DNA of 10,331 bases. Source: a virus. Below, piece after piece: positions 1 through 10,331 of this stretch. A program made the position numbers and the translations under genes. The notes beneath the pieces were generated by a model. The model did not search any database. It was not told the DNA's origin and worked only from the letters and a program-made list of their open reading frames with translations. Positions within the stretch are counted from its first letter, which is position 1. Each line of letters begins with the position of its first letter. The DNA lies in the UHGV virus genome UHGV-0298894, one strand, 5' to 3'.

Positions 1-90
1 CGACCGTTCATCAATCCTCGACGGATGTTTACTACCGTATCCAAAGCGGCATTGATGGCGATCGGGCAGGGCGTCAGGAGGGCAGCATGA
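1..90 (+). CDS. 3' end of an upstream nin-region ORF (NinD-like C-terminus; 5' end lies outside the window)
   Basis: Frame 1 is open from the window edge (...[29 protein letters not shown]) and stops at TGA 88-90, overlapping the ninE start as ATGA. Position immediately upstream of ninE fits lambdoid nin-operon synteny. The NinD assignment is from memory and synteny only. Confidence 0.4.
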
Positions 91-263
91 GACGACAGCG
101 ACGAAGTATCACCGACATCATCTGCGAAAACTGCAAATACCTTCCAACGAAGCGCTCCAGAAATAAACGCAAGCCAATCCCAAAAGAATCTGACGTAAAA
201 ACCTTCAACTACACGGCTCACCTGTGGGATATCCGGTGGCTAAGACATCGTGCGAGGAAATGA
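87..263 (+). CDS. ninE: NinE protein (58 aa)
   Basis: ATG 87 is preceded by AGGAGGG (76-82); stop TGA 261-263. Translation [58 protein letters not shown] matches the lambda NinE sequence as I recall it. It is below the length cutoff of the supplied ORF track. Confidence 0.8.
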
Positions 264-265
264 CA

Positions 266-625
266 ATGGATTATTCACAGTTAAGTGATTTTGAAATTAA
301 CAAGCGAGTGGCAATTTGCTGTGGATTTGCTCCCGAAGATTGCGAAATCGCAAAGTTGGGAACATCAATCGTTGGTGTTGAGTGGGATGACGAAACTGGT
401 TATGCAATAAAAACGGTTGATTACTGTAAAAGCCCATCAGACGCAGAGCCGATTATCGTAGAGAACAGAATTGGCATTATTCCAGCGCCAGAAAATGGAT
501 TATGGAAGGCAGCGCATAGAAAAGTTGGCAGTGATAGTACCCCATATCATATGACTCAAGATGAAAACCCACTCCGCGCCGCCATGATTGTCTTTCTCAT
601 GATGCAGGACGCCAATAATGCTTAG
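266..625 (+). CDS. NinX-like protein (DUF2591 family), about 120 aa
   Basis: ORF 224..625 in the track. The likely start is ATG 266, with GAGGAA at 254-259 about 6 nt upstream; ATG 260 (ATGA overlap with the ninE stop) is an alternative. Its position between ninE and ninF matches ninX in P22-type nin regions. Confidence 0.6.
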   Translation: MDYSQLSDFEINKRVAICCGFAPEDCEIAKLGTSIVGVEWDDETGYAIKTVDYCKSPSDAEPIIVENRIGIIPAPENGLWKAAHRKVGSDSTPYHMTQDENPLRAAMIVFLMMQDANNA

Positions 626-794
626 CCCATCCCAATCCCTTCAATACCAGAAAGAAAGCGTCGAGCGGGCTTTAACGTGCGCTAACTGCGGCCAGAAGCT
701 GCATGTGCTGGAAGTTCACGTGTGTGAGCACTGCTGCGCAGAACTGATGAGCGATCCGAATAGCTCAATGTACGAGGAAGAAGACGATGAATGA
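618..794 (+). CDS. ninF: NinF protein (58 aa), Cys-rich
   Basis: ATG 618, stop TGA 792-794. Translation MLSPSQSLQYQKESVERALTCANCGQKLHVLEVHVCEHCCAELMSDPNSSMYEEEDDE matches recalled lambda NinF. It overlaps the ninX-like stop by 8 nt and the next gene as ATGAATGA. Confidence 0.75.
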   Translation: MLSPSQSLQYQKESVERALTCANCGQKLHVLEVHVCEHCCAELMSDPNSSMYEEEDDE

Positions 795-1509
795 GTTAAT
801 AAATGGCAATGCCATCAAAATGACAAGCATTGAAATCGCTGAGTTGGTGGGTAAGCGTCATGACAATGTGAAACGTACCATCGAAACGCTGGCTAAAAAT
901 GGTGTTATCCGGCTTCCTCAAATTGAGGTTTCCGAAAGAATCAATAACTTAGGGTTCAATGTTCAGTACGAGCATTACGTCTTCGAGGGCGAACAAGGTA
1001 AGCGAGACAGTATTGTCGTTGTTGCCCAGTTGTCGCCAGAGTTCACCGCTCGCCTTGTTGACCGCTGGCGAGAGCTTGAAGAAGCTGCGGTTAATATCCC
1101 AAAAACGCTACCAGAAGCGTTGCGCCTTGCTGCTGACCTTGCTGAGCAGAAAATGCAACTGGAAAACCAGCTCGCAATTGCCGCACCTAAAGTTGAGTTT
1201 GCCGATCGCGTTGGCGAGGCCAGCGGAATTTTGATTGGAAACTTTGCAAAGGTTGTCGGTATTGGTCCAAACAAACTGTTTGCGTGGATGCGCGATCACA
1301 AAATCCTTATTGCTTCAGGTTCCCGGCGCAATGTGCCAATGCAGGAATATATGGATCGCGGCTATTTCACAGTGAAAGAAACAGCGTTCAACACAAATCA
1401 CGGAATACAGATATCGTTCACCACAAAAATCACCGGGCGTGGTCAACAGTGGCTGACCAGAAGGCTGCTCTATAGCGGAATGCTGAAAGTAACAGGGGAG
1501 GCTGCTTAA
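787..1509 (+). CDS. Phage antirepressor: N-terminal Rha regulatory domain plus C-terminal KilA-C (ANT) domain
   Basis: 240-aa ORF. The N-terminus (...MTSIEIAELVGKRHDNVKRTIETL...) looks like the Phage_pRha family and the C-terminal half like the KilA-C/ANT antirepressor domain. Start is coupled to the ninF stop. Confidence 0.8.
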   Translation: MNELINGNAIKMTSIEIAELVGKRHDNVKRTIETLAKNGVIRLPQIEVSERINNLGFNVQYEHYVFEGEQGKRDSIVVVAQLSPEFTARLVDRWRELEEAAVNIPKTLPEALRLAADLAEQKMQLENQLAIAAPKVEFADRVGEASGILIGNFAKVVGIGPNKLFAWMRDHKILIASGSRRNVPMQEYMDRGYFTVKETAFNTNHGIQISFTTKITGRGQQWLTRRLLYSGMLKVTGEAA

Positions 1510-1799
1510 TGGCTAAACTACGCAAAGAAGCGCGCGGCAGAGAATGCCAGGTACGTATTTACGGCGTATGCAATGGTAATCCTGAAACTACAGTTCTGGC
1601 ACATTACCGGATGGCTGGAATTTGCGGAACGGGAATAAAGCCTGACGACCTGATCGGCGCATGGGCTTGTAGCGCGTGTCACGATGAAATCGACCGACGC
1701 ACCCATAATCTCGACAACAAAGACGCCAGACTTTACCACCTCGAAGGCGTGATCAGGACGCAGGCGATACTACTGAAGGAGGGGAAGATTAAGCCATGA
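1509..1799 (+). CDS. ybcO: YbcO-like protein (DUF1364, putative nuclease), 96 aa
   Basis: MAKLRKEARGRECQVRIYGVCNGNPETTVLAH...ACSACHDEIDRRTH resembles E. coli DLP12 YbcO, with a Cys/His-rich motif. Start overlaps the Rha stop (TAATG). It sits immediately upstream of rusA, as in DLP12. Confidence 0.75.
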   Translation: MAKLRKEARGRECQVRIYGVCNGNPETTVLAHYRMAGICGTGIKPDDLIGAWACSACHDEIDRRTHNLDNKDARLYHLEGVIRTQAILLKEGKIKP

Positions 1800-2158
1800 A
1801 CGAATATCAGTTTGTGCTTCCATACCCGCCGTCGGTGAATACCTACTGGCGAAGACGGGGAAGCCAATACTACATCAGCGATAAAGGCCAGAAATACCGA
1901 AAAGACGTTCAGCAAATCATCCGCAAACTTAAGTTAGACATTTTCACCAAATCACGACTCCGTATCAAAGTAATCGCAGACGTTCCAGACTCCCGCCGCC
2001 GCGACCTCGACAACATCCTGAAAGGTTTACTCGACTCCCTTATCCACGCCGGATTTGCGGAAGACGACGAGCAATTCGATGACATTCGCGTAATTCGTGG
2101 CGTGAAAGTACCAGGCGGAAGGCTTGGAATAAAAATCACCGAACTGGAGAACGTATGA
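1796..2158 (+). CDS. rusA: RusA Holliday-junction resolvase (120 aa)
   Basis: Matches the RusA family in length and motifs (LPYPPSVN...YW, DVPDSRRRDLDNILKGLLDSL, GGRLGIKITEL). ATGA overlap with the ybcO-like stop. Confidence 0.9.
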   Translation: MNEYQFVLPYPPSVNTYWRRRGSQYYISDKGQKYRKDVQQIIRKLKLDIFTKSRLRIKVIADVPDSRRRDLDNILKGLLDSLIHAGFAEDDEQFDDIRVIRGVKVPGGRLGIKITELENV

Positions 2159-2343
2159 ACGCCACAATTCAAACGATACCAGAGCTTCTTATCCAGACAC
2201 GAGGCAATCAGACCGAAGTGGCGAGGATGCTTTCCTGCGCAAGAGGAACAGTGCTCAAGTACAACCGAGACAGCAAAGGTGAGCGTCACGTAATAGTTAA
2301 CGGCGTCCTGATGGTCAAACAGGGCAAGAGGGGAAGACGATGA
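2155..2343 (+). CDS. ninH: NinH-like small DNA-binding protein (62 aa)
   Basis: Pattern TIPELL...GNQTEVARML.C.RGTVLKY...G..H.IVNGVLMV parallels recalled lambda NinH. ATGA overlaps on both sides. Confidence 0.75.
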   Translation: MNATIQTIPELLIQTRGNQTEVARMLSCARGTVLKYNRDSKGERHVIVNGVLMVKQGKRGRR

Positions 2344-2963
2344 GACTCGAAAGCGTAGCTAAATTTCACTCGCCAAAAAGCCCGATGATGAGCGACTCAC
2401 CACGGGCCACGGCTTCTGACTCTCTTTCCGGTACTGATGTGATGGCTGCTATGGGGATGGCGCAATCACAAGCCGGATTCGGAATGGCTGCATTCTGCGG
2501 TAAGCATGAACTCAGCCAGAACGACAAACAAAAGGCTATCAACTACCTGATGCAATTTGCACACAAGGTATCGGGGAAATACCGTGGTGTGGCAAAGCTC
2601 GAAGGAAATACTAAGGCAAAGGTACTGCAAGTGCTCGCAACATTCGCTTATGCGGATTATTGCCGTAGTGCCGCGACGCCTGGCGCAAGATGCAGAGATT
2701 GTCACGGTACAGGCCGTGCGGTTGATATAGCAAAAACAGAGCAGTGGGGGAGAGTTGTTGAGAAAGAATGCGGAAGATGCAAAGGTGTCGGCTATTCAAG
2801 GATGCCAGCAAGCGCCGCATATCGCGCTGTGACGATGCTAATCCCAAATCTTACCCAACCCACCTGGTCACGCACTGTTAAGCCGCTGTATGACGCTCTG
2901 GTGGTGCAATGCCACAAAGAAGAGTCAATCGCAGACAACATTTTGAATGCGGTCACACGTTAG
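2340..2963 (+). CDS. Q: Late-gene antiterminator Q (lambda type), 207 aa
   Basis: Translation MRLESVAKFHSPKSPMMSDSPRATASDSLSG...CRDCHGTGRAVD...CGRCKGVGYSR...NILNAVTR is essentially the lambda Q sequence as I recall it, including the zinc-binding Cys motif. It is followed by a pR'/qut-like promoter. Confidence 0.95.
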   Translation: MRLESVAKFHSPKSPMMSDSPRATASDSLSGTDVMAAMGMAQSQAGFGMAAFCGKHELSQNDKQKAINYLMQFAHKVSGKYRGVAKLEGNTKAKVLQVLATFAYADYCRSAATPGARCRDCHGTGRAVDIAKTEQWGRVVEKECGRCKGVGYSRMPASAAYRAVTMLIPNLTQPTWSRTVKPLYDALVVQCHKEESIADNILNAVTR

Positions 2964-3005
2964 CAGCATGATTGCCACGGATGGCAACATATTAACGGCA
3001 TGATA

Positions 3006-3034
3006 TTGACTTTTTGAATAAAGTTGGGTAAATT
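3006..3034 (+). promoter_or_regulatory. Late promoter pR' with overlapping qut (Q-utilisation) site
   Basis: -35 TTGACT (3006-3011), 17-nt spacer, -10 TAAATT (3029-3034), immediately downstream of Q. The sequence matches the lambda pR' region from memory. Confidence 0.8.
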
Positions 3035-3040
3035 TGACCC

Positions 3041-3234
3041 AACGATGGGGTAATTCGCTCGTTGTGGTAGTGAGATGAAAAGAGGCGGCGCTTACTACCG
3101 ATTCCGCCTAGTTGGTCACTTCGACGTATCGTCTGGAACTCCAACCATCGCAGGCTGAGAGGTCTGCAAAATGCAATCCCGAAACAGTTCGCAGGTAATA
3201 GTTAGAGCCTGCATAACGGTTTCGGGATTTTTTA
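3041..3234 (+). ncRNA. 6S-type short late leader transcript (pR' to tR')
   Basis: Predicted start about 7 nt after the -10, ending at the tR' U-run, about 194 nt as for lambda 6S RNA. Boundaries are inferred from the promoter and terminator positions. Confidence 0.65.
3175..3234 (+). terminator. Intrinsic terminator tR'
   Basis: Perfect 11-bp inverted repeat AATCCCGAAAC (3175-3185) / GTTTCGGGATT (3219-3229) enclosing an inner GCAGG/CCTGC hairpin (3191-3212), followed by a T-run. Confidence 0.85.
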
Positions 3235-3243
3235 TATCTGTGT

Positions 3244-3259
3244 AACAGGTAAGAGCATT
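3244..3259 (+). repeat. Left copy of 16-nt direct repeat AACAGGTAAGAGCATT
   Basis: Read directly from the sequence; pairs with 3660..3675 (15 of 16 identical). Confidence 0.7.
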
Positions 3260-3659
3260 CTCCCTTATGGGGCTTGGCTTAAATGCACCGAGTGCTCTTA
3301 TCGTTGTGGCAGCACAACGATAGTTTTCGTCAGAGTTGGCGACTTTGCGGGTTTTTAGAAACTGACCACAAAGATAAATGCAAACGATGATTTGATGTTG
3401 ATGGCGGCCTAAGAGACCAAAATCACTGGGTCTTCCGACTCCCAGCTACCAAATTCGGCGCACTGGCCCGGTGTGATTAATAATGGGCACCCATTCAAAT
3501 GTACTCTCGGTAGGTTCGATTCCTGACTAGACCCAGATGGCGACGGGGAGGGTCCAATTGAGTGGGTAACAACGGGCATGTCGCCTTAGTAAATCCCTCA
3601 AGGGTGCGACGCATAGACCGGTACTAGCGTCGCCGTTAGCTCCACGAAACGGAGCGCAC
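3260..3659 (+). other. Non-coding segment in the late leader between tR' and S, apparently absent from lambda; hairpin-rich candidate structured RNA or cargo remnant
   Basis: The Q-stop to S-start distance is 1102 bp here against about 676 bp in lambda (recalled coordinates). No sense-strand ORF exceeds 35 codons. Contains a perfect 10-bp hairpin (3299-3322), hairpins at 3606-3633 and 3639-3655, and a GGTTCGATTCC T-loop-like motif (3513-3523). Confidence 0.5.
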
Positions 3660-3675
3660 AACAGGTAAGAGTATT
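3660..3675 (+). repeat. Right copy of 16-nt direct repeat AACAGGTAAGAGTATT
   Basis: Read directly from the sequence; one mismatch (C/T) against 3244..3259. Confidence 0.7.
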
Positions 3676-4043
3676 TGTAGAGTTCGACTCTCTATCGTGG
3701 GCTTTTTCCAGCGATGCGAGCCATAAATGCTCTTTCCGTTGTGCTGAATTAAGCGAATACCGGAAGCAGAACCGGATCATCAAATGCGTACAGGCGTCAT
3801 CGCCGCCCAGCAACAGCACAACCCAAACTGAGCCGTAGCCACTGGCTATCCTGAATTCATCAGTGATAGTTACGCTGCGGCCTTCTACACATGACCTCGT
3901 GAAAGCGGGTGGCAAGAGGCTGCGCTAACAACCTCATGCCGTTTTGCCCGTGCATATCGGTCACGAACAAATCTGATTACTAAACACAGTAGCCTGGATT
4001 TGTTCTATCAGTAATCGACCTTATTCCTAATTAAATAGAGCAA

Positions 4044-4074
4044 ATCCCCTTATTGGGGGTAAGACATGAAGATG
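4044..4074 (+). promoter_or_regulatory. S translation-initiation control region (sdi hairpin plus dual start Met1/Met3)
   Basis: CCCC-TTATT-GGGGG hairpin (4046-4059) sequesters the Shine-Dalgarno sequence. Tandem starts ATG 4066 (S107 antiholin) and ATG 4072 (S105 holin) give MKMPEK, as in lambda. Confidence 0.6.
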
Positions 4075-4389
4075 CCAGAAAAACATGACCTGTTAGCCGC
4101 CATTCTCGCGGCAAAGGAACAAGGCATCGGGGCAATCCTTGCGTTTGCAATGGCGTACCTTCGCGGCAGATATAATGGCGGTGCGTTTACAAAAACAGTA
4201 ATCGACGCAACGATGTGCGCCATTATCGCCTGGTTCATTCGTGACCTTCTCGACTTCGCTGGACTAAGTAGCAATCTCGCTTATATAACGAGCGTGTTCA
4301 TCGGCTACATCGGTACTGACTCGATTGGTTCGCTTATCAAACGCTTCGCTGCTAAAAAAGCCGGAGTAGAAGATGGTGGAAATCAATAA
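4066..4389 (+). CDS. S: Holin/antiholin S (class I holin, lambda type), 107 aa
   Basis: [39 protein letters not shown]... is near-identical to recalled lambda S, with the dual-start motif and three predicted transmembrane segments. Confidence 0.95.
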
Positions 4390-4849
4390 TCAACGTAAGG
4401 CGTTCCTCGATATGCTGGCGTGGTCAGAGGGAACTGATAACGGACGGCAGAAAACCAGAAATCATGGTTATGACGTCATTGTTGGCGGAGAGCTATTTAC
4501 TGATTACTCCGATCACCCTCGCAAACTTGTCACGCTAAACCCCAAACTCAAATCAACAGCAGCCGGACGTTACCAGCTTCTTTCCCGTTGGTGGGATGCC
4601 TATCGTAAGCAGCTTGGCCTGAAAGACTTCTCTCCGAAAAGCCAGGACGCTGTGGCATTGCAGCAGATTAAAGAGCGTGGCGCTTTACCGATGATTGATC
4701 GCGGTGATATTCGTCAGGCAATTGACCGTTGCAGCAATATCTGGGCTTCACTGCCGGGCGCTGGTTATGGTCAGTTCGAGCATAAGGCTGACAGCCTGAT
4801 TGCAAAATTCAAAGAAGCAGGCGGAACGGTCAGAGAGATTGAGGTATGA
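4373..4849 (+). CDS. R: Endolysin R (lytic transglycosylase, lambda type), 158 aa
   Basis: [39 protein letters not shown]... matches recalled lambda R. Overlaps the S 3' end and the Rz start. Confidence 0.95.
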
Positions 4850-5283
4850 GCAGAGTAACCGCGATTATCTCCGCTCTGGTTATCTGCATCATCGTCTGCC
4901 TGTCATGGGCTGTTAATCATTACCGTGATAACGCCATCGCCTACAAAGAACAGCGCGATAAAGCCACGTACATCATCGCTGATATGCAGAAGCGTCAACG
5001 TGATGTAGCAGAACTCGACGCCAGATACACAAAGGAGCTTGCTGATGCTAACGCGACTATCGAAAGTCTCCGTGCTGATGTTTCTGCTGGTCGTAAGCGC
5101 CTGCAAGTCGCCGCCACCTGTGCAAAGTCAACGACCGGAGCCAGCAGCATGGGCGATGGAGAAAGCCCAAGACTTACAGCAGATGCTGAACTCAATTATT
5201 ACCGTCTCCGAAGTGGAATCGACAAGATAACCGCGCAGGTTAACTACCTGCAGGAGTACATCAGGACGCAATGCCTGAAATAA
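4846..5283 (+). CDS. Rz: Spanin inner-membrane subunit Rz (i-spanin), 145 aa
   Basis: N-terminal transmembrane segment [31 protein letters not shown] matches lambda Rz for about 30 residues, then diverges into a coiled-coil-like periplasmic domain. ATGA overlap with the R stop. Confidence 0.85.
5045..5230 (+). CDS. Rz1: Spanin outer-membrane lipoprotein Rz1 (o-spanin), embedded in the +1 frame of Rz
   Basis: AAGGAG (5032-5037) lies 7 nt before ATG 5045. The signal peptide [20 protein letters not shown] carries a lipobox (VSAC) followed by a Pro-rich mature region ([13 protein letters not shown]...). The track lists a TTG-initiated version from 5039. Confidence 0.7.
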
Positions 5284-5316
5284 TTTTTTTTGCAAATCAC
5301 AAAGTCCATTTAATGA

Positions 5317-5338
5317 GCCTCGCGATGCGGGGCTTTTT
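5317..5338 (+). terminator. Intrinsic terminator downstream of Rz
   Basis: GCCTCGC-GAT-GCGGGGC stem-loop (7 bp including one G-U pair) followed by TTTTT (5334-5338). Confidence 0.6.
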
Positions 5339-5345
5339 GCAATAA

Positions 5346-5370
5346 ATGCGTACCGCAACGCATGTTTTTT
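5346..5370 (+). terminator. Second, tandem intrinsic terminator
   Basis: ATGCGT-ACCGCA-ACGCAT hairpin followed by G and a six-T run. Confidence 0.55.
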
Positions 5371-5485
5371 ACACCGAACCTGACCCTTTGGAATGGGCCT
5401 TTGAGGATACCAGTTAGTGCTGGCGAGCCTCGGTGGGCTGGTTTCCTGTGCGGCAAAGGTTCATTTCAAATGGTAGGTAAACGTT

Positions 5486-6007
5486 ATGAATATCGTGCCA
5501 CTTAACTACAAAGGTGAAATTGTCAGTTTCAACACTGATGGTTGGATCAACGTCACAGGTGTTGCTGAGAGATTTGGGAAACGCATTGATAACTGGATGC
5601 GTTTGGCAGAAACGCTTGAATACGTTCGTGCTTTAGACGAAGCGTTGACCGGGAAAGAATCTCAAATTTTACATCCCTCACAATCGAGGTATGTAAAAAC
5701 CAGCAAGGCACGAAAGGACAGGGGTGGTGGTACGTGGCTACATCCAAAACTTTCAGTTGCATTTGCCCGTTGGTGTGATGCTCGTTTTGCTGTGTGGTGC
5801 GACCTGCACATTGATAGTCTGCTTCGCGGTGAACTGACTGAGCAGCAGAAATATGAGCAAGCATGTCGCATTCGCGATGACCGGAAATCAAAAGCCAGCA
5901 ATGGGGCAAGAGAGATGGCTCGCTGGCGATGGGATAAGCCGGTTATTGAAGCAAATGTCGAGTACTGGCGCGAGCAACTGCAGTTGACTCTCGATATCGC
6001 GTGCTGA
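5486..6007 (+). CDS. KilA-N domain protein (173 aa)
   Basis: N-terminal half (...GWINVTGVAERFGKR...GTWLHPKLSVAFARWCDARFAVWCD...) has the hallmarks of the KilA-N (APSES-like) DNA-binding domain. AGGT lies 8 nt upstream of the ATG. Confidence 0.75.
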   Translation: MNIVPLNYKGEIVSFNTDGWINVTGVAERFGKRIDNWMRLAETLEYVRALDEALTGKESQILHPSQSRYVKTSKARKDRGGGTWLHPKLSVAFARWCDARFAVWCDLHIDSLLRGELTEQQKYEQACRIRDDRKSKASNGAREMARWRWDKPVIEANVEYWREQLQLTLDIAC

Positions 6008-6296
6008 TGGCAAACGCAAAACTGCGTTATCGAAAAAATCAAAGCATTACGAGAACTGAGCAACGGCTATCCATTACAAAGCCCATCTACGGGTGGGCTT
6101 GATAATGAAACCGGAATTTATTCTGGGCAACCAATTAACGGCAGTACAGCGAAACAACCCAAGCCAGTAAGTGGGGAAATAACACTGGCAGCCACTGAAA
6201 GATGAACCTCCTGCCTTATGGCAAAAAAGATTCTTTGTGGTGGCGGACTGATGGAAAGACATCCTAATCAAGCAACCACTCCACAGGGGCATAATT

Positions 6297-6671
6297 ATGA
6301 ACGACCAGCAAATCGAAAAAGAAATCGTTGAGAAAGGCAAAACGGCACCGCGTGTAACACCCGAGAAAATTGAAGGCCTCATTTGCAGTGAGCATTTTTT
6401 CACTGCTGCGCAGGGTGACCACCAGGCTAAAGAAGATGACCTTATTTATAATCCGGAGCCTTATGTCGAAGCCACCCCTGATGCTCTGCACCTTCTCACT
6501 TTCTGCGTATTGGTACTGAAGAATGGCTTCACCGTTACCGGAGAGAGTGCCTGTGCGAGCCCGGAAAACTTTGATGCAGAAATTGGTCGGAAGATTGCCC
6601 GGCAGAATGCTGTAAACAAAATCTGGATGCTCGAAGGTTACTTGCTGAAGCAGAAGCTAAGCGAACAGTAG
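6297..6671 (+). CDS. Gp49-like protein (phage N4 Gp49 / Sf6 gp66 family), 124 aa
   Basis: Family assignment is from memory of the Phage_gp49_66 family and the Sf6-like genomic context. AGGGG lies upstream of the ATG. Confidence 0.55.
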   Translation: MNDQQIEKEIVEKGKTAPRVTPEKIEGLICSEHFFTAAQGDHQAKEDDLIYNPEPYVEATPDALHLLTFCVLVLKNGFTVTGESACASPENFDAEIGRKIARQNAVNKIWMLEGYLLKQKLSEQ

Positions 6672-6774
6672 TTATTACAAAAGCCATTCCCTACAGAGTG
6701 GCTTTGATAATGGCTTATACCCTACACGGGATAACTTAACTGATATCCCTTTTAACGGATAAACGGAGCCAACA

Positions 6775-7017
6775 ATGGCAGAGATTATTCCCATGACTGA
6801 AGAACAGAAATTCCAGTTAGAGATTTACAAACTGGTCATGAACCAGAACGCAGCCGCAGAAGAAGCATTTCAGTTCATTGGCACTGACGAGCTGAAGCTT
6901 GAGCTATTTAAAATTCACTTCCAGTCAGGCGGCGCTAATTCAGATATCACGACCCGCACTATCGAAGCAGTGCGTAAATCGAAGGAAGCGTTAGACCTGT
7001 TCACTACCGGAGCATGA
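6775..7017 (+). CDS. Hypothetical small acidic phage protein (80 aa)
   Basis: Clean ORF preceded by GGAG, with coding-like codon usage. Its position just upstream of the small terminase parallels the orf80-type genes of P22-like phages. No function is inferable. Confidence 0.55.
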   Translation: MAEIIPMTEEQKFQLEIYKLVMNQNAAAEEAFQFIGTDELKLELFKIHFQSGGANSDITTRTIEAVRKSKEALDLFTTGA

Positions 7018-7018
7018 T

Positions 7019-7198
7019 GTGAGCCGCGTAATCAATTTTGGTAAGGAGAAGAAATTCCCAATTACTCAAGAGCTATACGAGCGGCTGGAAAGCGTCATTC
7101 ATGATTACGATGGTGAAATCAGTTTATGTGAGGCGATTGGCACACTCGAATTGCTGAAGCAGTCACTGATTGAAGGCGCGAAAGAGTCCTCAGCCTGA
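7019..7198 (+). CDS. Hypothetical small protein (59 aa), GTG start, coupled to the upstream ORF
   Basis: GTG 7019 lies 8 nt after GGAG (7007-7010) and 1 nt after the upstream stop. Translation MSRVINFGKEKKFPITQELYERLESVIHDYDGEISLCEAIGTLELLKQSLIEGAKESSA*. It fills the gap before the small terminase and is not in the ORF track (below cutoff, non-ATG start). Confidence 0.35.
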   Translation: MSRVINFGKEKKFPITQELYERLESVIHDYDGEISLCEAIGTLELLKQSLIEGAKESSA

Positions 7199-7221
7199 AA
7201 TAACAACTAAGTGAGATGAAT

Positions 7222-7644
7222 ATGGCGACTGAACCAAAAGCTGGTCGCCCCTCTGATTATATGCCGGAGGTGGCTGACGATATCTGCTCGTTGCTTTCTT
7301 CTGGCGAAAGTTTGCTGAAAGTATGTAAGCGTCCTGGTATGCCGGATAAGTCCACTGTTTTCCGCTGGTTGGCAAAGCATGAGGATTTTCGCGACAAGTA
7401 CGCGAAGGCAACTGAGGCACGAGCTGATTCTATTTTCGAAGAGATATTCGAAATTGCTGACAATGCGATTCCAGATGCTGCTGAGGTGGCAAAGGCAAGA
7501 CTTCGCGTTGATACCCGCAAATGGGCGCTGGCCCGAATGAATCCCCGTAAGTATGGCGACAAGGTAACTAACGAGCTTGTCGGTAAGGACGGCGGCGCAA
7601 TCCAGATTGAAACATCACCGATGAGCACTCTATTCGGAAAATGA
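7222..7644 (+). CDS. Terminase small subunit (Sf6 gp1-like), 140 aa
   Basis: MATEPKAGRPSDYMPEVADDICSLLSSGESLLKVCKRPGMPDKSTVFRWL... matches the Sf6 gp1 small terminase as I recall it. The track ORF starts 2 codons earlier at 7216 (MNMATEP). Its 3' end overlaps the large-terminase start. Confidence 0.85.
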   Translation: MATEPKAGRPSDYMPEVADDICSLLSSGESLLKVCKRPGMPDKSTVFRWLAKHEDFRDKYAKATEARADSIFEEIFEIADNAIPDAAEVAKARLRVDTRKWALARMNPRKYGDKVTNELVGKDGGAIQIETSPMSTLFGK

Positions 7645-9053
7645 CCTCGATTAATCCTATCTTTGAACCGTTCATTGAGGCGCATCGCTACAAAGTCGCC
7701 AAAGGCGGTCGAGGTAGCGGTAAATCATGGGCAATTGCGAGGCTGCTTGTTGAAGCGGCGCGCCGACAGCCTGTGCGTATTCTCTGCGCTCGTGAACTGC
7801 AAAACAGTATCAGCGATTCGGTAATCCGGTTGCTTGAAGACACCATCGAGCGGGAAGGGTATTCGGCTGAGTTTGAAATTCAGCGTTCAATGATTCGTCA
7901 TCTCGGAACTAATGCTGAATTCATGTTCTACGGCATCAAAAACAACCCGACGAAGATTAAATCGCTCGAAGGCATTGATATCTGCTGGGTGGAAGAAGCG
8001 GAAGCGGTAACGAAGGAATCATGGGATATCCTGATACCAACCATCCGCAAGCCGTTTTCCGAAATATGGGTGAGCTTTAACCCGAAAAACATCCTCGACG
8101 ATACCTATCAGCGATTCGTCGTAAATCCTCCCGATGATATTTGTCTGCTGACCGTGAACTACACCGACAATCCGCATTTTCCTGAAGTTCTCCGTCTGGA
8201 GATGGAAGAGTGTAAACGCAGAAATCCGACACTGTATCGTCACATCTGGCTTGGTGAGCCGGTAAGCGCAAGTGATATGGCAATCATCAAACGAGAATGG
8301 CTTGAAGCTGCAACCGATGCGCACAAGAAACTCGGATGGAAAGCGAAAGGCGCTGTTGTTTCTGCGCATGACCCATCAGATACAGGGCCAGATGCTAAAG
8401 GTTATGCATCGCGTCACGGTTCGGTAGTTAAGCGCATTGCCGAAGGTCTGCTGATGGACATCAACGAGGGTGCTGACTGGGCTACTTCGCTGGCGATTGA
8501 AGACGGCTCTGACCATTACCTGTGGGATGGTGATGGTGTTGGTGCGGGTCTACGCAGACAGACAACGGAAGCGTTCTCCGGCAAGAAAATCACCGCCACG
8601 ATGTTCAAGGGCAGCGAATCGCCATTCGATGAAGATGCGCCATATCAGGCCGGAGCATGGGCTGATGAAGTCGTACAGGGCGACAATGTTCGCACTATTG
8701 GCGATGTATTCCGCAATAAGCGAGCGCAATTCTATTACGCGCTGGCTGACAGGCTGTATCTGACATATCGGGCGGTTGTTCACGGTGAGTATGCAGACCC
8801 CGACGACATGCTGAGTTTCGATAAAGAAGCGATAGGCGAGAATATGCTGGAGAAGCTGTTTGCAGAACTGACGCAGATTCAGCGCAAATTCAATAACAAC
8901 GGGAAGCTGGAGCTAATGACTAAGGTCGAAATGAAGCAGAATCTCGGTATTCCATCTCCCAACCTGGCTGATGCTCTGATGATGTGTATGCATTGCCCGG
9001 CATTGGCCCGCGAAGAAACAGAAATATACGTTCCCTCATCCTCCGGTTGGTAA
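7641..9053 (+). CDS. Terminase large subunit (ATPase/nuclease; Sf6 gp2 / P22 gp2 type), 470 aa
   Basis: Walker A motif VAKGGRGSGKS near the N-terminus; length equals that of Sf6 gp2 (470 aa); lies directly downstream of the small terminase. Confidence 0.95.
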   Translation: MTSINPIFEPFIEAHRYKVAKGGRGSGKSWAIARLLVEAARRQPVRILCARELQNSISDSVIRLLEDTIEREGYSAEFEIQRSMIRHLGTNAEFMFYGIKNNPTKIKSLEGIDICWVEEAEAVTKESWDILIPTIRKPFSEIWVSFNPKNILDDTYQRFVVNPPDDICLLTVNYTDNPHFPEVLRLEMEECKRRNPTLYRHIWLGEPVSASDMAIIKREWLEAATDAHKKLGWKAKGAVVSAHDPSDTGPDAKGYASRHGSVVKRIAEGLLMDINEGADWATSLAIEDGSDHYLWDGDGVGAGLRRQTTEAFSGKKITATMFKGSESPFDEDAPYQAGAWADEVVQGDNVRTIGDVFRNKRAQFYYALADRLYLTYRAVVHGEYADPDDMLSFDKEAIGENMLEKLFAELTQIQRKFNNNGKLELMTKVEMKQNLGIPSPNLADALMMCMHCPALAREETEIYVPSSSGW

Positions 9054-9055
9054 AC

Positions 9056-10331
9056 ATGGCAGAGACATTAGAGAAAAAACATGAGCGGATCATGCTCAGG
9101 TTTGACCGCGCCTATTCTCCACAGCAGGAAGTGCGCGAAAAGTGCATTGAAGCTACGAGGTTTGCTCGTGTCCCCGGAGGTCAATGGGAAGGAGCAACGG
9201 CGGCTGGAACTAAGCTTGATGAGCAGTTCGAGAAGTATCCTAAGTTTGAAATCAATAAGGTAGCAACTGAACTTAACCGCATCATTGCAGAATACCGCAA
9301 TAACAGAATCACCGTTAAGTTTCGTCCTGGTGACAGAGAGGCAAGCGAAGAGTTAGCCAATAAATTAAATGGTCTGTTCCGTGCTGACTACGAAGAAACT
9401 GATGGCGGTGAGGCTTGCGATAATGCATTTGACGACGCTGCTACTGGTGGTTTCGGTTGCTTCCGTTTGACGTCGATGCTGGTCAATGAATACGACCCCA
9501 TGGACGATCGTCAGCGTATTGCTATTGAACCGATATACGACCCGTCGCGCTCTGTGTGGTTTGACCCTGACGCTAAGAAATACGACAAATCTGACGCGTT
9601 GTGGGCGTTCTGCATGTATTCGTTGTCACCTGAAAAATATGAGGCTGAATACGGAAAGAAACCTCCTGCTTCTCTGGACGTAACGTCTATGACCAGTTGG
9701 GAATATGACTGGTTTGATGCAGATGTTATTTACATAGCGAAGTATTACGAAGTTCGTAAAGAGTCTGTTGATGTTATCAGTTATCGACATCCAATCACTG
9801 GAGAGATTGCAACATACGACAGTGATCAGGTCGAAGATATTGAAGATGAACTGGCAATAGCTGGATTTCAGGAAGTTGCAAGGCGCTCAGTGAAGCGCCG
9901 TCGTGTGTATGTATCAGTAGTGGATGGTGATGGTTTCCTTGAGAAACCTCGACGTATTCCTGGTGAGCATATCCCCCTCATCCCGGTTTATGGAAAACGC
10001 TGGTTCATTGATGACATTGAGCGTGTCGAAGGGCACATTGCAAAAGCAATGGATCCACAGCGTTTGTACAACCTTCAGGTTTCAATGCTGGCTGATACTG
10101 CAGCACAAGACCCCGGTCAGATCCCTATAGTTGGCATGGAGCAAATTCGTGGACTTGAGAAGCACTGGGAGGCTCGCAACAAGAAACGCCCAGCGTTCTT
10201 GCCGTTGCGCGAAGTGAGAGATAAATCTGGCAACATTATCGCTGGAGCTACCCCGGCAGGATATACACAGCCTGCGGTTATGAATCAGGCATTGGCTGCA
10301 TTACTACAGCAAACCAGTGCTGATATTCAGG
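9056..10331 (+). CDS. Portal protein (P22 gp1 / Sf6 gp3 type), N-terminal about 425 codons; 3' end lies outside the window
   Basis: The frame from ATG 9056 is open to the window end. Translation MAETLEKKHERIMLRFDRAYSPQQE...IAKYYEV...VKRRRVYVSVVDGDGFLEKPRRIPGEHIPLIPVYG parallels conserved blocks of the P22 portal. It is not in the ORF track because no stop falls inside the window. Confidence 0.9.
   Translation, partial: MAETLEKKHERIMLRFDRAYSPQQEVREKCIEATRFARVPGGQWEGATAAGTKLDEQFEKYPKFEINKVATELNRIIAEYRNNRITVKFRPGDREASEELANKLNGLFRADYEETDGGEACDNAFDDAATGGFGCFRLTSMLVNEYDPMDDRQRIAIEPIYDPSRSVWFDPDAKKYDKSDALWAFCMYSLSPEKYEAEYGKKPPASLDVTSMTSWEYDWFDADVIYIAKYYEVRKESVDVISYRHPITGEIATYDSDQVEDIEDELAIAGFQEVARRSVKRRRVYVSVVDGDGFLEKPRRIPGEHIPLIPVYGKRWFIDDIERVEGHIAKAMDPQRLYNLQVSMLADTAAQDPGQIPIVGMEQIRGLEKHWEARNKKRPAFLPLREVRDKSGNIIAGATPAGYTQPAVMNQALAALLQQTSADIQ

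Follow-up and report, generated by a model that had tools for sequence, protein, structure and literature searches.

What does a gene with an antirepressor label do in the middle of a phage nin operon? In virus genome UHGV-0298894, of which a stretch of 10,331 nucleotides was analysed here (hereafter the window), a 240-aa reading frame stands between ninF and the ybcO-rusA pair, and the original prediction took its product for an Rha-N/KilA-C antirepressor, which lambda lacks in its nin region. We asked which gene this is, which sequence elements it contains, and whether its label describes its function.

Results

Identity and context of the gene at 787-1509

The gene order of the nin operon in the window, assigned by Pfam with the PHROGs in agreement, is ninE-ninX-ninF-roi-ybcO-rusA-ninH-Q, with ninF, roi, ybcO, rusA and Q on the plus strand. 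The upstream part comprises NinE (87-263), NinX (263-625) and the immediate neighbour ninF (618-794; Pfam NinF, PHROG 672), and the downstream part comprises ybcO (1509-1799; Pfam YbcO, E 2.9e-44), rusA (1796-2158; Pfam RusA, E 1.7e-16), NinH (2155-2343) and, in the same operon as roi, the gene for the late-gene antiterminator Q (2340-2963; Pfam Antiterm, E 1.3e-57). Between these two parts, the open reading frame at 787-1509 starts with ATG and encodes 240 amino acids with an Rha-N plus KilAC architecture, as read from the ORF list and Pfam, which bears out the position that had been claimed for it from the DNA alone. The overlaps claimed on both sides are equally present. Upstream, the roi start and the ninF stop share the 8-nt sequence ATGAATGA (787-794), with the roi ATG (787-789) lying within the last ninF codons; downstream, the roi stop and the ybcO start are joined in TAATG (1507-1511), in which the TAA (1507-1509) and the ATG (1509-1511) have one base in common. 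Lambda was said to have no such gene in its nin region, and indeed nothing lies there between ninF (Nin56) and ninG (Nin204); in P22, ninF is likewise followed directly by ninG. No tRNA gene and no Rfam family was found in the whole window.

The arrangement itself turned out to be neither unusual nor uncharacterised, as the gene is a named and common one, roi, known since its description in phage HK022 (Clerget & Boccard 1996, J Bacteriol 178:4077). The window protein is 87% identical to the annotated Roi of HK022 and 86% identical to that of HK97 over 240/241 aa, with all differences confined to residues 22-64 and a few C-terminal positions. At the DNA level, roi is 97-98% identical to its counterparts in HK620, HK633 and CUS-3 (97.9-98.5% for CUS-3 and HK633), the nin-Q region of the window shares ~97% identity with HK620, and over the 3-kb nin segment the window shows 94-98% identity with HK97, HK022, HK620, HK140, HK633, mEpX1/X2, CUS-3, N7 and Kapi1, phages in which the gene is labelled roi, 'Roi protein' or 'DNA-binding protein'. 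The order ninF-roi-ybcO-rusA-ninH-Q is also that of the HK022 and HK97 annotation. Matches to roi occur in 1110 of 5426 complete E. coli genomes, about a fifth, and NinF and DUF1364/YbcO flank the gene in 20 of the 20 best-matching E. coli records listed. In Stx phages (24B, 933W type, YYZ-2008, WGPS6), roi is found in the nin region, upstream of ninG. The gene at 787-1509 is therefore roi, an already known gene of HK022/HK97/HK620-type lambdoid phages, in its usual place.

Domain architecture and predicted fold of Roi

Both domains assigned to the protein at the outset were recovered by Pfam search above the respective cut-offs. [quoted passage not shown] The NCBIfam Rha model TIGR02681 gave 18.1 bits versus a threshold of 45.95, and, judged by these profile scores, Roi is a divergent member of the Rha family.

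An AF2 model built on an alignment of 77 diverse homologues (pLDDT 78) predicts a strand at residues 11-13, helices at residues 14-21 and 25-37, and a hairpin at residues 45-67, followed by long helices and by another small domain made of a helix and a hairpin. The helix spanning residues 25-37 (HDNVKRTIETLAK, codons at 859-897 on the plus strand) is the predicted recognition helix, and its candidate specificity residues N27, R30 and T34, spaced as i, i+3 and i+7, would occupy one face of it in the model. Searches of PDB sequences with the Roi protein and with a profile returned no match, Foldseek of the Roi model against the PDB returned nothing with an E value below 0.09, and PADLOC returned no match for Roi.

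A palindrome and an IHF consensus within roi

Codons P44-V48 of roi contain a perfect 6+1+6 palindrome, CCTCAA-A-TTGAGG (916-928, assigned to neither strand), which was first spotted by eye and then by script and has a single exact copy in the window. Downstream of it, codons R51-L55 contain an exact IHF consensus, WATCAANNNNTTR (AATCAATAACTTA), at 939-951 on the plus strand, the sole WATCAANNNNTTR match within 500-1800. The centre of the palindrome lies exactly 17 bp upstream of the IHF consensus in the window, the same offset is found in 8 of 11 sequences with the IHF consensus, and other alleles carry palindromes of different sequence at the identical offset, namely CTGCA-T-TGCAG in HK022, CGCCA-A-TGGCG in PPyecE and CGCCA-G-TGGCG in a Pantoea locus.

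The IHF consensus recurs at the same codons in the roi genes of HK022 and HK97, in PhiR12, WGPS6 and PPyecE, and in P22 rha. Among 75 diverse genome loci it was found in six, where its position relative to a conserved anchor is constant (-82 or -85 nt), compared with a background of 0.07 hits per kb. In 13 sequences whose flanks are otherwise divergent it is kept at the same codons, with substitutions at N positions only, and it is present in every allele that has an I-N-[ND]-L-G wing. The Stx-phage alleles of 24B and YYZ-2008 are without the IHF consensus and retain no more than a decayed palindrome, so the element is not universal. No sigma-70-like promoter was found near roi or the palindrome, and terminator-like matches inside roi were at chance level. 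A MerR-style promoter around the palindrome was also sought by eye, and the best candidate, TTGAGG-16-TAACTT, was rejected for agreeing at 7/12 positions only.

Conservation of the dyad was assessed in a homologue sample of 80 loci of 36-90% identity drawn from one-genome-per-species contigs, which takes in Vibrio, Acinetobacter, Pseudomonas, Xenorhabdus, Burkholderiales and Rhizobiales. When the best in-frame centre after the helix was scored in 73 homologues, all six pairs were complementary in 42 (58%), five of six in 23 and four of six in 8, where the random expectation is 0.8%, 6% and 35%, respectively. Perfect palindromes at the equivalent codons have arms of 5-11 bp, against a background of 0.0013 per centre, and in 61 of 65 sites the distance from L35 to the centre is 10-11 codons.

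Both elements lie in coding sequence, and one explanation would be that they are by-products of coding constraint or of chance, given that the IHF match coincides with the conserved peptide I-N-[ND]-L-G and that P-Q-I-E, a recurrent peptide, is encoded at the palindrome seen most often. However, the peptides encoded at the palindrome vary among homologues (PQIE, PPMG, PPMA, PPLV, PPME, PAMQ, PALQ, APLA) while the dyad symmetry is retained, and it is retained through paired changes, in which the base at the synonymous third position of the Pro codon (CCN) finds its complement in a non-synonymous change two codons further on (GGG, GCG, GTG, GAG). At the IHF consensus, neither the ATC and TTA codons nor the A before them vary in any allele with the I-N-[ND]-L-G peptide, whereas the adjacent Gly codon does. 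With perfect sites in addition far more frequent than the random expectation, an origin of these elements in coding constraint or chance is extremely improbable.

The exact operator candidate occurs once each in the window, in the whole N7 genome and in the HK022 genome, and always inside roi. Further copies were sought in all three: the only one in the window, at 1186-1198, has 3 mismatches and is at chance level, N7 has three 2-mismatch sites that are not clearly above chance, and HK022 has only sites with 1-2 mismatches. Such near matches are about as frequent as chance would give, and a Roi regulon is for this reason not proposed.

Covariation of the palindrome with the predicted recognition helix

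In the 45 loci parsed by regular expression, each of the three specificity residues matched one half-site base in 45 of 45 cases: residue 27 with base -4, as N-T (28), S-A (8), D-G (5) and K-C (4); residue 30 with base -3, as R/Q-C (36) and V/I-G (9); and residue 34 with base -2, as R-C (26) and non-R-A (19). Eight loci outside the regular expression fit by eye, and imperfect sites obey the same residue-base rule as perfect sites. All four combinations of N or S at residue 27 with R or T at residue 34 were found together with the predicted half-sites. Moreover, every half-site type was found with several wing lengths, which suggests that the region downstream of the operator is shuffled while helix and operator stay matched. 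As helix and operator are only ~30-60 bp apart, co-inheritance could account for part of the covariation. Two observations, the combinatorial residue-base pairs and the independently shuffled wing, speak against co-inheritance, without eliminating it.

A palindrome within a transcribed gene might instead work as a hairpin in the roi mRNA, as a signal for translation, stability or processing, and several features would suit this: palindromes can fold as hairpins, the arms reach 10-11 bp in some homologues, 18 of the 39 mismatches at imperfect sites are of the G-T type and so compatible with G-U pairs, and in one clade the innermost pair is non-pairing, leaving a 3-nt loop. By contrast, 16 of the same 39 mismatches are A-C or A-G, and most sites retain A-T as the innermost pair, enclosing a centre of 1 nt, and such a pair is impossible in RNA. 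An RNA hairpin would also not explain a sequence that tracks three residues on one face of a helix with zero exceptions, and Roi is reported as a DNA binder in the literature. We consider an RNA hairpin very unlikely. Based on the conserved dyad and its covariation with the recognition helix, the palindrome at 916-928 is most probably the operator of the protein encoded there.

No earlier description of a Rha/Roi operator or recognition code was found in the searchable literature, in which both the operator code and its family-wide conservation appear to be undescribed. Across the family, we lean towards a general scheme in which Roi/Rha-N proteins would be widespread self-targeting regulators whose operator is embedded in the coding sequence of the very domain that binds it, ~10-11 codons beyond the recognition helix, and is read by a code linking residue 27 to bases ±4 (N/S/D/K-T/A/G/C), residue 30 to bases ±3 and residue 34 to bases ±2. 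Helix, operator and, in the enterobacterial members, IHF site would then form a ~100-bp specificity cassette that is swapped among phages and joined to KilAC, ORF11CD3 or other effectors.

Discussion

The antirepressor label

In the original prediction, the protein is an antirepressor made from the pR delayed-early transcript that could derepress co-resident heteroimmune prophages or modulate lysogeny, which would mean that Roi binds and inactivates a phage repressor, either that of its own phage or that of a co-resident heteroimmune prophage. The names of the families that Roi matches in Pfam and PHROG do read 'antirepressor' (PHROG 63, 'anti-repressor Ant', E 2.5e-97), the C-terminal part of Roi shares 57% identity over 143 residues with P1 Ant1, an annotated antirepressor, and in Stx phages roi often comes directly after another ant-like gene. 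However, P1 KilA has this KilAC domain as well, with 67% identity to Roi, so the label stems from one P1 protein and fits a differently acting protein equally well. KilAC domains have been linked to other activities too, that of Listeria AriS inhibiting the SOS response and that of phi11 Gp07 inhibiting E. coli growth. The domains of P22 Ant, the archetypal antirepressor, are unrelated to Roi, and the N-terminal domain of Roi looks like that of a DNA-binding protein that has an operator to itself.

Known antirepressors are kept under dedicated, tight control, for instance by arc, mnt and sar in P22, whereas roi is without a promoter of its own and is transcribed only once the repressor of its own phage is already off. 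A dedicated, tightly repressed expression unit for roi, whether of the immI type with arc, mnt or antisense RNA or under LexA control, was not found, the nin genes overlapping it at both ends and no promoter-like site lying nearby. Phage N7, the best match, has a classical immI module with arc and ant at another place in its genome, separate from and in addition to roi. Repressor binding by Roi is the subject of no experimental report that we found in the searchable literature. Taken together, the antirepressor reading of Roi is not supported, and inactivation of a repressor by Roi is unlikely. The domains, the position and the overlaps of the original prediction thus stand, while the function it proposed is a label given by homology and is not supported; 'antirepressor', as used in databases, should not be taken as a statement of function.

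Proposed function of Roi

The 1996 study of HK022 reportedly located a binding site for Roi within roi itself, beside an IHF site, and is said to have noted the resemblance of the C-terminal half of Roi to P1 Ant1 and KilA. Roi is described as a DNA-binding protein and implicated in the lytic growth of HK022 on IHF mutants in papers citing Clerget & Boccard 1996. For the Rha proteins of phi80 and P22, a block of growth in IHF-defective hosts and regulation of rha by IHF have been reported (Henthorn & Friedman 1995). Considering these reports alongside the elements found within the gene, we judge it likely that the roi product is a self-binding, probably autoregulatory and IHF-assisted DNA-binding regulator, with the palindrome and the IHF consensus as its candidate sites.

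In the mechanism that we propose, the N-terminal Rha-type winged helix-turn-helix, probably as a dimer, would recognise the 13-bp palindrome at 916-928, which lies inside the codons of the same domain that would read it, and host IHF would bind the adjacent consensus at 939-951, so that Roi and IHF would come together in a nucleoprotein complex inside the coding sequence of roi. A good operator is present once per phage genome, and the output is for this reason most likely local, in the form of negative autoregulation of roi. A possible further output would be polarity on the downstream ybcO-rusA-ninH-Q transcript, with Q as a potential target. Were IHF absent, this control would fail and Roi would inhibit lytic growth, as in the published phenotype; a need for IHF in proper control would explain why Roi and Rha are inhibitory without it. 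An IHF-stabilised roadblock alone does not account for the harm that follows from the loss of IHF. The C-terminal KilAC domain would be the effector part of the protein.

By analogy with other KilAC proteins, the main function of Roi may, tentatively, be directed at the host. The KilAC domain would then act on a host target, either RecA/SOS, as in AriS, or cell division and viability, as in P1 KilA and phi11 Gp07, and the Rha-N domain, the operator and the IHF site would only set the dose. The KilAC domain of AriS alone inhibits the SOS response, with the AriS N-domain regulating phage genes, and the KilA-C domain of Gp07 keeps its growth inhibition in E. coli. Roi shares its 67% identity with the C-terminal half of KilA, and a single operator per genome suggests that its DNA-binding part has no regulon beyond itself. 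However, AriS and Gp07 come from Firmicutes phages, and the published Roi phenotype concerns phage growth, not host killing. A host-directed function overlaps with the self-binding regulator favoured here, and only the pay-off differs between the two.

Few 'regulators of unknown role' in temperate phages are as common as Roi, Rha and KilAC proteins, and these phages include the Stx phages, in which Q and the toxin genes follow closely downstream of roi. The combination of a defined operator, an IHF site and a predicted residue-base code makes the function of Roi directly testable, and the code, if true, would make its N-terminal part a compact DNA-binding module with predictable specificity.

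Comparison with known systems

Among the proteins that share parts of Roi or of its name, P22 Ant consists of P22_AR_N and P22_AR_C only, has no significant similarity to Roi and stands in immI under the control of arc, mnt and sar; the two proteins have the annotation label alone in common. P1 Ant1/Ant2 of immI resembles Roi in its KilAC domain, with 57% identity over Roi residues 73-212, and differs from it in the N-terminal 230 residues of Ant1, which are without a Pfam match and contain no Rha domain, as well as in its location in the immunity region next to c4 rather than in a nin operon. P1 KilA, with 67% identity over Roi residues 104-233, is the closest relative of the C-terminal half of Roi through its KilAC domain, but its N-terminal domain is KilA-N, not Rha. 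Listeria AriS and S. aureus phi11 Gp07 are KilAC-domain regulators of Firmicutes phages, in which KilAC leads to inhibition of the SOS response (AriS) and to growth inhibition and filamentation (Gp07).

In its predicted fold, a small strand-helix-helix-hairpin domain followed by long helices, the DNA-binding part of Roi may resemble MerR-type winged-helix regulators such as the DNA-binding domain of pSK1 Par, RacA and TipAL, although the evidence from the fold is weak. A short dyad-symmetric target is common to both, as a candidate site in the case of Roi. The hallmark of MerR-type regulation, by contrast, is a dyad in an over-long promoter spacer, and roi has the dyad with no -35/-10 pair around it.

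P22 Rha resembles Roi in its N-terminal part, with a Phage_pRha domain, 40% identity over the helix-wing segment and the identical IHF consensus AATCAATAACTTA at the same codons, and according to the literature the Rha proteins of phi80 and P22 and Roi give the same kind of phenotype, in which phage growth is inhibited in IHF-defective hosts. P22 Rha differs in having an ORF11CD3 C-terminal domain instead of KilAC and in being encoded in the late region after the lysis genes, and the inverted repeat in P22 rha has 4-bp arms around a 4-nt spacer (CGCA-TTTT-TGCG), compared with the 1-nt-centred dyad in roi.

The roi genes of HK022, HK97 and HK620 are the same gene as that in the window, with the same length, position, overlaps and intragenic IHF consensus. 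Against HK022 and HK97, the window allele differs in a patch at residues 22-64 that comprises the recognition helix, the operator and the wing: the window combines CCTCAA-A-TTGAGG with the helix NVKRTIETL, and HK022 combines CTGCA-T-TGCAG with NVKVSIDRL. With both operator and helix different, the Roi proteins of the window and of HK022 are predicted to differ in DNA specificity.

Predicted helix, proposed operator and IHF consensus in Rha-N genes of other phages

The early right operon of Enterobacteria phage PPyecE_EH1910 encodes, directly 3′ of cro, a 235-aa Rha-N protein (1468-2175 of the compared locus) that carries the Rha-N domain without the KilAC domain found in Roi. A dyad, CGCCA-A-TGGCG, and the IHF consensus are both kept within this gene, with their offsets unchanged relative to roi. 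The segment comprising the predicted recognition helix, proposed operator and IHF site thus behaves as a portable cassette.

The roi alleles of the Stx phages 24B (2495-3223 of the compared locus) and YYZ-2008 lack the IHF consensus and contain only a decayed dyad, CCTTCA-A-TGCAAA; the dyad predicted from their helix, NVRISIERL, is CCTGCA-A-TGCAGG. Upstream of roi in both phages lies an "Ant" gene encoding ORF6N and P22_AR_C domains, and IS629 insertions have been reported in this Stx-phage type of roi in some O157 Stx2a phages.

Operator-like near-matches

Within roi, 270 bp downstream of the proposed operator, a relative of it with 3 mismatches, CCTAAAGTTGAGT (window 1186-1198), spans codons P134-F138, part of the conserved APKVEF motif of Roi, and is present in phage N7 as well. 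This site is probably fortuitous, because sites with 3 mismatches occur at chance level in the window and no match to the HK022-type operator (CTGCA-T-TGCAG) is expected. N7, the nearest sequenced relative of the window's phage, contains a P22-like immI module at 15252-16429 with arc and a 311-aa "antirepressor protein ant", and inside this ant gene lies one of the operator-like N7 sites with 2 mismatches, CGTCAAATTGTGG (N7 15599-15611), which is not above chance.

Unusual database entries

A 3.9-kb contig labelled "MAG: Bacillota bacterium" (JAEZCC010000011.1) bears a roi gene 90% identical to that of the window, in which the proposed operator and IHF site of enterobacterial alleles are both present. 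This contig most likely comes from an enterobacterial phage and was wrongly assigned to a Firmicutes MAG during binning. A few Roi entries in the database, P0001 and P0002 (304 aa) and P0008 and P0011 (294 aa), have an N-terminal extension of 54-64 residues. Some of these proteins have a different precomputed N-terminal Pfam match, and the extended versions may represent gene calls or frameshift fusions through the ninF/roi overlap.

Late-region features of the window

Over only 58% of its length, the Q-to-holin interval (window 2964-4065) matches the lambda pR′/qut/tR′ region, at 97% identity, and ~460 bp of the interval is extra DNA. This extra DNA contains no plus-strand ORF of at least 40 aa, and a 105-aa minus-strand ORF (3598-3915) had no match in the PHROG search. 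A promoter-like site (3006-3034) and a terminator-like hairpin (3298-3323) are predicted within the interval.

After the Rz spanin gene, the plus strand encodes a 173-aa KilA-N domain protein (window 5486-6007; Pfam E 8e-22), the C-terminal third of which matches the "Rha-like" PHROG 518, with a weak PADLOC match to PDC-S22 (E 1e-5). Together with Roi, the window therefore encodes two regulators of the KilA/Rha/Bro shuffled-domain kind. In P22, the position held here by the KilA-N gene is occupied by rha (P22 39575-40180).

Follow-up and report, generated by a model that had tools for sequence, protein, structure and literature searches.

A conserved phage RNA resembling the central part of tmRNA, carried between frame hairpins in a lambdoid late leader

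Results

Layout of the late leader

The window analyzed here is the whole 10,331-nt stretch of the virus genome UHGV-0298894. Upstream of the holin gene S it carries a lambda-type late leader in which the following features, all on the plus strand, were delineated:

3006-3034, +: late promoter pR', driving the whole leader (TTGACT-17-TAAATT; region 97.8% identical to lambda)
3175-3236, +: terminator tR' of the 6S leader (inverted repeat 3175-3189/3215-3229, then a T run; lambda-identical flank)
3241-3308, +: frame hairpin A (5' arm 3241-3260, loop 3261-3289, 3' arm 3290-3308)
3298-3323, +: perfect 11-bp hairpin TTATCGTTGTGGCAGCACAACGATAG (inverted repeat) followed by GTTTTCG; terminator-like
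3322-3495, +: tmRNA-like core RNA, the 174-nt conserved family unit (covariance model R1; sub-threshold Rfam matches)
3327-3342, +: 5' hairpin P1 (helix 1; TCGT...GCGA), right after an invariant GTTTTC
3380-3412, +: tag frame GCA AAC GAT GAT TTG ATG TTG ATG GCG GCC TAA (ANDDLMLMAA*)
3398-3425, +: H5-like stem around the final codons of the tag and its stop (helix 3)
3426-3458, +: pseudoknot 1 (stem CTGGG/CCCAG, 3426-3430/3441-3445; loop CCGA, 3435-3438, with TCGG, 3455-3458)
3459-3488, +: pseudoknot 2 (stem CGCACT/GGTGTG, 3459-3464/3470-3475; loop GCCC, 3466-3469, with GGGC, 3485-3488)
3496-3656, +: Module X, an extra structured module, from a present/absent comparison of loci
3657-3743, +: frame hairpin B (5' arm 3657-3676, loop 3677-3724, 3' arm 3725-3743)
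3744-3782, +: lambda-type tail CTGAATTAAGCGAATA with a CCGG hairpin (3760-3775), then ATCATCA (junction motif)

A preliminary description of this DNA had reported lambda-like flanks around roughly 430 bp of extra, hairpin-dense, non-coding sequence bracketed by a 16-nt direct repeat. The flanks are indeed close to lambda (2900-3259 versus lambda 44446-44805, 97.8% identity; 3728-4100 versus 44847-45220, 96.8%), and the net gain is 427 bp. However, the event is a replacement rather than a simple addition, with 3260-3727 (468 bp) standing in place of 41 lambda bases. The longest plus-strand open reading frame of the segment has 35 amino acids (3283-3390), in agreement with the reported lack of any sense-strand frame above 35 codons, and the predicted folding energy of 3238-3795 (-194.9 kcal/mol; z = -3.8 versus shuffles) bears out the density of stable hairpins. 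Within 2950-4100, pR' is the sole promoter-like site. The core RNA lies downstream of pR' and tR' and, in this prophage, should therefore be made only after Q antitermination.

Frame hairpins delimit a modular array

The direct repeat, AACAGGTAAGAG(C/T)ATT, is present at 3244-3259 and 3660-3675 with a spacing of 416 nt; these are the only matches in the whole window at up to two mismatches, where 0.01 would be expected (200 shuffles). The repeat is real, but it is only the best-conserved portion of a longer interrupted repeat, namely a hairpin frame that occurs twice. Copy 1 is part of the 5' arm of frame A, in which 18 of 18 scored positions pair, and copy 2 is part of the 5' arm of frame B. 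Positions 3260-3308, which cover the loop of frame A together with its 3' arm, are 96% identical to a hairpin of P1-like plasmids. The loop of frame B contains a T-arm-like hairpin (GTAGAG-TTCGACT-CTCTAT), and its 3' arm and all sequence beyond are those of lambda. The frame hairpin family (18 bp) is 96.5% paired, with covariation at 11 of its 18 pairs. These frames recur through phage tRNA/RNA arrays, with 137 copies among the fetched loci, and in P1 and virulent phages they bound dozens of unrelated modules, tRNA-adjacent ones included. Lambda has a single complete frame hairpin at this very site. Because the terminator-like hairpin at 3298-3323 uses part of the 3' arm that frame A also needs, the two would be alternative pairings.

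Module X illustrates the variability of the array. It is found in six of the compared loci (L004, L006, L014, L002, L061, and L101) and is missing from the short-form relatives L013 and L029. Within it lie a frame-like hairpin with the T-loop motif GGTTCGATTCC (3513-3523) and a second hairpin, GCTCC-ACGAAAC-GGAGC (3639-3655), in which compensatory changes (GCTCC/GGAGC to GCCAC/GTGGC) were judged by eye. In P1 the 3' piece of Module X is found on its own, and cassette composition at the lambda site differs among prophages. A junction motif, (G/A)CCGG-N8-9-CCGG(C)-CAYCA, is found 3' of many modules in the family; the window tail reads ATCATCA versus ATCACCA in lambda.

These comparisons show that the core is one cassette of a modular array whose modules are parted by conserved frame hairpins. 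Alignment to lambda further shows that in this prophage the array has taken the place of the loop of lambda's single frame hairpin just 3' of tR'. What stands out as a 16-nt direct repeat is nothing but the 5' arms of frames A and B, and not a target-site duplication. Because lambda already has one frame there, the insertion looks like cassette exchange between homologous frames rather than transposition.

A core RNA with covarying helices and two pseudoknots

The covariance model built here for the family, R1, matches the window core over its full length (181.7 bits, E = 3.8e-49). Read from its 5' end, the core has an invariant GUUUUC with a small hairpin, then an A-rich stretch (GAUAAAU) as resume context, the tag, a stem, and two pseudoknots. 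In an alignment of 59 distinct sequences, 86.5% of the pairing cells are complementary, versus 38-48% with slid partners. Compensatory changes are found in four helices, two pseudoknots among them. The pseudoknot helix of pseudoknot 1 (helices 5 and 6) is 98.7% paired and all four of its pairs change on both sides; the stem of pseudoknot 2 (helix 7) is 99.7% paired with two covarying pairs, and its loop/tail pairing comes in no fewer than six distinct complementary versions among the aligned subtypes. In the H5-like stem (93% paired), one pair alternates between G-C and A-U (33/26). The 5' hairpin P1 is 96.7% paired with one-sided changes only, and the upstream PK1-like stem (CUUUG/CAAAG) is weak, at 79% paired with no two-sided changes. 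We show on these comparative grounds that 3322-3495 is a predicted gene whose product would be a conserved, structured phage RNA organized like the central part of tmRNA. Of the options raised in the preliminary description, a structured RNA is thus the one that the covariation analysis suggested there upholds.

The tag reading frame

An Ala-first frame of 10 codons plus stop is present in 83/83 collected family copies, in 25 distinct variants, although the absence of any indel in the tag among these copies means that the count puts no test to frame preservation. Synonymous variants include GCA/GCT, AAC/AAT, GAG/GAA, CTG/TTG, GTT/GTA/GTC, GCG/GCC/GCT, and TAA/TAG; the tag starts GCT AAT GAT in a clade of 158-kb phages and GCA AAC GAT elsewhere. 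Variable sites are distributed 6/5/9 over the three codon positions, a weak third-position bias, and part of the frame falls inside a helix. The encoded peptides are ssrA-like: ANDDLMLMAA, ANDDVVLMAA, ANDDLMMVAA (P1), ANDEQFLAVA, ANEEMYLAAA, and ANDSEVLMAA. The strongest degrons in E. coli are tags with hydrophobic residues followed by a terminal Ala-Ala (10.1101/2024.01.29.576913). Neither the tag frame nor the likeness to tmRNA figured in the preliminary description.

tmRNA likeness and the missing tRNA-like domain

Similarity of the core to tmRNA is detectable below standard thresholds. The window core has sub-threshold Rfam matches to tmRNA_permuted (E = 0.013) and beta_tmRNA (E = 0.0054), and such matches of independent family members are to tmRNA families only: RF04321 (E = 0.013, 0.0022, and 0.00077), RF01850 (0.0054), and RF01849 (0.00011). 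The best scores stay under the gathering scores (22.9-27.4 versus 47 bits for RF04321, 16.4 versus 84 for RF01850, and 21.9 versus 50 for RF01849), and no tmRNA match was obtained for the window at gathering score. In the 48-kb CS01 genome as a whole, the family's tmRNA-model matches rank among few. For RF00023, the sole match in the window is an 11-nt T-loop (7.1 bits); in family member L264 this model matches the tag region, at model positions 83-140 (11.7 bits). ARAGORN recognized the resume consensus and tag at a lowered threshold only. Pairwise alignment with E. coli ssrA, or with the 5' portions of genuine permuted tmRNAs, scored no better than alignment of shuffles, and the same held for base pairing of the core RNA with host ssrA.

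ARAGORN found no tRNA-like domain at normal or relaxed settings, and it called no gene in the window or in the 83 family loci. In the same data it detected 26 genuine permuted tmRNAs, one standard tmRNA (L119), and E. coli ssrA. All 26 permuted tmRNAs were called among the fetched viral loci, versus none in the core family; the CS01 genome, searched in full, has no tRNA and no acceptor piece or acceptor-like match. The window likewise yielded no tRNA cloverleaf by ARAGORN or Rfam RF00005, and the T-loop motifs at 3513-3523 and in the frame B loop are isolated and form no tRNA; true tRNAs were detected adjoining the core in other phages. A conserved helix closing the 5' and 3' ends of the core RNA was sought among the family loci and not found, and the upstream neighbor of the core varies by phage: in some it is a frame hairpin, in others a terminator, and in others again a promoter. 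With no tRNA-like domain by ARAGORN or Rfam, the core RNA is not a canonical tmRNA, and it cannot initiate canonical trans-translation, for which an acceptor end is required. The ARAGORN and Infernal/Rfam scans suggested in the preliminary description were empty at normal thresholds, and so those checks alone would have yielded nothing.

Several candidates for the missing parts were considered and rejected. A tRNA or tmRNA gene in the window is contradicted by the negative ARAGORN and Rfam gathering-score results, and the three models that ARAGORN returned at a 70% threshold are mutually inconsistent, with their "tRNA domains" in non-conserved flanks. A putative acceptor stem between GGGGCTT (3269) and AGCTCCAC (3637) fails because the latter belongs to a covarying local hairpin. 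A terminal stem joining the two frames, with the 3' arm of the upstream one paired to the 5' arm of the downstream one, is not general: P1-type copies have no upstream frame, CS01 has no downstream frame, and Bas77-type copies begin at a promoter. Use of a 3' hairpin-ACCA as acceptor was discarded, the motif being CAYCA, CACUA, or AAGU and not a conserved ACCA; the CAYCA-type motif recurs 3' of unrelated modules and can pair with GUGGU. Pairings of the 5' leader beside CCA (GGCAGA/UCAGCC-A-CCA in L308; UUCAGAU/AUCUGGA in L086 and L061) are not conserved, and L294 breaks the pairing. The resemblance of GUUUUCG(U/A)C to the tmRNA D-loop GG(A/U)UUCGAC is a lead only, given that alignments to ssrA and permuted tmRNAs do not exceed shuffles.

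The core is widespread in phages

A BLAST search, as the preliminary description had suggested, identified the core in 481 phage records at 70%-90% identity. Among bacterial genomes, for which the survey covered E. coli, it occurs in 670/5426 (~12% of complete genomes), mostly via P1-like plasmids. The phages that host it are virulent and temperate and belong to several families, including Drexlerviridae and Ackermannviridae, in addition to the lambdoid late leader. In P1 it lies in the ban operon leader (near positions 68,900-69,100), directly upstream of trnA/trnT, and in many phages it heads a tRNA gene cluster on the same strand; hundreds of enterobacterial phages, P1 included, have it beside tRNA genes. 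This placement is what links the core to translation. Some copies in virulent phages have their own consensus sigma-70 promoter. The breadth of this distribution at such identity suggests that the core has been kept by selection across phage families.

The core is almost never annotated and is otherwise mis-annotated as small open reading frames. A full-text literature search, which did not cover the P1 genome paper, returned descriptions of full-length, permuted, and CDS-less phage tmRNAs and none of the core RNA family, which therefore appears to be undescribed so far.

Discussion

Relation to known RNAs

The core shares with one-piece tmRNA (SsrA, 10Sa RNA; RF00023) an A-rich resume context, an Ala-first 10-codon tag that finishes with Ala-Ala and a stop and belongs to the ANDE/ANDD type of gamma- and beta-proteobacteria, a stem (H5) enclosing the stop codon, and H-type pseudoknots downstream. 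It differs in its size (~174 versus 363 nt), in having two clear downstream pseudoknots where E. coli tmRNA has three, in tag C-termini (LMAA, MVAA, LAVA, and LAAA versus the host YALAA), and in the confinement of sequence similarity to the resume/tag start. It also has no acceptor stem (G3-U70), T-arm, or CCA end, and hence nothing to alanylate. Two-piece permuted tmRNAs (RF01849, RF01850, RF01851, and RF04321) give the best, if sub-threshold, Rfam similarity. Their coding piece is, like the core, a separate RNA with a 5' part, pseudoknot, tag, and short 3' structure, and their resume motif, UAAAUGCAAACGAUGA, is identical to that of the core; the loci examined include phage-borne examples (L016, L036, and L041). 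Real permuted genes, however, possess an upstream acceptor piece (T-arm, acceptor strand, and CCA), found by ARAGORN at default settings, and a GGGG 5' acceptor strand; the core family has neither.

Other phage RNAs offer partial parallels. The lambdoid Q-S interval carries tRNA cargo, such as ileZ-argN-argO of Stx phages, and T4 species 1 and 2 RNAs are unexplained stable RNAs in a phage tRNA cluster. We liken the core to this lambdoid cargo: it occupies the slot downstream of pR'/tR' and upstream of the holin and would be a late, translation-related RNA processed from a long transcript, but it is not a tRNA. GOLLD and ROOL are likewise large, multi-pseudoknot phage non-coding RNAs of unknown function located beside tRNA genes; unlike the core, they have no tmRNA-like tag frame, and neither these nor any other curated phage RNA matched 3150-3800 in Rfam, even at E ≤ 10. 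The CDS-less tmRNA of mycobacteriophage DS6A is also a phage-encoded partial tmRNA and shows that phages do keep half tmRNAs; its inhibition of endogenous tmRNA in E. coli shows that a half of this kind can affect the host system (PMC11915505). DS6A retains the other half, a tRNA-like domain without a tag, whereas the core family retains tag and pseudoknots without a tRNA-like domain.

A proposed tag template for ribosome rescue

The reading we consider best is that the core is a tmRNA-related tag-template RNA that may act on ribosome rescue, to which we assign a probability of about 0.5. After Q antitermination, the leader would be transcribed at a high level, and host RNA-processing enzymes would probably cut the core out at the frame hairpins, as in accompanying tRNA clusters elsewhere. 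We suggest, tentatively and at somewhat less than even odds, that the RNA then intervenes in the rescue of stalled ribosomes (trans-translation), with its tag frame being decoded to append an ssrA-like, non-host degron tag. The tRNA-like function would need to be supplied in trans or bypassed. It is doubtful, though conceivable, that even in P1 and lambda relatives the core serves as a working tag template without its own tRNA-like domain, in trans-translation split between virus and host. In such a split system, the phage template might be paired functionally with the host Ala-tmRNA/SmpB entry step, or an ordinary Ala-tRNA might decode the GCA resume codon directly; rescued proteins would receive the phage tag (ANDD..MAA, ANDEQFLAVA, or others) instead of the host ANDENYALAA.

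Alternatively, the core could inhibit host trans-translation as a decoy, a mimic of the tmRNA body that titrates SmpB (at secondary sites), S1, RNase R, or the 30S subunit while its tag goes untranslated, so that phage proteins escape tagging and degradation. The complete and universal absence of a tRNA-like domain suits a role in which aminoacylation is dispensable, expression from the late leader or from a strong promoter would supply the copy number required of a sponge, and the partial phage tmRNA of DS6A is a precedent for interference with the host system (PMC11915505). A sponge, however, needs no Ala-first 10-codon frame with a stop, the ssrA-like N- and C-termini of the tag are kept through synonymous codon changes, and the domain to which SmpB mainly binds is the one that is absent; we regard this explanation as unlikely, if worth bearing in mind. 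The same codon-level argument counts against a decoy directed at host defense, in which the tmRNA mimic would absorb or blind a host system, immune or toxin-based, that detects or cuts tmRNA or tRNA-like RNAs, much as phage tRNA genes replace cleaved host tRNAs. Phage tRNA clusters are widely held to counter tRNA-targeting defenses, and the core is co-located with such clusters; its spread over unrelated phage families also resembles that of an accessory cassette. Defense systems with SmpB-like domains (CoCoNuTs) have been predicted, and tmRNA has been reported as the commonest repair target of RtcB (PMC10542128). Nevertheless, the sequence points to no particular nuclease site. We know of no defense system that targets the mRNA-like part of tmRNA, and we give a defense decoy little credence.

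The core might also be a decaying relic, a captured fragment of a probably permuted two-piece tmRNA that lost its acceptor piece and hitch-hikes in a recombination-prone array, the frame hairpins being the real functional or recombinogenic parts. The permuted models that score best in Rfam, the resume motif shared with true permuted tmRNAs of other phages, and the variable cassettes at the lambda site all fit such an origin, but compensatory changes in four helices, two pseudoknots included, largely refute decay, and virulent phages have acquired a consensus promoter. The frame intact in 83/83 copies at 70%-90% identity, a count that for want of indels is no test of frame preservation, was also weighed against decay, which we judge very improbable. 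Still harder to credit is a minus-strand protein gene. Phage Bas77 is annotated with a 160-aa hypothetical protein over the homologous stretch, PQ850598 and several other phage records place a "hypothetical protein" over the match, and the window has minus-strand frames of 56, 44, and 105 aa (3409-3579, 3527-3661, and 3598-3915) that could be its degraded remains. None of the three has a significant Pfam or PHROG family, the only matches being two of 16-20 residues for the 105-aa frame (E = 0.006-0.008), both to PHROGs without a known function. The region carries no annotation in most records, and the frame is broken differently in each relative, whereas the RNA helices covary. Insertion of a mini-transposon or MITE-like element that duplicated a 16-bp target site, akin to the remnant of an integrated mini-element entertained in the preliminary description, would explain a near-perfect direct repeat around a 416-bp non-coding segment. 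Yet the repeats are hairpin arms that extend into longer frames with different loops, the same frames bound dozens of unrelated modules, and neither terminal inverted repeats of the segment nor a transposase was found. With a complete frame already in place at the "empty" lambda site, there was no duplication, and transposition is as improbable here as a minus-strand gene.

Implications

tmRNA is defined by its joined tRNA-like and mRNA-like domains, and the core family keeps the mRNA-like/pseudoknot half only. This raises the question of how a tag template could work without an acceptor end, or what other role a tmRNA-like body could have. Standard tools miss the RNA despite its occurrence in model phages and in virulent phages of the type used in therapy, and both P1 and inducible lambdoid lysogens would allow a direct test. 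The frame hairpins, for their part, explain the swapping of RNA cassettes among unrelated phages, and a piece of lambda's own late leader is explained as a leftover frame hairpin plus tail.

An insertion inside a hairpin of the late leader

The lambdoid late region of the window is arranged as follows:

2340-2963, Q
about 3006-3236, pR', 6S leader and tR', directly after Q
4066-4389, S
4373-4849, R

By BLAST, window 2900-3259 matches lambda 44446-44805 (97.8%) and window 3728-4100 matches lambda 44847-45220 (96.8%); because both flanks align, window 3260-3727 (468 bp) stands in place of 41 lambda bases. The preliminary description of extra non-coding DNA between lambda-like flanks (3244-3675) was accurate, and the true identity of the segment is more specific than it supposed. 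The direct repeat it reported, AACAGGTAAGAG(C/T)ATT at 3244-3259 and 3660-3675, has no further match in the 10.3 kb at up to two mismatches (0.01 expected by chance); the longest sense-strand ORF is 35 aa, and the RNA's fold is more stable than that of shuffled sequences by 3.8 standard deviations. Coding on the minus strand is essentially excluded. Since pR' is the only promoter-like site in the region scanned, expression of the window RNA should depend on Q.

The 16-mer makes up the center of an extended unit, CACAAC-A-GG-T-AAGAGCATTG (variable loop) CAGTGCTCTT-T-CC-GTTGTG. This unit folds back on itself as an imperfect hairpin with roughly 18 bp. We call this hairpin a frame, and the unit between frames a module or cassette:

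Lambda 44787-44806 (5' arm), 37-nt loop, 44844-44862 (3' arm), single frame right after tR'
Window 3241-3308, first frame
Window 3657-3743, second frame, with a different loop

Scanning fetched phage loci (L-numbers below) yielded 137 frame hairpins with 57 distinct arm pairs. When 55 were aligned, 96.5% of cells were paired, as opposed to 40-58% with slid partners, a percentage (unlike the covariation) inflated by choosing 3' arms as the best-pairing window; both sides change in 11 of 18 pairs. P1-like plasmids carry a frame hairpin that matches the loop and 3' arm of the window's first frame (3260-3308) at 96% identity. Because the 16-mer belongs to a covarying hairpin of which lambda already has one copy, the repeat is not a target-site duplication: its copies are frame arms, and the insertion lies inside lambda's hairpin loop. 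The suggested remnant of an integrated mini-element is thereby set aside, with a transposon origin essentially excluded. The insertion looks like a cassette exchange by recombination between homologous frames.

Lambda's late leader after tR' (L003, about 44787-44900; counterpart of window 3657-3782) comprises one complete frame hairpin and the tail CTGAATTAAGCGAATA-CCGGAAGCAGAACCGG-ATCACCA, equivalent to the 3' junction of a cassette array without any cassette. Close prophage relatives share ATCACCA, where the window has ATCATCA, and the lambda loop is conserved in virulent phages (Bas77, L112). Several variable loops contain T-arm-like hairpins (window 3509-3529 and 3680-3698; L342, a P1-like plasmid, 1000-1050; L094), such as GGTTCGATTCC, GTAGAG-TTCGACT-CTCTAT and AGGG-TTCGAAT-CCCT, which covary between relatives; frames may descend from tRNAs or mimic them. 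ARAGORN and Rfam made no tRNA calls on these hairpins. Many modules end in a second recurring junction, (G/A)CCGG-N8-9-CCGG(C)-CAYCA-CAACAC (e.g., L258, L268, L308; L342 1150-1190). This junction is also found ahead of true tRNA genes (...CACCACAACACAAC, then the tRNA), and its stem covaries (GCAGG/CCTGC, GTCGG/CCGAC). GTGGTG directly 3' of a frame can pair with CACCAC.

A conserved tmRNA-like RNA within the insertion

Window 3322-3493 is 83-91% identical across many unrelated phages (megablast). Scans of the segment with ARAGORN and Rfam, as the preliminary description had proposed, gave nothing at curated thresholds, and no Rfam 15 model reached threshold for the core (3322-3495, 174 nt). 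With permissive Rfam settings the only matches were weak ones to tmRNA, at 3358-3459 (tmRNA_permuted, E=0.013; beta_tmRNA, E=0.0054), through which a tag frame came to light. Two IMG/VR pattern scans and annotated records supplied 83 family copies (59 distinct), from which we built an alignment (A1) and a covariance model (R1). The window core scores 181.7 bits (E=4e-49). In the model-based alignment 86.5% of cells are paired versus 38-48% with slid partners, and pseudoknot pairs covary. The segment thus encodes a conserved structured RNA, one of the options originally raised for it, with these helices:

3398-3401 with 3423-3425, stem around the last codons and stop; 93% paired, G-C and A-U alternating 33/26
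3426-3430 with 3441-3445, hairpin stem of the first pseudoknot; three covarying pairs
3435-3438 (loop CCGA) with 3455-3458 (TCGG), first pseudoknot; 98.7% paired, all four pairs covary
3459-3464 with 3470-3475, second stem; 99.7% paired
3466-3469 (second-stem loop) with 3485-3488 (tail), second pseudoknot; at least six complementary sequences across subtypes

Pair sets of the first pseudoknot include CCGA:UCGG, CCAG:CUGG and GUCG:CGAC. The 5' part of the core (invariant GUUUUC, a small hairpin and a CUUUG/CAAAG stem) is conserved with little covariation; 3' of it, the order of resume signal, tag, stop codon in a helix and pseudoknots is that of tmRNA.

Where a frame precedes the core, its outermost helix takes up the core's first bases (GAAAU(C):(A)GUUUU, ACUAUC:GAUAGU; L029, L006, L025, L042, L094). 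Because of this pairing the invariant GUUUU start would be either sequestered or free, which may constitute a processing or folding switch. Immediately 5' of the core, window 3298-3323 is a perfect 11-bp hairpin followed by GTTTTCG, with an intrinsic-terminator-like score; in P1 the corresponding position is occupied by a true terminator, a hairpin (GCCCATCTTCGGGTGGGC) with a T run.

A tag frame without a tRNA-like domain

Positions 3380-3412 read GCA AAC GAT GAT TTG ATG TTG ATG GCG GCC TAA, encoding ANDDLMLMAA-stop, compared with ANDENYALAA in E. coli. All 83 copies have exactly 10 codons and a stop, in 25 distinct ORFs whose tags include ANDDLMLMAA, ANDDVVLMAA, ANDDLMMVAA, ANDEQFLAVA, AKDDQFLAVA, ANEEMYLA(A/V)A, ANEEVYLAVA, ANDNLMMVAA and ANDSEVLMAA. 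These peptides match the ssrA-type degron pattern; the strongest E. coli degrons are Ala-Ala termini after hydrophobic residues, and YALAA is a near-universal tag ending in gammaproteobacterial hosts (10.1101/2024.01.29.576913). Synonymous variants are frequent (GCA/GCT, AAC/AAT, GAG/GAA, CTG/TTG, GTT/GTA/GTC, GCG/GCC/GCT; stops TAA/TAG), and the overlapping AUG frame is not conserved. The tag frame is under constraint. Evidence that it is decoded is moderate and not conclusive, because variable sites by codon position (6/5/9) show a weak third-position bias, the tags contain no indels and so offer no test of frame keeping, and the frame lies partly inside a helix.

ARAGORN found no tRNA-like domain in the window core or the family at default or relaxed settings. 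At defaults it called none of the 83 copies, while calling 26 permuted tmRNAs in other viral contigs obtained by the same motif retrieval; one standard tmRNA and E. coli ssrA were called too. Lowering the threshold to 70% produced three incompatible models placed on non-conserved flanks. The complete genome of the core-bearing Cronobacter phage CS01 has no tRNA or acceptor-like match at E<=1. Closing-helix candidates and ACCA-like ends are not conserved in the family, similarity to E. coli ssrA or to the 5' halves of true permuted tmRNAs does not exceed shuffled controls, and complementarity to host ssrA is nothing special. The acceptor domain is absent from the family, so by the defining test the RNA is not a tmRNA, despite its tmRNA-like design and tag: it is a tmRNA-like RNA minus the tRNA half. 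Among viral contigs of environmental metagenomes, genuine circularly permuted (two-piece) tmRNA genes occur at L016, L018, L022, L034, L036, L041, L103 and some 20 further IMG/VR loci. Their tags include ANDDSFTPMALAA, ANDDFAPVDYALAA and ANDEKFALAA, each soon followed by an intrinsic terminator, and their resume motif, UAAAUGCAAACGAUGA, is also that of the core family.

Distribution and genomic neighborhood

The core occurs in 481 of 50,697 phage records (333 spanning at least 80% of it), nearly all copies unannotated. Hosts include Salmonella, Klebsiella, Escherichia, Shigella, Erwinia, Citrobacter and Cronobacter; carriers include 46-50-kb Drexlerviridae, 155-160-kb Ackermannviridae, 72-kb and 88-kb virulent phages, and P1. 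Among 5426 complete E. coli genomes 670 carry it, at 568 plasmid (P1-like) and 151 chromosomal places, and 41 E. coli genomes hold the window's full version at the same Q-S position (about 99% identity). Other lambdoid prophages hold another cassette set here: they share the first frame, their core encodes the tag ANDDVVLMAA, and their downstream modules differ. Module X (3496-3656) is extra in the window and absent from short forms; its 3' piece is found separately in P1.

The core is associated with tRNA genes, heading a same-strand tRNA cluster in many phages. Virulent phages of the Bas77-like and L308-like kinds have a consensus promoter (TTGACA-17-TAGATT) whose end lies about 13 nt 5' of GUUUUCG. 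The P1 copy, in a region left blank by the RefSeq record, belongs to the leader of the C1-controlled ban operon: the annotated "dicF-like region" is on one side of it and trnA/trnT on the other, and it is one part of about 1.6 kb made up of frames and modules. This non-coding Pban-tciA array (L342 140-1900; L343 1620-3150, NC_005856 about 68,700-70,230) comprises the dicF-like region with a terminator, the core, at least five frame hairpins, tRNA-Asn and tRNA-Thr; the overlapping minus-strand genes plp and upl may be mis-annotations. In several GenBank phage records, ORFs labeled "hypothetical protein" run over the core on either strand (e.g., L002 2484-2966, Bas77_0057); no protein family supports them, and they are likely artefacts of annotation. 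CS01, which has the core and no tRNA genes, encodes an RNA-repair-type polynucleotide kinase (L345 27042-27527).

Possible roles of the RNA

The core is probably cut out of long transcripts at the frames, and it would act in ribosome rescue. Cleavage of the RNase III or RNase P type is a plausible candidate route because frames are helices of about 18 bp with conserved bulges. On the codon-level evidence we favor, tentatively (probability about 0.35-0.4), a tag template whose acceptor function would be supplied in trans or bypassed. The universal absence of the acceptor end speaks for a decoy or inhibitor of host trans-translation, for which the opposite half-molecule offers a precedent, the CDS-less tmRNA of phage DS6A that inhibits host tmRNA (PMC11915505); we consider this rather unlikely. 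SmpB-like domains have been predicted in defense systems (PMC10542128), which lends an anti-defense decoy some appeal, although we judge it improbable. That the core is a mere relic is contradicted by the covariation and is very hard to credit.

Phage full-length, permuted and CDS-less tmRNAs have been described (PMC11915505 for the last). Full-text literature searches turned up no description of the core family; a prior mention may exist in subscription sources such as the 2004 P1 genome paper, which lay outside the search. The interest of this RNA comes from a conflict, a conserved tag template with no means of being charged, and from its being common yet overlooked.

What the first reader, a model, noticed from the sequence alone, without database searches (positions are those of the whole stretch)
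3269..3535. tmRNA/tRNA-like motif set in canonical order: 5' GGGGCU, SsrA-tag-like mini-ORF, GGTTCGATTCC T-loop, ACCCA
Inside the segment, 5' to 3': GGGGCUU (3269-3275) resembles the 5' acceptor strand of tmRNA. The mini-frame GCA AAC GAT GAT TTG ATG TTG ATG GCG GCC TAA (3380-3412) encodes ANDDLMLMAA*, whose first 11 nt resemble the conserved gamma-proteobacterial ssrA resume region (GCAAACGACGA...) and whose product resembles the ANDENYALAA tag. GGTTCGATTCC (3513-3523) is a near-consensus T-loop, followed by ...AGACCCA (3529-3535). A helix ACCGAG (3288-3293) / CTCGGT (3506-3511) could play the role of tmRNA helix 2. However the acceptor pairing is imperfect (5 of 7), no CCA is encoded, and the tag ends in MAA rather than LAA. 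This may be a degenerate or divergent tmRNA-like RNA, or a coincidence.
Basis: seen in the sequence. Interest (0 to 1): 0.5.

Follow-up and report, generated by a model that had tools for sequence, protein, structure and literature searches.

The report
Phage RNA that hijacks host tmRNA
The tag-like mini-frame belongs to a widespread, unannotated phage RNA whose front end is antisense to the host's ribosome-rescue RNA (tmRNA) and whose back end carries its own tmRNA-style tag template but no tRNA-like part, so phages may block or re-program ribosome rescue.

Summary
All the listed motifs are present, but only the middle one is meaningful. The mini-frame (3380-3412) lies in a ~175-nt RNA (about 3318-3489) conserved in 490 GenBank phage genomes from at least 8 phage groups and in 41 E. 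coli prophages. It is almost never annotated, and ARAGORN and Rfam do not detect it.

The 3' two-thirds resembles the tmRNA mRNA-like domain. It has a 12-nt spacer with an invariant A at -4, a GCA resume codon, a 10-codon tag with a coding signature, and a stop-codon hairpin. Two H-type pseudoknots follow; the first and part of the second covary.

There is no tRNA-like domain. GGGGCTT, the T-loop and ACCCA sit in apical loops of separate, interchangeable stem modules that are shuffled or missing in relatives.

The conserved 5' arm (3318-3369) is antisense to host tmRNA nt 55-108 (43 predicted bp). It matches the host better than the RNA's own template in 63 of 63 relatives.

Best reading (0.42): the RNA docks on host tmRNA, masks the host resume codon and tag, and offers its own template. 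Main rival (0.27): a pure anti-tmRNA inhibitor. No description was found in the literature searched.

The parts
3006..3034 (+). Late promoter (lambda PR'-like), TTGACT-17-TAAATT. This is context: it is the only promoter-like site upstream, so in this prophage the RNA would be made as part of the Q-dependent late transcript.
   Evidence: Promoter scan. The region is ~98% identical to the phage lambda Q-S intergenic region.
3175..3236 (+). tR'-like terminator (hairpin 3175-3189/3215-3229 plus a T run) that ends the short lambda 6S-type transcript. Q antitermination is needed to read into the cassette. This is context.
   Evidence: Inverted repeat I1. Identical to lambda. The name tR' comes from my own knowledge of lambda.
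3241..3308 (+). Long-stem module A1. The same loop occurs after the core in phage MK54.
   Evidence: Repeats D1 and I6. Comparison with MK54, L019 and others. Stem covariation across 31 module variants.
3299..3322 (+). Small hairpin TATCGTTGTG/CACAACGATA that abuts the start of the antisense arm.
   Evidence: Inverted repeat I5, 10/10 complementary. Also picked up by the terminator-like scan.
3318..3369 (+). Antisense arm, complementary to host tmRNA (ssrA) nt 55-108.

- 3321-3331 TAGTTTTCGTC pairs with nt 96-106 (tag codons 3-6).
- 3335-3337 pairs with nt 93-95.
- 3339-3344 GCGACT pairs with nt 86-91 (the resume-codon junction).
- 3345-3350 TTGCGG pairs with nt 75-80.
- 3352-3357 TTTTTA pairs with nt 68-73.
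- 3362-3367 CTGACC pairs with nt 57-62.
   Evidence: BLAST and RNAduplex give 43 bp and -49.5 kcal/mol. The local alignment score is 42 against a shuffle mean of 16.2 and maximum of 26, 0 of 1000. The top 70 of 2,220 host windows are all antisense ssrA. The arm matches the host better than its own template in 63 of 63 relatives.
3368..3379 (+). A 12-nt single-stranded spacer, ACAAAGATAAAT, before the resume codon. The A at -4 (3376) is invariant and corresponds to tmRNA A86.
   Evidence: Alignment A2 invariant columns. The role of A86 and the 12-nt distance from PK1 come from PMC2481249.
3380..3412 (+). Tag template: GCA resume codon, 10 codons encoding ANDDLMLMAA, then TAA.
   Evidence: 19 different tags in 26 distinct frames among the enteric-type members. 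These tags are always 10 codons, start AN[DE], end [AV]A, and have no indels. The stop is TAA, TGA or TAG at the same place. Eight of 9 single-nt differences fall at codon position 3.
3399..3425 (+). Helix-5-like hairpin that encloses the end of the tag and the stop codon (TGAT 3399-3402 with ATCA 3422-3425).
   Evidence: Pair counts for A2 columns 90-93/119-122. Column pair 93-119 is AU 30, GC 22, GU 4.
3426..3458 (+). First H-type pseudoknot: CTGGG 3426-3430 with CCCAG 3441-3445, and CCGA 3435-3438 with TCGG 3455-3458.
   Evidence: Six of 9 pairs show compensatory double changes and 99% of cells are paired. These are also the top mutual-information column pairs.
3459..3488 (+). Second H-type pseudoknot: CGCAC 3459-3463 with GTGTG 3471-3475, and GCCC 3466-3469 with GGGC 3485-3488.
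   Evidence: Column pair 160-168 is CG 40, GC 17. The second stem is invariant in A2 but is replaced by GACGGGAG/CTCCCGTC, GCCCAC/GTGGGC, CCCCGT/ACGGGG or GGCTTT/AAAGCC in more distant members.
3490..3566 (+). Module B. The base stem is CCCATTCAA 3490-3498 with TTGAGTGGG 3558-3566.
   Evidence: Comparison with L004, L006, L001, L070 and others. T-stem CAGG/CCTG changes to CGGG/CCCG, and the hairpin GACCC changes to GGCCC.
3567..3656 (+). Accessory domain of three hairpins, shared with Bas77-type phages. Function unknown.
   Evidence: Alignment with Bas77. GCGACGC/GCGTCGC changes to GCAGCGA/TCGTTGC, and GCTCC/GGAGC changes to GCCAC/GTGGC.
3657..3743 (+). Long-stem module A2. The 5' strand is 3657-3675 and the 3' strand is 3726-3743. 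The loop holds a second T-arm-like hairpin (TAGAG 3678-3682, loop TTCGACT, CTCTA 3690-3694). Phage lambda has the same stem with a different 40-nt loop.
   Evidence: Repeat D1, lambda alignment, module covariation.

Best explanation
Window ~3318-3489 encodes a phage non-coding RNA derived from tmRNA but lacking the tRNA-like domain.

The proposed mechanism has three steps.
1. The 5' arm base-pairs with the host's own tmRNA from the 3' half of pseudoknot 1 through tag codon 6. This buries the host's frame-setting A86, its resume codon and the start of its tag.
2. Directly 3' of that duplex the phage RNA presents its own 12-nt spacer, GCA resume codon, 10-codon tag, stop codon, helix 5 and two pseudoknots.
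3. A ribosome rescued by the alanine-charged host tRNA-like domain with SmpB would then resume on the phage template and add a phage-specified tag. The result is a two-piece tmRNA assembled in trans.

In this prophage the RNA is part of the Q-dependent late leader. In lytic phages it has its own promoter or follows a tRNA or a stem module, so the antisense arm sits at or near the 5' end.

Shown here: the family, its structure, the coding signature of the tag, the absence of a tRNA-like domain, and the specific antisense complementarity. Inferred: that the duplex forms in vivo and that the phage frame is decoded.
For: **Family and structure.** The core occurs in 490 GenBank phage records, 285 of them at >=80% coverage. 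It is also in ~90 IMG/VR contigs and 41 E. coli genomes, and is nearly always unannotated. On 57 distinct sequences, 94.6% of cells are paired and 12 pairs show double changes. The covariation score is 0.223 against 0.106 for shuffles (0 of 500), and slid controls pair 29-51%.

**The tag is decoded.**
- The enteric-type members carry 19 tags, all 10 codons, all AN[DE]...[AV]A.
- There are no indels inside the frame, although indels occur on both sides.
- The third base of codon 10 uses all four nucleotides.
- Eight of 9 single-nt differences are at position 3, and 5 are synonymous against 0.235 expected.
- The stop varies between TAA, TGA and TAG at a fixed position.
- The A at -4 is invariant, matching tmRNA A86, the main frame determinant (PMC2481249).

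**No tRNA-like domain.** ARAGORN finds none in 91 loci, and Rfam finds only local tag matches.

**Antisense arm.**
- An 11/11 and a 13/14 reverse-complement match to E. coli ssrA, plus GCGAC.
- 43 bp at -49.5 kcal/mol.
- Alignment score 42, against a shuffle maximum of 26 and a sense-strand score of 15.
- The top 70 of 2,220 host-locus windows are all antisense ssrA.
- Cofold ddG of -15.9 against -5.1 +/- 3.3 for shuffled arms.
- The arm matches the host better than its own template in 63 of 63 relatives (33.4 vs 13.1), while the phage tags themselves vary.
- Different subfamilies keep the complementarity by different sequences.

**Host match and geometry.** The target is invariant across most sampled Enterobacterales, including Erwinia and two Pantoea genomes. 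An N4-like member of unknown host has ATTGTTCGTC, the complement of the GACGAACAAT tag variant seen in Photorhabdus tmRNA, and scores 35 against 27 in favour of that type, the reverse of the enteric arms. Promoters in MK54, Bas77 and Mordin place the 5' end at the arm. The spacer length equals the native 12 nt from PK1. PK1 and the tag can be replaced without loss of function, and lambda-immP22 needs ribosome release by tmRNA but not the tag itself.
Against: - Nothing here shows that the RNA is made, processed to this size, pairs with tmRNA, or is decoded.
- A template tethered only on its 5' side, with the host's own template still attached, has no precedent. Loading it into the mRNA channel may be sterically impossible.
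- Part of the frame's conservation could come from helix 5 rather than coding, because codons 9-10 are in the stem.
- The arm needs host PK1 to unfold, and the thermodynamic advantage computed without pseudoknot energies is moderate (z about -3).
- The host target is almost invariant, so true host-matched covariation rests on a single variant whose host is unknown.
- The arm could also form a local helix (GTTTT with GAAAC), which might explain some of its conservation.
- The benefit of a different tag to the phage is unknown.
Confidence: 0.42

Rival explanations
1. Pure anti-tmRNA antisense RNA, or sponge. The arm pairs with host tmRNA and blocks resumption, or triggers its cleavage, so trans-translation or tagging is shut down. 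The tmRNA-like 3' part only stabilises the RNA or recruits tmRNA-binding factors (S1, SmpB) to speed pairing. The phage frame is not translated.
For: The antisense evidence is the same as above. Base pairing around the resume codon is known to inactivate tmRNA (PMC2481249). A phage-encoded reduced tmRNA that inhibits host tmRNA already exists: the DS6A form that has only the tRNA-like domain (PMC11915505). This rival needs no unprecedented ribosome step.
Against: It does not explain the fixed 10-codon length, the in-frame stop that changes identity but not position, the third-position bias, the conserved AN[DE] and [AV]A ends, or the invariant A at -4. Lambdoid phages such as lambda-immP22 need ribosome release by tmRNA, so full inhibition would seem costly.
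Confidence: 0.27
2. Decoy with no pairing. The RNA mimics the mRNA-like/pseudoknot part of tmRNA to soak up a host factor or a defence sensor that watches tmRNA, for example proteins with SmpB-like domains.
For: The element is in many unrelated phage groups and often sits beside phage tRNA genes, as counter-defence RNAs tend to. CoCoNuT defence systems carry SmpB-like domains predicted to bind tmRNA (PMC10542128).
Against: It does not explain why the arm is complementary to the host tmRNA rather than similar to it: the sense-strand score is at background. It also does not explain the coding signature of the tag.
Confidence: 0.1
3. A self-contained but very divergent tmRNA, one-piece as the first reader proposed or circularly permuted/two-piece. 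Its tRNA-like domain would be hidden in the flanking stem modules, which carry T-arm-like hairpins.
For: T-arm-like hairpins recur in module loops: 3511-3525 and 3678-3694 here, and GGTTCGAATCC-type loops in L009, L022, L034, L079, L080. The stem 3' strand abuts the arm, as helix 2 abuts PK1 in permuted genes. The best weak Rfam matches are to permuted and beta tmRNA models.
Against: Most module loops have no T-arm, and those that do place it on either side of the loop. No conserved acceptor stem, G3:U70 or CCA was found. In promoter-driven versions the RNA starts at the arm with no upstream module. CS01 has no module downstream. ARAGORN and Rfam find no tRNA-like domain in any of 91 loci.
Confidence: 0.06
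4. Non-functional relic of an inverted capture of host ssrA DNA, or an ordinary small protein gene on either strand.
For: The arm plus template looks like an inverted partial duplication of ssrA. Some GenBank records annotate hypothetical proteins over the region.
Against: A relic would not be kept in 490 phage genomes of at least 8 groups with compensatory helix changes. The frame has no start codon and an in-frame upstream TAG. Indels of 1 and 3 nt flank the frame, which breaks any long ORF on either strand.
Confidence: 0.03

Closest known systems
tmRNA (SsrA), standard one-piece form (Rfam RF00023)
   Same: A resume codon GCA preceded by an A/U-rich spacer with the critical A at -4. A short tag frame starting AND and ending in Ala. 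A stop codon inside a helix-5-like hairpin. H-type pseudoknots follow.
   Different: No acceptor stem, T-arm, D-loop analogue or CCA, so it cannot be charged or bind SmpB and EF-Tu by itself. It has two small pseudoknots instead of PK2-PK4. In place of helix 2 and PK1 it has a segment antisense to host tmRNA. It scores below threshold with every tmRNA model.
Two-piece (circularly permuted) tmRNA of alpha- and beta-proteobacteria and cyanobacteria (RF01849-51, RF04321)
   Same: Function would rest on two RNA molecules held together by base pairing, one giving the tRNA-like part and one the coding part. The weak Rfam matches are to these models.
   Different: Both pieces of known two-piece tmRNAs come from one gene of the same genome and pair through the acceptor stem and helix 2. 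Here the coding piece would be viral, the acceptor piece would be an intact host tmRNA, and the contact would be antisense pairing to the host's own template.
CDS-less tmRNA of mycobacteriophage DS6A (tRNA-like domain only)
   Same: A phage-encoded, reduced tmRNA derivative. [quoted passage not shown]
   Different: It is the mirror image. DS6A keeps the tRNA-like domain and lacks the tag frame, whereas this RNA keeps the tag frame and lacks the tRNA-like domain, and it adds an antisense arm.
Prophage-encoded anti-sRNAs and RNA sponges (for example AgvB and AsxR of EHEC prophages; named from my own knowledge)
   Same: A trans-acting phage RNA that base-pairs with a specific abundant host non-coding RNA. 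It is encoded in lambdoid prophages.
   Different: The target is tmRNA rather than an Hfq-dependent sRNA. The pairing is much longer (about 43 bp in 9 runs). The RNA carries a functional-looking template domain.
YrlA / bacterial Y RNAs (tRNA-like module on a long stem). Relevant only to the flanking stem modules.
   Same: A long stem closed by 5' and 3' strands, with an apical domain that can contain a T-arm.
   Different: There is no adjacent Ro60 gene and no Rfam match at E<=10. The apical loops are hypervariable and most lack a T-arm.

Membership tests
tmRNA (one-piece) | tRNA-like domain: a 7-bp acceptor stem formed by the 5' and 3' ends, with G3:U70 and a 3' (A)CCA | tested here: not met
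   GGGGCTT with TAGACCC gives 5 of 7 pairs, with G3:C70, and no CCA. The pairing partners are not kept together in relatives. ARAGORN finds none.
tmRNA (one-piece) | A T-arm with a T-loop directly 5' of the acceptor 3' strand, recognised by tmRNA/tRNA covariance models | tested here: not met
   The T-loop word is present, but its stem has only 4 pairs including one G:U. It lies inside a variable module loop. Rfam tmRNA scores 7.1 bits against a gathering score of 47, and there is no tRNA hit at E<=10.
tmRNA (one-piece) | Tag reading frame with a resume codon, an upstream frame-setting sequence (A86 equivalent) and an in-frame stop | tested here: met
   Criteria taken from PMC2481249.
tmRNA (one-piece) | Helix 5 and pseudoknots downstream of the tag | tested here: met
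   A helix-5-like hairpin and two H-type pseudoknots. The hairpin, the first pseudoknot and part of the second covary. There are only two pseudoknots, and their sequences are unrelated to E. coli PK2-PK4.
tmRNA (one-piece) | Alanine charging, SmpB binding and tagging activity | not testable with these tools
   These need biochemistry or genetics.
Two-piece / permuted tmRNA | The acceptor piece (helix 2 3' strand, T-arm, acceptor 3' strand, CCA) is encoded upstream of the coding piece in the same gene | tested here: not met
   Upstream modules have hypervariable loops and most lack a T-arm. Promoter-driven members have no upstream module. RF04321 matches only the tag region and skips its tRNA-domain positions.
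Trans-acting antisense RNA against host tmRNA (proposed new class) | Extended, specific complementarity to the target that is conserved across the family and not explained by self-pairing | tested here: met
Trans-acting antisense RNA against host tmRNA (proposed new class) | Arm sequence co-varies with the host target sequence | tested here: inconclusive
   The target is invariant in most sampled Enterobacterales. One variant (L208/L251) matches the GACGAACAAT tag type better, 35 against 27, but its host is unknown.
Trans-acting antisense RNA against host tmRNA (proposed new class) | Physical duplex with SsrA in infected cells | not testable with these tools
   This needs RIL-seq/CLASH, psoralen crosslinking or pull-down.
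YrlA / Y RNA (flanking stem modules only) | Match to the YrlA covariance model and linkage to a Ro60 (rsr) gene | tested here: not met
   No Rfam match at E<=10 in 2950-4100. The neighbours are Q, holin and lysis genes.

The most novel reading that the evidence does not exclude
Phages of enterobacteria, and probably of other gamma-proteobacteria, carry a mobile RNA cassette that converts the host's tmRNA into a chimeric two-piece tmRNA. The viral RNA hybridises to the host template region, silences the host tag, and makes rescued ribosomes add a virus-specified tag. Phages would thereby control the fate of every protein from a stalled ribosome during infection.
Probability: 0.4. Interest if true: 0.95.

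Novelty: new variant of a known kind. Interest (0 to 1): 0.85.

Why it matters
Trans-translation is the main ribosome-rescue and quality-control pathway of bacteria, and it is a drug target. Phages were known either to depend on it or, rarely, to carry complete tmRNA genes.

An RNA that pairs with host tmRNA and brings its own tag template would be a new way for a virus to take over a core translation pathway. It would be the first natural tmRNA assembled in trans from two genomes, and a natural example of antisense control of tmRNA.

The element is in about 1% of GenBank phage genomes, including model and therapeutic phage groups: T1-like, Vi1-like, Felix O1-like, N4-like, P1-like and lambdoid. 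It is not annotated anywhere, so it is a blind spot in phage genome annotation.

The hypothesis is directly testable with existing strains: BASEL phages Bas77-81, MK54-like phages, and E. coli lysogens.

The finding also shows that a stem-loop in the late leader of phage lambda itself is a member of a modular RNA system whose role is unknown.

Tried and rejected
- **One-piece tmRNA as proposed.** Rejected by ARAGORN, by Rfam and by comparison with relatives.
- **Permuted tmRNA with the tRNA-like domain in the stem-module loops.** I examined hairpin 3657-3743 (T-arm followed by a closed 8-bp stem) and the TCCC-TTAT-GGGG mini-helix in loop A1, which would give G1-C, G2-C, G3:U. I rejected both because the loops are hypervariable and the features are not shared.
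- **A PK1 equivalent in cis.** The helices CTTTG/CAAAG and GGTTT/AAACT are only 84-88% paired with almost no covariation. One isolated covarying column pair (33-55) could not be extended.
- **Host-specific covariation using Erwinia, Pantoea and Aeromonas phages.** This was uninformative, because their hosts' tmRNA is the same in the target region.
- **Single BLAST matches against host loci.** Not discriminating, since 11-13-mers occur by chance. A gapped local alignment was needed.
- **RNAduplex z-scores.** Only moderate (-3.4 to -6.5 in the main group, -1.4 to -3.1 in the Erwinia-type members), because the model tolerates large loops.
- **Host of L208/L251.** Not identified. Only its tRNA-Arg and an N4-like SSB match GenBank phages.
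- **Literature.** Searches for phage tmRNA-like, antisense or mimic RNAs, for Drexlerviridae plus tmRNA, and for six tag strings found no description. Version 1 of the CoCoNuT preprint, which mentions tmRNA 54 times, could not be read. The supplements of the tmRNA database paper that are held hold no phage list.
- **One script timed out** and was rerun.
Full report
**Context**

The window is a lambdoid prophage segment. It carries nin-region ORFs, a Q antiterminator ORF (2340-2963), then a 1.1-kb non-coding stretch, then holin, endolysin, Rz-type genes and terminase.

From the end of Q to the start of the holin gene it is ~98% identical to phage lambda. The one exception is that the 40-nt apical loop of one lambda stem-loop is replaced by a ~465-nt cassette at about 3260-3725. 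The finding lies inside this cassette. The only promoter-like site upstream is the PR'-type late promoter at 3006-3034. It is followed by the tR'-type terminator hairpin at 3175-3229. In this prophage the cassette would therefore be transcribed only as part of the Q-antiterminated late transcript (inference).

**Checking the observation**

ARAGORN finds no tRNA or tmRNA, and Rfam finds nothing at gathering thresholds.

With permissive thresholds, the only relevant matches are local ones to the tag region: tmRNA_permuted at 22.9 bits, beta_tmRNA at 16.4 bits, and 7.1 bits at the T-loop. The T-loop word alone is expected about 0.5 times in the window.

**The mini-frame belongs to a large, unannotated RNA family**

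- Window 3317-3494 matches 490 GenBank phage records, 285 of them at >=80% coverage. By host genus: Salmonella 192, Klebsiella 107, Escherichia 105, Shigella 23, Erwinia 22, Citrobacter 10 and others.
- It also matches ~90 IMG/VR contigs and 41 complete E. coli genomes, where nothing is annotated under it.
- Members occur in Drexlerviridae, Ackermannviridae, Chaseviridae, Ounavirinae, Grimontviridae, Schitoviridae, P1-like Punavirus and lambdoid prophages.
- They usually lie in intergenic gaps, and 23 of 91 have phage tRNA genes within about 1.5 kb upstream or 2.5 kb downstream.

**Structure of the core**

The structure was tested on 57 distinct sequences (alignment A2). A helix-5-like hairpin around the stop codon and the first of two consecutive H-type pseudoknots are supported by compensatory changes; in the second pseudoknot one pair of the first stem covaries.

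- 94.6% of cells are paired and 12 pairs have changes on both sides.
- The covariation score is 0.223 against 0.106 for shuffles (0 of 500).
- Controls with the 3' partner slid by 1-3 columns pair only 29-51%.
- The one stem that is invariant in that set is replaced by other complementary sequences in more distant members.

**The frame behaves as a coding frame**

- The enteric-type members examined carry 19 different tags. All are 10 codons, begin AN[D/E] and end [A/V]A.
- The frame has no indel, while indels occur on both sides.
- The last codon is GCN with all four third bases.
- Eight of 9 single-nucleotide differences between frames are at third positions. Five are synonymous, against 23.5% expected.
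- The stop codon is TAA, TGA or TAG at the same position.
- The A four bases before the resume codon is invariant. In E. coli tmRNA that position (A86) is the main determinant of frame choice. In addition, the resume codon lies 12 nt from PK1, and both PK1 and the tag sequence are replaceable (PMC2481249).
- The frame has no start codon and has an in-frame TAG upstream (sequence).

**There is no tRNA-like domain**

The core is flanked by 'long-stem modules'. Each is a 17-bp stem with the layout 6 bp, a bulged A, GG:CC, a U.U mismatch, then 9 bp. The stem covaries strongly, with many G:U pairs on this strand. One caveat is that the modules were selected for pairing.

The stems close apical loops of 30-290 nt that differ completely between phages.

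That loop follows the core in MK54 and is absent in L004.
- T-arm-like hairpins recur in some loops, on either side, but most loops have none.
- Promoter-like sites (TTGACA-17-TAGATT or TAAGAT) in MK54, Bas77 and Mordin put the RNA 5' end immediately before the conserved core.
- In L208 the core starts right after the CCA of a tRNA-Arg gene.

**The decisive extra observation: an antisense arm**

The conserved 5' part of the core is the reverse complement of host tmRNA. Against E. coli ssrA:

- TAGTTTTCGTC (3321-3331) is a perfect complement of nt 96-106, which are tag codons 3-6.
- TTTGCGGGTTTTTA (3344-3357) complements nt 68-81 at 13 of 14 positions.
- GCGAC complements the resume-codon junction.

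RNAduplex predicts 43 bp (41 Watson-Crick) between 3318-3369 and tmRNA 55-108, at -49.5 kcal/mol.

Controls:

- A gapped local alignment to the antisense strand scores 42. Dinucleotide shuffles give a mean of 16.2 and a maximum of 26 (0 of 1000). The sense strand scores 15.
- Against 2,220 windows from 80 bacterial smpB-ssrA loci, on both strands, the top 70 windows are all the antisense of ssrA. The background maximum is 28.
- Cofolding favours the hybrid by -15.9 kcal/mol, against -5.1 +/- 3.3 for shuffled arms.

In all 63 family members tested, the arm matches host tmRNA better than the RNA's own spacer and tag (mean 33.4 against 13.1), even though the phage tags vary widely. The arm's partner is therefore the host RNA and not the RNA itself.

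Subfamilies keep the complementarity with different sequences. Examples are GCGAC-TTT-GCGG, GCGATTATGCGG, GCGATTATTTTT and GCGTCTATTTT. Several of the substitutions preserve pairing through wobble pairs.

The variable bit inside the arm faces GCAAAC. That is the one stretch shared by host and phage templates, so its variability would limit self-pairing (inference).

**Host matching**

The target region is invariant in most of the Enterobacterales tmRNAs recovered, including Erwinia and two Pantoea genomes; Yersinia, Sodalis and two other Pantoea genomes differ. The Erwinia and Aeromonas phage members therefore do not give a covariation test.

One N4-like member from metagenomes (L208/L251, host unknown) has the same architecture with a 13-codon tag. 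Its arm box is ATTGTTCGTC, the complement of GACGAACAAT, the tag-codon variant seen in Photorhabdus tmRNA. This arm scores 35 against that type and 27 against the E. coli type. Four enteric arms show the reverse: 42/34/28/28 against 31/25/18/19. This is suggestive but not decisive.

**Mechanism**

The coding signature says the frame is decoded. Decoding of a start-less tmRNA-type frame needs an alanine-charged tRNA-like domain with SmpB, which the RNA lacks. The arm offers a way to borrow one.

Pairing would bury the host's A86, resume codon and first six codons. The phage strand would leave the duplex at the end where host helix 2 enters it. The phage resume codon would then sit 12 nt from a helical element, as in native tmRNA.

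I therefore favour a trans-assembled chimeric tmRNA that swaps the tag (confidence 0.42). This fits the fact that lambda-immP22 needs ribosome release by tmRNA but not the tag itself.

The steps from 'complementary' to 'pairs in vivo', and from there to 'is decoded', are inferred.

The main rival is a pure antisense inhibitor whose 3' domain serves stability or factor recruitment (0.27). The other rivals are a decoy without pairing (0.10), a hidden tRNA-like domain (0.06) and a relic or protein gene (0.03).

**Comparison with known systems**

- The element fails the defining test for tmRNA membership, which is the tRNA-like domain. It passes the tests for the template, helix 5 and pseudoknots.
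- It is the mirror image of the tag-less tmRNA of phage DS6A, which inhibits host tmRNA (PMC11915505).
- It would work like a two-piece tmRNA, but with the pieces from two genomes.
- The current tmRNA database and its Rfam models list standard, permuted, intron-containing and CDS-less forms only.

Literature searches found no description of this element or of its tags. Subscription-only papers were not searchable.

**Verdict**

I rate it a new variant of a known kind. It would be categorically new in mechanism if the chimeric-tmRNA model holds. Interest is 0.85.

Noticed in passing
window 3241-3308 and 3657-3743; lambda NC_001416 about 44,785-44,865 (L189 ~985-1065): A conserved 'long-stem module' closes hypervariable apical loops. 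The stem is CACAAC/CTATC-A-GG-T-AAGAGCATT ... AGTGCTCTT-T-CC-GTTGTG/GATAG, with a bulged A and a U.U mismatch. It occurs in tandem arrays in many enterobacterial phages. Phage lambda itself has one copy just after tR', overlapping or next to the annotated orf-64. Its function is unknown; it may be an RNase III-type processing site or a scaffold.
   Followed up: partly
module loops, e.g. window 3511-3525 and 3678-3694; L009, L022, L034, L079, L080 (26 coordinates): T-arm-like hairpins (GGTTCGAATCC-type loops on 4-7-bp stems) recur inside the variable module loops. They sit next to either the 5' or the 3' strand of the stem, without the rest of a tRNA. They could be tRNA-gene debris or tRNA-mimicking handles.
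   Followed up: partly
window 3567-3656: A ~90-nt accessory domain of three hairpins is shared with Bas77-type lytic phages and shows compensatory changes. It is absent from most family members. Function unknown.
   Followed up: no
L100 5324-5815 (E. coli CH4794 prophage): In some otherwise near-identical prophages, an HNH endonuclease gene sits between the Q gene and the cassette. The window has none. It may be linked to mobility of this intergenic region.
   Followed up: no
E. coli genome collection; SJ46 L186: 269 of the 498 partial matches to the 471-nt query in complete E. coli genomes are on plasmids. The P1-like phage-plasmid SJ46 carries a family member with a different 3' pseudoknot domain, so many of these hits may be P1-like phage-plasmids.
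   Followed up: partly
L070 and L027 module loops (26 output): A 16-nt motif, GAACAGGCAGCGTAAC, is repeated twice inside some module loops. This suggests a binding site or aptamer-like unit.
   Followed up: no
L208 5437-5512 / L251; L185 (Mordin), L188 (KP8), L003 (MK54): The element is embedded in, or directly abuts, phage tRNA gene clusters: Arg-TCT, Met-CAT, Ser-GCT and others. In L208 it begins at the base after the tRNA-Arg CCA, so tRNA processing enzymes may generate its 5' end.
   Followed up: partly
IMG/VR loci L196, L200, L202, L209, L211 and others: The same scan recovered about 25 complete, ARAGORN-detectable tmRNA genes on environmental viral contigs, with tags such as ANDNFAPSELALAA and ANESVYRLAA. 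This shows that ATAAAT-GCAAACGA is a common natural resume context.
   Followed up: no

Follow-up and report, generated by a model that had tools for sequence, protein, structure and literature searches.

The slot that follows the lysis gene Rz in lambdoid phages has been known to be variable since the genome papers on HK97, HK620 and P22. Its interchangeable occupants include rha in P22, hkbK in HK620, gp73 in HK97 and a T5orf172 nuclease gene in HK106, and HNH nucleases are also found among them. Structured RNAs may be encoded directly upstream of genes of the 'Bro network', whose products are phage DNA-binding proteins with shuffled domains, as in the case of IsrK of Gifsy-1 and c4 of P1, which control antirepressor-type genes. 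P22 rha is summarised in PMC4936722 as belonging to the late operon and impairing phage growth when the host has no IHF, and the same IHF-linked harm is recorded in the annotation of ES18 gp79. A further precedent comes from the homing endonuclease genes of T-even phages (I-TevI-III, segB, mobE of Aeh1, seg43 of phage 25), in which a selfish or accessory gene lies inside an essential operon. Its expression is restrained by an intrinsic terminator, by RNase E processing and by a very stable hairpin that either sequesters the ribosome-binding site or abuts it (PMC2988022).

The window analysed here (the whole stretch of viral DNA, 10,331 nt) carries an HK620/Sf6-type podovirus late region, all features of which are given on the + strand. 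A lambda-Q-type antiterminator gene (2340..2963), matching Q of HK620, HK97 and HK544, is followed by a PR'-like late promoter (3006..3034, TTGACT-17-TAAATT) that was located by consensus scan, lies at the position of the annotated pR' of HK620 and is the sole good sigma-70 match upstream of the gene under study. The Rz i-spanin gene (4846..5283; Pfam Phage_lysis, E 1.9e-36; PHROG 13), with Rz1 embedded at 5039-5230, closes the series of lysis genes and bounds the slot on the left. It is followed by a KilA-N gene encoding 173 aa (5486..6007), the ATG of which lies 115 nt past the second of two T-runs, as stated in a preliminary description of the locus, which also correctly placed lambda bor on the opposite strand directly after Rz. 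A DUF2560 gene (6775-7017) and a PHROG 3546 gene (7019-7198), in the same order as hkbM and hkbN in HK620, form the conserved last pair ahead of the small terminase gene (7216-7644). No tRNA genes were found in the window.

HK544 gp62 (YP_007151669) also stands after Rz, and the DNA is 99.2% identical over 5285-6268, which includes the first terminator hairpin (T0), the leader and the open reading frame. HK544 differs in being an HK97-like siphovirus, where the gene lies close to the right end of the genome and an HNH gene comes after it, whereas in the window it stands before an Sf6-type terminase. The same gene is present in Stx2 phages (as 'kilA' in phage 2851), Salmonella phage Emek and E. 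coli phage ev099. Given the ~99% identical HK544 copy and the known variability of the slot, the gene itself is already known and encodes one more KilA-N protein, with nothing new about it.

The cargo (5339-6067) is exchanged for other genes between conserved flanks in HK106, HK97, HK620 and BTP1, bearing out the earlier proposal of an accessory region between the lysis and packaging genes, and homology with HK97 and HK106 breaks at 5338. The right border of the cargo is a non-coding block (6068..6263) that is 93–97% identical in HK97, HK620, HK106, HK544 and BTP1 despite their differing cargo, and of which 6130-6263 are homologous to the P22 small RNA P22G (95.6% match). A stable hairpin within it (6078-6102; -20.6 kcal/mol, z -5.7) has no U-run and is followed by GAUAAUGAAA; scanning 6008-6296 revealed no + strand terminator-like site. 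Further downstream, a second accessory gene of the N4 gp49 / Sf6 gp66 family (6297..6671; Pfam PF13876, E 2.4e-34) sits in a precise insertion (6264-6670) that is absent from five compared phages. By these comparisons the region between lysis and packaging genes is recognisable as mosaic, variable and accessory, with the KilA-N gene as its first member.

The KilA-N assignment made previously is upheld, with a match to Pfam PF04383 over residues 7-114 (nt 5504-5827) that spans positions 4-106 of the 107 in the profile and, at 77.5 bits (E 8.2e-22), far exceeds the cut-off of 23.8. In the AlphaFold model (pLDDT 92, pTM 0.82) strands and helices extend to residue 114 in an Mbp1/APSES-type alpha-beta fold, and are followed by helices at 118-137 and 141-172; the KilA-N module is thus modelled as a predicted DNA-binding domain of the APSES fold. 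The C-terminal part, previously described as having no obvious assignment, can now be given one. Residues ~115-169 (nt 5828-5992, the final ~55 residues) form an ORF11CD3-like helical hairpin, although the Pfam scores for ORF11CD3 (PF10549) fall below the cut-off of 25 (16.2 bits for the whole protein, 19.3 bits and E 0.0013 for the C-terminal fragment scanned alone). HHalign matched residues 115-169 to the ORF11CD3 domains of Rha, HkbK and P22_AR_N proteins (96.1%, E 3.5e-9), BLASTP aligned the C-terminus with HkbK residues 68-160 (E 6e-11), residues 118-170 matched PHROG 518 (Rha-like), and PF10549 appears in the precomputed Pfam list for close homologues in the protein database. We assign the C-terminus as a divergent ORF11CD3 domain and the protein as a predicted member of the Bro network with two domains. 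The hairpin probably serves in oligomerisation or in the binding of a partner.

HkbK of HK620 (KilA-N and ORF11CD3) and Rha of P22, BTP1 and ES18 (Rha-N and ORF11CD3) share the slot, the layout of T0 and leader and the C-terminal domain with the window. However Rha carries a Rha domain at its N-terminus, HkbK shows only distant KilA-N similarity, and the ORF11CD3 domain of the window is divergent, scoring 16–19 bits with the Pfam profile. HK97 gp73, in the same slot, has a KilA-N domain 47% identical to that of the window (E 1e-38) and a divergent copy of the leader (52.6 bits), but ends in P63C rather than ORF11CD3. No defence-protein model in PADLOC was matched over its full length by the window protein; the sole match (candidate PDC-S22, 22.6 bits, E 1.2e-5) covers residues 12-103, the KilA-N part alone, and membership of a defence system was rejected because the match is at domain level only. 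Foreign base composition was likewise ruled out (48.1% G+C in the open reading frame, 48.7% in the whole window).

The 200 bases ahead of the gene consist of a terminator and a conserved, pseudoknotted leader RNA without an Rfam family. The intrinsic terminator hairpin T0 (5315..5338, GAGCCUCGC-GAU-GCGGGGCUU, with a U-run at 5334-5338) folds into a predicted 9 bp stem (-14.1 kcal/mol, z -3.3) and is annotated as a terminator in HK544, HK106 and ES18. A hairpin with a T-run lies upstream of 132 of 142 related leader copies (93%), with differing stem sequences. Since terminator-like sites are not enriched in the window (16 compared to 10.8 ± 3.9 in shuffles), the identification of T0 rests on this conservation and not on the scan. 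Two tandem terminators had been proposed after Rz; both hairpins with their T-runs are indeed present (5315-5338 and 5346-5363), but the second is a helix of the leader, P1, and only the first is a conserved terminator and the first element of the cassette. The accompanying notion of insulation is not supported, as a terminator in a Q-antiterminated late operon blocks only unmodified polymerase and does not insulate the genes downstream.

The leader as a whole (~135 nt, 5340..5485) was identified by covariance model, covariation and MFE; the model matches 5340-5491 with 147.8 bits and the MFE is -54 kcal/mol (z -3.3). It comprises P1, a linker and a long hairpin that begins with P2 (5386-5403 with 5454-5470, 17–19 bp) and continues into P3 and apical helices. 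P1 (5346..5363, AUGCGU-ACCGCA-ACGCAU), defined by its fold and pair conservation, is a 6 bp hairpin (-6.9 kcal/mol, z -1.9) whose pairs are 99% kept, two of four with compensatory changes; the T6 run that follows it (5365-5370) is peculiar to this sub-variant and missing in P22, ES18, Ss-VASD, RothC and others. The loop of P1 (CCGCA, 5353-5357) pairs with UGCGG (5449-5453), part of the 3'-side internal loop of the long hairpin (UGUGCGG, 5447-5453), to form a pseudoknot. Its two halves are always found in the same leader, ~95 nt apart and at fixed positions, and in one phage with two leader copies the complementary pentamers differ between the copies. The apical sequence is invariant, as are certain unpaired nucleotides.

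Compensatory changes were observed at 9 of 36 pairs in a MAFFT alignment (n=23), compared to 2.6 in shuffles (0/500). Among 52 leader copies 95.7% of cells are paired and 23 of the 36 pairs show compensation (10.4 in shuffles, at most 13 in slid controls), although fitting this alignment to the structure of the model makes the pair counts for the nested helices too high, while the pseudoknot is unaffected. The pseudoknot, which is not part of the search model, is 94.8% paired with 17 compensatory cells compared to 3.7 in shuffles (0/500). The many G-U pairs, together with scores of ~16 bits for the reverse strand compared to ~150 bits, show that the structure belongs to the sense strand.

Rfam searches of the window (E <= 1) and of 5290-5500 (E <= 10) gave only chance miRNA, snoRNA and sRNA matches far below gathering scores, and none to the C4, c4-a1b1, isrK or small-ribozyme models; a literature text search with the leader core sequence gave nothing. 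A small coding ORF within the leader (5362-5505, 47 aa) was rejected because substitutions lack 3-nt periodicity (judged by eye on a seven-sequence alignment) and compensate across helices (from the covariation test). An integron attC-like single-stranded DNA site (hairpin plus 'AAC' linker) was rejected as the RYYYAAC core is not kept, the pseudoknot would be unexplained and the structure is sense-strand specific, and the likeness to a pistol ribozyme is topological only, with no model match. As Rha is linked to IHF we also searched for the IHF consensus WATCAANNNNTTR, and found no site with one mismatch or fewer in 5284-5500.

The leader is present in 954 of 5426 complete E. coli genomes (~1 in 6), and this single conserved RNA module goes with very different accessory genes, encoding Rha, KilA-N, P22_AR_N, HNH (HNH_3) and T5orf172 proteins. 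Despite the differing genes, the downstream ATG lies within 3 nt of the spacing seen in the window in 125 of 130 copies. The Shine-Dalgarno sequence (AGG, 5475-5477) lies 4–5 nt past the conserved basal helix in leaders of the window type. Its GG is predicted to be largely paired (P(unpaired) < 0.3 in 45 of 50 variants; median 0.01, compared to 0.28 without the leader), a pairing that involves a less conserved extension (CCUGACC/GGUAGG) in a thermodynamic prediction that ignores the pseudoknot. In P22 and BTP1, the region upstream of rha contains 99 nt that are 100% identical to the leader stretch, and the main hairpin has recently been reported as a P22 small RNA: 5392-5470 are identical to the first 79 nt of P22F, a discrete 89-nt RNA detected in P22 infection, the ends of which were called from small-RNA read coverage only (PMC13397905, 2026). 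P22F was described as a read-coverage feature with 'no known function', for which its authors suggest an IsrK-like role; the fold, pseudoknot, conservation and association with cassettes are not described in that report (PMC13397905).

Separate regulation by a promoter of the gene's own in 5371-5485 had been suggested. We reject this, since a sigma-70 consensus scan gave no match there or elsewhere in 5284-5485, and the stretch is structured leader up to the Shine-Dalgarno sequence; the 200 nt upstream of the gene are unsuited to promoter mining, and gene-specific regulation appears to be post-transcriptional. We think it rather probable that the gene forms part of a promoterless cassette that is read only by Q-modified polymerase and whose translation is throttled by the leader. 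The cassette would have three parts, namely T0, the ~135-nt pseudoknotted leader, and an open reading frame whose ATG keeps an almost constant spacing to the leader. Unmodified RNA polymerase would halt at T0, and the gene would therefore be silent in the lysogen. Reading the cassette would require the terminator-resistant polymerase that arises through the Q gene product, with Q-modified polymerase starting from PR' as the sole source of transcription, within the late operon. The basal helix would pair with or abut the Shine-Dalgarno sequence, and the leader would limit or time translation, perhaps also acting as a processing or stability point that gives rise to a stable hairpin RNA (P22F in P22). 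The outcome would be a potentially harmful DNA-binding or nuclease payload held at low dose. It is the Q dependence, the translational throttling and the target of the protein that we infer here; our direct observations are the domain architecture, the slot, a leader that is conserved, covaries and goes together with T0 and diverse payloads, and the absent promoter match. If true, this would go some way to account for the tolerance of toxic nucleases and DNA-binding proteins in an essential late operon, and would provide a small natural module by which expression is tied to Q antitermination.

A classical moron, in the sense of Juhala and Hendrix, is an additional gene that has a promoter and a terminator of its own and is expressed independently. 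That the KilA-N gene is such a module, with a promoter in 5371-5485, two insulating terminators and possibly prophage expression for host killing, exclusion or anti-defence, is very unlikely. The cargo is indeed replaced between genes that are adjacent in relatives, and the same variable slot holds bor, a prophage-expressed moron, in lambda. The neighbouring pid gene is prophage-expressed in BTP1 (PMC7067206), KilA-N domains are present in the abortive-infection protein BstA (PMC8585504), and the KilA-N part gave the weak match to PDC-S22 noted above. However the supposed promoter interval, without a sigma-70 match, is a covarying sense-strand RNA structure, the second 'terminator' is P1 and has no T-run in most relatives, no terminator follows the gene (the hairpin at 6078-6102 being without a U-run), and there is no G+C anomaly. 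[quoted passage not shown] Even less credible is the idea that conservation of the leader is a functionless by-product of recombination, as a 'boundary sequence' or homing-endonuclease target homogenised through frequent cassette exchange, which we regard as extremely improbable. It would fit the complete identity with P22 over 99 nt compared to ~82% in the neighbouring Rz region, the mosaic joints at the leader edges and the homing-type nucleases (HNH_3, T5orf172) among the payloads. Yet the fold is maintained in divergent variants, those of HK620 and HK97 among them, and since recombination alone gives no compensatory changes, those seen at 23 of 36 pairs and in the pseudoknot largely refute it.

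It is also rather unlikely that the leader is chiefly a trans-acting or processed small RNA comparable to IsrK or c4, in which case the complementarity between loop and internal loop would be a specificity code between molecules and not a pseudoknot. The accumulation of P22F and the role suggested for it (PMC13397905) would suit such an RNA, as would the differing pentamers of the two copies in one phage and the membership of the downstream genes in the same Bro network as ant and anrP. Against it, the leader has no covariance-model similarity to isrK or C4 (Rfam C4, c4-a1b1 and isrK were unmatched even at E 10), the complementary segments keep to one leader at a fixed distance, the near-constant spacing to the downstream ATG argues for action in cis, and the P22F ends derive from read coverage. 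Decidedly unlikely, too, is a primary role in RNA processing, as a self-cleaving ribozyme or RNase III/E site at which the late transcript would be cut between its lysis and packaging parts, with T0 as protective 3' end upstream and a 5' hairpin protecting the downstream part. The compact pseudoknotted topology and invariant unpaired nucleotides would be in keeping with this, and the docking of a hairpin loop into an internal loop may loosely resemble the pistol ribozyme. The leader is phage-borne and a genome can contain several copies, P22F has its 5' end inside P2, and the seg and mob genes of T4 are known to undergo processing by RNase E (PMC2988022). However no Rfam ribozyme family was matched, P2 at 17–19 bp is far longer than in known small ribozymes, and the paired Shine-Dalgarno sequence would be left unexplained.

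The cassettes, with HNH and T5orf172 nucleases among their payloads, resemble the T-even cases of an accessory gene restrained inside an essential operon. T-even hairpins, however, are gene-specific, simple and bypassed by an internal late promoter, whereas the leader is one conserved pseudoknotted family with many unrelated payloads and no internal promoter seen. Its pseudoknot and invariant apical sequence exceed the needs of a simple occluding hairpin, and the leader may therefore act otherwise, by factor binding, in trans or through self-cleavage. So elaborate a structure hints at a role beyond passively blocking the ribosome site. The leader could be a ribozyme, a switch that responds to a factor or ligand, or a self-specific RNA code, the last of these prompted by the phage whose two copies have different pentamer pairs. 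It is a real possibility, if short of probable, that T0 and the leader represent an uncatalogued structured-RNA class that marks and controls mobile promoterless cassettes in the late operons of Enterobacterales lambdoid phages. The cassettes meant are those that carry DNA binders of the Bro network and nucleases of homing type. Should the leader serve selfish cassettes as a dedicated governor of their expression, it offers a handle to find them where the payload is unknown. We note in passing that many Rha coding sequences in databases have been extended too far, into the leader.

The gene at 5486–6007 (+ strand) and the slot that it fills after Rz are both known, and we regard these assignments as close to certain; the part of this region deserving follow-up is instead a widespread, strongly covarying and uncatalogued leader RNA of ~135 nt (5340–5485). 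This leader occupies the interval that the preliminary description had proposed for a promoter search, and the regulatory reading given there is largely wrong. The window covers late regulation, lysis and packaging in a P22-like (HK620-like) lambdoid phage or prophage, and over its entire length HK620 is the best match (96.7% identity across 73%). The order is roi, HNH, rusA, ninH, Q (2340–2963), a PR'-like promoter (3006–3034), S, R and Rz/Rz1 (to 5283), followed by the ORF at 5486–6007, a gp49/Sf6-gp66-family gene, DUF2560, a PHROG-3546 gene, Sf6-type small terminase, large terminase and portal. The Q–holin interval (2964–4065, 1.1 kb) holds, besides the PR'-like promoter, a terminator-like hairpin (3298–3323) and tmRNA-like Rfam matches at 3358–3459, all sub-threshold; no tRNA genes were found in it, although BTP1 and RothC do have tRNAs at that place.

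The ORF begins at ATG 5486 and encodes 173 aa, as described, and its KilA-N domain (residues 7–114) scores 77.5 bits in Pfam against a cut-off of 23.8. The C-terminus, previously left without assignment, is an ORF11CD3 region: it reaches 16–19 bits with the Pfam model, under the cut-off of 25, and is matched by BLASTP to the ORF11CD3 region of HK620 HkbK (E 6e-11) and by HHalign to an ORF11CD3 profile of Rha, HkbK and P22_AR_N proteins (96% probability, E 3.5e-9), while PHROGs likewise ties it to Rha-like regulators. The AlphaFold model (34 homologues as input) is confident (pLDDT 92, pTM 0.82), with two long antiparallel helices at residues 118–172. Many Pseudomonas proteins share the complete two-domain architecture at 50–60% identity, which makes this a stable family. 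Phage DNA-interacting proteins of the Bro network are built from shuffled modules, namely KilA-N, Rha-N, P22_AR_N, ANT, P63C, ORF11CD3 and T5orf172 (PMC10111431). The protein most likely binds DNA via its KilA-N domain, the ORF11CD3 hairpin probably serving oligomerisation or partner docking, and it would match Rha and HkbK in function, being made late, dispensable, and damaging in excess. A further Bro-network protein, roi (787–1509; Rha-N + ANT/KilAC, PHROG 63 'anti-repressor'), lies in the nin region, and the covariance model described below found no leader upstream of it.

The same DNA, upstream region included, is present in HK544 (gp62) at 99.2% identity, and is also carried by Emek, ev099 and Stx2 phages. 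Elsewhere the slot after Rz holds hkbK (KilA-N + ORF11CD3; HK620), rha (Rha-N + ORF11CD3; P22, BTP1 and ES18), gp73 (KilA-N + P63C; HK97) or a T5orf172/GIY-YIG-like nuclease (HK106). Since differing known genes fill one slot, the proposed accessory cluster is real and the ORF is an already-known member of it; the comparison with lambda, which carries bor on the opposite strand at the corresponding place, was also correct, and the leader is absent from lambda. In pairwise BLASTN the mosaic joints fall at 5338, where the first terminator ends, and at 6067/6068. Beyond lies, in all phages compared, a non-coding block (6068–6263), kept at 93–97% across phages differing in cargo on both sides, which contains a very stable hairpin without a U-run (6078–6102; -20.6 kcal/mol, z -5.7) and a 95.6% match to the P22 small RNA P22G (6130–6263; PMC13397905). 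The gp49 (N4)/Sf6 gp66-family gene (ORF 6297–6671) is a precise additional insertion of 6264–6670, as 6263 abuts 6671 directly in HK620, HK97, HK106, HK544 and BTP1; no leader copy was found upstream of it. The next segment, 6671–6856, is common to the HK97-like siphoviruses HK97, HK106 and HK544, and homology stops at 6856 in a joint within coding sequence, inside the DUF2560 gene (6775–7017), an HNH gene coming next in those three phages.

The leader is very probably a real structured RNA. Folded singly, representatives of three divergent types (window/ES18, HK620/HK106 and HK97) have strongly negative minimum free energies (-45 to -54 kcal/mol), and those of window/ES18 and HK620 type adopt the same short hairpin (P1), linker and long interrupted hairpin reaching the ribosome-binding site; HK97 is assigned to this architecture on the basis of the covariance-model alignment and not of its single-sequence fold. 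In a MAFFT alignment of 23 sequences, from which the covariance model was derived, nine of 36 predicted pairs are compensatory (2.6 expected; none of 500 shuffles equal; slid controls at most 5). An alignment of 52 copies, biased towards nested helices as it was fitted to the model, has 95.7% of cells paired and 23 of 36 pairs compensatory, where shuffles give 10.4 and slid controls no more than 13. A predicted pseudoknot emerges independently of the model: the loop of P1 can pair with the internal loop on the 3' side of the long hairpin, and the two co-vary (the window has CCGCA/UGCGG, HK620 has UCUCA/UGAGA, HK97 has UUCUCG/CGAGAA, and other copies have UCGCA/UGCGA, UCGCG/CGCGA or CGCUC/GAGCG). 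It is 94.8% paired overall, with 17 compensatory cells where shuffles give 3.7 (0/500) and slid controls no more than 4. The many G-U pairs, together with scores of ~16 bits for the reverse strand compared to ~150, place the structure on the sense strand, that is, in the late transcript. No Rfam family matched the isolated leader region, even at E 10.

Two hairpins with T-runs do follow Rz, as the preliminary description had it. The first, T0 (5315–5338), has 9 bp and -14.1 kcal/mol (z -3.3); the second (5346–5363 with T6; 6 bp, -6.9 kcal/mol, z -1.9), taken for another terminator, is P1, the first element of the leader, and its T-run is missing in most relatives. Of the 142 leader copies, 132 have a G+C-rich hairpin and T-run no more than 60 nt upstream, with stem sequences that vary among lineages; the terminator thus belongs to the unit irrespective of the upstream gene.

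A pattern scan of IMG/VR gave at least 120 contigs, and among the matches listed the core-to-ATG spacing differs by no more than 3 nt from the 75 nt of the window in 125 of 130 copies. Rha-N+ORF11CD3 is the commonest payload type, the others being KilA-N+ORF11CD3, KilA-N+P63C, P22_AR_N+ORF11CD3, HNH_3(+AP2), T5orf172/MUG113 nucleases and a few more. The covariance model brought in additional, much more divergent copies, including second copies in a dozen phages (sequences L006, at 123–271 and 1493–1642; L010, at 1467–1616 and 2751–2891; and L014, L028, L033, L035, L040, L047, L048, L069, L077 and L078). The two copies in one phage stand before different genes, such as ant, upstream of Rz, in Ss-VASD or a TerB-like gene in CharmingMan, and in most of these phages their pseudoknot pentamers differ, which could prevent cross-pairing. 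Of 5426 complete E. coli genomes, 954 carry the window-type leader, with five copies at most in any of them, and it is either not annotated or overlapped by 'Rha family' CDSs over-extended at the N-terminus. The 21 species representatives with a leader are all Enterobacterales but for one probable contaminant: a 4 kb contig of a 'Candidatus Nanosynbacter' MAG (Saccharibacteria; L139, JARKOR010000234.1) carries a full-score copy (153.9 bits), probably through binning, because every other match is from Enterobacterales.

We propose a promoterless cassette of T0, leader and gene, with the ORF as its payload. T0 would halt unmodified polymerase; terminators are ignored by polymerase modified by lambda-type Q, and Q-modified polymerase from PR' would therefore read the gene as a member of the late operon. 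Expression is thus probably late and Q-dependent, with no promoter of its own. A much less likely view is of a moron transcribed from its own promoter. BTP1 shares 99 nt of the leader without a difference, and in its lysogens RNA-seq places the lytic genes in a single polycistronic operon starting upstream of the holin, and only bstA, cI, pid, gtrA and gtrC, not rha, are highly expressed prophage genes (PMC7067206). P22 rha is described, in PMC4936722 and in the annotation of ES18, as belonging to the late operon and as encoding a product that stops phage growth in IHF-deficient hosts. That the conservation of the leader reflects pure recombination linkage is improbable. The stretch 5372–5470 is 100% identical to DNA upstream of rha in P22 and BTP1, where adjacent Rz DNA is only ~82% identical. 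Copies at 80–87% identity stand before unrelated genes: Ss-VASD has a hypothetical gene there, ES18 and Hafnia phage Meifeng have rha, and Klebsiella phage RothC and E. coli phage CharmingMan have an HNH endonuclease gene, the element in the last two lying between Q (or tRNA genes) and holin, not after Rz.

The pseudoknotted leader may keep translation low or time it, and throttling of this kind is a tentative candidate for its main role. Among 50 distinct leaders, 45 have a Shine-Dalgarno GG that is predicted as paired (P unpaired < 0.3); the median P unpaired is 0.01, compared to 0.28 if folding is confined to 22 nt of upstream sequence. In HK620/HK97-type variants AAGG lies within the basal helix (CCUUU with AAAGG), and in the window type 4–5 nt past it, pairing through a less conserved extension. 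Free-standing homing endonuclease genes of T-even phages are held down by intrinsic terminators and RNase E processing, and also by stable hairpins that mask the ribosome-binding site or lie against it (PMC2988022). Two less likely readings are that the leader is mainly a trans-acting RNA of the IsrK/c4 kind, or a ribozyme or processing site. P22F, an 89-nt sense RNA of 'no known function' from a 2026 study of small RNAs in P22 infection, ends 6 nt upstream of the rha start (PMC13397905), and its first 79 nt are identical to window 5392–5470. Within the cassette reading, the leader may be a processing or stability point as well, a P22F-like hairpin being left over.

The annotated rha start falls inside the leader RNA in P22, in BTP1 (L003 in our set, 3046–3651) and in many E. 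coli prophages (RefSeq sequences H103–H108); the aligned ATG is the likelier start, giving a product of 182 aa.
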